Of a stretch of DNA of 64,000 nucleotides, positions 1 to 64,000 are shown one piece after another. Both the position numbers and the translations under genes were made by a program. The stretch comes from Flavobacteriales bacterium (GTDB lineage: Bacteria > Bacteroidota > Bacteroidia > Flavobacteriales > BACL11), in contig PAHP01000005.1 of the NCBI GenBank assembly GCA_002705205.1, positions 3,757 through 67,756 of the forward strand, written 5' to 3'. Below the pieces are notes generated by a model that made no database searches, was not told the origin of the DNA, and saw only the letters and a program-made list of their open reading frames with translations. How positions within the stretch are numbered: the first letter of the stretch is position 1; each line of letters begins with the position of its first letter.

Positions 1-201
1 AGCAAAACATTAATTCTAATTAAAGCAACTCAATTAATATAGGGCTTTAAAATTGTACTTTAATTTAGTTCTGATCCTCAAAATATACTACTAATAACAA
101 GATTTAGCAATAAGATTTTACTAAAAAATCTGTTTTCTATGCCTATTGTTTGTAAGATTAGTATTTTTATGACTTAAAATAATGACTAATATTTTAACAA
201 T

Positions 202-798
202 ATGAAGAAATATATAAATTACTTTTTACAAGGACTATTATATATAGTTCCTATAGCGGTAACAGGGGCTGTTGTAGTGTGGGCTTTTAATAAGATTGAT
301 CAAATTATCCCCAGCCTATTAGACAGATTAGGTGTTGACTTACATATTCCTGGGCTAGGATTAATTATCATGATTGTTTTAATAACAATAATTGGTTTCG
401 CTGGCTCAACAATTATTAAAAGTCCTATAAATTCTTTTTTTCAGAATTTACTAAAAAAAGCACCATTATTGCAAACTATTTACTCATCTGTAAAAGATTT
501 AATGAATACTTTTGTTGGCAATAAAAAAGGATTTGATCAAGCTGTTTTTGTAAAAATATTTGACAATTCTACTATAGAAAGAATTGGGTTTATTACTAAC
601 AAAGATCTCGCTTCTTTAAATATTAATGAAAATAGAGTTTTGGTATACATCCCTCATTCATATAATTTTTCAGGCAATTTATTTGTAGTGGAAAAAAAGT
701 ATATTACACCAATTAATGCCCCTTCAAGTGAGATAATGAAATTAATTGTTTCAGGAGGTGTTGCTGAATTTAATACCCCCTCTGAAAAAACTAAATAA
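202..798 (+). CDS. DUF502 family membrane protein
   Basis: Two N-terminal TM segments; PLLQTIYSSVKDL and VYIPHSYNFSGNL..IVSGG motifs typical of DUF502. Confidence 0.85.
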   Translation: MKKYINYFLQGLLYIVPIAVTGAVVVWAFNKIDQIIPSLLDRLGVDLHIPGLGLIIMIVLITIIGFAGSTIIKSPINSFFQNLLKKAPLLQTIYSSVKDLMNTFVGNKKGFDQAVFVKIFDNSTIERIGFITNKDLASLNINENRVLVYIPHSYNFSGNLFVVEKKYITPINAPSSEIMKLIVSGGVAEFNTPSEKTK

Positions 799-799
799 A

Positions 800-3700
800 A
801 TGAGAAAATTATTTTACTTACTCATCTCGATATGTGTCATTCTAGAAGTCTCTGCTCAAAATACTGGTGACACTATTATTGTACAAACTTTCGTTCATGA
901 TGCTTGGACTGATGGAAATGGAAACACTACAATATCACTGTCTGCGCCAAGAGATACTATCGGTTATTTTCCTAATAATCCTAGTTTAACATTTGAGAAA
1001 ATAATTATGCGTTACAACATGAGGTGTAAAGATAATGTTAACACTAACCCAGGAGGGACCTCAAGAATTGGTTGTGGAGCATATGACTATAGTTGCCAAA
1101 CATATGTACATGACTCTACTCGAATAGATTCTGTGCTGAATTTTACTCCAGATCACATAATCTCAAATTTCTCAGGAAACACATATAATTATTCTAATAA
1201 TCCCGTTTACAACTATTATCATTATCTCTTTAATTATATCCAATATAATACAGTAATTGATTCTATTATTCAGGAAGATTCTATTATCCTTGGAACTGGA
1301 AATATTAACTCAGATATTGTTATAAACTGTAATGAACTAGCAGGCAAATCTCAATTTTTATATTTAGCAGATGAATTGAATGCTCTGTCATTAAATGATA
1401 CTATAATAAATGGCATATCTATATATAGTAGTGGGAATAATCCGCAAGAAGTAAATTTCTTAAAGGTAAAGCTAAAGCTTACAAGCGACTCTATTATGGA
1501 TCCTTCTAATCCACATGCTAATGGGTTTACAGAGGTTTATCATTCAAATACTATATTAAATTCTGGAATGAATAGATTGCAGTTTAATGATCCTTTTACA
1601 TGGGATTCTGTCTCAAATATCATTGTAGAATTTTCTTTTACAGATTCATTAAATACAAGTACTCCTTTAGTTTTAGGAGAAAATATTGCTGATAGTATGG
1701 GAATGTATACAAATGACGCTTCTTATATTCAAGTATATGGCAATGAACATATAGATTTAGCTAGCTCATCATTAGCATTAATTAATGATGAAATTACGAT
1801 ATCATTCTGGGCAAATGGAGACGAAAATATTTTACCTGTTAATACTTCTTTATTTGAAGCGTTAGATAATACTGGAGCTAGAACTGTAAACCTTCATTTT
1901 CCATGGAGTAATGGGAGAATCTATTGGGATTGTGGGAATAATTCTAGTTCTTATGATAGAATAGATAAAGCAGCTAGTATATCAGAGTATGCAGGAGCAT
2001 GGAGCCATTGGACTTTTACAAAAAATACAGGCACAGGAAGTATGAAGATTTATCATAATGGTGTGCTATGGCATAGTGGAACAGGAAAAACAATGCCTAT
2101 AAATATTGATAGTTTTAAATTAATGTCTAATGGAGCCGGCAATAATAATTTTTGGAATGGGAAGCTTAAAGAATTAAGAATCTTTAATAAAGAAATATCT
2201 GACACAACAATTCAAAATTGGATACATAAAAGACTAAATTCAAATCATCCAAATTACACGAACTTACTAGCCTATTACCCTTTTGATGAGGGGTCTGGGA
2301 ATGTTGCAAATGATAATTCTTCTTATGCGCTACAAGCAAATTTTAATGGAAATGTAAAGTGGCGTACTAATGGTGAAGAAATTCCAACATTCTTTGCTTC
2401 AACATCATTTAGGCCAAACGTATCATTCTATCAAGGAGTATATATAGACTCGACAATATCTGACACAATTATACACTTATTTATAGATTCATTATTTGCT
2501 ACTCCTAATGTGGTAACATTAAGAGATGTCTTTGCAAATTATGGGACAATGCTACATGATAGCATTGGAATAGTGTATATAGATACCTTAGGATGGGAGG
2601 CGCTAAGTTATACATATAGTTATGACGCAAATGGAGTAACTATAACCACTACCCCTACAAATATTGACAGTACAATTAATATTTCTGAATTAACATATTA
2701 TACACGTTATCCTATGGCTTTCCAAATCATGTCATTTGTAACTCCATACGGAATGGGATTAAATTTTGGCGCTAATGGAGAAACCTGGGATTTTGACGTA
2801 ACTGATTATTCCCCTATATTAAAAGGTAATAAACGAATTACAATGAGTGGAGGAGGGCAATGGCAAGAAGATATAGATATTAAATTTCTATTTATTGTAG
2901 GTACTCCCCCAAGAGATGTATTAGAAATGCAGCAAATATGGAGACCACAATATAAAGGATATGGGACAATTATGGATGATCGTGCATTTGAGCCAAGAGA
3001 TGTGTTAATGCATCCAAATGCAACTGCTTATAATCTAAAAACCACAATAACAGGGCATGGTCAAGAAGGCGAATTTATTCCTCAAAACCATACAATGAAT
3101 ATTGATGGCGGGTCAATTGATTATACCTGGCAAGTTTGGACTGAATGTGCTGAAAATCCAATCTTTCCACAAGGAGGAACATGGATTTATGATAGAGCTG
3201 GATGGTGCCCTGGACAAGCCTCTGATATATTCAAATCAGATATCACTTCATTAGTTAATCCAGGACAAATACACAACATCGATTATGGAATTGTTAATGC
3301 TACTGGCAGCTCCAATTATTGGGTAAGCTCACAGCTTGTTAGTTATGATGAAGCAAATTTTACATTAGATGCTGCGATAATTGATATTTTATCTCCTACT
3401 AATAAAGTAAATTATCAGAAAAAAAATCCTATTTGCTCTAAACCAGAAATTATTATTCAAAATACGGGAAGCACTGCTATAACATCATTAACTATTGAAT
3501 ATTGGATTAATAATGCTGCTTCTAAAGAATCATTTACTTGGACAGGAAGTCTTGCTTTCTTAGAAAAGACTACTATAACATTGCCAGATCCAAATTCATT
3601 ATGGGATAATATGAGTATTTCTAATAATTCATTTCATGTTGAAATAATAACTGGTAATGGGGTTACAGATCAGTATATTCATAATAATAAGATGAGTTCA

Positions 3701-4318
3701 ACTTTTGACCCTACACCTATTTACCCTAATACTTTTGTGTTATGGTTTACAACTAATAATGGCATAATACCTGGAACCCCTCAGATTTCAGAATCATCAT
3801 GGGAATTCTTTGATAATGACGGAAATTCAATATATGCAAGTGGCGATCTAATCGCAAACACACAGTATAGAGATACCTTAACATTTAATGATGGGTGTTA
3901 TAGCTTGAAAGTAACAGATACTGATGATGATGGATTAGATTTTTGGGCAAACAATGACGGTGGTGGAATGGCTCGATTCCGTGAACTTGGCGCAAGTTGG
4001 CTAAAAGTATTTGAATTAGATTTTGGAAGATTCATTCATCATGAATTTAGAGCTGAAAATATCTCATCAACCACGGACATAAGAAATAAAACTATTAATA
4101 TCTACCCAAATCCTGCGACTAATGAAATTACAGTAATTGGCAATTTAGCAACATCATCCAAGATTATTTTAACTGATAATATTGGGAAAATTGTAAGTAT
4201 CACTAATGTTGAAAATAATAGAAATACGCATAAAATTGATATTAGTAATTTATCAAAAGGCATCTATTTCATCTCGCTTGATAATCATAATATAATCAAA
4301 AAAGTAGTAAAACAATAA
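800..4318 (+). CDS. T9SS-secreted peptide-N-glycosidase F-related protein with inserted LamG domain
   Basis: ATG at 800 gives a signal peptide (MRKLFYLL..VSAQ); PNGase F-like motifs CGAYDY, FVTPYG..DVTDY, TTITGHG..GEF, RAGWCPG; LamG motifs (WSHWTFT..MKIYHNG, GKLKELRIFNK); C-terminal IYPNP..GIYFI T9SS type A domain. Confidence 0.8.
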   Translation: MRKLFYLLISICVILEVSAQNTGDTIIVQTFVHDAWTDGNGNTTISLSAPRDTIGYFPNNPSLTFEKIIMRYNMRCKDNVNTNPGGTSRIGCGAYDYSCQTYVHDSTRIDSVLNFTPDHIISNFSGNTYNYSNNPVYNYYHYLFNYIQYNTVIDSIIQEDSIILGTGNINSDIVINCNELAGKSQFLYLADELNALSLNDTIINGISIYSSGNNPQEVNFLKVKLKLTSDSIMDPSNPHANGFTEVYHSNTILNSGMNRLQFNDPFTWDSVSNIIVEFSFTDSLNTSTPLVLGENIADSMGMYTNDASYIQVYGNEHIDLASSSLALINDEITISFWANGDENILPVNTSLFEALDNTGARTVNLHFPWSNGRIYWDCGNNSSSYDRIDKAASISEYAGAWSHWTFTKNTGTGSMKIYHNGVLWHSGTGKTMPINIDSFKLMSNGAGNNNFWNGKLKELRIFNKEISDTTIQNWIHKRLNSNHPNYTNLLAYYPFDEGSGNVANDNSSYALQANFNGNVKWRTNGEEIPTFFASTSFRPNVSFYQGVYIDSTISDTIIHLFIDSLFATPNVVTLRDVFANYGTMLHDSIGIVYIDTLGWEALSYTYSYDANGVTITTTPTNIDSTINISELTYYTRYPMAFQIMSFVTPYGMGLNFGANGETWDFDVTDYSPILKGNKRITMSGGGQWQEDIDIKFLFIVGTPPRDVLEMQQIWRPQYKGYGTIMDDRAFEPRDVLMHPNATAYNLKTTITGHGQEGEFIPQNHTMNIDGGSIDYTWQVWTECAENPIFPQGGTWIYDRAGWCPGQASDIFKSDITSLVNPGQIHNIDYGIVNATGSSNYWVSSQLVSYDEANFTLDAAIIDILSPTNKVNYQKKNPICSKPEIIIQNTGSTAITSLTIEYWINNAASKESFTWTGSLAFLEKTTITLPDPNSLWDNMSISNNSFHVEIITGNGVTDQYIHNNKMSSTFDPTPIYPNTFVLWFTTNNGIIPGTPQISESSWEFFDNDGNSIYASGDLIANTQYRDTLTFNDGCYSLKVTDTDDDGLDFWANNDGGGMARFRELGASWLKVFELDFGRFIHHEFRAENISSTTDIRNKTINIYPNPATNEITVIGNLATSSKIILTDNIGKIVSITNVENNRNTHKIDISNLSKGIYFISLDNHNIIKKVVKQ

Positions 4319-6241
4319 ATGAAGTATTGCAATTCTTTAACTCAATATTCACGATTTAAAACACGAGAAGTAAAAGTGGGAATTATAGGAATTGGAGGTG
4401 ATAATCCTATTCGTATTCAATCCATGACAACGACAAATACTATGGACACCTTAGCTACTGTTGAAGAGTCAATAAGAATGATTAAGGCAGGATGTGAATT
4501 AGTCCGTATCACGGCTCCTAGCAGAAAGGAAGCTGAGAATCTGAAGAACATTAAAAAGGAACTTCGAAAAAGAGGCTATCAAACACCTATTATTGCTGAT
4601 ATACATTATACTCCAAATGCAGCAGAAATTGCTGCTACTATTATTGAAAAGGTTAGAATCAATCCTGGAAACTATGCGGATAAGAAAAAGTTTGAAGAGA
4701 TTGAATATACTGATGAAACTTATAATAAAGAACTAGATCGAATTAAAGAAAAATTCACGCCTCTTGTAAAAATTTGCAAAAAGCACGGTACTGCTATGAG
4801 AATTGGGACAAATCATGGATCTTTATCTGATAGGATCTTGAGTAGATATGGAGATACTCCAAAAGGAATGGTAGAATCTGCAATGGAATTCTTGCGTATT
4901 TGCCGTAATGAGAACTATCATAATATTATTCTTTCAATGAAAGCATCGAATACCAGAGTCATGGTACAAGCCTACAGAATGTTAGTGGCAGAAATGATAG
5001 CAGAAAATATGGATTATCCTCTTCATTTGGGAGTAACAGAGGCAGGAGAAGGAGAAGATGGAAGAATAAAATCAGCAGTGGGTATTGGCGCACTATTAGC
5101 AGACGGAATAGGAGACACCATTAGAGTTTCATTAACTGAAGCTCCAGAATTTGAAATTCCAGTTGCTCAAAAATTACTTCATAATTTTAAAGAAATTGAA
5201 GGCCATCAAAAAATAGAAAAAATTACTAAAAACCCTCTGTATTCTTTTACTTATAAGAGGAGAAAAACAAATGAAGTGCTAAATATTGGCGGCAAAAATA
5301 CCCCAATAGTAATAGCAGATTTTTGTTTGAAAAAGAAAATTACTCCAGCATCTTTTTTTGCATTAGGATATAATTATTCGGTCCCATTAGATAAATGGCA
5401 TATCTCAGAAATGGCCGCCGATTATGTTTTTGTAGGGAACCATAATATAGACTTTGAAGTTCCAGGGACTTTAGGTGTTATTTATAATTTTAAGAAGTGG
5501 AAAGAATATAAAAAAGGATATCCATTGTTAACGATAAACGACTATTTGGATGAATCTGCAATTTCAGATAAACTTAATATTGTATACAGCTGTTTGGAAG
5601 ACTTAAGTGAAGAGCTTTTTGCAAAACTAAAGACGGATAATACAGCTGTATTGATGATAGATACCTACAACCAAAATGGTGTTGCAGAACAAAGAAAACT
5701 ATTTACTGATCTAATGAATAACAATATTAAAACGCCTGTAATAATTGGAAGGGCTTATTGTGATTTTTTAGAAGAACAATTACAACTTTCTGCTAGCTCT
5801 GATTTTGGGACTTTACTTTTAGATGGATTAGGAGATGGAATATTTATTGCTGCAGAAAATTGTGGTTCAGATCAATCTATAAACTCATTGGCATTTGGGA
5901 TACTACAAGCCAGCAGAACTAGAATTTCTAAAACAGAGTATATCTCTTGTCCTTCGTGTGGAAGAACTCTTTTTGACCTGCAAGAAACCACTGCAAAAAT
6001 CCGAAAAGAAACTGATCATTTAAAAGGTGTAAAAATAGGAATAATGGGCTGTATTGTAAATGGACCAGGAGAAATGGCAGATGCTGATTATGGATATGTT
6101 GGTACTGGTAAAGGGAAAATTACCCTTTATAAAGAGCAAACAGTTGTAGAAAAAAATATACAAGAAGACAAGGCTGTTACTGCATTAATTAACCTTATAA
6201 AAAAACATGGAGATTGGGTTGAAAAAACTAATCTACCTTGA
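4319..6241 (+). CDS. ispG: (E)-4-hydroxy-3-methylbut-2-enyl-diphosphate synthase, long form with insertion domain
   Basis: [47 protein letters not shown] motifs. Confidence 0.97.
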
Positions 6242-7388
6242 TTTTACTTGCAACCTCTTTTGCTTTTTCAACTAACTTAGAACAAGTTTCTGTCCCGTAA
6301 GCTAGAGCTACAGCCATTCTTCTATACCTCCTTGTACTTGGCTTGCCAAATATCTTAAAATCTGTATTATAAAATTTGACAGCTTCTTCTAAACCTGTGA
6401 AAGTTGGCCAATTGTTATTTTCTTTTTCAGCAAGGACCACTGCAGATGCGCCATTCCTTACAAGTGGAATATCCAAAACAGGAATTCCTAGAATAGCACG
6501 AGCGTGTAATTCAAATTCAGTAAAATCTTGGGTTCCTGCTAATGTTACCATCCCTGTGTCGTGTGGTCTTGGTGAGAGTTCAGAAAAATACACTCCATCT
6601 TTACCAATAAAAAATTCTACACCCCAAATTCCGCTACCACCCAATGCTTTAGTTACTTTTTCAGCCATTTTTTGTGCTGTTTTTAAATAAACATCTTGCA
6701 TAGCCATAGGCTGCCAGCTTTCTTGGTAATCACCTCTTTCTTGTCTATGTCCTATCGGAGGACAAAAAAGTGTATTCCCATTATTTTGAGTTAAAGTTAA
6801 TAATGTTATTTCATAATCAAAATCAATAAAGGCCTCAACGATTACTTCCATCAAATCTCCTCTTGAACCTTCTAGTGCATAATCCCATGCTTCTTGTATA
6901 TCGGACTCTTTCTTTATTACAGATTGTCCCTTTCCAGAAGAAGACATAAGTGGCTTTACTACACATGGCATACCAGTAAATTTAACTCCTTTTCTTAGTT
7001 CATCATAAGAAGTAGCATATTTGTATTTTACTGTTTTTACTCCTAAATCAATAGCTGCCAAATCACGAATTGCTTTTCGATTCATAGTAAAGTTTGCAGC
7101 CTTTGCTGATGGGATTACTGTATGCCCTTGCTTTTCATAATCGTAAAATCTTTCAGTACGAATACTCTCAACCTCAGGGACAATAAAATCAGGTCTATGT
7201 TTAGCAACAATTCTATCTAATTCTTTCCCATCCAGCATATTTATTACTTCAAACTCATGCGCAACTTGCATTGCAGGCGCATCTTTGTAATTATCCACTG
7301 CAATTACATATTGCCCTAATCTTTGCATTGCAATCACTACTTCTTTTCCTAACTCACCCGACCCTAATAATAGTATCTTATTTCTCAT
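6228..7388 (-). CDS. purT: Formate-dependent phosphoribosylglycinamide formyltransferase
   Basis: [42 protein letters not shown]; start at 7388 overlaps the upstream stop (TAATG). Confidence 0.96.
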
Positions 7389-8287
7389 TATCGCCAAAGG
7401 TTTTTTGGATAAACACCATCAGCAATACATTTATTAATCGCAGCTACTGCCATAGGCTTGTCTTCTTTGTAAGTTACACCAAACCAATTATCATTAGTAG
7501 GAATAACACGCACAGCCATTTGTCCACTTACTATCATATCTGTAACGATATTAGGGATATAGTACTCAGCAGTTGGATTATTAGTATTAGCCCTTATAAA
7601 ATTATGTAACCCTTTTTCTAACTTATCAAAAATAGAAGGGTGAAAGCCCCAATAGTTCATAGATACGCTGGCATTTCTATCAACTGTTCCAAGAGGTTCA
7701 TTAGCCCCAATATTATAATTTACGACCCCATCTTTTTCAGCAATTTTAGTACGCTCAATAACCTCAACTAAATTATTTTTGGCATCAACTTGGCAAACAC
7801 CTCTATTAACAGTTCCGTGCTCTGACAAAGTATTGTGTAAAGTATAACCTACCATTGACATTAACGAGGAGGAGCACTCATTGATTAAAAAATCTGCTAT
7901 CAATTTAAAAGAGCTTGCTCCATAATAATCATCAGCATTTATAACTGCAAAAGGCTCCTTTATTACATCTTTTGCTACCAATACAGCATGCGAAGTTCCC
8001 CAAGGTTTTATACGCTCAACAGTTGTAATTCCAGGAATATTTAAATTTACTGCTTGGTACACATATTCAATAGCTATTCTCTCAGAAAATTTATCAAACC
8101 GAGAACGAAATGCTTCATCAAATTCTCTTCTGATAACAAAAACTATTTTGCCAAATCCTGATTTAATTGCATCATATATAGAGTATTCAATTATTGGCTC
8201 TTCATTTGGTCCTATCCCATCTATTTGTTTTAATCCGCCATAACGGCTTCCCATTCCTGCTGCTAAAATTAATAATGTTGGTTTCAT
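7388..8287 (-). CDS. Sugar-phosphate nucleotidyltransferase family protein
   Basis: [31 protein letters not shown] motifs. Confidence 0.85.
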
Positions 8288-8292
8288 TTTTC

Positions 8293-8880
8293 TTATAAAT
8301 CGTTAATAAACATTTTTGCAATATACTTACCTAGTATATCAAATTCTATATTCACTACTGTTCCTATTTTAAAAGCATGAAAATTTGTGTGTTCAAAAGT
8401 GTAAGGAATTATTGCAACTGAAAAAGAAGTATCCTTAGAATTAACAACTGTTAAGCTCACCCCATTTATACATATAGACCCTTTCTCAACTGTAATATTA
8501 TCTAATTTTTCATGCTTAAAGGTAAGTCTATAAGAGCCCTCTTCTTCTTCTATATCAGTGCAAATTGCTGTTTGATCCACATGGCCCTGAACCATATGGC
8601 CATCAATCCTTGCTCCTATCTTCATACTCCTCTCTAAATTAACTTTACTCCCAACTTGCAATAAACTTAAATTACTTTTTTTTAAGGTCTCATTGATGGC
8701 TGTAACTATATATCCATCATCTTTTATATCTACTACCGTAAGACACACTCCATTATGTGCTATTGATTGATCAATTTTTAATTCATTTGTTATTGCTGAT
8801 TTTAAAGACAAATGCACATTTTTTCCTTCTTTTTTTAAAGCAACAACTTCACCTAATTGTTCTATTATTCCTGTAAACAT
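8293..8880 (-). CDS. ribE: Riboflavin synthase (alpha subunit)
   Basis: MFTGII N-terminus; two lumazine-binding repeats (SIAHNGVCLTV, SICINGVSLTV). Confidence 0.96.
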   Translation of the reverse strand: MFTGIIEQLGEVVALKKEGKNVHLSLKSAITNELKIDQSIAHNGVCLTVVDIKDDGYIVTAINETLKKSNLSLLQVGSKVNLERSMKIGARIDGHMVQGHVDQTAICTDIEEEEGSYRLTFKHEKLDNITVEKGSICINGVSLTVVNSKDTSFSVAIIPYTFEHTNFHAFKIGTVVNIEFDILGKYIAKMFINDL

Positions 8881-8881
8881 T

Positions 8882-10003
8882 TTAATAATTTATTATTTGC
8901 TCTACCATTGCTGGCATTTTTCTTTCTTGGTATAATTGATTCCTAAGTTGAGGTACGAAACCAGCTTCTTTTATACAATTTTGTATGCTATTAGCAGTGA
9001 ACCTATGTGGTGCCCCAGCAACTGAAACTACATTTTCCTCAATCATGATAGAGCCCATATCGTTAGCTCCTCCATGCAATGTAAGTTGAGCAGTATCTGC
9101 CCCAACTGTCAGCCAAGATGTTTGTATATTTTTAATATTTGGAAGCATTATTCTGCAAATAGCTACCATTCTCAAATATTCATCAGCTGTTACATTATTC
9201 TTAATGCCTTTTACTCTTTTCAGTAGCGTACCATCATCCATAAACGGCCAAGCAATAAATGCTAAAAATCCATTCTCACCATTAGGTTTATCTGATTGAA
9301 CCTGTCGTATTCTTACCAAATGATCAAAACGTTCTTCTATAGTTTCAATGTGCCCAAACATCATCGTTGCTGATGTTGTAAGTCCAATTTGATGAGCCGT
9401 CTTCATTATGTTTAACCATTCCTGTCCTGTGCATTTACCTTTAGAGATAAGTCTTCTTACTCTATCACTCAAAATTTCTGCTCCAGCACCTGGCATACTA
9501 TCCATTCCGGCTTCTTTAAGTGCAGTAAGAGCTTCAACGTGAGTATATCCTCCGATTTTACAGATATGCGCTACTTCTGGCGGTCCTAGTGCATGTAGCC
9601 TTATATTAGGAAATAATCTTTTTAATTCCATAAAGAGATTAGTATAATATTCTAATCCTAAATCAGGGTTATGTCCCCCTTGCAATAACAATTGATCGCC
9701 ACCATATTTAATAGTTTCAGCAATTTTTGTTTTATATGTTTCAATATCTGTAACATATACTTCTTCATGATTAGGGTGTCGGAAAAAGTTACAAAACTTA
9801 CAATTTGCAGTACATGCATTTGTAGTGTTAACATTTCTATCTATTTGCCAAGTAATTTTACTGCCAGGAACTTGCATTTTCTTAAGTTCATTTGCAACAA
9901 ACATAAGTTCGGCAGTTGGAATATTTTCAAATAAAAACTGGCCCTCTTCTGCAGATAAAAATTCTTTTTTTAATGCTCTAGCCAGCAATTGCTTACTATC
10001 CAT
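8882..10003 (-). CDS. mqnC: Cyclic dehypoxanthinyl futalosine synthase (radical SAM, CofH/MqnC family)
   Basis: DRNVNTTNACTANCKFCNF (CxxxCxxC), LLQGG, PGAGAEIL, ATMMFGH, GANDMGSIMIEENVVSVAG. Confidence 0.88.
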   Translation of the reverse strand: MDSKQLLARALKKEFLSAEEGQFLFENIPTAELMFVANELKKMQVPGSKITWQIDRNVNTTNACTANCKFCNFFRHPNHEEVYVTDIETYKTKIAETIKYGGDQLLLQGGHNPDLGLEYYTNLFMELKRLFPNIRLHALGPPEVAHICKIGGYTHVEALTALKEAGMDSMPGAGAEILSDRVRRLISKGKCTGQEWLNIMKTAHQIGLTTSATMMFGHIETIEERFDHLVRIRQVQSDKPNGENGFLAFIAWPFMDDGTLLKRVKGIKNNVTADEYLRMVAICRIMLPNIKNIQTSWLTVGADTAQLTLHGGANDMGSIMIEENVVSVAGAPHRFTANSIQNCIKEAGFVPQLRNQLYQERKMPAMVEQIINY

Positions 10004-10012
10004 AAATTTACT

Positions 10013-10030
10013 TAGTTTTGTTCAAAATTA
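10013..10030. promoter_or_regulatory. Overlapping face-to-face Bacteroidota -7 promoter elements for pepA (+, TAGTTTTG 10013-10020) and mqnC (-, TAATTTTG 10030-10023)
   Basis: Two TAnnTTTG matches on opposite strands in a 37-bp divergent gap. Confidence 0.6.
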
Positions 10031-10040
10031 CAAATTTTAT

Positions 10041-11459
10041 ATGAAGACTCTGATCAAAAAGAAAATAACAATCTCTGATAAAGATAATTTAATCCTTTTA
10101 TGTGATAAAAAAAGTAAATTATCTGACTTTAATCTATCTAAACAAGAATTAGAATACATTAAAAAAGAGCAAAAAGACAACAAAGAAATTATTGCTATTA
10201 ATCAATATAGTAGACACATTTTTATAATTCTTCCCAAGAAAGAAAAAGACCCCAATAAACATGCAGAAAATTGCAGATTAATTGGAGATATTTTAGCGGG
10301 GAAACTAAAGGATATGAAATCATCTTTAATTATTGATGTAAAAGAAAATCAAACTGAAGCTATGCAAATTGCTGAGGGAATGGCACTATCAAATTATACT
10401 TTTATAAAACACAAAGCAGAAGGAAATGCTAACAAATTGGAGACAATTTATATGTGTAAGAATTCTAACAAGAAGAACTTAACTGAATTGCAAAATATTG
10501 TTGATGCGGTTTATTTAACCAGAGATCTAATTAATGAACCCTTCTCACATCTTACGGCAAAAGATTTAGCAACTGCTGCAATAAAATCAGGGAAGAAATA
10601 TGGTATTAAAACTACTGTCTTTAATAAAAAGAAAATTGAATCTTTAAAAATGGGGGGTCTATTAGCTGTCAATAAAGGAAGTATTGACGAGCCAACTTTC
10701 ACAATAATGGAATGGAACCCTAGCAAGGCAAAGAATAAAAATCCTATTGTTTTAGTTGGAAAAGGAATTGTATATGACACAGGAGGGTTAAGTTTAAAAC
10801 CAACTGCAAACTCTATGGATTTAATGAAAATTGACATGGGAGGAGCCGGCACTGTAATTGGCGCTATGCAAGCAATCGCATCTAATAATTTGCCATATCA
10901 CGTTATAGGGTTAGCTCCGGCTACAGATAATAGACCTTCAGGAAATGCTTATGCCCCTGGAGATGTAATTACAATGCATGACGGCACTACTGTTGAAGTA
11001 TTAAATACTGACGCTGAAGGTAGGCTTATCCTTGCTGACGCTCTTAGTTTTGCAAAAAAATATAACCCAGAGTTAGTAATTGATTTAGCAACGCTAACAG
11101 GAGCTGCTGTAGCTGCAATTGGACATTATGGCTTTGTAAGCATGCATGATGGCGCAATAAAAGATCATGCAAAACTTAAAGAAATAGGCGATAAAGTACA
11201 TGAAAGATTAGCTGAATTTCCTTTTTGGTCAGATTATGATGAGTTAATAAAATCTGATATTGCTGATATTAAAAATCTAGGAGGCCCTTATGGAGGGGCA
11301 ATCACTGCAGGTAAATTTTTAGCTCATTTTGCGGACTATCCATTTATTCATATTGATTTACCAGGAGTATACTCAAAATCAAAATATGGATACAGAGGGA
11401 AAGGAGCTACAGGGATGGGAGTTAGATTATTATACCAATTCATTAAAAATAAAGTATAA
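10041..11459 (+). CDS. pepA: Leucyl aminopeptidase (M17)
   Basis: GKGIVYDTGG, MKIDMGGAG, NTDAEGRL; ATG at 10041 preferred because the longer ORF overlaps mqnC. Confidence 0.93.
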   Translation: MKTLIKKKITISDKDNLILLCDKKSKLSDFNLSKQELEYIKKEQKDNKEIIAINQYSRHIFIILPKKEKDPNKHAENCRLIGDILAGKLKDMKSSLIIDVKENQTEAMQIAEGMALSNYTFIKHKAEGNANKLETIYMCKNSNKKNLTELQNIVDAVYLTRDLINEPFSHLTAKDLATAAIKSGKKYGIKTTVFNKKKIESLKMGGLLAVNKGSIDEPTFTIMEWNPSKAKNKNPIVLVGKGIVYDTGGLSLKPTANSMDLMKIDMGGAGTVIGAMQAIASNNLPYHVIGLAPATDNRPSGNAYAPGDVITMHDGTTVEVLNTDAEGRLILADALSFAKKYNPELVIDLATLTGAAVAAIGHYGFVSMHDGAIKDHAKLKEIGDKVHERLAEFPFWSDYDELIKSDIADIKNLGGPYGGAITAGKFLAHFADYPFIHIDLPGVYSKSKYGYRGKGATGMGVRLLYQFIKNKV

Positions 11460-12484
11460 TGTCAAAAATTAAGGTTGGTATTTCAATAGGAGATTTAAAC
11501 GGGATTGGTTTAGAAATCATTATTAAAACTTTTAAAGATAGCAGAATGATGGAGTTCTGTACTCCAATAGTATTTGGGGGAACAAAAGTAGCTTCTAAGC
11601 ATAGAAAAGCAATTGAGATGCAAGATTTTAATTTTAATATTATTCAAAGTGTAGAAGATGCGAATCCTAAAAAAGCAAATATGATAAATCTTTGGGATGA
11701 TGATATTGAGATAAAATTTGGAGAAGCAACTTCTAAATCAGGTGAATTAGCTTTTGCGTCTATGAAAGAAGCTTCAAATGCCTTAAAGAATAAAGATATT
11801 GATGTATTGGTGACAGCGCCTATAAATAAAGCATCTATTCAAGAGAGAGTAAGTACCTTTATTGGGCATACTGAATTTTTGTCAGGGAATTTTGAAGGAG
11901 AGGCTTTAATGATAATGGTAAGTGAAATCATGAAAATTGCTTTTGTTACTGGGCATGTGCCATTATCAGAAATAAAAAAATCAATAACTATTAACAATAT
12001 TATTAAAAAAAGCCGTCAACTAAATACCTCCTTAATAGAAGATTTTGGTGTCAGAAAACCAAAAATTGCTATTCTTGGATTAAATCCGCATGCAGGAGAA
12101 GAAGGATTATTAGGGAATGAAGAAAATGAAAGTATTATTCCTGCAATTAAGAAATTAAAAGAAAGCGGAGTGCTAGCATTTGGACCCTACCCTGCAGACA
12201 GTTTCTTTACGAATAAGAATCTTCAGAAATTTGATGGAATTTTATCAATGTATCACGATCAAGGCCTAACTGCTTTTAAAACATTATCTTTTTCTGATGG
12301 TATAAATTATACCGCAGGACTAAAAATTATAAGAACATCCCCTGTACATGGAACCGCTTACGAAATTGCTGGAAAAGGCATTGCTAATGAACAATCTTTT
12401 AGGGAAGCTGTTTTCTTAGCTTGTAATATTCATAAAAAAAGAAAAGAATATATTGAGCTAAATACTAATCCTCTATCTATATAA
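11459..12484 (+). CDS. pdxA: 4-hydroxythreonine-4-phosphate dehydrogenase
   Basis: GDLNGIGLE, VTAPINK, GHTEF, GLNPHAGE, MYHDQG, RTSPVHGTAY. Confidence 0.95.
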   Translation: MSKIKVGISIGDLNGIGLEIIIKTFKDSRMMEFCTPIVFGGTKVASKHRKAIEMQDFNFNIIQSVEDANPKKANMINLWDDDIEIKFGEATSKSGELAFASMKEASNALKNKDIDVLVTAPINKASIQERVSTFIGHTEFLSGNFEGEALMIMVSEIMKIAFVTGHVPLSEIKKSITINNIIKKSRQLNTSLIEDFGVRKPKIAILGLNPHAGEEGLLGNEENESIIPAIKKLKESGVLAFGPYPADSFFTNKNLQKFDGILSMYHDQGLTAFKTLSFSDGINYTAGLKIIRTSPVHGTAYEIAGKGIANEQSFREAVFLACNIHKKRKEYIELNTNPLSI

Positions 12485-12525
12485 GCAACATATAGATGCT
12501 AAGTCTTTAGGTATAAATAAATTTG

Positions 12526-12533
12526 TATCTTTG
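12526..12533 (+). promoter_or_regulatory. Bacteroidota sigma-A -7 element (TATCTTTG) upstream of yceD-rpmF-plsX-fabH
   Basis: Matches TAnnTTTG consensus 21 nt before the ATG. Confidence 0.7.
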
Positions 12534-12554
12534 CGCGCCTTTTAATTCAAGAGC

Positions 12555-13073
12555 ATGAGTGATTTTAAGATTAATCTAGGAGCGATTACTAATGGAAGCA
12601 GTCTATTCTCATTTGAAATAAAGGATACGTTCTTTGAAGCTTATACATTTTCGGAAGTACGCAATGCAGATATTACTGCAACTGCTTTGCTAGAGAAAAA
12701 TAGTAAAAAATTAGAGCTTAACTTAAGTATTGATGGCCAAATACATAAATTACTTTGTGATATATGTGCTGAGGAGTTATCAATAGATATTTCAGCTGAG
12801 ACCAAAGTAATTATTCAAAAAACCAATGATGATTTAATCTCTACAGATGAAATATTTTATGTAAAAATAAATGAGAACTCTATTGATTTAAAACAACTAA
12901 TTTTCGAATTAATTGTCCTAAATATTCCAAAAAAAAGACAGCATACTTTAAATAATAAAAGAAATAGTATATGCAATAAAGAAATGATCAATTTAGTAAA
13001 CAAGTACACTAAGAAAAAAGAAAATACATCTGACGATATGTGGGATGCATTAAAAGATTTAAATTTAAAATAG
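12555..13073 (+). CDS. DUF177/YceD family protein
   Basis: CDIC motif, ELIVLNIP, C-terminal WDALKDL; located directly upstream of rpmF. Confidence 0.88.
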
Positions 13074-13086
13074 TAAACAAAACAGA

Positions 13087-13275
13087 ATGGCACATCCAAA
13101 AAGAAAAATCTCTAAAACTAGAAGAGACAAGAGAAGAACTCACTATAAAGCGAGTACGCAGACAATTAAAATCTGTCAAGAAACTGGAGAATCTCATTTA
13201 TATCATCATGCTCATGAGCATGAAGGGAAACTCTACTATAGAGGGAAATTAGTTTCTTCGAATGCCCCTAAATAG
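13087..13275 (+). CDS. rpmF: 50S ribosomal protein L32
   Basis: [25 protein letters not shown]. Confidence 0.97.
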
Positions 13276-13315
13276 ATTTTTGTAGCTTTACACCTATTAA
13301 AGCTTCAGCCTATTT

Positions 13316-14254
13316 ATGAGAATCGGTATAGATATTATGGGAGGAGATTATGCTCCTAAGAAAACAATTCATGGAGCAATTCTTGCCTTAAAGGAAACCC
13401 CAAAAGATGTCAAAATAGTTCTGTTTGGGGAAAAGACTGAAATTCTTAACGAACTAAAAAAACATAATTGCAGCCCAAATAATTTTGAGATAATTGATTG
13501 TTCTCAGGTTATTACTATGGAAGAAAATCCAACAAAAGCATTTAGATCTAAAGCTGACTCATCAATTGCTAAAGGTTTTATAGCATTATCAGAAGGGAAA
13601 ATTGATGGCTTTGCTTCAGCAGGAAATACAGGCGCTATGTTTGTTGGTGGATTCTACTCAGTAAAAGCTATTGCAGGCATTATACGGCCTGCAATTTCTA
13701 CTTTAATGCCTAGAGAGGATGGAGGTGTAACAGTGTTGCTTGATGTTGGAGCAAATGCAGACTGCAAACCTGATATTTTATATCAATTTGGTATTTTAGG
13801 GTCATTATTTTCGGAACATATTTGTAACGTCAAAAAACCAAAAGTTGGCTTATTAAACCTTGGGAAAGAGAAATCCAAAGGCAATATGCTTACTCAAGCA
13901 GCTTATTCTATGATGTTAAATAATCCAGACTATAACTTTGTCGGAAATATCGAAGGAACAGATATATTTGACTCCGACATAGATGTAATCGTTTGTGATG
14001 GATTTACAGGTAATATTGTTCTGAAGGAGGCTGAAGGTATTTTTAAACTAATGAGCAAAAGAGGGCTCTTAGATGAGTATTTTAAGAGATTTAATTACGA
14101 AAATTATGGGGGAACTCCTATTCTAGGACTAAATAAGACTGTTATAATTGGGCATGGTATTTCTAATGAGATTGCAATAAAGAATATGATTATACTTACA
14201 AAGGAGATTGTAGAGACAGACTTAGCAAGTAAAATAAAAATGAATATTACATGA
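13316..14254 (+). CDS. plsX: Phosphate acyltransferase
   Basis: IDIMGGDYAP, SAGNTGA, LDVGANAD, VCDGFTGN, GHGIS. Confidence 0.96.
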   Translation: MRIGIDIMGGDYAPKKTIHGAILALKETPKDVKIVLFGEKTEILNELKKHNCSPNNFEIIDCSQVITMEENPTKAFRSKADSSIAKGFIALSEGKIDGFASAGNTGAMFVGGFYSVKAIAGIIRPAISTLMPREDGGVTVLLDVGANADCKPDILYQFGILGSLFSEHICNVKKPKVGLLNLGKEKSKGNMLTQAAYSMMLNNPDYNFVGNIEGTDIFDSDIDVIVCDGFTGNIVLKEAEGIFKLMSKRGLLDEYFKRFNYENYGGTPILGLNKTVIIGHGISNEIAIKNMIILTKEIVETDLASKIKMNIT

Positions 14255-15252
14255 AGAAAAATACAGCAGCAATAACTGGTGTTCAAGGATACGTCCCAGA
14301 TTATATTCTAACTAATCAAGAGTTAGAAACAATGGTTGACACAAATGATGAGTGGATTACCAGTAGAACTGGTATTAAGGAGAGACGTATTTTAAAAGCT
14401 GAAGGCAAAGCAACTTCTGACATGGCAGCTGAGGCTGTTAGAGGTCTGTTAGAAAAAACAAACACAAATGCTGATGAAATTGATTTAATTATTTGCGCTA
14501 CAAGTACTCCTGACATGATGGTAGCTTCAACAGCTTGTATTGTGGGCGATAAAGTGGGGGCAAAGAATGCATTTGGATATGATTTAATGGCGGCATGCTC
14601 AGGTTTTTTATACGCTCTATCAACTGGATCAAAATTTATTGAGACTGGTACTTATAAAAAAATTATAATAATAGGCGTTGATATGATGTCTTCAATAATT
14701 GACTATACCGATAGATCTACTTGTATTATATTTGGAGATGGAGCTGGAGCTGTAATGTTAGAGCCCGACACAGAAGGTTATGGAGTGCAAGATGCAATAT
14801 TAAAAAGTGATGGGTCTGGAAGAGAATATTTACACATAAAAGCAGGGGGATCGTTAAGTCCTTCAACTCATAAAACAGTAGATGCTAGAGAGCATTATGT
14901 TTTTCAAGACGGTCAGCCAGTATTTAAAGCTGCTGTAAAGAATATGGCTGATGTTTCTGCTGAAATAATGGAAAGAAACTGTTTGACATCTGATGATGTT
15001 TCTTGGTTAGTCCCTCATCAAGCAAATAAAAGAATTATTAATGCTACAGCAAAAAGAATGGGGCTTGGCGAAGAAAGAGTTATGTTAAATATCCAAAAAT
15101 ACGGCAACACAACAGCTGGGACAATCCCATTATGCCTATGGGATTACGAGAATCAACTTAATAAAGGAGACAATATTATACTTGCTGCATTTGGAGGAGG
15201 ATTTACTTGGGGGTCAATTTATTTAAAATGGGCTTACAACTCAAAGAAATAA
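14251..15252 (+). CDS. fabH: Beta-ketoacyl-ACP synthase III
   Basis: AACSGF, FGDGAGA, PHQANKRI, GNT, AFGGGFTWG. Confidence 0.97.
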   Translation: MKKNTAAITGVQGYVPDYILTNQELETMVDTNDEWITSRTGIKERRILKAEGKATSDMAAEAVRGLLEKTNTNADEIDLIICATSTPDMMVASTACIVGDKVGAKNAFGYDLMAACSGFLYALSTGSKFIETGTYKKIIIIGVDMMSSIIDYTDRSTCIIFGDGAGAVMLEPDTEGYGVQDAILKSDGSGREYLHIKAGGSLSPSTHKTVDAREHYVFQDGQPVFKAAVKNMADVSAEIMERNCLTSDDVSWLVPHQANKRIINATAKRMGLGEERVMLNIQKYGNTTAGTIPLCLWDYENQLNKGDNIILAAFGGGFTWGSIYLKWAYNSKK

Positions 15253-15253
15253 C

Positions 15254-15261
15254 TATTTTTG
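15254..15261 (+). promoter_or_regulatory. Probable internal -7 promoter (TATTTTTG) for accBC
   Basis: TAnnTTTG match just after the fabH stop. Confidence 0.55.
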
Positions 15262-15284
15262 CATCATAAATAAAACGTAACTAC

Positions 15285-15800
15285 ATGAATCTAAAAGACA
15301 TTCAAGAATTAATAAAGTTTGTTGCTAAATCAGGTGCAACAGAAGTAGATCTAGAAATTGATAATGTAAAAATATCAATCAAATCACCACCTAAAAAAAG
15401 AAGAGGTGAAGTTGATGAGGTAACTACAATTATTCAACAACAGGCTCCTCCTCAGGTAGTAGCCACACCTACTCAGCCAATACCCCCCCCATTAGCGCCA
15501 GAAACAGAAAATTCTGTCGTAAATACTAATTCAGATAACTCGTCAACTGATGAAGAAAACTATATTACAATTAAAGCATCAATGATTGGGACATTTTATC
15601 GTTCATCATCTCCTGAAAAACCTCCATTTATCAATGTTGGAGATACAATAAAGGAAGGGGACACGCTTTGCATTATTGAAGCAATGAAATTATTCAATGA
15701 AATTGAGTCAGAATTTTCAGGAAAAATAATAAAAGTATTGGTAGATGATTCAACTCCTATTGAGTTTGACCAACCATTATTCTTAATAGATCCTTCATAA
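15285..15800 (+). CDS. accB: Acetyl-CoA carboxylase biotin carboxyl carrier protein
   Basis: IIEAMKLFNEI biotinylation motif; Pro/Ala-rich linker. Confidence 0.97.
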   Translation: MNLKDIQELIKFVAKSGATEVDLEIDNVKISIKSPPKKRRGEVDEVTTIIQQQAPPQVVATPTQPIPPPLAPETENSVVNTNSDNSSTDEENYITIKASMIGTFYRSSSPEKPPFINVGDTIKEGDTLCIIEAMKLFNEIESEFSGKIIKVLVDDSTPIEFDQPLFLIDPS

Positions 15801-15821
15801 TTTCAAAATTTATTACTTACT

Positions 15822-17159
15822 ATGTTTAAGAAAATTTTAATTGCAAATAGAGGCGAAATTGCTCTAAGGATTATTCGTACTTGTAAAGAAATGGGGATAA
15901 AGACAGTCGCTGTCTACTCAAAAGCTGATGCCGATAGTTTACATGTAAGATTTGCTGATGAAGCAGTTTGTATTGGGCCTGCTGAAAGTTCAGAATCTTA
16001 CCTTAAGATTCCTAATATTATTGCTGCTGCAGAAATTACAAATGCTGACGCAATACATCCTGGATACGGGTTTCTTGCTGAAAATGCACACTTCTCAAAA
16101 ATCTGTAGTGAAAATGATATTAAATTTATTGGAGCCTCACCAAAAATGATTGACAGAATGGGGGATAAAGCTGCTGCAAAAAAAACAATGCAAAAAGCAG
16201 GCGTCCCTACAATACCTGGTTCTGATGGGTTAATAAAAGACTTTAAAGAATGTAAAAAACTGGCTGCAGATTTAGTTGGATATCCAGTAATGCTTAAAGC
16301 AACAGCGGGAGGTGGCGGTAAAGGTATGCGTTTAGTTTGGGAGGAAAGTAACCTTGAAGAGGCATGGAATAGTGCAAGACAAGAAGCTAAAGCAGCTTTT
16401 GGAAATGATGGAATGTATATGGAAAAGTTTATTCAGGATCCTAGGCATATTGAAATTCAGATAATTGGAGATTGCAACGGGAAAGCTGCCCATTTATCAG
16501 AAAGGGATTGCTCTATACAAAGAAGGCATCAAAAATTAGCTGAAGAAACTCCCTCTCCGTTTATGACTAAAAAATTAAGAAAAGAAATGGGAGAGGCTGC
16601 TATTTTAGCAGCAGAGGCTGTTAAGTACGAGGGTGTTGGTACAGTTGAATTCCTTGTTGATAAAAACAGAGATTTCTACTTTATGGAGATGAATACACGT
16701 ATTCAAGTTGAACATCCAATCACTGAAGAAGTAGTAGATTATGATTTGATCCGTGAGCAAATAAAAGTAGCGGCGGGCGTTAAAATATCAGGGAAAAATT
16801 ATACCCCCCAATTGCATGCTATTGAATGCAGAATAAATGCAGAAGATCCTGAGAAGGATTTTAGGCCTTGTCCTGGTATGATTACTAATTTTCATGCTCC
16901 AGGAGGCCATGGGATAAGAATAGACACCCATGTTTATGCAAACTACATGATTCCTCCATTTTATGACTCAATGATTGCTAAAGTAATTACTGTTGCCCAG
17001 ACAAGAGAAGAAGCCATTGGAAAAATGGAAAGAGCATTAGATGAATTTATTATCGAAGGGATCAAAACAACCATCCCATTTCATCAAAAGCTTATGAAAA
17101 ATGAAGATTTCCGAAAAGGAAATTATACAACTAAATTCATGGAAACATTTGAAATGTAA
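15822..17159 (+). CDS. accC: Acetyl-CoA carboxylase biotin carboxylase subunit
   Basis: [34 protein letters not shown]. Confidence 0.97.
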
Positions 17160-17160
17160 A

Positions 17161-17204
17161 ATAAAAGAGGGCGCTTAAAGCGATGCTTTTATTAGCTCTT
17201 TTTT
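17161..17204 (+). terminator. Possible imperfect intrinsic terminator after accC
   Basis: ATAAAAG..CGCT-TAA-AGCG..CTTTTAT imperfect stem followed by a T-tract. Confidence 0.35.
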
Positions 17205-17217
17205 ATACATTTAACGC

Positions 17218-17907
17218 ATGAACAACTTGCTTATAGAATGTTGTGCAAATAGTGTGCAATCTGCAATAAATGGAGCCCAAGGAGGTGCAAACAGAATTGA
17301 GCTTTGTTGCAGCTTACCCTCTGGAGGTCTGACTCCAAAATATGAAGAAATTATTAAAGCAAAAGAAAACTTAACTGTCCCTCTACATATTTTAATCAGG
17401 CCAAGAAAAGGAGATTTCATATATACTCACACTGAATTTAACGAAATGCTGCATGATATTGCTTTTTGTAAAGATGTAGGTTGTTCAGGGGTCGTAATTG
17501 GCTGTCTAAATATAGACAAATCTATAAATAAAAAACAAACAAAAGTATTAGTAGATTCTGCAAGACCGATGCATGTTACTTTTCATAGAGCATTTGATGA
17601 GGGGAATAATTTAGAACAAAATTTAGAAGATGTAATCCAATGTGGCTGTGACACTATATTAACAGCTGGGCAGCATGACACTGTAAATAACGGGATTACT
17701 AATCTGAAAAAACTTGTGTCTCTAGCAAACAATCGTATCAAAATTTTGGCAGGTAGTGGTTTGAATTCCACCAATATAAAGTCCCTTTATGAAATTGGCA
17801 TTCGAAATTTTCATCTTTCAGGTAGTGTAAAAAATCAAAAAAAGGAACTTGTAACTGACTCTCTACTTATTAAAGCAGTAATTGATAAACTAAAAGAAAT
17901 TGTATAA
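17218..17907 (+). CDS. cutC: CutC family TIM-barrel protein
   Basis: GANRIELC..GGLTP, LIRPRKGDF, TFHRAFD, ILTAG. Confidence 0.93.
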   Translation: MNNLLIECCANSVQSAINGAQGGANRIELCCSLPSGGLTPKYEEIIKAKENLTVPLHILIRPRKGDFIYTHTEFNEMLHDIAFCKDVGCSGVVIGCLNIDKSINKKQTKVLVDSARPMHVTFHRAFDEGNNLEQNLEDVIQCGCDTILTAGQHDTVNNGITNLKKLVSLANNRIKILAGSGLNSTNIKSLYEIGIRNFHLSGSVKNQKKELVTDSLLIKAVIDKLKEIV

Positions 17908-20332
17908 ATACTTACTTCTAATATTTCTAGCTCTTGCTTCTTGCAAAAGACAAGAGCCAGGTGTCTTATCTAAAGAATTAACTGATTGGGAATTTGAGTA
18001 TGAAGGAGAATGGCATGCAGCAAAAGTACCCGGGAATAATTTCTCTGACTTATTAAATCATAGTTTTATTAAAGATCCTTTTTATGGAACTAATGAAGAC
18101 TCAGTACAGTGGATATCTGAGAATGATTGGCAATATCGCTCAAATTTTATCTTATCTGAAAATATACTAAAAAAAACTAACCATCTTTTATGCTTTGAAG
18201 GAATAGACACTTATGCAAAGATATACTTGAATGATTCCTTACTATTATACGCTGATAATATGTTCAGGAAGTGGGAGATAAATCTAAACCAACTCTTAAA
18301 GAAAGAAAATACACTATTAGTTAAATTTGATCCCGTTTCAAAAATTGAACAACAAAAACAAAAAATGTTAGGCTATAGCCTGCCTGGGGGAGACAGGGTG
18401 TTCACAAGAAAATCTGGATTTCATTACGGCTGGGATTGGGGAGCAAAGATATTGCCAACAGGAATCTGGCGGAAAGTTCAACTTAAAAGTTGGGATGATT
18501 GTAAAATAAAAGATCTGCATGTATTACAAGATCTTTTAACTGACTCTGTTGCAAGTTTAATCGTTAAGGTTGAAATTGAATCTTCAATAAAAAAATCAAT
18601 TACTCTTAAAACTTATAATAACTTCTCGGAAAATTTTAAACTAAAAAAAGGTAATAACAAATTATCCCTTCGCATTGACATCCCAAATCCTGAATTATGG
18701 TGGCCAAATGGCTATGGAAAGCAAAAACTATATAATATCTCTGTTTCCATATCTGATAAAAATGGGGTAATTGACAGCCAGAAAAAAAAGATTGGCTTAC
18801 GAAAAATAGAATTAATTACTACGAAAGATTTAATAGGAGAAAATTTTTATTTCAAAGTAAATAATAAACCTATTTTCATGAAAGGTGCAAATTATATTCC
18901 TCAAGATAATCTACAAAATAGAGTAGTAAACAAGAAATATTATAACCTGCTTAATGATATAACAGCTGCAAACATGAACATGCTAAGAGTTTGGGGTGGA
19001 GGTATCTATGAAGAAGATATTTTTTATGATTTATGTGATTCCCTTGGAATCTTAGTCTGGCAAGATTTTATGTTTGCGTGCGCCATGTATCCTTTTGATT
19101 CATTATTCCTGAAAAACATCGAGCAAGAGGCAATTGATAATGTCAAAAGATTACGTCATCATGCATCAATTGCTCTTTGGTGTGGAAATAATGAGAGTTC
19201 TGAAGGATGGCACAGATGGAATTGGCAAGATTCTTATACAGAAAAACAGAAATTAGAAATTTGGAATGGGTATCAAAAAGTATTTCAAAAAATACTACCG
19301 GCCATAGTATCTGAAAATTCTCAAACTAATTATTGGGAAAGCTCTCCTAAATTTGGAAGAGGAAATCCTAAGCATCAATTTGAAGGAGATGCTCATTATT
19401 GGGGAGTTTGGCATGATGCAGAGCCTTTTGAAAATCTAGAGAATAAAGTCCCAAGATTTATGAGTGAATTTGGCTTTCAGTCTTTTCCTGAAATATCAAC
19501 AATATCTACTTTCTCAGATTCTGGTGATTGGAGTTTAAGTTCTGATGTTATGAGAAGTCACCAAAAACATCCTAGAGGGAATGAGTTAATTACAGAATAT
19601 ATGCAAAGAGAATTCAATGTCCCAAAAGATTTTAAAAAGTTTATTTATGCAAGTCAAATTCTGCAAGCTGAAGGGATACGAATAGGGTTAGAAGCGCATA
19701 GGCGAAGCCAGCCTTACTGTATGGGGACACTGTATTGGCAATTAAACGATTGCTGGCCTGTAGCCTCTTGGAGCAGTATAGATTATTATGGTAATTGGAA
19801 AGCTCTTCACTACACCGTACAAGATGTTTTTAATCCAGTGTCTATCTCTTTAGAAAAAACTAAAAACAATAACTTTAACATATGGATCATCTCTGATACT
19901 GCAAATTTTATTGATACTTTGATTATTAATACTTATTGCTTAGAAGGAAGATTATTATCTTCCAGTAAGAAACTTATAAAAATTCAGGCTAAATCACAAT
20001 TAATTGATTCTATCCCTTTTTGTAAAGAAAATGAATTTATCATTTGTAAATTAAAACAAAGAAAAATAGAATCCCCCGTTGGGTTTACAAAAGCAATGAA
20101 GAATTATAATTTTCCAGCTCCAACTATTCAGTATCATTACAATGGAAATCAACTCAAAATCAGCACAGATATACCGGCTTTTCAAATTTATTTACATGAA
20201 TCAAAGGCAAAGTTTTCTGATAATTTTTTTACTATAATTCCTGGAGAAGAAAAAAGAATACAAGTTGAGACTGTAGGATTTAACCCAAATAATTTAGTAA
20301 TTTGGTCGCTATATGATTTAAATAAACATTAA
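17900..20332 (+). CDS. GH2 beta-mannosidase, lipoprotein
   Basis: Lipobox LASC; YGWDWG, KGANYIP, NMLRVWGGG, WCGNNE, RFMSEFGFQS, YWQLNDCWP. Confidence 0.92.
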   Translation: MYKYLLLIFLALASCKRQEPGVLSKELTDWEFEYEGEWHAAKVPGNNFSDLLNHSFIKDPFYGTNEDSVQWISENDWQYRSNFILSENILKKTNHLLCFEGIDTYAKIYLNDSLLLYADNMFRKWEINLNQLLKKENTLLVKFDPVSKIEQQKQKMLGYSLPGGDRVFTRKSGFHYGWDWGAKILPTGIWRKVQLKSWDDCKIKDLHVLQDLLTDSVASLIVKVEIESSIKKSITLKTYNNFSENFKLKKGNNKLSLRIDIPNPELWWPNGYGKQKLYNISVSISDKNGVIDSQKKKIGLRKIELITTKDLIGENFYFKVNNKPIFMKGANYIPQDNLQNRVVNKKYYNLLNDITAANMNMLRVWGGGIYEEDIFYDLCDSLGILVWQDFMFACAMYPFDSLFLKNIEQEAIDNVKRLRHHASIALWCGNNESSEGWHRWNWQDSYTEKQKLEIWNGYQKVFQKILPAIVSENSQTNYWESSPKFGRGNPKHQFEGDAHYWGVWHDAEPFENLENKVPRFMSEFGFQSFPEISTISTFSDSGDWSLSSDVMRSHQKHPRGNELITEYMQREFNVPKDFKKFIYASQILQAEGIRIGLEAHRRSQPYCMGTLYWQLNDCWPVASWSSIDYYGNWKALHYTVQDVFNPVSISLEKTKNNNFNIWIISDTANFIDTLIINTYCLEGRLLSSSKKLIKIQAKSQLIDSIPFCKENEFIICKLKQRKIESPVGFTKAMKNYNFPAPTIQYHYNGNQLKISTDIPAFQIYLHESKAKFSDNFFTIIPGEEKRIQVETVGFNPNNLVIWSLYDLNKH

Positions 20333-20336
20333 CCCT

Positions 20337-21317
20337 ATGTCTAACAGAAGAAGTTTTATAAAAGGAGGTGTTTTAGGAATGGTTGGAACAGCTATTTTAC
20401 CTAAACTACTTTCTCCTAAAATAGAGAAAAAAAACCCTAATTCTAATAAAGGGTTCCCAATGGTTATTTCTACTTGGGAACATGGAATGCCCGCTAATGT
20501 AGCTGCCATGGAGATACTAAAAGGCGGAGGAAAGGCAATTGATGCTGTAGAGGCTGGTGTGAAAATACCAGAAGCTGATCCGGAATCTATGTCTGTTGGA
20601 TTTGGAGGGCTACCAGATAGAGAGGGGAATGTCACACTTGACGCTTGTATTATGGATGAAACAGGCAATTGTGGTTCAGTAAGTTTCTTACAGCATATAA
20701 AACACCCAATCTCTGTTGCTAGAAAAGTTATGGATGAAACACCTCATGTAATGCTTTCTGGAGAAGGCGCATTACAATTTGCATTACAAAAAGGGTTCCC
20801 TAAAGAAGATTTACTTACTGAAAAAGCAAAAAAAAGATGGAAGGAATGGTTAAAAGAATCAAAATATGAGCCAATAATAAATGTAGAAAACCATGATACT
20901 ATTGGGCTATTGGCATTAGATAAAAGAGGAGACATTTCTGGGGCTTGCACTACATCTGGCCTTTCTTGGAAAATGCATGGAAGAGTTGGAGATTCTCCAG
21001 TGATTGGCGCAGGAATGTTTGTAGATAATGAAGTTGGTGGCTGCTGTGCTACTGGTGTTGGAGAAGCTGTTCTTAAAACTTTAGGTTCTTTTTTAATTGT
21101 TGAGCTAATGCGACAAGGCGCAAGTCCTCAAGAAGCATGTGAAGAAGGAATTGCTCGAATTGTAAAAAATCAAAATTATACGGATATGCAAATTGGCTAT
21201 TTGGCTATAAATAAAAAAGGTGAACATGGTGCTTATGCTGTACATCCTTGGTTTAATTATGCTTTACATCAAGGAGGTAAAAACCGTATGATTGATTCAT
21301 TATCTTATTTAAAATAA
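20337..21317 (+). CDS. N(4)-(beta-N-acetylglucosaminyl)-L-asparaginase (glycosylasparaginase), Tat-exported
   Basis: SNRRSFIK twin-arginine signal; autocleavage site HD/TIG; GRVGDSP; TGVGE. Confidence 0.93.
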   Translation: MSNRRSFIKGGVLGMVGTAILPKLLSPKIEKKNPNSNKGFPMVISTWEHGMPANVAAMEILKGGGKAIDAVEAGVKIPEADPESMSVGFGGLPDREGNVTLDACIMDETGNCGSVSFLQHIKHPISVARKVMDETPHVMLSGEGALQFALQKGFPKEDLLTEKAKKRWKEWLKESKYEPIINVENHDTIGLLALDKRGDISGACTTSGLSWKMHGRVGDSPVIGAGMFVDNEVGGCCATGVGEAVLKTLGSFLIVELMRQGASPQEACEEGIARIVKNQNYTDMQIGYLAINKKGEHGAYAVHPWFNYALHQGGKNRMIDSLSYLK

Positions 21318-23482
21318 TGAACTATTGGTTAGCATTATTTTGTTTACTATTTGCTTGCAATAAGCCAACTATAAATGAAGTAAATCTTATCCCAAAGCCA
21401 CAAAAAATTGTATTATCTGATGGATTTTTTTCACTTAGCTTTAATACAAATTTGATACTTGACAGTTTATTTTATGAAGAGTCAAACTACTTAAAAGAAA
21501 TTCTAAATCTTAAATTAACAGGCAGTGGAAATACAATTAAATTATTAAAAAAAGAAGGATTGCAAGAAGAAGAATTTTTGTTAAATATTACTAAAGAACA
21601 CTTAAAAATAGAAGCTTCTACTAAAAAAGGAATAATGAGAGGAATACAAACTTTAAGACAGTTGCTGCCAACTACAAAAGGAGTATTAGCGACAAAGATT
21701 CCTTGCTTAAGGGTTCATGATTTCCCTCGATTTTCTTGGAGAGGAATGCTGCTAGATTGTTGCCGTCATTTTATGGATAAAAAATTTGTAATGCGCTATA
21801 TTGATCTGCTAGCTTATCATAAAATGAATGTTTTGCATTGGCACCTTACAGAAGATCAAGGTTGGAGAATTGAAATTGATAAATATCCAAAACTAACAGA
21901 TATAGGCGCTTGGCGTACAGAAAAAGATGGTAGTAATTATGGTGGTTTTTATAGCAAAGAAGATATTAAAGAAATTTTAAATTACGCTAAAAAAAGGCAT
22001 ATTACAATAGTTCCTGAAATTGAGTTCCCAGGTCATAGTGTTGCTGCAATTGCCTCCTATCCCTACCTTTCTTGCACCGGAGACAGCATAGCAGTAGCTA
22101 CAGAATGGGGTGTTTATAAAGATATTTATTGTGCTGGAAACGATACAGTTTTTACTTTTATGGAAGATATATTGACAGAAGTTATGGAATTGTTCCCTTC
22201 TGAATACATTCATATTGGCGGAGATGAGGCTCCAAAATACAGATGGGAAAATTGTAAAAAATGTCAGCAAAGAATCAAACAAGAGAATTTACATGACACA
22301 CACGAATTACAATCCTATTTTATTACAAGAATTGAAAAATTCTTGACCAAAAATGGACGAAAACTAATAGGATGGGATGAAATATTAGAGGGAGGATTAG
22401 CCTCATCTGCAACAGTCCAATCTTGGAGAGGAGAAGAAGGTGGAATTACTGCAGCCAAGAATGGGCATGACGCTATTATGTCGCCAACTTCACATTGCTA
22501 TTTTGATTACGGATTAGATGCTACTGATTTAAAAAAAGTTTATCATTATGAGCCAATACCTGCAGAATTAACACCAGAAGAATCGAAACACATTTTAGGT
22601 GGAGAATGTAATATGTGGAGTGAAAGGGCACCACAAAAATTGATAGATAATAAAGTATTTCCAAGGATTTTAGCTATGTCTGAAGTACTTTGGAGTTCTG
22701 CTGAAAAAGATTATACTAATTTTTATTCTCGTGTACAAAAGCACTACCCTAAACTAGATGCTCTATCAGTAAATTATGGATTTGAAAGTGTTCCTATCAC
22801 CTCAAATATTGTTTTTAATGTTGACAGTTTTACTGTGTCTCTTTTTAAAGGAAGTCCTAATATGAGGTTACAGTATAACCTCAATAATAAAGAATGGCAA
22901 ACTTACAACACTCCTTTTAGTATAAATGAAACTAGCACTCTAAGAGCCAGAGGATTTAAAAATAAAAAAGCCTATGGAGAATTTGAGCAGGAAATCATAA
23001 AGCATAAAGCTACTGGCAAAAAAGTAACTTATAAAGCTCCGTATAATAAAAGTTATACAGGAACAGGCGAGTATAATTTGACAGATGGATTATTAGGAAG
23101 TTCAGAAAATTTTAGAGATGGATACTATCAAGGATTCTCAGGCACTGATATTGAAGTGGTTCTTGATTTCGGTCAGCATACTTCTTTCTCAAATATTACA
23201 ACTAGTTTTTTTCAATACTATTTATCTTGGATAGTCTTGCCAAATTCTGTGAGTTATGCAATTTCTAATGATGGAGAAAACTTTACTGCACTTGCCAACT
23301 TAACGCATAACATACCTCTTATGAAAGAGGGTAAATTTAAACACTCTTTTACGTTTGAAAAAGAAAATATAAAAGCAAAATATATAAAAGTAGTTGCTAA
23401 AACAGTTGGGAAACTACCAGAAGAACACCCTGCAACTGGATCAGATTCTTGGATTTTTATAGATGAAATAATTGTAAATTAA
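21317..23482 (+). CDS. GH20 beta-N-acetylhexosaminidase, lipoprotein
   Basis: Lipobox LFAC; RGMLLD, HWHLTEDQGWR, PEIEFPGH, HIGGDE catalytic motif; C-terminal beta-sandwich. Confidence 0.94.
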   Translation: MNYWLALFCLLFACNKPTINEVNLIPKPQKIVLSDGFFSLSFNTNLILDSLFYEESNYLKEILNLKLTGSGNTIKLLKKEGLQEEEFLLNITKEHLKIEASTKKGIMRGIQTLRQLLPTTKGVLATKIPCLRVHDFPRFSWRGMLLDCCRHFMDKKFVMRYIDLLAYHKMNVLHWHLTEDQGWRIEIDKYPKLTDIGAWRTEKDGSNYGGFYSKEDIKEILNYAKKRHITIVPEIEFPGHSVAAIASYPYLSCTGDSIAVATEWGVYKDIYCAGNDTVFTFMEDILTEVMELFPSEYIHIGGDEAPKYRWENCKKCQQRIKQENLHDTHELQSYFITRIEKFLTKNGRKLIGWDEILEGGLASSATVQSWRGEEGGITAAKNGHDAIMSPTSHCYFDYGLDATDLKKVYHYEPIPAELTPEESKHILGGECNMWSERAPQKLIDNKVFPRILAMSEVLWSSAEKDYTNFYSRVQKHYPKLDALSVNYGFESVPITSNIVFNVDSFTVSLFKGSPNMRLQYNLNNKEWQTYNTPFSINETSTLRARGFKNKKAYGEFEQEIIKHKATGKKVTYKAPYNKSYTGTGEYNLTDGLLGSSENFRDGYYQGFSGTDIEVVLDFGQHTSFSNITTSFFQYYLSWIVLPNSVSYAISNDGENFTALANLTHNIPLMKEGKFKHSFTFEKENIKAKYIKVVAKTVGKLPEEHPATGSDSWIFIDEIIVN

Positions 23483-23485
23483 AAG

Positions 23486-26356
23486 ATGAAAAAAATGAAA
23501 AATTTACTACCTTTTATAGTTCTAATTTTTGTTGCTTGTCAGAAAGAGAAAAAGGACTTAACTGATTATGTAAATCCGTTTATTGGTACTGGTGGGCACG
23601 GTCATACATATCCGGGAGCAAGTCTCCCTTTTGGTATGGTACAGCTTAGTCCAGATAGTCGCTTAGAAGGGTGGGATGGTTGTGGTGGTTATCATTACTC
23701 TGATTCTATTTTGTATGGATTTTCACACACACACCTTAGTGGAACTGGTGTTTCAGACTATGGTGATGTTTTACTAATGCCAACAATAGGAGATTTATTA
23801 TTAACAAATGGCAGTGATGGATTGCCTGGCTATAGCTCAAAATTTTCTCATAAAAATGAAAAAGCAACAACTGGTTATTATAATGTATTACTCGAGGATT
23901 ATAATGTCTTTGCAGAACTAACTGTAAGTCAAAGAGCAGGTTTTCATAAGTATACTTTCCCTAAAAATGAAGAGGCTCATGTTGTCCTCGATTTAGAACA
24001 TAGAGATAAATTATTAGATTATGCTATTGAAATACTAGACAGCAATACAGTACAAGGAATCCGCTATTCGGACAATTGGGCAAGAAAGCAGAAAATTCAT
24101 TTTTATATGGAATTCTCTAAGTCCTTTAAAAATGTAACTTTTAATAAAAAACAATCTGTTGTAGGCATTTCTTTTGGAAAATTGACAGAACCTCTTCTAA
24201 TAAAAATAGGTATCTCAGCCGTGACAACAAATGGAGCCAAAATGAATTTAGAGGCTGAAATACCCCATTGGGATTTTGAAAAAACTAAAGAGCAAAGCAA
24301 AAAAGTTTGGGAAAAGGAGCTTAGTAAAATTATAGTTGAAGGTAAATCAGAAGAACAAAAAGAAATTTTCTATACTGCACTTTATCATTCCTTACTCAAC
24401 CCTAACTTGTATATAGATGTAGATGGGAATTATAATGGTACTGACTTACAAAAACATCATACAAGAGATAAACACTATACTGTCTTTTCTCTTTGGGATA
24501 CTTTTAGGGCTACCCATCCTCTTTTTACACTTATTCAGCAAAAACGAACTAATGAATTTATTCGCACCTTTCTAAGACAATATCAAGAGGGGGGGCAATT
24601 ACCTATTTGGGAACTAGCCGCTAACTATACTGGCTGTATGATTGGATATCATGCTATTCCGGTAATTACAGATAGCTATATAAAAGGCATTAGAGATTAT
24701 GATGCTAATTTGGCATTAGAAGCCATGATAAACTCTGCAAATCAAGATCATTTAGGTTTATCCTCATATAAAAAAAATGGCTTTATTGCTGCTTCTGACG
24801 AACCAGAATCTGTCTCAAAAAATCTAGAATATTCTTATGATGATTGGTGTATTGCAGTGCTTGCAGATTCTTTAAAAAAAGAAGAAATCTCAACTATTTT
24901 TTATAAGCGAGGCCAATATTACAAAAATTTATTTGATCCTTCTACTGGATTTTTTAGAGCTAAAAAAAGTCATACTTGGTTTGCTCCATTTAAAGCTGAA
25001 GAAGTTAATTTCAATTATACAGAAGCTAATGCATGGCAATACTCTTTATTTGTTCCTCAAGATATTAGTGGTCATATTAAACTTATGGGCGGCGCAAAAA
25101 ACTATGAGAAACACTTAGATAATATGTTTAATGCATCAAGTAAAACTTCTGGTAGAGAACAACCTGATGTTACTGGCTTAATTGGGCAATATGCACACGG
25201 GAATGAACCAAGCCATCACATGGCTTATTTATATAATTATATAGGAGCTCCTCATAAAACGCAAAAAATAGTTAGGAAGATTTTAGACGAGCAATATACT
25301 CATCTACCAGATGGATTATCTGGCAATGAAGACTGTGGGCAAATGTCAGCTTGGTATGTACTAAGTGCAATGGGGTTTTATTCAGTAACTCCAGGACTTA
25401 ATTATTATACAATTGGGACACCTCTTTTTAAAAAGGCCACGCTTAATTTAGAAAATGGGAATACATTTACAATAAGTGCAGAGAATATCTCTAAAAAAAA
25501 TATCTACATCCAATCTGCTACTTTAAATGGAGAAATATTTGAGACTAGTTTTATTAAACACGCTGACATTATTAAAGGAGGGAATTTAATCTTTAAAATG
25601 GGCAGTGTGGCTAGCAATTGGGGAAGTAAAAGCATTCCAATATCTGAAATTACAAAAGATGAAATAGTACCTGTCCCTTATTTTCAAGCAGAGAGTCAGA
25701 CATTTACTGAAAAGCTAAGTATTATATTAGGATCAGCTGTTGGCGGAGATATTTATTACAGCATTAATAATGATAAAGAAAGAATATATGAAGCTCCAAT
25801 AGTCATTACTAATAATGTTAATATAAGCTGTCGTATTAAAAAAGGAGAAAAATGGAGCAAAAAAGTTTCTGCTAAATATTACAAAACTGACAATACAAAG
25901 TCTATAAAAATAGAAAGTGTATATGCAAATCAATATGCAGCAGCAGGAGATAAAACACTTATTGATCATTTAAGAGGAGGGGGGAATTATCGAACTGGGA
26001 ACTGGCAAGGATACAGAGAAAATTTAAGTGTTACTATTGATCTAGGAAAAGAAAAAGAAATTTCTAAAATTAGCCTCGGGTGTATGCAAGATATTAAGTC
26101 TTGGATTTTCTTCCCTAAAGAAGTAACCTATTTTGCTTCTTTAGATGGAGAAAATTTTATACCCTTAGGTAATATACAAACTAGTTTCCCAGACAGTTTA
26201 GAAGGTAGTTTTATTAATGATTATACATTAAACACTTCAAAAACCAAAGCCCAATATATTAAACTAGAAGCATCCAATTATGGCCTTTGCCCTGATTGGC
26301 ACTTAGGTGCTGGTGGTAAAACATGGCTTTTTGTAGATGAAATAATAATAAAATAA
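23486..26356 (+). CDS. GH92 alpha-mannosidase, lipoprotein
   Basis: Lipobox FVAC; GHTYPGA..PFGMVQLSPD, SLWDTFR, YTEANAWQY, HGNEPSHH, GNEDCGQMSAW. Confidence 0.94.
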   Translation: MKKMKNLLPFIVLIFVACQKEKKDLTDYVNPFIGTGGHGHTYPGASLPFGMVQLSPDSRLEGWDGCGGYHYSDSILYGFSHTHLSGTGVSDYGDVLLMPTIGDLLLTNGSDGLPGYSSKFSHKNEKATTGYYNVLLEDYNVFAELTVSQRAGFHKYTFPKNEEAHVVLDLEHRDKLLDYAIEILDSNTVQGIRYSDNWARKQKIHFYMEFSKSFKNVTFNKKQSVVGISFGKLTEPLLIKIGISAVTTNGAKMNLEAEIPHWDFEKTKEQSKKVWEKELSKIIVEGKSEEQKEIFYTALYHSLLNPNLYIDVDGNYNGTDLQKHHTRDKHYTVFSLWDTFRATHPLFTLIQQKRTNEFIRTFLRQYQEGGQLPIWELAANYTGCMIGYHAIPVITDSYIKGIRDYDANLALEAMINSANQDHLGLSSYKKNGFIAASDEPESVSKNLEYSYDDWCIAVLADSLKKEEISTIFYKRGQYYKNLFDPSTGFFRAKKSHTWFAPFKAEEVNFNYTEANAWQYSLFVPQDISGHIKLMGGAKNYEKHLDNMFNASSKTSGREQPDVTGLIGQYAHGNEPSHHMAYLYNYIGAPHKTQKIVRKILDEQYTHLPDGLSGNEDCGQMSAWYVLSAMGFYSVTPGLNYYTIGTPLFKKATLNLENGNTFTISAENISKKNIYIQSATLNGEIFETSFIKHADIIKGGNLIFKMGSVASNWGSKSIPISEITKDEIVPVPYFQAESQTFTEKLSIILGSAVGGDIYYSINNDKERIYEAPIVITNNVNISCRIKKGEKWSKKVSAKYYKTDNTKSIKIESVYANQYAAAGDKTLIDHLRGGGNYRTGNWQGYRENLSVTIDLGKEKEISKISLGCMQDIKSWIFFPKEVTYFASLDGENFIPLGNIQTSFPDSLEGSFINDYTLNTSKTKAQYIKLEASNYGLCPDWHLGAGGKTWLFVDEIIIK

Positions 26357-26357
26357 T

Positions 26358-27659
26358 ATGGCGAAAAATAAATACCTTTTCCCTTTTATAGCTCTTACTT
26401 CTCTTTTCTTTTTATGGGGCTTTCTTACTGTATTAGTTGATTTTTTAATCCCCAGATTAAAAGAAATTTTTACACTGACTTATTTTCAAGCCGGATTGGT
26501 ACAGTTTGCTTTTTTTATGGCCTACTTCTTGCTATCTATTCCTGCCGGATTTATCCTATCTAAAATTGGATATAAGAAAGGAATCGTTTTAGGGTTACTT
26601 ACAATGGCCATCGGATGTTTCTTATTCTACCCTGCTGCTGAGTTTCGAACTTTTAGTATTTTTTTAATAGCTTATTTCATTTTAGCTGGAGGGATGACTA
26701 TCTTGCAAGTAGCGGCTAATCCTTTTGTCGCAGTATTAGGAGATCCAAAAGGAGCATCAAGCAGGCTCAATTTAGCACAAGCATTTAACTCATTAGGGAC
26801 AGCTATTGCTCCAGCAATTGGAGCTTCATTTTTGTTAAGTGATAGTATAAAAACTAATACTGAAATAAATATTTTAAGTGAAATTGAAAAATCTGCTTAT
26901 TATATTAAAGAAGCTATAGCTGTTCAAACACCATTCATTATATTGTCTCTTTCTATTGTTGCTTTAGCTATAATATTTACATTCATAAAATTACCTGCTA
27001 TTATGAAAAAAGTAAGTAATCATGGGTATAAAGAAGTCCTTAAAAATAAAATCTTATTAATGGGTGCATTTGCAATTTTAGTTTATGTCGGAGCAGAAGT
27101 TACAATCGGAAGTTATTTAGTTAATTATTTTATTGATATGGATATTCACTTAATTATCCAAAATACTACATGGATGAATAATCTTGCTGTAACTATTCTA
27201 AATGCTGATCTTTTAAACTTAGACAAAAGAGCAATAGTTGGAGCTTTTGTTACATTTTATTGGACTGGAGCTATGATAGGAAGATTTATTGGAGCTTATT
27301 TAACAAATAAAAATAATCCATCGAAAATTTTACTCTTTTTTTCCATAGGTGCACTAATATTAATTCTTATTTCGATTAATACAATTGGGCTAATCTCGAT
27401 GTGGAGTATCCTAGCTGTAGGCTTATTTAACTCTATCATGTTCCCAACTATATTCACCTTATCTATTCAAAATATAAACGAATTAAAACCACAAGCTTCT
27501 GGCATACTATGCACAATGATAGTAGGGGGTGCTATTATACCTCCTCTTTATGGATTATTAACAGACCTTTCTGGATTTAAAATAGCAATGCTACTACTTT
27601 TAGCCTGCTATGGATATATCTATTATTTTGCCAAATACTCATCAAATAATTTATCTTAA
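26358..27659 (+). CDS. Sugar MFS transporter (GluP/FucP family)
   Basis: LFFLWGF, LQVAANPFV, RLNLAQAFNSLGT, YVGAEV, SIMFPTIF; many hydrophobic segments. Confidence 0.92.
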   Translation: MAKNKYLFPFIALTSLFFLWGFLTVLVDFLIPRLKEIFTLTYFQAGLVQFAFFMAYFLLSIPAGFILSKIGYKKGIVLGLLTMAIGCFLFYPAAEFRTFSIFLIAYFILAGGMTILQVAANPFVAVLGDPKGASSRLNLAQAFNSLGTAIAPAIGASFLLSDSIKTNTEINILSEIEKSAYYIKEAIAVQTPFIILSLSIVALAIIFTFIKLPAIMKKVSNHGYKEVLKNKILLMGAFAILVYVGAEVTIGSYLVNYFIDMDIHLIIQNTTWMNNLAVTILNADLLNLDKRAIVGAFVTFYWTGAMIGRFIGAYLTNKNNPSKILLFFSIGALILILISINTIGLISMWSILAVGLFNSIMFPTIFTLSIQNINELKPQASGILCTMIVGGAIIPPLYGLLTDLSGFKIAMLLLLACYGYIYYFAKYSSNNLS

Positions 27660-27679
27660 TCAATTATTTGAAGTAACTT

Positions 27680-29821
27680 CTAATCTACAATTATAGATTT
27701 CTGAATCTCTCCCAATTCAGTAACGACCTTAACAGTATATACGCCTGGATTTAATTTTGACGTATTTACCCTAACTAAAGTAGCATTATTTACATCTTCA
27801 CTTATAACGATACGCCCTAAATAATCTATTATCTGATAAGAAGAGATTGTTGTTGCATCAACATGTAGATTTAATTGATTATTACATGGATTGGGATATA
27901 TTATGAATTGTTTACTTGATAGATCTTCAGTTGATGCCGTCATACAAGCTAATGCATCATACGTCATGTCTGAAAAATTAATAAAACAAACATAGTCTAT
28001 ACTGTCAATAAAAGGATTTCGATTACCCTGTAGAGAATCAATAAAATCATTTCTTGCAATCTCCCAATTATCTGGAGGATCTTGAAAATGCCATTGCTTC
28101 AAGATCATCTGATCTTGACTTGACGGAAGGGCCCAACTATTGCCACTTATTGTTGTGTAGCAAATAGCTTCATACATAATAGCTCTTGCTGCATCTCCTT
28201 TATGCCTATCTCTTGGTTCAAACACAGTCTCCCCATTAGCATTAGTCCCAAGTTTACATGCTAAAAAAGATGACGTTTGATTAACAACCTCACCTAACGG
28301 TTTATTACTCCTTAAAATATTTGCAGAGTTTAGATTTGCTGGGAATAGATGATGATAATCACTGTATTCTGGCAATGAATAAGCTGGATTAGTAGGCATC
28401 CAACTATGACAATATGTATGTTCTCTACTATATCCATTTGCCGTAAAATCAAATGGCTCATTATATATTTTATTTTCACCACTATATACACAAGTAACAA
28501 CTCGCCTATCTTCTGTTGTGTCTCTAGCTTCAAAAAATGCAATCATTAAATCATCGTAATAACTATAATATTGCGTTTGATGAGGGTTAATTAATGCATG
28601 TAAATCATTCATAAATGTACTAGACGCTGTACTTAAATTACTGTAATAAGAGGCAGGCATCATTGAGTTAGGAGTTACAACATCTCCAACTAAAGGTGTG
28701 TTTGTAAGATAATTTCGGAAATTATCTGGGCCATTATAGCTATATATAGCAAAATAATAGTTTGTGCCTGCAATAATATTATTAGGAGAAAAAGATGTTG
28801 CATTGCTGCTAAAAACTACTTGAGCATCACCAATAATATCCCCTCTTTGATAAACAGTCCCGTCTATAGGGGCTCCTGTTATTGGAGATCCTTTCTTTCT
28901 TAAAACTAAATAGCCTTCAACTGAATCTGTTGGAGAAAAAGCAGCATTCATCTTATACGTTTTTACATTTGAAAATAGTAAGTTTATTGGCTGATCTGTA
29001 GGTTCTGTTGCTAGATTTCCACCAATACCATAAAGGTTAATGATATATGTAGATTCATCCATATCATTACTAATAATATTCAAAACAGCATTCCTTGTTC
29101 CAGTAGCAGAAGGCGTAAAACTCAATAATAAATCTGCAGAATCATTAGCAGCTACATTTGGGGGAAAAGAAACTAACCCAAAATCAGCTGCATTTGTTCC
29201 AGAAATAGTAGCAGAAGAAATCTGTAATGTATCTAAAGTTCCAAGATTCTCAATTAAAAGTGTTATTGGTATTGTTGTTAATACTGGAGCATCTACAATA
29301 TAAGTCTCTCCACTAATTATAGTAGATCCTCCCGCCTTCACATTTATTTCCTGAGCTGGTGTTGCTGCGCCAACATCAATACTTACATCATCTATTCCAA
29401 TATTTCCAGTTACTTTATTTGTATATATAAATCGTATAAATCTTGTTGTTGATTGCGGGGTATCTGTAAATGGCATATAAGTTGCATTTGGAGGAGAGGT
29501 ATGTTCATGTAGAGTTGTCCAAGTAACACCAAAATCAGACTCTTCTATCGTAAAAGTTCCACCTGAGAACCCGTTTCCTGTAAGATAGTATGTTAAATCT
29601 CCAGGATTACTATTAATATTTATGATCAGATAATCTCCAGTGCCATCAAATTTCATTGCTGGAGGTGTATTCCCAGAAGCTGTGTAAAAATTTGTTCCTG
29701 ACTCTGTCCATCCATTTGGCAAATTAACAGTTGGGAAACTCCAACTAGTTGGTAAAATAGCTTGCGAATAAGATGCTAATGTTAAAAAAACAACACTTAC
29801 AATTAAAATTATTTTTTTCAT
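27680..29821 (-). CDS. T9SS-secreted endonuclease I family nuclease with N-terminal beta-sandwich/Ig-like domains
   Basis: REHTYCHSW, DYHHLFPA..N..RSN, FEPRDRHKGDAARAIMY, WH..DPPD..E..RN, QGNRNPFID; signal peptide; IYPNP T9SS domain. Confidence 0.88.
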   Translation of the reverse strand: MKKIILIVSVVFLTLASYSQAILPTSWSFPTVNLPNGWTESGTNFYTASGNTPPAMKFDGTGDYLIININSNPGDLTYYLTGNGFSGGTFTIEESDFGVTWTTLHEHTSPPNATYMPFTDTPQSTTRFIRFIYTNKVTGNIGIDDVSIDVGAATPAQEINVKAGGSTIISGETYIVDAPVLTTIPITLLIENLGTLDTLQISSATISGTNAADFGLVSFPPNVAANDSADLLLSFTPSATGTRNAVLNIISNDMDESTYIINLYGIGGNLATEPTDQPINLLFSNVKTYKMNAAFSPTDSVEGYLVLRKKGSPITGAPIDGTVYQRGDIIGDAQVVFSSNATSFSPNNIIAGTNYYFAIYSYNGPDNFRNYLTNTPLVGDVVTPNSMMPASYYSNLSTASSTFMNDLHALINPHQTQYYSYYDDLMIAFFEARDTTEDRRVVTCVYSGENKIYNEPFDFTANGYSREHTYCHSWMPTNPAYSLPEYSDYHHLFPANLNSANILRSNKPLGEVVNQTSSFLACKLGTNANGETVFEPRDRHKGDAARAIMYEAICYTTISGNSWALPSSQDQMILKQWHFQDPPDNWEIARNDFIDSLQGNRNPFIDSIDYVCFINFSDMTYDALACMTASTEDLSSKQFIIYPNPCNNQLNLHVDATTISSYQIIDYLGRIVISEDVNNATLVRVNTSKLNPGVYTVKVVTELGEIQKSIIVD

Positions 29822-29837
29822 AGTTATATTATTTATA

Positions 29838-32636
29838 TTAAAAATTAAATCTTGCTGATAAATTAACCCTTCTACCTAGTCCAAAAAATACAGAAGCTGA
29901 TTTTGCATCAAAATCCTTTAAATCTAATGCTTGGTAGCCTGCATTATTTTGTGCATCAGAAATATAAATCTCATTAAGAAGATTAAGAATACTAAGCTTA
30001 ACGTCTAATTTATGCTTATCTGATAATTTTATTTTATAGCCACAATGTAAATCTACTAATTGATATGCAGGAATTTTCCAACTTTCTCTGCCTGCATTAT
30101 CCCCGCTTAAAGTCCCTGCATCAAAATCAGAATAATAATCAGAAAAATATGTTCCTCTTAGTTTAATATACGAATTATACGTTGGCTCATATCTAATACT
30201 TAAACCATATTGTGTTTGTGCTGCATCACCAACATGAACACCATTTGCATTATACCTTAATGTATCTAAGTTAGCAAAGCCTTCCTCTGATGGAGAATTA
30301 TTGCTACTATTAAGTATGACAGCTTCTCCCCCAGAAGTCCAAATCCAATCCCCTATAGAAAGCAGCCCTTCAATACTAATTTTTTTATTGTATTTATATG
30401 CCCAATCTAATTCTAACCCTTTATGTCTGGCATCCATTGGAACCACATCTGAATAAGTTATATTATCAATACTTTCTGAAACCACTGCCGGTTTATTTTT
30501 CCAAACAGTAAAATATGTATTTATATTTGCTGAAAATAAAGATGACCTAAAAGAATACCCCCCTTCAATTGCCTTAACTTCTTCATTTTTAATATATTGT
30601 TGTAATGTATTGCTTCTTGTATAAATATTATCAAATCTAGGTGCTTTTGAAATATAACCAGTATTAAAAAATATATTATTATACTCATCTAGATTAATAT
30701 TTGCTCCCATCTTTGCTGTATAGCCTCTTATCCACTTCCAATCAGTTGCAGCATATTTAGCTTCTTTAGAAAGAGAATTATAGACTTTGCCATTATGATG
30801 TATCTCATCATAAGTCAGCTGTTTCTTGCCATCAATTTCAATAATTGATGTCCCTAATGCTTCATAATATGTTGTATCATCAAGAACTAAATCTTTTTTC
30901 TTGAAATAATCTATTCTTTTATAAGCAGAATTAGAAGCAGAAATATTAATAAAGGCACTCAAAATCCCATGACTATACTCAGCTTGAGAAAACACTCCAC
31001 TCCACTTTACAATCCCGTCATAATGATAATCAATAATATCCCCCACTCTTTTAATAGCTGAATTCTGTGTTTTATCTTTATACTGACCAGCCTTATCCAC
31101 ATTAATTGCATAATCTGCACCTAATAGATCATAAATTTCACTATAATGTTCTCCTTTATAATAACGCATATCTATACCTCCTGAGAGAGCTACCTTATCA
31201 TTTGCTTGATAATTCAATGTAGACAATCCTCCATACCAATAATGATTATTTATTGATGATTGCAAATAACTTTCTGTTTTATGTTCCGTGTCCGAATACT
31301 CACTAATTATAGGAGGGAAAAGACCTGATCCAATATTTGCATCATATGCTTCTTGCAAGTCTACTTGTCCATTTTTTTCTCCAAGTCCTGCTCCTCTTGT
31401 ACCCCCACCATTTCCAATAGATGCATATAAAATATTAGAAACATAAAACCTGTCATTCACAGTCCAAAAATCCCTTAAAGAAAATTGAGGCTTATGATAG
31501 TAATTTTGTCTTGTATTTAAAGTCTCTCTATTATGAATGGTGTCACCATTATTATCTAAAGACCATCTATCTAGATATCCCCAATGCTCATTATAACTAA
31601 TCCCCTTATTTGAAATTCTTCCAGTAAAATTTGATGTATCCCCCAGTGAACGAGCAATAGTAGTGTCAAAAGCAGAAATCCTATTTTTATATGTTCGCTG
31701 CCCATGTCTCTGTGGAGCTCCCATTGCTGATATGCTTAAGATATGATTACCTATCTCTTTTTGGATTTTAGCATAATAGAAATATCCTTCACTCCATGTT
31801 TCATCTACAAAACCATTTCCTCTTTTGTAAGAGCCAGCTAAAGTAAACCCCCAACCCTTTTCAAGCCTCCCAGAATTATAGCCTACTGTTGTGCGTAATT
31901 TTCCATAGCTCCCCACAGATTGCTTGATTGTTCCACCAGCTTTATTTCCTGTTCCTTTTGTAAGAATATTCATAGTACCGCCAACAGAAGGAATTGCAAT
32001 TTTAGAAGCTCCTAATCCTCTTTGTACCTGAATATTTGAAGTAACAGCATCCAGTCCAAACCAATTACTCCAATACACCCAGCCATTTTCCATATCATTA
32101 ACTGGAACGCCATCAATCATGACAGCAACGTTTCTTTGATTAAAGCCTCTAATTGTAATTCTTGCATCTCCATCACCACCTCCACTTTGAGTAGCATAAA
32201 CTCCTGGAGTGGAGTTAAGAACCATAGGTATATCTTGAGAAGCTAATTCTTCACTAATCTTTTTCATAGGAATAGTAGAAAATGCAACAGGCGTTTCTCT
32301 ATCTATGGCAATATCAGCAACCACCTGAACTTCATTTAGTAAAACTGTTTCTAAATTGAAATTTAGTACTTGGGGATTTAAACCAACAATAACGGTTTTA
32401 CTAATTTCTTGATACCCTACATAAGAGACTTTTAAAACTCTCTCTCCAGCTTGAATAGTAAAAGAATAATTTCCTTCAAAATCTGTTGCAGTCCCCATTC
32501 CTTTTCCGTAAATAATAGTTGCGCCAATTAAAGCCTCTCCGGTATTTGCATCTGTAATAGATCCGCTGATTTTAGTTTGAGCATAGCTCCCGTATACTAT
32601 AAAAAATACTGCTATTAAAACTATTATTCTCTTCAT
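29838..32636 (-). CDS. TonB-dependent receptor with N-terminal carboxypeptidase-like domain (non-SusC)
   Basis: Signal peptide; plug motifs TPGVY, IRGFNQRNVAVMIDGVP, IQVQRGLGAS..GGTMNI; terminal Phe (ARFNF). Confidence 0.93.
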   Translation of the reverse strand: MKRIIVLIAVFFIVYGSYAQTKISGSITDANTGEALIGATIIYGKGMGTATDFEGNYSFTIQAGERVLKVSYVGYQEISKTVIVGLNPQVLNFNLETVLLNEVQVVADIAIDRETPVAFSTIPMKKISEELASQDIPMVLNSTPGVYATQSGGGDGDARITIRGFNQRNVAVMIDGVPVNDMENGWVYWSNWFGLDAVTSNIQVQRGLGASKIAIPSVGGTMNILTKGTGNKAGGTIKQSVGSYGKLRTTVGYNSGRLEKGWGFTLAGSYKRGNGFVDETWSEGYFYYAKIQKEIGNHILSISAMGAPQRHGQRTYKNRISAFDTTIARSLGDTSNFTGRISNKGISYNEHWGYLDRWSLDNNGDTIHNRETLNTRQNYYHKPQFSLRDFWTVNDRFYVSNILYASIGNGGGTRGAGLGEKNGQVDLQEAYDANIGSGLFPPIISEYSDTEHKTESYLQSSINNHYWYGGLSTLNYQANDKVALSGGIDMRYYKGEHYSEIYDLLGADYAINVDKAGQYKDKTQNSAIKRVGDIIDYHYDGIVKWSGVFSQAEYSHGILSAFINISASNSAYKRIDYFKKKDLVLDDTTYYEALGTSIIEIDGKKQLTYDEIHHNGKVYNSLSKEAKYAATDWKWIRGYTAKMGANINLDEYNNIFFNTGYISKAPRFDNIYTRSNTLQQYIKNEEVKAIEGGYSFRSSLFSANINTYFTVWKNKPAVVSESIDNITYSDVVPMDARHKGLELDWAYKYNKKISIEGLLSIGDWIWTSGGEAVILNSSNNSPSEEGFANLDTLRYNANGVHVGDAAQTQYGLSIRYEPTYNSYIKLRGTYFSDYYSDFDAGTLSGDNAGRESWKIPAYQLVDLHCGYKIKLSDKHKLDVKLSILNLLNEIYISDAQNNAGYQALDLKDFDAKSASVFFGLGRRVNLSARFNF

Positions 32637-32645
32637 AATATTAGT

Positions 32646-32674
32646 AAAAAAATGCTGATGTAAACATCAGCATT
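32646..32674 (-). terminator. Intrinsic terminator between the lamin-tail gene and the TonB-dependent receptor
   Basis: Perfect stem AATGCTGATG-TAAA-CATCAGCATT (32651-32674) followed on the minus strand by a T-tract. Confidence 0.8.
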
Positions 32675-32696
32675 ATAGTATTAATGATCTCTTTAA

Positions 32697-33587
32697 TTAT
32701 TTAACTATTAACTTATCATTAACATGCCTTCCATCAAAGAAATTTATAGTTATAATATATTTTCCTTTTGCAAGATTAGCGGTAATAATTGCATTAGACT
32801 GTGTTGTCAAAACCGTCTCTCCTAACATATTAATAACTTCGATTTTCATAATTTTTTCAGTTGCTCTTACAATAACTGCAGAGTTATGCTGTGCAGGATT
32901 AGGGTATATAACATAAGAAATATTTTTAGCTTCATCTATTGTGGTAGCATTTTGACAATCACACGCATGATTTCCCAAATATAGCCAAGTATTCTCAGGT
33001 AATGAATCCCATTCCAAGCTTGGGTCAAATGCATCAATCCCATTAATATCCCCTTTTAAAACAGTGCTTTTTCTAATTAAGGTGTGATCGTTAGTCCACC
33101 AAGTACCACTAGCATCTGACCAAGCTTCACCAGGGTCTTCGCCTATTCTTCCAAATACATCAACAATTGTAGTTCCACCATTCTTTGTTAAAACTATTGC
33201 ATCATTACCATTCATATGCATTGGTGTGGGGTAAGATCCATTTGGCTCTGCTAAATCTCCTAAAGCAACAAGTATTGGATCACAATAACCAAACTGTGCA
33301 GTAGGATCTGTCTCTCCATTAGTTAACACAAACGCATCACCTGGAGCTAACATTCCACTTAATGTAGTAACACCTCCTCCACTAGAATTTGTTGCGCCAT
33401 TTGAGAATCTTTCAACACGATAATCACTTAAATCGATTGTTGCTGTTGTTGGATTATAAATCTCAATTGCTTTATTTTGACTTGATCCTTCTACATACTC
33501 AGAGAAGAATAAATCGGAACAATCAAAAACCTGAGCATTCAAAGAAGCTGTAGCAATCAGAGCTAATAATAGTAAACTTTTTTTCAT
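32697..33587 (-). CDS. Stand-alone lamin tail domain protein with T9SS type A sorting domain
   Basis: LFFSEYVEGSSQNKAIEIYNPT..IDLSDY, NGNDAIVL..VDVFG..DPG, TLIRK as in ExeM-type LTDs; IYPNP CTD; no catalytic domain recognised. Confidence 0.85.
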   Translation of the reverse strand: MKKSLLLLALIATASLNAQVFDCSDLFFSEYVEGSSQNKAIEIYNPTTATIDLSDYRVERFSNGATNSSGGGVTTLSGMLAPGDAFVLTNGETDPTAQFGYCDPILVALGDLAEPNGSYPTPMHMNGNDAIVLTKNGGTTIVDVFGRIGEDPGEAWSDASGTWWTNDHTLIRKSTVLKGDINGIDAFDPSLEWDSLPENTWLYLGNHACDCQNATTIDEAKNISYVIYPNPAQHNSAVIVRATEKIMKIEVINMLGETVLTTQSNAIITANLAKGKYIITINFFDGRHVNDKLIVK

Positions 33588-33666
33588 ATTTTAATTAATT
33601 ATTATTTATGCCGCTAATCTACAAAAACTATCATAAAATATTTTACAAAATATATTAAATAACTTT

Positions 33667-33674
33667 TATCTTTG
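33667..33674 (+). promoter_or_regulatory. -7 promoter element (TATCTTTG) for acs
   Basis: TAnnTTTG match 21 nt before ATG 33696. Confidence 0.65.
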
Positions 33675-33695
33675 AAGAAAGATAGAACCATAAAT

Positions 33696-35591
33696 ATGGA
33701 AAAGAACATTGCAACATTTGAAGAGTACAAAAAAGAATATGATAAAAGCGTGACTAATCCAGAAGTTTTTTGGGAAGAAAAAGCACGGAATTTTATTTGG
33801 AGAAGGAAATGGGACAATATACTTAGCTGGGATTTCACTAAAGCAGAAATAAAATGGTTTGAAGGAGGCAAGCTTAATATTACTGAAAACTGTTTAGATC
33901 GTCATCTAGAAAAAATAGGGAATCAAACTGCTATAAAATGGATTGCAAATAATCCAAGTGAAAAGAGTAAATCTATTTCTTATAAAGAACTACACTTAGA
34001 AGTTTGTAAGTTTTCGAATGTATTAAAAAATAATGGGGCAAAAAAAGGTGATAGAATTTGCATTTATATGCCAATGGTCCCAGAGCTTGCAATTGCTGTT
34101 TTGGCTTGTGCCAGGATTGGAGCTATTCATTCTGTTGTCTTTGCAGGTTTCTCAGCAAAATCACTTTCTGATCGAATTAATGATGCTAGTTGCACTATTT
34201 TAATCACTGCTGATGGAAGCTTTAGAGGAGAAAAAGTTATTCCACTAAAAAACATTTCTGATGAGGCAATGGACTCTACTCCTTCTGTTAAGAGATGTAT
34301 TGTTTTGGAACGAACAAAAAGCAAAATAAACATGCAAAAGATAAGAGATGTTTGGTGGCATAATGAAATGAAAAAAGCAGATGAAGATTGTTCTATTGAA
34401 ATGATGAATTCAGAAGATCCCCTTTTTATTTTATACACTTCAGGTTCTACAGGTAAACCAAAAGGCATTCAACATTCTATCGCAGGCTATATGATTTATA
34501 CAGAATTTTCATTCAGAAATGTATTTCAATATAGCGAAGGAGATATTTATTGGTGTACTGCTGATATTGGCTGGATTACAGGGCACTCTTATATTCTTTA
34601 CGGGCCGCTTCTATCTGGAGCAACAACAATGATGTTTGAAGGGGTTCCTTCTTATCCAGATAGTGGTAGGTTCTGGAAAATTATTGAAGACAATAACGTC
34701 AATATCTTTTACACTGCACCAACTGCAATTAGAGCATTAGAAGCAAAAGGAATGGAATTTGTAAAGCCTTATGATTTGTCTTCTTTAAAAGTTTTAGGCA
34801 CAGTTGGGGAGCCCATTAATGAAGATGCTTGGCATTGGTACAATAAAGAAATTGGGAATAGAAATGCCCCAATAGTAGATACCTGGTGGCAAACTGAAAC
34901 AGGGGGCATTATGATATCTAACCTTGCAGGTGTAACTCCAGGAAAACCAACATTTGCAACGCTCCCATTACCAGGTATTCAGCCATGCCTAGTAGATGAA
35001 CAAGGGAATGAGATCAAAGGAAATTCAGTTAAAGGAAGGCTATGTATAAAATATCCATGGCCTGCAATGGCACGCAGCATTTATGGCAATCATGAAAGAT
35101 TTAAAAACACTTATTTTAATGCTTTTAAAAATAAATATTTTACAGGAGATGGATGTCTAAGAGATGAAAATGGCATGTATCGAATTACAGGCAGAGTAGA
35201 TGACGTACTAATTGTATCTGGGCATAATTTGGGAACTGCTGAAATCGAGAGCGCTATAGATCAGCATAAAAATGTATGTGAAACTGCAATTGTCGGCTAT
35301 CCTCATCCAATAAAAGGGAATGGGATATATGCATATGTCATTTGCCATAAAAAACCTAAAAATAAGGATGCTTTAAGAATAGAAATAAATGAGCTCCTAA
35401 CAAAAGAAGTTGGCCCTATCGCAAAAGCTGATAAAATTCTGTTTGTAAGCTGCTTGCCTAAAACACGTTCCGGGAAAATAATGAGAAGGATTCTTAGAAA
35501 AATTGCAGAAGGTGAAACGGAAAACCTTGGCGACACAAGTACTCTTTTGGATCCTGCTATAGTAGAAGAAATCAAAAAATTAGTACAATAA
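33696..35591 (+). CDS. acs: Acetyl-CoA synthetase
   Basis: YTSGSTGKPKG, DTWWQTETGG, GRVDD, PKTRSGKIMRR; ATG 33696 preferred to TTG 33672, which overlaps the promoter. Confidence 0.96.
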   Translation: MEKNIATFEEYKKEYDKSVTNPEVFWEEKARNFIWRRKWDNILSWDFTKAEIKWFEGGKLNITENCLDRHLEKIGNQTAIKWIANNPSEKSKSISYKELHLEVCKFSNVLKNNGAKKGDRICIYMPMVPELAIAVLACARIGAIHSVVFAGFSAKSLSDRINDASCTILITADGSFRGEKVIPLKNISDEAMDSTPSVKRCIVLERTKSKINMQKIRDVWWHNEMKKADEDCSIEMMNSEDPLFILYTSGSTGKPKGIQHSIAGYMIYTEFSFRNVFQYSEGDIYWCTADIGWITGHSYILYGPLLSGATTMMFEGVPSYPDSGRFWKIIEDNNVNIFYTAPTAIRALEAKGMEFVKPYDLSSLKVLGTVGEPINEDAWHWYNKEIGNRNAPIVDTWWQTETGGIMISNLAGVTPGKPTFATLPLPGIQPCLVDEQGNEIKGNSVKGRLCIKYPWPAMARSIYGNHERFKNTYFNAFKNKYFTGDGCLRDENGMYRITGRVDDVLIVSGHNLGTAEIESAIDQHKNVCETAIVGYPHPIKGNGIYAYVICHKKPKNKDALRIEINELLTKEVGPIAKADKILFVSCLPKTRSGKIMRRILRKIAEGETENLGDTSTLLDPAIVEEIKKLVQ

Positions 35592-35626
35592 TCATTTTCT
35601 AAATCAGTTTATCTATTTTTGTCCCC

Positions 35627-36358
35627 ATGTCAGATAGTTTAATCATCATCCCAACTTATAATGAAAAAGAAAATATTGAAAAGATAATTCGTCAGATATT
35701 TTCTTTAGAGAAATCTTTTCATATTCTAGTAGTAGATGACGGATCTCCTGATGGGACTTCTATTATTGTTAAGAAATTACAAAATGAATTTTCTGAAAAA
35801 CTTCATATCCAAGAACGAACTCAAAAGTTAGGATTAGGGAGTGCTTATATTCATGGATTTAGATGGGCTTTAAATAGAACTTATCAGTTTATTTTTGAAA
35901 TGGATGCGGATTTCTCACATAACCCTAATGACTTAATTAGGCTTTATGATGCAAATACAACTCAAGGAGGAGATTTGTCAATTGGCTCAAGATATGTAAA
36001 AGGAGTAAATATTGTCAATTGGCCAATGACTAGGCTGCTAATGTCGTTTTTTGCATCCAAATATGTAAAGTTAATTACTGGAATGCCTATTCATGATTCA
36101 ACTGCTGGATTTAAATGCTACAAAAGAGAAGTTCTACAAACTATAAATCTTAACAAGATTCAATTTGTAGGTTATGCTTTCCAAATTGAAATGAAATTTA
36201 AAGCCTGGAAGTATGGATTTAACATTATAGAAGTTCCTGTGATTTTCACTGATAGAACAGAAGGAGCCTCAAAAATGAGTAGTGGGATTTTTATGGAAGC
36301 TGTTCTTGGAGTTATGCAAATGAAACTCAAAAGTATAGTCAGATCCTGGAAAAGATAA
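35627..36358 (+). CDS. Polyprenol monophosphomannose synthase-like GT2
   Basis: IIPTYNE, VDDGSPDGT, GLGSAY, MDADFSH, GYAFQIE. Confidence 0.9.
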   Translation: MSDSLIIIPTYNEKENIEKIIRQIFSLEKSFHILVVDDGSPDGTSIIVKKLQNEFSEKLHIQERTQKLGLGSAYIHGFRWALNRTYQFIFEMDADFSHNPNDLIRLYDANTTQGGDLSIGSRYVKGVNIVNWPMTRLLMSFFASKYVKLITGMPIHDSTAGFKCYKREVLQTINLNKIQFVGYAFQIEMKFKAWKYGFNIIEVPVIFTDRTEGASKMSSGIFMEAVLGVMQMKLKSIVRSWKR

Positions 36359-36360
36359 AT

Positions 36361-37692
36361 ATGCAAATACTTATTAAAAATGCACATATTGTAAATGAAG
36401 GAAGTATCTACAAATCAGATCTTTTAATTGAAAATCAGAAAATAAAGGAAATTGATGTTGAAATAATAATTGATGCAGATAAAATCATTAATGCAGAAGG
36501 CCTATACTTATTGCCTGGAGTAATTGATGATCAAGTTCATTTTAGAGAGCCAGGCCTAACACATAAAGCAAGTATCTATACAGAAAGTAAGGCAGCTGTA
36601 GCTGGAGGGATCACCTCTTTCATGGAAATGCCAAATACTAAACCTCAATCATTAACACAAAAATTATTAGAAGAGAAATATCTAATTGCCTCTGAAACAT
36701 CAATTGCTAATTATTCATTCTTTATGGGGGCTAGTAATGACAATTTAGAAGAGGTATTAAAAACAGATCCTAAAACTGTTGGAGGAATAAAAATTTTTAT
36801 GGGCTCATCTACAGGAAATATGCTGGTGGACAGCAAAGATGTATTAGAAAAAATTTTCTCTCAATCACGAATGTTAATTGCAGTGCATTGTGAAGACGAA
36901 TCAATTATTAAACAAAATATTGAATCAGCTAAAAAAGAATATGGAGAGAATGTGCCTATTTCTGAACATCCAAAAATCAGAAGTGCTGAAGCTTGTTATA
37001 AATCTTCATCTCTAGCTGTAGCATTAGCAAAAAAATATAATACGCGTCTTCATGTTTTTCATCTTTCTACTGCGCAAGAAATAGAACTTTTTGATAATTC
37101 AATACCTCTCCAAGATAAAAAGATTACAGCTGAAGTTTGTATTCATCACCTTTGGTTTGATGATAAAGATTATACAGAAAAAGGAGCTCTTATTAAATGG
37201 AATCCAGCAATAAAAACAAAAAGTGACAAAGAGGCTTTACTACAAGGGTTATTAGATGGAAATATCGATGTAATTGCTACTGATCATGCCCCACATACTT
37301 TTGAAGAGAAGTCAGACACTTACTTTAAATCGCCATCAGGAGGCCCACTTGTACAGCATGCGCTTCCTGCAATACTAGAATTTGTAAAGCAACAGAAAAT
37401 GAGCTTAGAAAAAGTTGTAGAAAAAATGTGCCATAATCCTGCAATTTGTTTTAACGTAGAAAAAAGAGGTTTTATAAGAAAAGGATATTTTGCTGATTTA
37501 GTCCTAATAGACCTAAATAATCCTTGGAAAATTAATAAAGAAAACATTTTATATAAGTGTGGCTGGTCTCCTTTTGAAGGGGAAATATTTAATTCTAAAA
37601 TTACTCATACCTTAGTGAATGGACATATTGCATATAAAAATGGTTCATTTGATGAAAGTAAAAAAGGAATGAGGCTAACCTTTGACAAATAA
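36361..37692 (+). CDS. pyrC: Dihydroorotase
   Basis: DDQVHFREPG, EMPNT, HCED, KWNP, ATDHAPH. Confidence 0.92.
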   Translation: MQILIKNAHIVNEGSIYKSDLLIENQKIKEIDVEIIIDADKIINAEGLYLLPGVIDDQVHFREPGLTHKASIYTESKAAVAGGITSFMEMPNTKPQSLTQKLLEEKYLIASETSIANYSFFMGASNDNLEEVLKTDPKTVGGIKIFMGSSTGNMLVDSKDVLEKIFSQSRMLIAVHCEDESIIKQNIESAKKEYGENVPISEHPKIRSAEACYKSSSLAVALAKKYNTRLHVFHLSTAQEIELFDNSIPLQDKKITAEVCIHHLWFDDKDYTEKGALIKWNPAIKTKSDKEALLQGLLDGNIDVIATDHAPHTFEEKSDTYFKSPSGGPLVQHALPAILEFVKQQKMSLEKVVEKMCHNPAICFNVEKRGFIRKGYFADLVLIDLNNPWKINKENILYKCGWSPFEGEIFNSKITHTLVNGHIAYKNGSFDESKKGMRLTFDK

Positions 37693-37698
37693 AAACAT

Positions 37699-37729
37699 AA
37701 AAAAAGACAACCTAAGTTGTCTTTTTTTT
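37699..37729. terminator. Bidirectional intrinsic terminator
   Basis: AAAAAAAGACAAC-CTAA-GTTGTCTTTTTTTT between convergent pyrC and the small lipoprotein gene. Confidence 0.85.
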
Positions 37730-37747
37730 ATTCTAAATAAGCATTAC

Positions 37748-37957
37748 TTACTCAGCTACTTCTTCAGTAGCTTCAGCTTCTTCAGTAGCTTCAGCTTCTT
37801 CAGCAGCAGCAGTGTCTTCAACTACAGCTTCTTCAACTACAGCTTCTTCAACTACAGCTTCTTCAGTTGCAGCTTCTTCAGTTGCAGTCTCTCCACCTCC
37901 ACAAGCAGTGAAAGCAAACATTGCCCCAGCAACAAATAAATAAATTAATTTCTTCAT
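37748..37957 (-). CDS. Small acidic Glu/Ala-repeat lipoprotein (69 aa)
   Basis: MKK..FTAC lipobox; own TATATTTG promoter (37998-37991) and terminator; EEAVV/EEAEAT repeats. Confidence 0.85.
   Translation of the reverse strand: MKKLIYLFVAGAMFAFTACGGGETATEEAATEEAVVEEAVVEEAVVEDTAAAEEAEATEEAEATEEVAE
37756..37890. repeat. Coding 15-bp and 18-bp tandem repeats
   Basis: CTTCAACTACAG units x3, CTTCAGTTGCAG x2, CTTCTTCAGTAGCTTCAG x2. Confidence 0.85.
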
Positions 37958-38034
37958 GACTTCTATTTTTGTATTGGTTAATAATTCAGGCAAATATACA
38001 TAATTCCCTTATTATTTTACAATATATTTGCTTT

Positions 38035-38376
38035 ATGAAGTTATATTTATCAATACTATTATGTTTATTCTTAGCATGTAAAGAGCAAAAAGAAAATATA
38101 CCTCAAGGAATTCTTCTCAAAAAAAATTTTGGTGTCATATTAAAAGATATCCATTTAGAAGAGGCTAAGTTTGAATTACAAAAAAACAAAGGCATGCAAA
38201 ATACTAAAAATAAGCTTGAACATTCTTATAATCTAATTTACATAAAGCATCAGATATCTGAAGAAATATTTAAAAAAAATCTCAGATTTTACGCTAACAA
38301 TCCAGATAAATTAGAGGAAATATATTCCACTGTTTTAGAACAGTTAACTAATGAGCAATCTAGATTAGGTCAGTAA
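38035..38376 (+). CDS. DUF4296-like lipoprotein
   Basis: MKLYLSILLCLFLAC lipobox; DIHLEEA, KHQIS..F..N..FY..NP..LEEIY pattern. Confidence 0.8.
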   Translation: MKLYLSILLCLFLACKEQKENIPQGILLKKNFGVILKDIHLEEAKFELQKNKGMQNTKNKLEHSYNLIYIKHQISEEIFKKNLRFYANNPDKLEEIYSTVLEQLTNEQSRLGQ

Positions 38377-39364
38377 TAAACCAATCAGAATATTTTTTAA
38401 TTGTACTATTTATTTCTGTAAATTTAAATCCAATTGCTTTTTCAATTTTAGCAGAAGAAAACCTTCTATTTCTCATAGCATTATTAGCTGTTTCTTTTGT
38501 TAATAGCGGCCTTCTTCCTGAAAAAAAAGAAAGAATTGCTTCTACCCTCCAAGCTATTTCTTTAATAAAAGGGGTAACTTTAATAGTTGCTTTTGGCCTT
38601 TTGAAATTTACAGCAATCATATCAAAGCAATCTCGGTATTTTAAATTTGCACCATTTACAATAAATCTCTCATTATTAATGTCAGAAAACAATAGATGGA
38701 GTAATGATTCTGCAACATCATCTACATCAACATAACCTGTACTTCCGCTAGTATAATATTTTAGTCCATTATAGATTTTTTGAAAAATTTGAGAACTTCC
38801 TTTTTGCCAGTCACCGGGGCCTAAAATAACTGACGGATTTACAATCACCGCATCCAACCCCTCAGCTACTGCTCGCCAAACCTCTTGCTCAGCATAATAT
38901 TTACTGATCGCATAATTACTGTCTGACTTACTGGATTTAAAATAACACTCTTCATCTACTATCTTTTCATTAGAATTACTGCCTAAAGTAGCAATAGAAC
39001 TAATATATCCTAATTTCTTAATTTTATGTGATAATGCTACATTAACAATATTTGCAGTTCCCTCAATATTTACTTTTTTTAAAAGGTCAAGATCAGAAGG
39101 TGCAAAAGAAACCAAACCAGCACAATGCAAAATCATGTCACAATCTTTGACCCCAAGCTCCAATGATGGAATGTCATTTATATCTCCAACAACCCAATTT
39201 ATTTGAGCAAATAAATCAGCTGAATTATAGTATGTAAAAATACGTTTACAGACTTCTAAAGATGAAGATGCTCTTTTTAGCGCCTTAAATTCTTTCCCCT
39301 GTTGACATAATTTTAGCAAAATATATGATCCTACCAATCCACTCCCTCCTGTAACAAATATCAT
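38360..39364 (-). CDS. NAD-dependent epimerase/dehydratase family protein
   Basis: VTGGSGLVG, HCAG, NIEGTANI, YAISK, NPSVILG. Confidence 0.9.
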   Translation of the reverse strand: MIFVTGGSGLVGSYILLKLCQQGKEFKALKRASSSLEVCKRIFTYYNSADLFAQINWVVGDINDIPSLELGVKDCDMILHCAGLVSFAPSDLDLLKKVNIEGTANIVNVALSHKIKKLGYISSIATLGSNSNEKIVDEECYFKSSKSDSNYAISKYYAEQEVWRAVAEGLDAVIVNPSVILGPGDWQKGSSQIFQKIYNGLKYYTSGSTGYVDVDDVAESLLHLLFSDINNERFIVNGANLKYRDCFDMIAVNFKRPKATIKVTPFIKEIAWRVEAILSFFSGRRPLLTKETANNAMRNRRFSSAKIEKAIGFKFTEINSTIKKYSDWFITDLI

Positions 39365-39461
39365 AACACAAAGATACATTTAGTTAGTAGTTATCACTTA
39401 TATGCAAACAGCTTTTAGCATATAAATCTAATAATTTTTCTATTTTTGAAAAAAATAAGCA

Positions 39462-40730
39462 ATGAACTTTGTAGAAGAATTAAGATGGAGAGGAATGATA
39501 CACGATATCATGCCAGGAACTGAGGAGCAATTTGCAAAAGAAATGACTTCTGCTTATATTGGTTTTGACCCTACATCTAACTCGCTTCATATTGGTAGTT
39601 TAGTACAGATTATGATATTAGTGCACTTACAAAAATCAGGGCACAAACCTTTTGCTTTAATTGGAGGTGCGACAGGAATGGTTGGCGACCCTTCAGGAAA
39701 AAATAAAGAAAGAAACCTCCTAGATGAAAAAATATTACATGATAATCTTGATTCTGTACAGAAACAATTAGAGAAATTCCTTGATTTTGATTGTGGTGAG
39801 AATTCTGCTGAAGTTGTAAATAACCACGATTGGATTAAACAAATTACATTTTTAAATTTTATTAGAGATGTTGGGAAGCATATCTCAATTAATTATATGT
39901 TAGCTAAAGATTCGGTCAAATCACGATTAGATACGGGAATGAGTTTTACCGAATTCTCATATCAATTAGTACAAGGATATGATTTTTACTGGCTTTGGAA
40001 GAACAAAAATTGCAAAGTGCAATTGGGAGGATCTGATCAGTGGGGAAATATTGTAACTGGAACAGAACTTATTAGACGTAAAGGAGAAGGGCAAGCATTT
40101 GCAGTTACCACTCCTCTTATTAAAAAAGCAGATGGTGGCAAGTTTGGAAAAACAGAAAGCGGAAATATTTGGCTTGATAAAACAAAAACTTCTTGCTATA
40201 AATTTTACCAATTCTGGCTAAATTCTTCTGATGAAGATGCTAAAAATTACATAAAGATTTTCACCCTTAAAAATCAAGAAGAAATTGCTAAGCTTACCTC
40301 AAAACATGAATCAGAGCCTCATTTAAGAATATTACAGAAAGAAATTGCTAAAGAAGTAACTATACGTGTACATAGTAAAGAAGATTTAGAAATGGCAATA
40401 AAAGCATCTTCTATACTATTTGGGAAATCAACTTCTAAAGATTTAAAAAGCTTAGATGAAAATACTTTCCTATCTGTATTTGAAGGAGTACCTCAGTTTC
40501 AAATAACTAAAGCAGATCTAAGATCAGGAATTTTAGATTTTCTTGCCGAAAAAACAAAAATCTTTGCAAGTAAAGGCGATGCAAGAAGAATGATTAAATC
40601 TAACGCTGTAAGTATTAATAAAGATAAGATTACAGAAAATTTTGAATTATCAGAAAATGATTTACTAAACGGAAAATATATTTTAGCACAAAAAGGTAAA
40701 AAGAACTATTTTCTGATTATTGTTTCTTAA
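39462..40730 (+). CDS. tyrS: Tyrosine--tRNA ligase
   Basis: [24 protein letters not shown]-terminal S4 domain. Confidence 0.98.
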
Positions 40731-41187
40731 TTTTCCTCAAGGCTTTCTCCATTTCTTTATATCTCTGACTGCCAAAAATAATAGTTCGTCCATTTGACAG
40801 GAAGATTTTTAATCCTTTATTCCCACTTACAGTATATGACTTTCCTTGAAATCCATATTTTATTCCCCATCCCCCTTGATCAAAAGGGCTGTATTGGACA
40901 GTCTCTATGTTTTTGATTTGCTTTGCTTTTATCATATAAACTTTGAGATGAAATGGAAAAAATTGATAATACAGTCCCTCTGGATTTATTTTTATTCTTA
41001 ATTCCAAAAGAAAAAATAAGAGGAGTATTAATAATATCATTAACACATAATTATAGCCTACAGGGTTATTATCAAAGAAGATCATAGGTGTAATTAGAGA
41101 AAATAATAAAATAAGCCACAGCCACCATTGTCTAAACTTTTGATTTTCTTCAAATAAATAATGCATCACTTCATTATTTTTTTGCAT
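40717..41187 (-). CDS. Membrane protein, DUF6141-like (two TM segments plus PH-like domain)
   Basis: [36 protein letters not shown]. Confidence 0.65.
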
Positions 41188-42572
41188 TAATAATATTTTA
41201 CATAATTTGCAAAAAAGTGAGGAATTGTTTGGATCCCTTTTAAGTAGTTGAAGATCCCATAATGCTCATTTGGAGAATGGATTGCATCCGAATCTAATCC
41301 AAAACCAAGTAAGATAGATTTAACTTCTAATTCTTTCTCAAAAAGCGCTACAATAGGAATACTGCCTCCACTTCTAACAGGAACAGGTTTTTTTCCATAA
41401 GTAGTTTCCATAGCTTTGCTTGCTGCCAAATATGCAGGAATATCAGTTGGAGAAACATAAGGCTCTCCTCCATGATGAGGTCTTACCTTAACTCTTACTG
41501 AATCTGGAGCAATGCTCTTAAAATAGTTAGTAAATTTCTTTGTGATTTCTTCATCTGATTGATTAGGGACTAATCTCATAGAGATTTTTGCAAATGCTTT
41601 AGATGCAATAACTGTCTTAGCTCCTTCTCCAGTATATCCTCCCCATATACCATTAACATCTAAAGTTGGTCTTATTCCTGTCCTTTCCATTGTTGTAAAA
41701 CCTTCTTCTCCATGAATATCTGAAAGATCAAGCTCTTTTTTATATTGATCTAAAGAGAAAGGAGCTCTTGCAATATCAGCTCTTTCATCTTCTGATAAAT
41801 CTAGAACATCATCATAAAATCCAGGAATAGTAATGCGATTATCTTTATCTTTCATGCTTGCAATCATTTCACACAAAATATTAATAGGATTTGCAACTGC
41901 ACCTCCATACAGCCCGGAATGTAAATCCCGATTAGGACCTGTAACTTCTACCTCAAGATAACTCAACCCTTTAAGTCCTGTAGTAATAGATGGCGTATCA
42001 TTTGAAATAACTCCAGTATCTGAAATTAAAATAGTGTCCGATTTTAGTCTCTCTTTATTTTCTTTTACAAAAACTCCTAAGTTTTCTGATCCAACCTCTT
42101 CCTCTCCCTCAATCATAAATTTCACATTGCATGATAAGGTCCCAGTATTCATCATAGTTTCAAAAGCCTTTACATGAGAATAAAACTGCCCCTTATCATC
42201 ACATGCCCCTCTGGCAAAAATTGCTCCATCAGGATGTTTATCTGTTTTTTTAATAACTGGTTCGAAAGGCCCACTATCCCATAATTCCAAAGGATCTGCA
42301 GGCTGAACATCATAGTGTCCATAAATTAATACTGTTGGCAAACTAGAATCAATAATCTTTTCTGCATAAACAATTGGATGTCCTGCAGTTTTACAAACCT
42401 CTACATTATCTGCCCCTGCATCAGTTAATGATTTTGCAACTGCATTAGCACAATTTGCTACTTCTTTAGTATATTCTGGATCTGCAGAAATAGAAGGAAT
42501 TCTTAATAGTTCTATGAGTTCAGCAATAAACCTCTCTTTGTTTTCACTTATGTATTTGTTAATATGTTCCAT
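41187..42572 (-). CDS. M20 family dipeptidase (CNDP-like)
   Basis: YGHYDVQP, ARGACDDKG, EGEEEVGS, DLHSG, HSPNE. Confidence 0.92.
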   Translation of the reverse strand: MEHINKYISENKERFIAELIELLRIPSISADPEYTKEVANCANAVAKSLTDAGADNVEVCKTAGHPIVYAEKIIDSSLPTVLIYGHYDVQPADPLELWDSGPFEPVIKKTDKHPDGAIFARGACDDKGQFYSHVKAFETMMNTGTLSCNVKFMIEGEEEVGSENLGVFVKENKERLKSDTILISDTGVISNDTPSITTGLKGLSYLEVEVTGPNRDLHSGLYGGAVANPINILCEMIASMKDKDNRITIPGFYDDVLDLSEDERADIARAPFSLDQYKKELDLSDIHGEEGFTTMERTGIRPTLDVNGIWGGYTGEGAKTVIASKAFAKISMRLVPNQSDEEITKKFTNYFKSIAPDSVRVKVRPHHGGEPYVSPTDIPAYLAASKAMETTYGKKPVPVRSGGSIPIVALFEKELEVKSILLGFGLDSDAIHSPNEHYGIFNYLKGIQTIPHFFANYVKYY

Positions 42573-42576
42573 TTTA

Positions 42577-44094
42577 TTATCTTATTAATATCTTCCCAGT
42601 CATTTCTTCTGGGACTTCTAATTCCATTATTTTTAATATTGTAGGAGCAATATCTCCTAACTTTCCATTTTCAATCTTTTCAAAGCCTGTATTAATTGCA
42701 AAACAAGGGACAGGATTAATACTATGTGCAGTATTTGGTGACCCATCAGCATTTATTGCAAAATCAGCATTCCCATGATCTGAAATAATAAGAAGTGCAT
42801 AGTTATTTTTCTTTCCTGATTCAACCACCGTTTTGACACATTTATCTACTGCTTCCACTGCGTTGATTATTGCATTATAATCTCCAGTATGCCCAACCAT
42901 ATCAGCATTTGCAAAATTTAGGCATATAAAATCTGCTTCCCTTTTTTCTAATTCTGACACAATATTTGAAGTAACTTCTAGTGCACTCATCTCAGGCTGT
43001 AAATCATAAGTTCTAACTTTTGGGGAATTTACCATTAAGCGCTTTTCACCAATAAATTCTTTTTCCCTTCCTCCTGAAAAGAAAAAAGTAACATGAGGAT
43101 ATTTTTCTGTTTCAGCAATTCGAATTTGATTTTTACTATTCTGCTCCAAAACCTCTCCTAAAGTATTTTTAATATTTTCCTTATCGTAAATTACATGTAT
43201 ATTTTTAAAATCTTCATCATAATTTGTAAGGGTAGTATAATGTAAATCCAACGTCTTCATTTCGAATTCTAGCATGTCTTTCTGCGTCAATACTACGGTA
43301 ATTTCTCTGCATCTATCGGTTCTGAAATTAAAACAGATCACGGCATCACCTTCTTTTATTTTCGTAATTGGCTTATCGTTTTCATCAACTGAAATGATTG
43401 GCTTGATAAACTCATCTGTTACTCCATTATTATAAGATTTTTGAATAGATTCAGATAGATTCTTAGATTTTTCTCCCTCACCATTTACCATCAAATTAAA
43501 AGCTAATTTTATCCTTTCCCATCTTTTATCTCTGTCCATTGCATAATACCTGCCACAAACAGAAGCAATTTTTGCTCCAAATAAATTTCTCTCTAAATCT
43601 TTAATAAAATCTTTTCCACTTTTAGGGTCACAGTCTCTTCCATCTGTAAAGGCATGGATAAAAACATCTTTAACTCCAGCTTTATTTGCAAGTTCACATA
43701 ATTTATAAAGATGATTTTGATGAGAATGAATTCCACCATCAGAAACTAAGCCAATTAAATGAAGGGGCTTATTCTTTTCTTTTGCATAAATAAAAGATTT
43801 TTTTAAATTTTCCATATCTGCGATAGAATTATCATCACAAGCAATATTAATCTTTTGTAAATCCTGATAGACAATTCTACCAGCACCAATATTAAGATGG
43901 CCTACTTCTGAATTTCCCATTTGCTCTTTAGGAAGCCCAACATCCTCTCCTGCTGTTAATAGTTCGCAATTAGGGTATTTATTATATAATGAATCGACAA
44001 AAGGAGTTCTGGCATTGTGTATGGCATCTGATTTTGTTTTATTGCCATGCCCCCAACCATCTAAAATAATAAGTACTGTTTTTTTACCCGCCAT
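42577..44094 (-). CDS. gpmI: 2,3-bisphosphoglycerate-independent phosphoglycerate mutase
   Basis: ILDGWG, MGNSEVGH, GRYYAMDRD, AETEKYPHVTFF, DMVGHTG, DHGN. Confidence 0.98.
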   Translation of the reverse strand: MAGKKTVLIILDGWGHGNKTKSDAIHNARTPFVDSLYNKYPNCELLTAGEDVGLPKEQMGNSEVGHLNIGAGRIVYQDLQKINIACDDNSIADMENLKKSFIYAKEKNKPLHLIGLVSDGGIHSHQNHLYKLCELANKAGVKDVFIHAFTDGRDCDPKSGKDFIKDLERNLFGAKIASVCGRYYAMDRDKRWERIKLAFNLMVNGEGEKSKNLSESIQKSYNNGVTDEFIKPIISVDENDKPITKIKEGDAVICFNFRTDRCREITVVLTQKDMLEFEMKTLDLHYTTLTNYDEDFKNIHVIYDKENIKNTLGEVLEQNSKNQIRIAETEKYPHVTFFFSGGREKEFIGEKRLMVNSPKVRTYDLQPEMSALEVTSNIVSELEKREADFICLNFANADMVGHTGDYNAIINAVEAVDKCVKTVVESGKKNNYALLIISDHGNADFAINADGSPNTAHSINPVPCFAINTGFEKIENGKLGDIAPTILKIMELEVPEEMTGKILIR

Positions 44095-44127
44095 AGACGG
44101 ACAAAGATAGAAAAAGTAGAGGCTTAA

Positions 44128-44868
44128 TTAGTTAGAAATAGCACGGAAAAAACTAGAGCGCATCTGCTGATAAATTGCATTGTATTTTCCTAAGCGCTCA
44201 GGATGAAATTGGACCGCAATCATAAATGGATGAACAGAACTATTCATAACTACAGCCTCAGGCAAGCCATCATATGAACGTGCAATAATCCGTAAATCCT
44301 TAGAAATATCTTTAAGTCCTTGATGATGCCAAGAATTAACCATAAAATCATCTTTCCCATCTGGAAAAATCAAAGAAGATGTATCACAAAGTACAATCTC
44401 ATGCATTACCTCTCCTTTATTACGATGAATAACTCCAGTTCCTAGCTGTGTTGGGATATCTCCATAAAGCGTTCCTCCCATTGCAACATTCATCATTTGC
44501 ATCCCTCGGCAAACCCCTATAAGTGGTAATTTATTATTAAATGCAAAATCAAATAACTTTCTCTCTAATGTATCTCTTCTAAAATTAATTTTACCGCACA
44601 GCTTAATATTACTTGTATCATTATATTCAAGTGGATTTATATCTTCTCCCCCAGTTAAGATAATCCCATCTGCTAAGTCTAATATGCTATCGGTATTCTT
44701 AATAGTATAGGCGTCTAAAATAATTACATCTTCAGCTTCTATCCATTTTATATAATTTAAAGATGCTTTAGATAAAATTATTGTTGTTTTTTTTGGCTCT
44801 TCTTGGCATGAAGATAGAATAGTCAAGAAAAGTGATACAGCTAAAAATACATAAATTATTTTTTGCAT
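44128..44868 (-). CDS. Peptidase C26 (gamma-glutamyl hydrolase/PuuD-like) with lipoprotein signal
   Basis: LSSC lipobox; LTGGEDINP, GVCRGMQ, VNSWHHQG, VQFHPE; own TAAGTTTG promoter (44893-44886). Confidence 0.88.
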   Translation of the reverse strand: MQKIIYVFLAVSLFLTILSSCQEEPKKTTIILSKASLNYIKWIEAEDVIILDAYTIKNTDSILDLADGIILTGGEDINPLEYNDTSNIKLCGKINFRRDTLERKLFDFAFNNKLPLIGVCRGMQMMNVAMGGTLYGDIPTQLGTGVIHRNKGEVMHEIVLCDTSSLIFPDGKDDFMVNSWHHQGLKDISKDLRIIARSYDGLPEAVVMNSSVHPFMIAVQFHPERLGKYNAIYQQMRSSFFRAISN

Positions 44869-44989
44869 AATACTATTTTTAAAAACAAACTTAAGATTTA
44901 TTTACTTAAAAGAAGATATCTTTTTAAGATTTATCCTATTCAACATGTAAATATAGACCGCACATCTTATATCTGCTAATTATTATGTT

Positions 44990-45160
44990 TTTTATTGCAA
45001 AAAAGTGCATTTTATTGCAAAAAAGTGCATTTTATTGCAAAAAAATATCATATTTATCCCTTTTTGTATTCTTGTTAAATCACGAAATACACTTATATGC
45101 ATTTTTACTAAATAATAAAAATCCATAAAATGCACTTTTTTGCAATAAAATGTAATAAAA
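44990..45160. repeat. 20-bp tandem repeat (x2.75) plus a perfect 28-bp inverted copy
   Basis: TTTTATTGCAAAAAAGTGCA at 44990, 45010 and 45030 (partial); 45125-45152 is the exact reverse complement of 45008-45035. Confidence 0.95.
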
Positions 45161-46495
45161 TTACACTAAAAGAAGCATTTTCTGCATTATTTCATCGCTT
45201 TCCCATATTTTTTTAATATTAGGAATGCTCATGATACTTTGCATAAGCTCTTCTTGCTTCATTCCAATTTCCCAAGCCTCGGAATAAGGTGTGTTTGTAA
45301 AACTAACCATAGAATAAAGAGGAACCCATTTATCTGGATATAGATTAGCAAATTTTTGCTCTATTTTTTTCTGTAATAAAAACTCAGGATCAGCAGTTTT
45401 ATCCCTCATTACTACATAATTTTGAATTGACAAATCCTGAAGCCCGTCCCCATTAGGCTTTCTATTTTGAGAATATTCAACAAAGCATGATTTTAAATCT
45501 TCTCCATGCTTATCTAATAACTCGTCTAATATTCTACAATCTTCAAGACTTGCATTCATCCCTTGACCATAAAAAGGAACCGTTGCATGAGCAGCATCAC
45601 CTATCAATACAGCCGTGTCATTTATATGCCAAGGATATGTTTTTACAATACCTAGCCCAGAAGTAGGGTTGTTAATCCACTGCTTATACAAATCAGGAAC
45701 TAAGTCATAAAAATCAGGAAATATATTCCGAAAATAACTCTCCACTTCATTCTTAGAATTTAATCTTTCAAAAGATTTTTCGCCATTTTTTGGGGCAAAT
45801 AATGTGCACGTAAAACTACCATCTAAATTTGCCAGTGCAATTAACATAAAATCTCCTCTTGGCCAAATATGAAGCGCATTCTTATCTAATAAAAAAGAAT
45901 TCTTCGGTCCAGCTGCAATATGTAGCTCTTTATAATCATGATCAATTTTTAAATAATTAAATTCATGATCATGATGCTCAACCATTTGCTTCCTAACGGC
46001 AGAAAATGTTCCATCTCCACCAATCACTAAATCAGATTGAATTCTTTGTCTTTTATTTGTGATTGTATTTTCAAAAACAACACTTGACTCTTCTAGATCA
46101 GCTTCTATACACTTCTCATTAAAATTAAGAGCCGCCCCATTCTCCTCAGCTAACCTCATCATTAATACATTTAATTGAGCTCTAGAAATAGAATAAATAG
46201 CCTGTCCTTTATTGCCATATGGCTGTTCTGTTAAGTTTCCTTTTTGATCATGCATTACTCGCTTATACATAGGAATAGCAATTTTCATCACCTCAGCATC
46301 TACCCCTACTTTTTTCAATGCCGTCAATCCTCTCTTAGAAAGTGCTAAATTGATAGATTTTCCTGCAGTAATGATTTCTGATCTTAAATCTTTTCTTCTT
46401 TCAAAAATAGTAACCTTAAATCCTCTTTTAGTAAGATATAAAGCACACAAAGAGCCTGCCAATCCAGCCCCAACAATTGTAACGTCTTTTCTCAT
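45161..46495 (-). CDS. kmo: Kynurenine 3-monooxygenase
   Basis: GAGLAG, GKSINLALSKRG, LHIWPR, GDAAHATVPFYGQGMNA, PLYSMVSFT. Confidence 0.95.
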   Translation of the reverse strand: MRKDVTIVGAGLAGSLCALYLTKRGFKVTIFERRKDLRSEIITAGKSINLALSKRGLTALKKVGVDAEVMKIAIPMYKRVMHDQKGNLTEQPYGNKGQAIYSISRAQLNVLMMRLAEENGAALNFNEKCIEADLEESSVVFENTITNKRQRIQSDLVIGGDGTFSAVRKQMVEHHDHEFNYLKIDHDYKELHIAAGPKNSFLLDKNALHIWPRGDFMLIALANLDGSFTCTLFAPKNGEKSFERLNSKNEVESYFRNIFPDFYDLVPDLYKQWINNPTSGLGIVKTYPWHINDTAVLIGDAAHATVPFYGQGMNASLEDCRILDELLDKHGEDLKSCFVEYSQNRKPNGDGLQDLSIQNYVVMRDKTADPEFLLQKKIEQKFANLYPDKWVPLYSMVSFTNTPYSEAWEIGMKQEELMQSIMSIPNIKKIWESDEIMQKMLLLV

Positions 46496-47746
46496 TTATA
46501 AAGCATCTTTCAATATAGTGTAAAATTTAAATACGTCCTCAAAGCTATTATAAAGAGGCACAGGCGCTATTCGGATTACATCAGGATCCCTCCAATCTGC
46601 AATCACTCCTTTTTCTGTAATAGATCCAAACAATTTCTTATTCCCATTTTCAACCCTAATTGAAAGCTGGCATCCTCTTTCTTTAGGAGTAATGATGCTA
46701 ATTCTTTCACTATTAATTGTAGACAATAAAAAGAGAAGATAGCCTGTAAGTTCTTTTGATTTATCCAGCAACTTGTCCATTCCTACTTCATCAAAAATGG
46801 AAAGTGACGCTCTTATTGCTGCTAAGGATAAAATTGGCGGATTACTTAATTGCCAGCCCTCAGCTGTATTAATAGGAAGAAAACTATCGGGCATCTTAAA
46901 TCTATCTTCTTTATTATGACCCCACCAACCTGCAAATCTGGGCAAATTACTATGATGATGCTTTTCATGAATAAAAGCTCCTGCAACTGATCCTGGGCCA
47001 GAATTTAAATACTTGTATGAGCACCACACTGCAAAATCAACCCCCCATTCATGCAATTCTAGTTTGATATTTCCAGCAGCATGAGCTAAATCAAAACCTA
47101 CATTTATACCTTTACTGTGTGCTATTTTGGTGATTCTCTCAAAATCAAACACTTGGCCAGTATAATAGTTCACCCCCCCCAGCATTATTAAAGCTATTTC
47201 TCCTTCATCTTTTGCTATTATTTCAGCGATATCTTCTGTTCTTATTGAGGATTCCCCATCTCTTGATTTAAGTTTAATAAGCGAACTTGCAGCAGAGAAC
47301 CCGTGATGCTCTATTTGAGATTCTACAGCATAAATATCTGATGGAAATGCATCTTCTTCAATTATAATTTTATGCTTTTTTGCAGTTGGTCGATAAAAAG
47401 AAACCATCATTAGATGAAGATTAACCGTTAATGTATTCATTGCCACTACTTCTGATTGTTTTGCTCCTACAATTCTAGCATAGCTTTCTGTTAAGAATTC
47501 ATGATACGGCATCCATGGATTTTTAGCCTGAAAATGTCCTTCGACGCCAAAAGTAGCCCAATCATCTAGCTCTTGATTTAAAAAATCCTTTGTTATTTTA
47601 GGCTGCAATCCTAGAGAGTTTCCGCACATATAAATATGCTCCTCACCATTTCTCTGTAAAGGGATATGAAATTGATTTCTATAACCTTTTAATTCATCTT
47701 TTGCATCTAAATATAATGCAAAATCTAATGTCTCTTTATAGTCCAT
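46496..47746 (-). CDS. kynU: Kynureninase (eukaryote-like clade)
   Basis: YMCGNSLGLQP, MNTLTVNLH, FPSD, DLAHAAGN, WCSYKYLNSGPG, WQLSNPP. Confidence 0.96.
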   Translation of the reverse strand: MDYKETLDFALYLDAKDELKGYRNQFHIPLQRNGEEHIYMCGNSLGLQPKITKDFLNQELDDWATFGVEGHFQAKNPWMPYHEFLTESYARIVGAKQSEVVAMNTLTVNLHLMMVSFYRPTAKKHKIIIEEDAFPSDIYAVESQIEHHGFSAASSLIKLKSRDGESSIRTEDIAEIIAKDEGEIALIMLGGVNYYTGQVFDFERITKIAHSKGINVGFDLAHAAGNIKLELHEWGVDFAVWCSYKYLNSGPGSVAGAFIHEKHHHSNLPRFAGWWGHNKEDRFKMPDSFLPINTAEGWQLSNPPILSLAAIRASLSIFDEVGMDKLLDKSKELTGYLLFLLSTINSERISIITPKERGCQLSIRVENGNKKLFGSITEKGVIADWRDPDVIRIAPVPLYNSFEDVFKFYTILKDAL

Positions 47747-48536
47747 TGATCTTATAAATAATTGGCCTGCTTGGAGCAGCATCGGAAACAAATGGAGGTA
47801 TCTGTAAGTTTAATATACAGCTACAATCCTCTAAAGAAGCAGGCGCAAAAATCATTTCTGTAATTGTTTTATTTTTAGTTTTTGCATTGAATTCCTTGTG
47901 TTCTGTTTGCCAGAATATATTGTGAGCTGAAAGATTCCCCTCATCTAACAATCTGTCTACAGAAGGAGTGTCAACTAACAAATGCTGGACCCCTAAACTT
48001 ACAATGTAATGCATTGCATCAATACTAAAAAAAGGAGTAGATAAATTCATGTAATCTCTACTTTTCTTACTTTCAGAATTTGGCAAAGTGCGTATTATTA
48101 ACCCTCTCAAAAAATGAACGTTTACACCCCTTAACTGACTCTCTAAATCTTCTTTTGTAATTACTAAATCTTCACTATTTAAACTAGGGATATATTTTTC
48201 ATCCGTTGTTTTAGGGGTAATAGAAATAAGAGTAGAAGGTATCATTTCATCTCTTAAGGATGATAAAATATCAATTCGCTCATTGGTAATATGACCAATG
48301 CACTCAGTATGCGTCCCATTACAATGAGGAGTAAAACTATATGTTTCAAAATTGCAAGGCCCCCCTTTTCTAGTATCACCAAAAAATTGCCCATCTTGAT
48401 ATGGTTTTGAAACTGCCCTGTCTACTCCATAAGTATTAGGCTGCTCTCCATTAAATTTTAGGGGAATAGAAATGTCAACTCCTTTTGAAAAATCAATACT
48501 ATATTGTCTATCACCCACTTCAATATCTGCTCTCAT
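47736..48536 (-). CDS. kynB: Cyclase-family protein, probable kynurenine formamidase
   Basis: PHCNGTHTECIGH metal motif, DTPSVD, ITEM, DAAPSRP; operon context. Confidence 0.75.
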   Translation of the reverse strand: MRADIEVGDRQYSIDFSKGVDISIPLKFNGEQPNTYGVDRAVSKPYQDGQFFGDTRKGGPCNFETYSFTPHCNGTHTECIGHITNERIDILSSLRDEMIPSTLISITPKTTDEKYIPSLNSEDLVITKEDLESQLRGVNVHFLRGLIIRTLPNSESKKSRDYMNLSTPFFSIDAMHYIVSLGVQHLLVDTPSVDRLLDEGNLSAHNIFWQTEHKEFNAKTKNKTITEMIFAPASLEDCSCILNLQIPPFVSDAAPSRPIIYKINGL

Positions 48537-49576
48537 TATATTAAGTCTTCTTTTCTCATGCCTAACCAATCTAGCACATTTTTGTGCCAAATATCTTTTT
48601 CTTCCTGTTCGGAGAGAACTCCAATTTCCTTAGCATAATCTAAAACTCTGCCAGGATATGAGGTGCCAACACCTTCAATTTCTCCTAATGGAAATGGATC
48701 ATCTAATCCGGTTATTATTTGACTAGCCCCAACACGCTTCTTTAATAAATCTAAAGTATGTGAGTCATGAACTAATGTGTCAAAATATAAATTTTTATGT
48801 CCCAATGTTTTTCTGGGATCTTGTAAGTTGTCAAATAGATCTGGCCGACCATCAAACCCTTGAATTCTTCTTCCGTAATTAGCAATAGCTAGCATTCCAC
48901 CATGTGCAAAACAAGTCCTTAAGTTGGGATATCTATTTGGCAAATCTCTAAGAGTGAATATATGTAATGCATCAGCACATTGCGCCATCATCCAAACTAG
49001 ATGAAATCTCCAGTATTGGTTTCTTAAAGCAATCATCTTCTCACCATCATAGGGGTGAATTTGAACTGCTAGGCTGTATTTATTGGCTAATTCAAATATG
49101 GGATCAACATTTACTTCTGCTATAGATAGCCAGTCTCCATTTGCATTTAAAAAATGGGTAGGCAAACAAAGCACCTTTAATTTAAGCTGATTTACACATC
49201 GGTCAATCTCCTTAAGAGCATGGTTCATGTATAATGGCTGAACTACAAAGCCACAAGTAAACTTTTCTGAATAATCAGCTTGAACAGAAGCATTGAAATC
49301 ATTTTGAAACCGAATTGCATCAATACAATCTTTTTTTTCCCAACCATTACAATATAACTGTGATAAACATAACATAACACCATGATCAATATTATGCTGA
49401 TTCATCCATTCTATTTTTTCTTTAACAAAAAATCCAGGCCCATTAATTGGCCTTGACCAATCTCCTTGCCTCATGAATTTCTTATCTTCATCAATAGAAA
49501 AGAGCTTCTTTTCTTTCATGAAATTAGGAATCTGAGAAGGCTCCGGAAGTATATGTCCATGTCCATTTATTCTCAT
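48536..49576 (-). CDS. Amidohydrolase 2 family, probable 2-amino-3-carboxymuconate-6-semialdehyde decarboxylase (ACMSD)
   Basis: HGHILP, IHP, CFAHGG, YFDTLVHD, DDPFPLGE; context next to 3-HAO. Confidence 0.8.
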   Translation of the reverse strand: MRINGHGHILPEPSQIPNFMKEKKLFSIDEDKKFMRQGDWSRPINGPGFFVKEKIEWMNQHNIDHGVMLCLSQLYCNGWEKKDCIDAIRFQNDFNASVQADYSEKFTCGFVVQPLYMNHALKEIDRCVNQLKLKVLCLPTHFLNANGDWLSIAEVNVDPIFELANKYSLAVQIHPYDGEKMIALRNQYWRFHLVWMMAQCADALHIFTLRDLPNRYPNLRTCFAHGGMLAIANYGRRIQGFDGRPDLFDNLQDPRKTLGHKNLYFDTLVHDSHTLDLLKKRVGASQIITGLDDPFPLGEIEGVGTSYPGRVLDYAKEIGVLSEQEEKDIWHKNVLDWLGMRKEDLI

Positions 49577-49650
49577 GATTTAAGAATTACCTTTTTTTAA
49601 ATTTACTTTCATTTTAAATACGACTCGTAAATTAATCATAATCTACTCAT

Positions 49651-50178
49651 CTAAATATACTTTTCATCAGCGTCCATAACTTCGCCTGTTTTAGGACACG
49701 TTCTAAGTTTTTCATCAGAATAAAACCTCTTAAAGACTGGCAAGAAATCCTTTTCTACATTCGTTAAATGAAAATATTCTTCATATAATAACTCGTTGGC
49801 AGTATCAGAAAACCACATTAAACCATCCTTATGCTGATCTGTTCTTTTTCTTTCAATTACTAAACCAATAGATCCTTCTGATCTAACTGGAGAATGTGGA
49901 ATTTTTTCGGGTAAGAGAAATATCTCCCCCTCCTTAATCTCATATTCAACCAATTTGCCTTTTTGCTGAGTTTTAACTATAATATCGCCTTCAATCTGAT
50001 AGAATAGTTCTTCTGTCTCATTATAATGATAATCTTTTCTAGCATTTGGGCCTCCAACTATCATTACAATATAGTCGCCAGATTCTACGTACAAATTTTT
50101 ATTTCCTACTGGTGGCTTTAATAAATGTCTATTTTCATCAATCCATTTATGTAAGCTAAAGGGAGCTTTTATTTTCAT
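49651..50178 (-). CDS. nbaC: 3-hydroxyanthranilate 3,4-dioxygenase
   Basis: LKPPVGNK, VGGPNARKDYH..EE.FYQ, PHSPVR. Confidence 0.96.
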   Translation of the reverse strand: MKIKAPFSLHKWIDENRHLLKPPVGNKNLYVESGDYIVMIVGGPNARKDYHYNETEELFYQIEGDIIVKTQQKGKLVEYEIKEGEIFLLPEKIPHSPVRSEGSIGLVIERKRTDQHKDGLMWFSDTANELLYEEYFHLTNVEKDFLPVFKRFYSDEKLRTCPKTGEVMDADEKYI

Positions 50179-50189
50179 AATATTTATTT

Positions 50190-50606
50190 TTAAATTGTTG
50201 CTATTACTTTTAATTCTATTGCTATTGGAGTTGGCAAACTCTTTATTTCAATTGTTGTTCTACAAGGCTGATTATCTTTAAAATATTCAGCATATATTTT
50301 ATTATATATTTTAAAGTCATCTTTCATATTAGTAAGAAAGACCTGAACATCTACTATATTATCCCAAGAAGATCCAGCATCTTCTAGAATATATTTAATA
50401 TTATTAAAAACAGAATGACATTGCTCTTCAATATTATAACTTTCAATTTCTCCTTTTGAATTCAGTTTTACTCCTGGAATATCAGTTTCTCCAGCTTTTC
50501 TAGGGCCAACGCCAGATAAATATAACATACCCTCAACCTTTCTGGCATGAGGATATAATCCTACTGCACCTGGGGCTCGATCAGAATTAAATTTCTCTCC
50601 GTTCAT
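50190..50606 (-). CDS. RidA family protein, probable 2-aminomuconate deaminase
   Basis: GLYPHARK..LSGVGPR, PCRTT, LPTPIAIELK; operon context. Confidence 0.8.
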   Translation of the reverse strand: MNGEKFNSDRAPGAVGLYPHARKVEGMLYLSGVGPRKAGETDIPGVKLNSKGEIESYNIEEQCHSVFNNIKYILEDAGSSWDNIVDVQVFLTNMKDDFKIYNKIYAEYFKDNQPCRTTIEIKSLPTPIAIELKVIATI

Positions 50607-50610
50607 CTAA

Positions 50611-51063
50611 TTAAATTTCTTTATACATATAATAATGAGGGCCTATTATCTCTATATTAAACAATCCTCCCTTAGTCTTAAAGCCTACAGACTTATAAAA
50701 ATCCAATGCGGCTAATCTTGCATTGCACCATAAAAAATCAGCTCCTATTGATTTAAGTTCTAAAAATGCTGACCTTATAAGATCTCTAGCATAGCCTTTT
50801 CTCTGCAAATTAGAATCAGTTGCCATGCCTCTTAACCTATAGGCATTTACAGCATTTAATTTTGCAGATTGCTCTGGATAAAATGTAGCGCATGTCACAA
50901 CATTTCCAGCTAAAATACTAGCCATATGGAAGGTGCTATCTTCATTATCCTTCAAATAAGATGTTGTAGAAAAATCTTGCCCCTTTCTTAATTCAGCATG
51001 CCTTAAAGGTCTTATCATCTCGGCATCTACTGTCTTTATTTCTATTGGTAATTCTAAGTCCAT
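50611..51063 (-). CDS. GNAT family N-acetyltransferase
   Basis: LRH..LR, LRGMAT..QRKGYA, LWCNAR..FY..GF..GPHYYM. Confidence 0.9.
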   Translation of the reverse strand: MDLELPIEIKTVDAEMIRPLRHAELRKGQDFSTTSYLKDNEDSTFHMASILAGNVVTCATFYPEQSAKLNAVNAYRLRGMATDSNLQRKGYARDLIRSAFLELKSIGADFLWCNARLAALDFYKSVGFKTKGGLFNIEIIGPHYYMYKEI

Positions 51064-51065
51064 TT

Positions 51066-52508
51066 TTAAATTTTAACACAAATATTCTTTGGCTCTGTAA
51101 AAAAATCTAACGATTTAAAGCCTCCTTCTCTACCAACACCTGACTGCTTCATGCCTCCAAAAGGTATTCTTAAATCCCGAAGCAACCATGTGTTTATCCA
51201 TACTACTCCTGAATCAATATTTGCTGCCACTCTATGCCCTTTACTAATATTTTCTGTAAAAATAGATGCCGACAATCCGTACTTTGTAGAATTTGCCATA
51301 TCAATAACTTCAGCCTCTGTTTTAAAAGGAATTAGCGAAACAACTGGGCCAAATATCTCTGTTTGATTAATATCACAATCAGATGATAGCCCTTCAATTA
51401 TTGTGGGTTCAATATAATAACCATCTTTTAATTCTCCATCTAAAATTACACGTTTTCCTCCAATAAGAATTTTGCCTCCTAGCTTCTTAGCCTCTTCAAT
51501 CTTCGATAATATCTTATTCATATGTTCTTTAGAAACTATTGCTCCTAAATTTGAACTTATCTCTTTTGGATCGCCTACTTTTAATTTTTTAGTTTTCTCT
51601 ATTAATGCAATCTTGAATTTTTTGTAGATCTCTTCTTGAATAAAAAGGCGAGATCCACACAAGCATATTTGTCCTTGATTTGTGAAAGCAGCACGTGCAG
51701 CGGTACTAACTGCCTTATCAAAATCAGCATCAGCAAAAATAATGTTTGGATTTTTACCCCCTAATTCTAACGAAACTTTTTTAAACATTGGAGCTGTTAC
51801 TCTTGCGATATGTTTTCCTGTAACTGTCCCTCCAGTAAAAGAAATAATTGGAGTGTCTATATGAGTGGTAAGCGGATCTCCTATTTTACTTCCTAAGCCA
51901 TGTACAATATTTAATATCCCCTTTGGTAAGCCAGCCTCAATACAGATTTTACTTAACATAAAGGCAGTCATAGGAGTGATCTCAGAAGGCTTTGCAACTA
52001 CAGTGTTACCAGAGGCTAAAGCTGGCGCAATCTTCCAAGTGAGCAAATAAAGTGGCAAATTCCAAGGAGAAATACAGGCTGCTACACCAACTGGTTGTCG
52101 AAGAGTATAATTTATTGCTACACCATCCATTTCATGCATCTGAGAGCTGTCATGTAGAATAGCTCCTGCAAAAAACCTTATATTAGCTGGTGCCCGTGGT
52201 ATATCAACATGAGCAGCTAAATTTTCAGGCTTGCCATTATCTTTACTTTCAGCTTTTATCAGTTCTGATGAATATTTCTCAATAGTATCTGCAAGTTTCA
52301 TTAAAATATTTGCACGCTCTTGTTTTGGAGTTTTACTCCAACTATTAAATGCTTCTTTTGCTGCTAAAACTGCATTATTTATATCTGACTCTTCAGAGTC
52401 AGGGACTAAAGAATATACCTGACCATTAGAAGGATTATAATTGTCTAAATAATTCCCACTTGTTGGCTCAACTAATTCTCCATTTATATAATTTAAAATC
52501 TTTTCCAT
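51066..52508 (-). CDS. 2-aminomuconic 6-semialdehyde dehydrogenase (ALDH8-like)
   Basis: ISPWNLPLYLLTWKIAPA, ELGGKNP, NQGQICLCGSR, EIFGPV, WLLRDLRIPFGG. Confidence 0.88.
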   Translation of the reverse strand: MEKILNYINGELVEPTSGNYLDNYNPSNGQVYSLVPDSEESDINNAVLAAKEAFNSWSKTPKQERANILMKLADTIEKYSSELIKAESKDNGKPENLAAHVDIPRAPANIRFFAGAILHDSSQMHEMDGVAINYTLRQPVGVAACISPWNLPLYLLTWKIAPALASGNTVVAKPSEITPMTAFMLSKICIEAGLPKGILNIVHGLGSKIGDPLTTHIDTPIISFTGGTVTGKHIARVTAPMFKKVSLELGGKNPNIIFADADFDKAVSTAARAAFTNQGQICLCGSRLFIQEEIYKKFKIALIEKTKKLKVGDPKEISSNLGAIVSKEHMNKILSKIEEAKKLGGKILIGGKRVILDGELKDGYYIEPTIIEGLSSDCDINQTEIFGPVVSLIPFKTEAEVIDMANSTKYGLSASIFTENISKGHRVAANIDSGVVWINTWLLRDLRIPFGGMKQSGVGREGGFKSLDFFTEPKNICVKI

Positions 52509-53287
52509 TATAAACTCTGTGTCCTTCCTCCATCTACCGGAATATTAACTCCATTAATATATGAGGCTGCAGGAGTGCATAAAAAAGCTATAGCGTTTGC
52601 GACTTCACTAGCTTCTCCAAATCGATTTGCTGGAACAGAAGCTCTCATAACAGCTGCAATCTCTTGCTCTTTCTTTCCTTGTTTTGCAGCTTTATTAGCA
52701 ATGATACTTTTTAATCTATTTGTATTTGTAAATCCAGGTAAGACATTATTAACTGTAATCCCATGAGAGCCTAATTCAATAGATAAAGTTTTTGCCCAAT
52801 TTGCGACTGCTGCTCGTATAGTATTAGAAACCCCTAATCCAGGGATTGGGGCTTTTACTGATGTAGAAATAATATTTATAATTCTACCAAAACAGTCTTT
52901 CTTCATCCCTTCAACAACCTTCTGAACTAAGATTTGATTATTAATCAAATGCATTTTAAATGCATTCTCAAAAGCATTAATATCCGCATCAACAATTGGG
53001 CCTCCAGCTGGACCTCCGGTATTATTAATTAAAATATTATAGCTACCCTGTAATGAAGCTACAGCTATTTTTAATTTATCTGTATTGGAAAAATCTACAC
53101 AGACAAAGCTATGCTTCTGACCTATTGATTTATCTAATTTACTTAACATATCAGAAAGCTTGCTCTCATTTCTAGCCATCAAAGTAATATTTGCCCCCAA
53201 TTTTGCTAATGCAATCGCAGACGCCTCTCCAATTCCTTGAGTGCTACCACACACAATGGCATTTTTATTTTTTAAGTCTAAATTCAT
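52508..53287 (-). CDS. Atypical SDR family oxidoreductase (no catalytic Tyr)
   Basis: GSTQGIG, NNTGGP, SNTIR in place of YxxxK, NNVLPG, VDGG. Confidence 0.88.
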   Translation of the reverse strand: MNLDLKNKNAIVCGSTQGIGEASAIALAKLGANITLMARNESKLSDMLSKLDKSIGQKHSFVCVDFSNTDKLKIAVASLQGSYNILINNTGGPAGGPIVDADINAFENAFKMHLINNQILVQKVVEGMKKDCFGRIINIISTSVKAPIPGLGVSNTIRAAVANWAKTLSIELGSHGITVNNVLPGFTNTNRLKSIIANKAAKQGKKEQEIAAVMRASVPANRFGEASEVANAIAFLCTPAASYINGVNIPVDGGRTQSL

Positions 53288-54375
53288 ATATTATTATAGT
53301 TAAATGAAAGTTTATCTTTTATCTTTTTAGGCAGATCTGGCAAATAAGATCTAGATATCATAAGTGTTGCAATATTTGCCAAATCTGTAAATAACTTATG
53401 CTTGTCTACAGTCTGCTTTAAATACCCCTGTCCAGAACTGCCTCCTGTGCCTATTTTTTGTCCAAGCATTTTTTCTACCATCTGGACATGTCTAAATCTC
53501 CAAGTAGCAATTTTATGATCAAGCTCAACTAAACTTCTAAGGAATTGATATGGTAAATGTAAAATTGGTTGGTCTCTATATAAATTAATTAGTAGGGCAG
53601 ACATTGTTGCTTTATAAGAAAGTTTTGTCTCTCCTTCTTTGATGGCTTTATTATGCTCCTCTTCATTTAATACTCGATCAAAATACTTTCTATTTTCATC
53701 AATCATTCGTATTCTAAGAGTTCTATCTTCCTCTGTTAAATTTGCTGATTTAATTCCTTCAATTTCTTTTTCCATCATTTGACTTACAGCTTCTTCATAT
53801 TTTTTAGTAAAATCAAAACCTTCCATACTTAAAAACGGGATGCGCTCTAACCATTTCTCTAATAACGAAAATAAAGATTCATTCTCTTCAAGATTTAATA
53901 TTTCTTCTTTCTTTTTCCCTTCAAACTGAGAGTGATAAGGGCACCCTCCAAATTGATGTCTCTTTTCTATTTTTAGCCCTAACATTACCTCTATTTTTCT
54001 AAATTGATGCGATTGAAATCCAGAAGCAGGAGACAGATAATCCCTAAATTCTAAAAAATCTAAAGAAGTCATTGTCTCTAAAATATCTAACTGACCCACA
54101 AGAGTATTCATAATTTTATTCACTCTATCCATCCTTCTAACAATAACTCCAATATTGCTCTCGTCAATCTGCTTAGCCCTAAATAAAACCATCGTCGAAT
54201 CTAGCTCGTGTAATATCTGCTTAAACCATAATTCATAGGTTTGATGAATAATAATAAAGAGCATCTCCTCATGAGCTGCTTTGCCTTTTTCTTTACTAAC
54301 AAGATTTTGAGCATCTAATACCTTATCGAGTGAGAGGTAATTAATATAGTGAACTGATGATGGTTTTTCTGACAT
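53284..54375 (-). CDS. kynA: Tryptophan 2,3-dioxygenase (long form)
   Basis: HEEMLFIIIHQTYELWFKQ, PASGFQS, WRFRH, GTGGSSG. Confidence 0.96.
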   Translation of the reverse strand: MSEKPSSVHYINYLSLDKVLDAQNLVSKEKGKAAHEEMLFIIIHQTYELWFKQILHELDSTMVLFRAKQIDESNIGVIVRRMDRVNKIMNTLVGQLDILETMTSLDFLEFRDYLSPASGFQSHQFRKIEVMLGLKIEKRHQFGGCPYHSQFEGKKKEEILNLEENESLFSLLEKWLERIPFLSMEGFDFTKKYEEAVSQMMEKEIEGIKSANLTEEDRTLRIRMIDENRKYFDRVLNEEEHNKAIKEGETKLSYKATMSALLINLYRDQPILHLPYQFLRSLVELDHKIATWRFRHVQMVEKMLGQKIGTGGSSGQGYLKQTVDKHKLFTDLANIATLMISRSYLPDLPKKIKDKLSFNYNNI

Positions 54376-54415
54376 GAAAGATTTTTAATAAAGCAGTAAA
54401 AGTAAGAAATCTGAT

Positions 54416-55234
54416 TTAAAAAATCAATTCTGAAATAAGCAAAAGAAAATAACTAATAAGACTTAATGATTCCACCCAAAAAGAGAAATATCTTTCTCCT
54501 TTTCTTTTATCTGATTTTTGGATAAAAAATGAAGCTAAAATATATAGTAAAAGTAATGCTAGTAAATTTGCTAAATTTAAAGTCATCTCAAGGTATTGAA
54601 TAAAAGCAATTAGCCCACAAATAAAAAGCGCAAAAATAGCAATATACTTAGCTCTTTTTACTCCAAAGAATAAAGGAATAGTTATGACATTGCGTAAGTC
54701 ATACTCAACATCTCTAATGTCAAAAGGTATAGTTATCGAAAAAATAAATAGAAAAAGAGACGCGAGTCTAAAAATAATATCTTGAGATATTTGAATGTTG
54801 TTTTCTAATACTAAAAGCAGCATAGTACTAACTGACCAAACAAAAGAAATAATAAAGATTTTTGCAAAAGGAATTTTTCTTATTCCAAATGGATACAAAA
54901 TAGAAAGAGATCCGGCAAATAAAATAGCAATTTTTGTAGTTGATCTAAAATCAAAAAAAAGATATGCACTTGCCGTTGCTGAGATCAACATTAAAAAATA
55001 AACTGCTTTTACATTCTTATATAGCCAATCTTTATAATAATGCTCATGGCCTTTTTTTAACCTAACTACTCTCTGGAAATTATATGCAAATATTGTAGAT
55101 GAAAAAACAAACTGAGAAATTTTAAGATTAGTTGCTTCTAATAATATCTCAGCACTAAATACAAGTCCTAAAACACAAAAAGCCACCCAAATATTACTAT
55201 TTATAAAAAAACGAATTATTGATTGCACTGCCAA
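54416..55234 (-). CDS. UbiA prenyltransferase-like membrane protein
   Basis: Multiple TM segments; RKIPFAK, PFDIRDVEYD..TIP; first Asp-rich motif degenerate; start uncertain. Confidence 0.7.
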   Translation of the reverse strand: MAVQSIIRFFINSNIWVAFCVLGLVFSAEILLEATNLKISQFVFSSTIFAYNFQRVVRLKKGHEHYYKDWLYKNVKAVYFLMLISATASAYLFFDFRSTTKIAILFAGSLSILYPFGIRKIPFAKIFIISFVWSVSTMLLLVLENNIQISQDIIFRLASLFLFIFSITIPFDIRDVEYDLRNVITIPLFFGVKRAKYIAIFALFICGLIAFIQYLEMTLNLANLLALLLLYILASFFIQKSDKRKGERYFSFWVESLSLISYFLLLISELIF

Positions 55235-55240
55235 AAAGTA

Positions 55241-58024
55241 CTAAATAACAATATTTACAATTCTTTTAGGCACAACAATAACTTTTTTAGGAGTTTTCCC
55301 TTGTAAATAATTAGCTGTTTTCTCATGCTTCAAAACCTCAACCTCAACCTGATCTTTGTTCATTTCAGAAGGCAATGTTATTTTAAAGCGGGTTTTACCA
55401 TTAAAAGAAATAGGGTAGTTTATTTCATTCTCTATTAAATAGCTTGGATTAAATTTTGGAAAAGATGCAAATACAACTGAAGTTTTATTTCCTAATTTTT
55501 GCCATATTTCTTCTGAAATATGAGGTGCATATGAGGCTAAGAGTATAGTAAATTCTGAAATAATTTCTCGGCTATTACAATTTTGATCTGCTAACTCATT
55601 TATACAAATCATAAAGGTACTTACAACAGTATTAAAAGAATGTCTTTCAATTTCTTCTTCTACCTTTTTGATAGTTTTGTGCAATGTTTTATAATTTTCC
55701 TTTGTTGGATTTTTTTCAGATACACTGAAGTTGTTTTCAGTATCATGAACTAATCTCCAGTATTTTCTCAGAAAACTATGAACACCCGTAATCCCATTTA
55801 CATCCCAAGGTTTAAACTGCTCTAAAGGTCCTAAAAACATTTCATATAAACGCAAAGTATCTGCCCCAAAATTTTCAATCAAATTATCCGGAGTTTGTAC
55901 ATTATATTTTGACTTTGACATTTTTTCTACTTCATAACCACATAAATATTTTCCGTCATCGCTAAAAACAAACTCTGCGTCAGAATAATCTATATGCCAA
56001 TTTCTAAATGCGTCAACATCCAAAATATCATTATCTACAAAACTAATATCTACATGTAAACGTGTTGTTTTGTAATCTTTTCTTTTGTCAAAGCTTACAA
56101 ACGTATTCGTATCTTTAATTCTATAAACAAAAGAAGACCTTCCTAAAATCATCCCCTGATTTATAAGTTTTTTAAATGGCTCATCAAATGATATTAGCCC
56201 TCTATCGAATAAAAATTTTGTCCAAAAGCGAGAATATAGTAAGTGTCCTACAGCATGCTCTGCCCCTCCTATATATAAATCAACTTGACCCCAATATTCT
56301 GACTTTTCCTTTGCGCAGAATTCTCCTTTATTATTAGGATCCATATATCTTAAAAAATACCAAGAACTTCCAGCCCATCCTGGCATAATATTAGTTTCCA
56401 TTCTATCGCCTTCATGCACATTCCAATCTTTCTTTTTTGCTCTTGCTAATGGGGGCTCTCCACTTGAAGTTGGCAAGTATTTATCGACTGGCGGAAGTGT
56501 TACACACTTGTCGTTATCTAAAATATAAGGGACATTGCCTTTATAAAAAACTGGAAATGGTTCTCCCCAATATCTTTGTCTGCTAAAAATTGCGTCCCTT
56601 AATCTATAGTTTATTTTTCCTTTCCCAAATCCCCCTTCTTCAATTTTATAAATAGCTAGACTAACAGCCTTTTTAACAGAAAGTCCATTTAAGAAATCTG
56701 AATTCGTAATGCATGCTTTTTTATCTTCATAAGCATTTTGGCTAACATCAACATTTTCAAATATATTTAATATCTCTATATCAAAATGATTCGCAAAATC
56801 CCAATCTCTTTGATCTCCACATGGGACTGCCATAACTGCTCCTGTTCCATAAGATGCAAGCACATATTCTCCAATCCATATGGCAACTTTTTTTTCTGTA
56901 AATGGATGAATTGCATAAGATCCAGTAAATACCCCACTTACACTTTTATCTATCTGCCTATCTCTTTCAGATTTTAATTTTGTTTTGCTTACATATTCTA
57001 TTACATGTGTTCTCTGAGATGGTATAGTGAGCTTATCTACTAATGGATGTTCTGGAGACAAAACAATAAAATTAACTGCAAAAATAGTATCTGGCCTTGT
57101 AGTAAATACCTCTATCTTATCGTTAGAATTATCAATATTAAAAATTACAGAAGCCCCTTTAGATCTCCCTATCCAATTTTTTTGAATATCCTTTATTGAT
57201 TCTGACCATTCAATAGTTTCTAATCCAGAAATTAAACGATCTGCATATGCAGTAATTCGTAAGGACCACTGCTTCATTAATTTTTGTTCTACTGGGTAGC
57301 CTCCTCTTTCTGAAAGCCCCTCCTTAACCTCATCGTTTGCAAGCACTGTACCTAACTTTTCACACCAGTTTACCCATGTTTCAGACAGAAATGCTAGCCT
57401 GTAATTTAATAATATCTTTGCTTTTTCTTTTTCAGAAAAATTATCCCATTCAGATGCTGAAAATTGTGGTGTGTTATCATCACAAACTGCATTGGTTTTA
57501 GCGTTGCCCGTCTTCTCAAAATCTTCAATTAATTCTGATATTTTTATAGCCTTATCTCTTTCAATACAATAATACGAATCAAATATCTGCTTAAAAATCC
57601 ATTGTGTCCATTTATAATAATTTGGATCTGAAGTCTGAATTTCTCTACTCCAATCATACGAAAAACCAAGCTGATCAAATTGTTTTCTATATCTGTCTGT
57701 ATTTTCTTTAGTTGCAATTTCTGGATGAATTCCTGTTTGAATTGCATATTGCTCTGTTGGCAAACCAAAAGAATCATACCCCATTGGATGTAATACGTTG
57801 AACCCTTTTGATCTTTTATATCTAGCAAAAATGTCAGATGCAATATAGCCTAGCGGATGACCAACATGCAGCCCTGCTCCAGAGGGATAAGGGAACATGT
57901 CTAAAACATAATATTTTTGTTTATTACAATCTTCTGAGACCTTATATATTTCCTTTTTTCTCCAGTATTCCTGCCACTTTTCTTCTATTTCCGTAAAATT
58001 ATATGTCATGTTAATAATATTCAT
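55241..58024 (-). CDS. leuS: Leucine--tRNA ligase
   Basis: MFPYPSGAGLHVGH, FTTRPDT, KMSKS; start at 58024 or 58009. Confidence 0.98.
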   Translation of the reverse strand: MNIINMTYNFTEIEEKWQEYWRKKEIYKVSEDCNKQKYYVLDMFPYPSGAGLHVGHPLGYIASDIFARYKRSKGFNVLHPMGYDSFGLPTEQYAIQTGIHPEIATKENTDRYRKQFDQLGFSYDWSREIQTSDPNYYKWTQWIFKQIFDSYYCIERDKAIKISELIEDFEKTGNAKTNAVCDDNTPQFSASEWDNFSEKEKAKILLNYRLAFLSETWVNWCEKLGTVLANDEVKEGLSERGGYPVEQKLMKQWSLRITAYADRLISGLETIEWSESIKDIQKNWIGRSKGASVIFNIDNSNDKIEVFTTRPDTIFAVNFIVLSPEHPLVDKLTIPSQRTHVIEYVSKTKLKSERDRQIDKSVSGVFTGSYAIHPFTEKKVAIWIGEYVLASYGTGAVMAVPCGDQRDWDFANHFDIEILNIFENVDVSQNAYEDKKACITNSDFLNGLSVKKAVSLAIYKIEEGGFGKGKINYRLRDAIFSRQRYWGEPFPVFYKGNVPYILDNDKCVTLPPVDKYLPTSSGEPPLARAKKKDWNVHEGDRMETNIMPGWAGSSWYFLRYMDPNNKGEFCAKEKSEYWGQVDLYIGGAEHAVGHLLYSRFWTKFLFDRGLISFDEPFKKLINQGMILGRSSFVYRIKDTNTFVSFDKRKDYKTTRLHVDISFVDNDILDVDAFRNWHIDYSDAEFVFSDDGKYLCGYEVEKMSKSKYNVQTPDNLIENFGADTLRLYEMFLGPLEQFKPWDVNGITGVHSFLRKYWRLVHDTENNFSVSEKNPTKENYKTLHKTIKKVEEEIERHSFNTVVSTFMICINELADQNCNSREIISEFTILLASYAPHISEEIWQKLGNKTSVVFASFPKFNPSYLIENEINYPISFNGKTRFKITLPSEMNKDQVEVEVLKHEKTANYLQGKTPKKVIVVPKRIVNIVI

Positions 58025-58088
58025 CCGCTTGCAAAGTTAATGAATAACATCAATTAATAATTTGTATTTTTATATTTTAGCACCCTAA

Positions 58089-58967
58089 ATGAGATTAGGC
58101 AAAAACAAATCATTAAATAGAAGAATAATTTCATCATCTGCATCAATAGTAATTAGTCTATCACTAGTTCTTTTTGTAGTAGGACTTCTTGCATTGGTGC
58201 TAATAAATGCACAAAGACTATCTGATTATGTGAAAGAAAATATTGGTTTCACAATAATGCTAGAAAATGATGCGAGTGAAATTGAAACTATCAAATTTGA
58301 AAAAGAATTAGATGCAGCTCAATTTGCTAAAAGCACTAGTTTTATTACAAAAGAGCAAGCAACTAAAGATTTAAAAACTGACTTAGGAGAAGATTTTGTA
58401 GCCTTTTTAGGCTATAGCCCACTTTTAGCTTCAATCGATATAAAACTTAATGCAGATTATGCTAATATTGATAGTTTGCAAAAAATTACCTCTGAATTAA
58501 ATAGACACCCTGTAGTTTTTGAAGCTTATTATCAAAAAGATTTGGTAGATAAATTAAATAAAAATGTAACTAAACTATCATTCTTTTTATTACTGTTTTG
58601 CATACTTCTATTTTTTATTGCTTTTGCACTCATAAACAATACAATACGACTTTCTGTTTACGCAAAACGATTCTTGATTAGAACGATGAGGCTAGTTGGA
58701 GCAACAAATAGTTTTATTCAAAAGCCTTTTTTAATCAATGGTATATACCAAGGGATCTACAGCTCAATATTTGCCATATTTATGCTTATTGGAACAATCC
58801 AATTAATACAAGGGGATACTGCTGAAATGCTTAATATTAATGATTTAAAAATAATTGGAGTCGTATTCATTCTTATTTTCCTTTGCGGAATGATTATAAG
58901 CATATTGTCAACATTTTTTGCTGTAAAAAAATACATACAACTTAACGAAAACGAACTATATAACTAA
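58089..58967 (+). CDS. ftsX: Cell division permease
   Basis: TM1 + periplasmic loop + LINNTIRL..RFLIRTMRLVGAT..FIQKPF. Confidence 0.93.
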   Translation: MRLGKNKSLNRRIISSSASIVISLSLVLFVVGLLALVLINAQRLSDYVKENIGFTIMLENDASEIETIKFEKELDAAQFAKSTSFITKEQATKDLKTDLGEDFVAFLGYSPLLASIDIKLNADYANIDSLQKITSELNRHPVVFEAYYQKDLVDKLNKNVTKLSFFLLLFCILLFFIAFALINNTIRLSVYAKRFLIRTMRLVGATNSFIQKPFLINGIYQGIYSSIFAIFMLIGTIQLIQGDTAEMLNINDLKIIGVVFILIFLCGMIISILSTFFAVKKYIQLNENELYN

Positions 58968-58978
58968 AATACACTACT

Positions 58979-59200
58979 ATGGATTTTGCATTTAAAAAAG
59001 AGAATTATATTCTATTAATTGTTGGGCTAGCTTTTATAGCTAGCGGACTTATTTTAATGATTGGAGGCGGGGCAGAAGACCCTTCAGAATTTTCTGCGGA
59101 AATTTTTAATTTCCAAAGGTTAACCCTTGCACCTATTTTACTTGCAACCGGATTTATTATTGAACTATTTGCAATAATGTACAAAAGTAAAAATGCTTAA
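58979..59200 (+). CDS. DUF3098 family membrane protein
   Basis: F.K.NY..G.ILM.GGG..IF.F.R..LAP; conserved position between ftsX and uppP. Confidence 0.85.
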   Translation: MDFAFKKENYILLIVGLAFIASGLILMIGGGAEDPSEFSAEIFNFQRLTLAPILLATGFIIELFAIMYKSKNA

Positions 59201-59203
59201 CAA

Positions 59204-59995
59204 ATGGACATAATCAGTGCGATTATACTTGGAATCATTCAAGGACTAACAGAATTCCTTCCTGTAAGTAGTAGTGGTCATTTAGAGATAGCAAAAGCAC
59301 TGCTAGGAGAAGGCAGGGTAGCTGAAAAAAGCCTACTAATGACCGTTGTGCTACATTTTGCAACAGCCTTATCAACAATAATCATTTTCCGTAAAGATTT
59401 ATCAAAAATCTTTCTAGGATTATTTCAGTTTAAAAATAATGACTCTTTTCAGTATTCATTAAAAATCATTCTATCAATGATCCCAGCAATATTAGTTGGG
59501 ACAATATTTAATGATGAAATTGAATCTTTATTTGGAGGTGATTTAGTTTTAGTTGGGGGTATGTTAGTAGTGACAGGACTATTACTTTTCCTTGCTGATA
59601 AAGCAAAGGCTTCAGATAAAAATATAGGAATAAAAGAAGCTGTAATTATTGGTCTTTCTCAAGCAATAGCTATTCTTCCTGGGATATCAAGATCAGGGGC
59701 AACTATTTCAAGCTCTGTTTTACTTGGTGTTGACAAAGAAAAATCTGCCCGCTTTTCATTCTTAATGGTAATTCCTTTAATTTTTGGTAAAATGGCTAAA
59801 GACATCTTATCTGGAGAAGTTAGTACGGATAGCGCTGATTTTGTATCACTTTCTGTTGGGTTTATTTTTGCCTTTTTTACAGGGATGGTTGCATGTAAAT
59901 GGATGATCAGGCTGGTTAAAAGAAGTCAATTAAAATACTTTTCTTACTATTGCTTTGCTATTGGTCTCTTAGTAACTGTAACCTCTTTATTATAA
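59204..59995 (+). CDS. uppP: Undecaprenyl-diphosphate phosphatase
   Basis: QGLTEFLPVSSSGH, PGISRSGATI. Confidence 0.96.
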   Translation: MDIISAIILGIIQGLTEFLPVSSSGHLEIAKALLGEGRVAEKSLLMTVVLHFATALSTIIIFRKDLSKIFLGLFQFKNNDSFQYSLKIILSMIPAILVGTIFNDEIESLFGGDLVLVGGMLVVTGLLLFLADKAKASDKNIGIKEAVIIGLSQAIAILPGISRSGATISSSVLLGVDKEKSARFSFLMVIPLIFGKMAKDILSGEVSTDSADFVSLSVGFIFAFFTGMVACKWMIRLVKRSQLKYFSYYCFAIGLLVTVTSLL

Positions 59996-59996
59996 A

Positions 59997-60701
59997 ATGA
60001 AATGCTTCCCTTCATCAGCTGATGAGTTTTTAAGCGGGCAAATTTTGTTAATCAATAAGCCTCTTGGCTGGTCTTCATTTGATGTTGTGAAAAAAATAAA
60101 AAACTTAATCCGAACAAAATACAAATTAAAAAAAATAAAAGTAGGTCATTCGGGAACCTTAGACCCATTAGCCACTGGGCTCTTAATAATTTGTACTGGT
60201 AAATTTACAAAAAGAATATCCGAAATTCAAGAGCAGAAAAAAACGTACACAGGCATTATATCATTAGGGGGGACAACTCCATCTTATGATCTAGAAACTG
60301 TAGTGAATAACAATTATAAAACTAAACATATTACTGAGAAACTAATCCGTAATACCACAAAAAAATTTTTAGGAGAAATTAATCAAACTCCTCCTATCTT
60401 TTCAGCATTAAAAAAAGATGGAGAAAGGCTTTATAAAAAAGCACGAAGAGGTGAAAAAGTAGAACTTAAGAGTAGAAAAGTAACTATACATCAATTTAAT
60501 ATTATATCCTGTATGAAATTAAATGTTCACTTTGAAATTAAATGTAGTAAAGGCACTTATATTCGATCAATTGCTAATGATTTTGGAGTGGAACTTAATA
60601 GTGGTGGCTATCTAAGTAAACTATGTAGAACTGACATTGGAAATTATAATATAACAAAAAGTATTGACATCAATACTTTTAAAGAGCTCTTAAATAAGTG
60701 A
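59997..60701 (+). CDS. truB: tRNA pseudouridine(55) synthase
   Basis: KVGHSGTLDPLATG, PPIFSA, CSKGTYIRS. Confidence 0.96.
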   Translation: MKCFPSSADEFLSGQILLINKPLGWSSFDVVKKIKNLIRTKYKLKKIKVGHSGTLDPLATGLLIICTGKFTKRISEIQEQKKTYTGIISLGGTTPSYDLETVVNNNYKTKHITEKLIRNTTKKFLGEINQTPPIFSALKKDGERLYKKARRGEKVELKSRKVTIHQFNIISCMKLNVHFEIKCSKGTYIRSIANDFGVELNSGGYLSKLCRTDIGNYNITKSIDINTFKELLNK

Positions 60702-60767
60702 TTTTACTTGACTTACACTTTTCAATACATTATATTTGCTGCTTTTTAATTTAACCTACAAAATCAA

Positions 60768-61823
60768 ATGAAATATAAACTCTCCATGTTCAATTTTAAC
60801 TTACCAGAAGTAAGAATTGCAAAAAAACCAATTGCTGAAAGAGAAAATGCAAAGCTTATGATCTTACACAAAGAGACTGGAAAGATTGAACACAAAAAGG
60901 TTGCTGATTTGAAAGATTTCTTTACTGAGGGTGATGTTGTTGTAACGAATAACACAAAAGTATTCCCTGCAAGATTACATGCTAATAAAGAAAAAACTGG
61001 AGCTATGATTGAGGTATTCTTATTGCGGGAATTAAATCAAGAAAATAGGCTCTGGGATGTATTAGTTGATCCAGCTAGAAAAATTAGAATAGGTAACAAA
61101 TTATTTTTTGGAGAAAATGAGGAGTTAATTGCTGAGGTAATTGACAATACTACTTCAAGAGGCCGAACTTTAAGATTTCTATTTGACGGTACACATGAAG
61201 AATTTAAAGAAACTATTACAGCACTTGGAGAAACTCCAATTCCAAAACACTTAGGAAGAAAAGCAACAGAAAATGACACTAAACGATTTCAGACAATATA
61301 TGCAAAACATGAAGGAGCTGTTTCTGCTCCAACTGCAGGTCTTCATTTTAGCAGAATCTTAATGAAACGAATGGAGTTGAATGGGGTTGAATTTGCTGAA
61401 ACTACTTTACACGTAGGGCTTGGGACATTTAATGAAATTATGGTTGAAGATTTATCTAAACATAAAATGGAATCAGAAGAGATTATAATCCCAGAAGAAG
61501 CTGCCAAACAAATTAATATTGGGAAGTCAACTAACAAAAGAATTTGTGCTGTTGGAACAACTGTAATGCGCACATTAGAGTCCTCTGTTTCGACTAAAAA
61601 CGAAGTAATCCCTTTTGAGGGGTGGACAAATATTTTTCTATTCCCTCCTCATAATTTTAAAATTGCAAATTGCATGCTTACTAACTTTCATCTACCTAAA
61701 TCTGCTTTAATGATGCAAGTTGCTGCTTTTTCTGGATTAGACCTACTAAAAACAGCTTATAAAGAAGCTATAAAAAAGAAATATAATTTCCATACTTTTG
61801 GAGACGCTATGTTAATTATTTGA
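60768..61823 (+). CDS. queA: S-adenosylmethionine:tRNA ribosyltransferase-isomerase
   Basis: [44 protein letters not shown]. Confidence 0.96.
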
Positions 61824-61824
61824 C

Positions 61825-62478
61825 ATGAAAAAAGTTGCTTTAATAGTTGCCGGAGGTAAAGGGACCCGAATGAATGCAAAGATCCCTAAGCAGTTTTTAA
61901 TTCTACAGAATCTCCCAATCTTAATGCATACTATTAAACAGTTTTCTGATTTTGAAGAAATATTTTTAGTTTTACCCCGTTCAGAATTTAACTATTGGAA
62001 TATCCTTTGTAAAAAATATAATTTTAACGTAAGTCATGTTTTAGTCAATGGTGGAGAAACTCGTTTCCACTCTGTAAAAAATGGCCTTGATAAAATTGAT
62101 AACGGCTCTATTGTAGCGATACATGATGGTGTAAGGCCACTTGTTTCAAAGAATTTAATACAAAACTTAATCTCTAAAACTAAAACAGGAATTGGAGTTA
62201 TTCCTATTATTCCTATAAAAGATTCTATTAGAAAAGTTGAGGGGCAGAATTCTATGTGTATTGACCGAAATAATTTACATAGAATTCAAACTCCACAATG
62301 TTTTTTAAGCTCTGACATAAAAGATGCATATAAGCAAAAATTTACTCAAAAATTCACTGATGAGGCTATTGTTTTAGAAAATAATGGAGGGAAAATAAAA
62401 ACAGTTTTAGGAGAAGAAATAAATATTAAGATTACTACTGAAAAAGATTTATTAATTGCCGAAATGTTTATGCAATAA
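61825..62478 (+). CDS. ispD: 2-C-methyl-D-erythritol 4-phosphate cytidylyltransferase
   Basis: AGGKGTRM..PKQF, GGETRFHSV, IHDGVRP, QTPQ, NIKITT. Confidence 0.93.
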   Translation: MKKVALIVAGGKGTRMNAKIPKQFLILQNLPILMHTIKQFSDFEEIFLVLPRSEFNYWNILCKKYNFNVSHVLVNGGETRFHSVKNGLDKIDNGSIVAIHDGVRPLVSKNLIQNLISKTKTGIGVIPIIPIKDSIRKVEGQNSMCIDRNNLHRIQTPQCFLSSDIKDAYKQKFTQKFTDEAIVLENNGGKIKTVLGEEINIKITTEKDLLIAEMFMQ

Positions 62479-63577
62479 CAGAAACTTTCTTGAGCCCATA
62501 AATCAAATTTACTCCAGGGGTTTTGCCTTTTTCAAAAGTACCTAAATTAGAAAATCCTAATGCTTCTGCTCCATTTTTAGAAGCTATTTTAAGCAGCGTG
62601 TTTAAATCAAAATTTGAATTTTCCTTAATCACTAAAAGCTCTTCTAAAATAGAAAGAGACTTATTAGATGCCAAACTGTCAGTGCCTAAACATAATTTAT
62701 CAGTGTCAAAAATAGAATAATCCGGCAGGGTACTTTCAATATATAAGTTGGCGTTTGGGCAAGTGCAATAATAGTTTTCTGTTAAATCTTCTTTTTTTGT
62801 AAAAGTATTATGTACCAACATAACTTTTTCTGCTTCTAATTCTTGTAAAATATCAACTGCCCTTTGTCTATTCTTCCAAATTTCAGGGCTTGCTTTTTTA
62901 TTTTCTAGCCAAGTTTTTAATACGCCTTCTTTATTCTGAAACAATTCATTTTCATGATGCGTTTCTTGCATATGTATTGTGAACAAAGAGTCCTTATTAT
63001 CAAAAGAAATATTAATCTCTCTCATTAATTTTGGGGGCACTGAATATGGAGCATGAGGAGAAATCGTTGCTTTTTGTCCGGCTTTTCTAAAGTTATTTCG
63101 CAAGGCTTTTGCATCTGTAATAATCTGATCTGTCAATTTATTTTTCACTCCAAAAACTTCAATAAAATTATAATAGTTTAAATTTCCTTTAGTCTTTTGA
63201 AAAATTGTATCAGATGTATTGCAGATATCTCCTACCGCAACAATCCCATTTTTTATCATTTGCTGCTCTGCTAAGATTATTGCTTCTTTAATTCTCTCTT
63301 TAGAAAAATTATTTCTTTGCTGAATAGCCTCAACAAAATTTAAAAATCCTTTGCCTTTATCTGTCTGACCTGAAAGATGAGATAATTCAAGATGGCAATG
63401 GGCATTAATAAAGCCAGGGCACAAGACTCCATCAAATAGTTCTAACTTTTCATTTGTTATGTCTTCTCTGTTATCAAAAATTGCAATCACTTCTCCCATA
63501 TCAGAAATCTGTAAAACTCCTTCCTTAATTGGATTTTTATATAGTGGATATAAATAATCTGCTGTTAAGAATCGCAT
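62468..63577 (-). CDS. Metal-dependent amidohydrolase, probable aminodeoxyfutalosine deaminase
   Basis: PGFINAHCHLELS, SPHAPYSV, IHMQE, CPNAN, LGTDSLASN; mqnC in the same window. Confidence 0.65.
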   Translation of the reverse strand: MRFLTADYLYPLYKNPIKEGVLQISDMGEVIAIFDNREDITNEKLELFDGVLCPGFINAHCHLELSHLSGQTDKGKGFLNFVEAIQQRNNFSKERIKEAIILAEQQMIKNGIVAVGDICNTSDTIFQKTKGNLNYYNFIEVFGVKNKLTDQIITDAKALRNNFRKAGQKATISPHAPYSVPPKLMREINISFDNKDSLFTIHMQETHHENELFQNKEGVLKTWLENKKASPEIWKNRQRAVDILQELEAEKVMLVHNTFTKKEDLTENYYCTCPNANLYIESTLPDYSIFDTDKLCLGTDSLASNKSLSILEELLVIKENSNFDLNTLLKIASKNGAEALGFSNLGTFEKGKTPGVNLIYGLKKVSVIA

Positions 63578-63581
63578 AGCA

Positions 63582-63600
63582 CAAAAGTAATATATCTTTG
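63582..63600. promoter_or_regulatory. Back-to-back -7 promoter elements (TACTTTTG on minus, TATCTTTG on plus)
   Basis: Two TAnnTTTG matches 3 bp apart in a 32-bp divergent gap. Confidence 0.65.
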
Positions 63601-63609
63601 CAAACAATT

Positions 63610-64000
63610 ATGAGTGCCAAAAAAGATGTCCGAAGTTTAACATTAGAAGAGGTTCTGGAGTTTTGTTTAAAGAATAAGCTTCCTAAATTCAGGGCTAAAC
63701 AAATATGGGAATGGCTATGGAAAAAAAGAGCACTATCATTTGATGAAATGACATCTTTGTCCAAAGATTTACGAGAGTTGCTTTATGATAATTTTACAAT
63801 CACCCCTATAAAAATACATACAGCGGAAAGGAGTATAGATGGCACAATAAAATACAGCCTACAACTACATGACAAATTATTAGTTGAAAGTGTTTTAATC
63901 CCATCAAGAAACAGGATAACTGCATGCGTTTCTTCACAAGTAGGCTGTAGCTTAGCATGTGATTTTTGTGCAACAGGGAAACTAAAGCTAGAAAGGAACT
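63610..64000 (+). CDS. rlmN: 23S rRNA A2503 methyltransferase (partial, runs off the window)
   Basis: Read by hand: MSAKKDVRSL..KFRAKQIWEWLW..FDEMTSLSK..DGTIKY..VESVLIP..TACVSSQVGCSLACDFCATG. Confidence 0.95.
   Translation, partial: MSAKKDVRSLTLEEVLEFCLKNKLPKFRAKQIWEWLWKKRALSFDEMTSLSKDLRELLYDNFTITPIKIHTAERSIDGTIKYSLQLHDKLLVESVLIPSRNRITACVSSQVGCSLACDFCATGKLKLERN

Follow-up and report, generated by a model that had tools for sequence, protein, structure and literature searches.

We propose, with moderate confidence, that an SDR encoded in the kynurenine operon of a marine Flavobacteriales genome is an NADPH-dependent ene-reductase, which would convert 2-oxohex-3-enedioate (4-oxalocrotonate) to 2-oxoadipate after a Rid-family deaminase has acted. 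Its gene occupies positions 52508..53287 on the minus strand of the window (the whole stretch of 64,000 nucleotides that was analysed) and encodes 259 amino acids. The same mechanism had been advanced in the original prediction, and among the readings weighed below it is, in our judgement, probably the best supported.

The SDR gene is the second in a run of ten genes on the same strand. The run begins with tryptophan 2,3-dioxygenase (TDO, long type, 53284..54375, for which TIGR03036 was the best match with an E of 3.6e-50, below the cut-off). The SDR is followed by 2-aminomuconate semialdehyde dehydrogenase (AMSDH, 51066..52508), whose best PDB matches are AMSDH enzymes (E 3e-130) and whose best profile, TIGR03216, is below its cut-off. 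Then come a GNAT acetyltransferase (50611..51063), which is a variable passenger found in 14 of the best 80 of 297 loci, a Rid-family protein (50190..50606, PF01042), 3-hydroxyanthranilate 3,4-dioxygenase (HAO, 49651..50178, NF009763 and TIGR03037 both over cut-off) and a divergent type of ACMS decarboxylase (ACMSD, 48536..49576, PF04909, best PDB matches to ACMSD with an E of 7e-30). The last three genes, all minus strand like the others, encode a cyclase-family protein of the KynB type, likely the kynurenine formamidase (47736..48590, PF04199), kynureninase (KYNU, 46496..47791, TIGR01814 over cut-off) and an FAD monooxygenase (45161..46495). For both the cyclase and KYNU genes the true start is probably downstream of the listed TTG. 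The FAD monooxygenase is presumed to be kynurenine 3-monooxygenase (KMO) from its FAD-monooxygenase matches, its position and its linkage in 35 of the best 80 of 297 loci. With KMO so assigned, the NCBIfam, Pfam and PDB matches bore out the claim that the operon encodes all steps as far as 2-aminomuconate, and no decarboxylase, hydratase or aldolase of the lower pathway was found within it. The SDR is its sole unassigned oxidoreductase. As had been described, the gene overlaps both of its neighbours: its 5′ end shares 4 nt with the TDO stop (ATGA), and its 3′ end 1 nt with the AMSDH start (TAATG). A promoter and terminator scan gave counts at the level of shuffled sequence (59 vs 65, and 4 vs 6). 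Contigs from four RNA runs cover pieces of the sequence, including a 310-nt exact match within the SDR gene; such contigs cannot show transcription. Eight sequencing runs contained only 5-8% of the sampled words.

The gene product belongs to the SDR superfamily, as seen from the Gly-rich motif CGSTQGIG at residues 13-20, from Pfam (PF13561 and PF00106 over cut-off) and from the fold, the AlphaFold2 model having a pLDDT of 94 and TM scores above 0.9 to SDRs. The segment where Tyr and Lys normally sit, 13 residues past the canonical Ser141, reads S154-N-T-I-R158, with Ser154 and Arg158 standing in for YxxxK. This motif occurs nowhere in the protein, whose only tyrosines are Y83 and Y243. After beta-2 lies A38-R39-N40, and Arg39 points to NADPH as the cofactor. 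Both the replaced motif and the Arg after beta-2 had been pointed out previously. The tetrad Ser is kept as Ser141, and the tetrad-Asn site is occupied by His113. The His113 substitution had no place in the original prediction.

The annotation as a classical ketoreductase or FabG (the JGI label) was ruled out, as YxxxK is missing and the tetrad Asn is replaced by His113. TIGR01830 scored 124 bits against a cut-off of 298. A place in the CDD subgroup BKR_like_SDR_like (cd05344) would call for a match to the subgroup profile and kinship to APE0912; APE0912 (2Z1N) matches the SDR at E 1e-36, and the best NCBIfam model, PRK08339, scored 178 bits, under its cut-off of 339. Membership of the ASPDH/AMR family was also excluded: the protein has the SDR fold and not that of PF01958 (aspartate dehydrogenase), a domain found in none of the five genomes tested, G000 included. 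An apparent SDR-AMSDH fusion (P0122) was set aside; it is a single metagenome sequence in which the AMSDH match ends at 418/480 and the SDR tail is altered, and it looks like a frameshift error. Other long SDR matches look like over-extended N-termini. The ESM Atlas returned generic SDR clusters only, and plasmids distant SDRs only, the best at 38% among the matches listed (30 of 244 records).

Residue conservation was scored over 200 loci of at least 44% identity, with 20 more distant SDRs as a comparison. R39, S141, T142, S143, P147, S154, R158 and R191 are invariant in the 200 loci, columns 141 and 142 being biased by one search pattern that spanned them. H113 is present in 199 of 200 and K/R145 in 198 of 200, and residue 117 is Asn in 176, Ala in 10 and Ser in 9. 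Among the more distant SDRs, His113 was found in 2 of 20. A Leu occupies position 113 in G116 and G339, where the SDR still co-occurs with AMSDH. The SNxxR motif is family-wide and is also seen in SDRs unlinked to the pathway. The clade received a support of 93, unstarred, in a quick tree built from 73 of the 220 rows (every distant row, 45 close ones drawn at random, and the window). On the structural side, the closest Foldseek matches were four uncharacterised Burkholderia SDRs bound to NADP(H), then AerF and YwfH/BacG, with FabG after them. AerF and BacG/YwfH, at ranks 6-11 and TM 0.89-0.94, are the nearest characterised structures. Alignment of the model with 3u4c by VIA-align gave a Z of 35.6 and an rmsd of 1.5 over 250 aligned residues, classical ketoreductases trailing AerF/BacG by only about 1-2 Z units in this comparison.

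A conserved linkage of this clade to kynurenine genes had been anticipated, and it was found in three collections of loci. When the best 80 of 297 GTDB loci were scanned up to 10 kb from the SDR, AMSDH was present in 51, ACMSD in 42, Rid and KYNU in 40 each and HAO in 32; at least one pathway gene is near in 55 and none in 25. The SDR-AMSDH arrangement is thus beyond chance. In metagenome loci a pathway gene was present in 61 of 80 (35 of 43 among loci of at least 10 kb). In the phylum of G252 (Phycisphaerales), 14 of 25 loci carry AMSDH and Rid, and 15 any pathway gene. At least five gene orders occur around the SDR, divergent ones among them, which means that the linkage survived rearrangement. 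No homologue of DmpH, DmpG or DmpF was detected in 105 loci (80 from metagenomes and 25 from the second phylum).

The distribution of the SDR was then compared with that of AMSDH, which the original prediction expected it to follow. A single set of 250 genomes of the window's phylum (Bacteroidota), at least 90% complete, was searched three times, with presence cut-offs of at least 44% identity for the SDR and at least 51% for AMSDH, chosen after seeing score gaps. The SDR was scored in 43 genomes, AMSDH in 37, both in 35 and neither in 205, counts that overstate independence since the genomes are related. AMSDH-positive genomes therefore carry the SDR in 35 of 37 cases, and HAO-positive genomes lacking AMSDH in 2 of 18. 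In these 18, the pathway probably serves NAD formation alone. The SDR follows catabolic use of the pathway and not NAD biosynthesis. AMSDH was scored without the SDR in two genomes, G116 and G106; the G116 SDR, at 43% identity, falls in the clade in the quick tree. G111 is a borderline third case, with an AMSDH at 49% within a full cluster. In the second phylum (201 genomes), 26 genomes have the SDR and 22 AMSDH, and all 22 AMSDH genomes have the SDR, which brings the two phylum samples together to 57 of 59. In a third group, the class of G461 (presumably Gammaproteobacteria), HAO was found in 16 of 250 genomes, of which 14 were examined, two unpublished ones being set aside. Six of the 14 have a window-type Rid and ACMSD beside HAO, and five of these six have the SDR; AMSDH is visible in four of the six loci, and the contigs of the other two end first. 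No SDR orthologue was found in G667, G478, G632, G514 and G671, third-group loci without a catabolic gene. G111 and G541 possess AMSDH, ACMSD and Rid, and a search for a clade SDR, DmpH or an ASPDH domain gave nothing in either; they must therefore contain a further solution, or suffer from assembly gaps. An ASPDH-like substitute was sought in these two genomes and none was found.

The expected anti-correlation with 4-oxalocrotonate decarboxylase was observed as well. The TIGR03218 profile was run on 67 chosen genomes, namely all those with SDR, AMSDH or HAO and four with distant SDRs. Strong matches, below the cut-off, were obtained in G106 and G048 only, both lacking an SDR orthologue, and weak ones in G162 and G035. 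None of the 35 genomes with both SDR and AMSDH gave a strong match (one was weak, 4.7e-15), and 34 further SDR genomes gave none. Of the third-group genomes, G667 and G548 exceeded the cut-off and have no SDR, and there were no matches in the five SDR genomes. G106 also has a 4-hydroxy-2-oxovalerate aldolase and an acylating aldehyde dehydrogenase over cut-off, and the decarboxylase-like gene of G048 is located inside its kynurenine cluster. All four genomes with a strong decarboxylase match are HAO-positive and SDR-negative, a small number (n=4) in which kin are not independent.

These distributions bear on whether the SDR could be a broader enone-detoxifying or side-branch reductase, with another or an additional substrate and an opportunistic tie to kynurenine degradation. 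The SDR is intact, retaining its conserved active-site residues, in the 8 of 43 SDR-positive Bacteroidota genomes that lack AMSDH; six of the eight lack HAO too, and seven gave no match to ACMSD with the one query used. It is present without AMSDH in 4 of 26 SDR genomes of the second phylum. In G062 and G138, where HAO and AMSDH are missing, it still adjoins kynureninase, and related SNxxR SDRs are found in unrelated contexts. The retention of the gene in AMSDH-less genomes therefore suggests either slow loss or a second substrate. Against a loose tie stand the 57 of 59 AMSDH genomes that have the SDR, and the exclusion with DmpH, which recurs in three groups and which a passenger would not show. 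We consider this explanation unlikely.

The host genome (1.21 Mb, 73% complete) has marine Flavobacteriales MAGs as nearest relatives. A meta-cleavage lower pathway elsewhere in the genome would have spoken against the proposal; DmpH and DmpG were not found, nor were NadC and glutaryl-CoA dehydrogenase, and at 73% completeness these may be gaps and not true absences. DmpH was found in none of eight close MAGs. The only FAH-family gene in the host genome (73% complete) encodes 203 aa of the YcgM/FAHD1 type. OGDH E1 is present. As for the glutaryl-CoA dehydrogenase that was to be looked for elsewhere in the genome, all eight close MAGs have it, one copy with an internal stop. It is also present in all 66 complete genomes tested, with or without the pathway, and therefore does not discriminate; it was dropped as a pathway marker.

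From the anatomy, residues, linkage, co-occurrence and fold described above we infer the cofactor, substrate, product and residue roles as follows. The Rid deaminase would likely supply 2-oxohex-3-enedioate from 2-aminomuconate. NADPH, bound via Arg39, would deliver its hydride to C4 of the 2-oxo-3-enoate, with Ser141 and His113 holding the enol(ate) and Lys145, Arg191 and Thr142-Ser143 holding the carboxylates. C3 would be protonated by His113 or by water, and the enol would tautomerise in water to achiral 2-oxoadipate. Because 2-oxoadipate has no stereocentre, a dedicated Tyr acid should not be needed. The product could then enter the 2-oxoglutarate dehydrogenase complex and pass on to glutaryl-CoA dehydrogenase. 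Points that count against this proposal are the SDR genomes without AMSDH, G111 and G541 with AMSDH but neither route, the Asn117 at the place of AerF's helix-4 Tyr, the SNxxR motif in unlinked SDRs, the small Z margin over classical ketoreductases, the Leu113 of G116 and G339, a window Rid equally close to AmnE and generic RidA, and ASPDH, the only reductase solved at this node, which adds its hydride at C2.

Alternatively, the hydride might be delivered to C2, as in human ASPDH, so that 2-hydroxyhex-3-enedioate or L-2-aminohex-3-enedioate would be formed and feed a different lower route. In favour of this, most SDRs reduce carbonyls. ASPDH itself, identified by co-evolution, converts 2-aminomuconate to L-2-aminohex-3-enedioate by hydride transfer to C2, the proton being donated by a conserved His, according to a preprint (bioRxiv 10.64898/2026.06.05.730449), and the SDR clade is likewise marked by His113. 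However, the Tyr/Lys pair for carbonyl reduction is missing from the SDR, and the clusters show no further conserved gene able to process a C2-reduced product. Moreover, the deaminase is co-retained with the SDR, whereas in eukaryotes the deaminase, a Rid-family protein acting on 2-aminomuconate in fungi, and ASPDH are described in the same preprint as mutually exclusive. We regard reduction at C2 as a live but unlikely alternative, on a par with a broader role.

The preprint also corrects a premise of the original prediction, which had an animal-type route reducing this intermediate to 2-oxoadipate: what it reports is ASPDH following 2-aminomuconate and giving L-2-aminohex-3-enedioate (bioRxiv 10.64898/2026.06.05.730449). 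The animal 2-aminomuconate reductase is there assigned to ASPDH, and the steps leading to 2-oxoadipate are given, in June 2026, as still without assigned enzymes. Because the animal step is that of ASPDH, with a product other than 2-oxoadipate, the SDR would be a bacterial solution and is not the animal-type enzyme.

The Rid protein bears on the order of the two steps at this node. For the Rid of the window, AmnE (6IZH) is the second match (E 6.7e-20), tied with generic RidA, and the two have an Arg and a loop insertion in common. The L017-type Rid, found in the same slot of Flavobacteriaceae-type operons, is clearly orthologous to AmnE (E 2.5e-56). Both types share the extra Arg with AmnE. 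A pathway-type Rid is present in all 37 AMSDH genomes (in G206 assigned by its place beside ACMSD) and in none of the eight SDR-only genomes. The window Rid is likely a 2-aminomuconate deaminase of a second type. In a reversed order, which we judge if anything less likely than the alternatives above, the SDR would act first, reducing the C4-C5 bond of 2-aminomuconate (or of its imine tautomer) to give 2-aminohex-2-enedioate/2-iminoadipate, an enamine that Rid would hydrolyse to 2-oxoadipate. In favour of this, the SDR is coupled most tightly to AMSDH, which it adjoins in the majority of gene orders, and the window-type Rid resembles generic enamine deaminases as closely as it does AmnE. Against it, Rid is a true AmnE orthologue in many operons, the extra Arg is common to both types and AmnE, and a Rid of the window type is also present in G106, whose decarboxylase route needs 2-oxohex-3-enedioate.

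To our knowledge, textbooks draw an oxalocrotonate reductase without a gene. We lean slightly towards the view that the His113 SDR clade provides this gene, as part of a third way (deaminase plus ene-reductase) of dealing with 2-aminomuconate, beside the decarboxylase and ASPDH routes, and the main tryptophan-ring route in aerobic Bacteroidota, planctomycetes and some proteobacteria. If so, tryptophan catabolism would be completed in abundant marine and soil bacteria, a frequent label of '3-oxoacyl-ACP reductase' would be corrected, and an SDR ene-reductase would work without any catalytic Tyr; the human enzyme would not thereby be identified. The candidate is a small, soluble, single-domain protein, which makes the oxalocrotonate reductase step testable. 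The step is still listed under that name in a figure of a 2026 review (PMC12899273). No paper assigning this SDR was found in open-access PMC and bioRxiv, a coverage with subscription journals mostly outside it, and the main text of the ASPDH preprint makes no mention of SDR, short-chain, Bacteroid or Flavobacter (bioRxiv 10.64898/2026.06.05.730449). Related literature includes a fungal gene cluster in which an SDR, ATEG_10008, is syntenic (PMC7842363), and further reports (PMC10143770, PMC10143591, PMC6742747). Plant SDRs are described in which a swap of the catalytic Tyr switches between keto- and ene-reduction (PMC4988501).

Compared with known systems, the proteobacterial lower pathway (AmnD/E, DmpH, DmpE, DmpG, DmpF) shares identical upstream steps to 2-oxohex-3-enedioate (PMC10470539). 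It then differs by decarboxylating this compound towards pyruvate and acetyl-CoA, with genes not found in the SDR loci (0/105) or in the SDR genomes searched. Human ASPDH/AMR resembles the SDR in being an NAD(P)H-dependent reductase that acts around 2-aminomuconate and has a conserved His; it comes from an unrelated family (PF01958, which gave no match in G000) and, unlike the proposed route, reportedly uses 2-aminomuconate without a deaminase (bioRxiv 10.64898/2026.06.05.730449). The top sequence and fold matches, 5IDX/5IDY/5VA8/5VPS from Burkholderia, APE0912 (2Z1N) and TM1169 (1O5I), have the SNxxR motif and NADP(H)-bound structures; they are 33-35% identical to the SDR, have Asn or a hydrophobic residue in place of His113, and bear entry titles without a function.

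The closest functional parallels are AerF and BacG. AerF has the same fold (TM 0.93-0.94) at about 32% identity, is likewise devoid of YxxxK, carries a basic residue in place of the tetrad Asn (Lys, where the SDR has His113) and, in a profile alignment, shares T-S-x-K-x-P and the equivalents of Ser154 and Arg191. Its structure is known with NADPH, and a 2-oxo acid is bound in 6JHB. The differences are the Lys and Tyr of helix 4, replaced by His113 and Asn117 in the SDR, an Asn where the SDR has Arg158, and a biosynthetic role on a cyclic substrate (Choi). BacG/YwfH of Bacillus subtilis (3U49/3U4C/3U4D) is also an NADPH reductase of this fold; it is 30% identical and serves bacilysin biosynthesis. 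Its reaction is a conjugate hydride addition to a 2-oxo-3-enoate, and 2-oxohex-3-enedioate, being a 2-oxo-3-enoate, presents the same reactive group. The catalytic pair of BacG is reportedly Lys113/Tyr117, and the helix-4 Tyr is catalytic in BacG-type enzymes. BacG turns H2HPP into H4HPP (PMC9147277). The SDR shares with AerF/BacG the loss of YxxxK, the basic tetrad-Asn site and the Arg after beta-2, and it lacks the relocated helix-4 Tyr, the AerF Tyr aligning to Asn117. We therefore predict that the SDR works like AerF and BacG, yet is no member of their group by the helix-4 Tyr.

Among close marine Flavobacteriales, one slot of the kynurenine operon is occupied by either of two ACMSD types that are only 27-31% alike. 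The window type (48536-49576) was set against those of loci L010 (4613-5626), L011, L015, L016, L018 and L024. The HAO type goes with the ACMSD type, one-to-one (HAO about 85% versus 63%), and we conclude that this ACMSD/HAO swap is a module replacement. The window also carries, within the operon, a GNAT acetyltransferase gene (50611-51063), found in 14 of the best 80 of 297 GTDB loci, and, upstream of TDO, a gene for a UbiA-like membrane protein (54416-55234), found in 17 of them; both are confined largely to close relatives.

Despite the presence of HAO, NadC was not found in the whole genome containing the window, which may be due to its 73% completeness, or to use of the pathway purely for catabolism.

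Five loci have a gene for glutaryl-CoA dehydrogenase (L086:2598-3779; L107:11367-12572; L108:2570-3751; L109:2436-3617; L191) at a distance of 2-9 kb from that of the SDR; in two of them it is on the same strand, behind SDR-AMSDH-KYNU-KMO. This proximity is suggestive only. Another glutaryl-CoA dehydrogenase match (G259:C1:471215-472384) has one internal TGA.

The protein P0129 (498 aa, 5 member sequences) joins a PF00551 domain to an SDR of 40% identity, with His at the 113 site. Flavobacteriaceae- or Bacteroidota-like loci were also recorded under the titles Oceanospirillaceae (L048), Paceibacteria (L053) and Gammaproteobacteria (L078), probably mislabelled or contaminated bins.

Loci L093 and L250 are full catabolic kynurenine clusters. 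Neither the SDR clade, DmpH nor the ASPDH domain was found in their genomes (G111 and G541), and these clusters possibly represent a fourth solution at the 2-aminomuconate node.

The place beside AMSDH is held alternately by two Rid types, an AmnE orthologue or a type about 35% alike. The latter, taken from the window (50190-50606) and set against the AmnE-type Rid of L017:8108-8527, would be a second subfamily of 2-aminomuconate deaminases, besides the AmnE orthologues.
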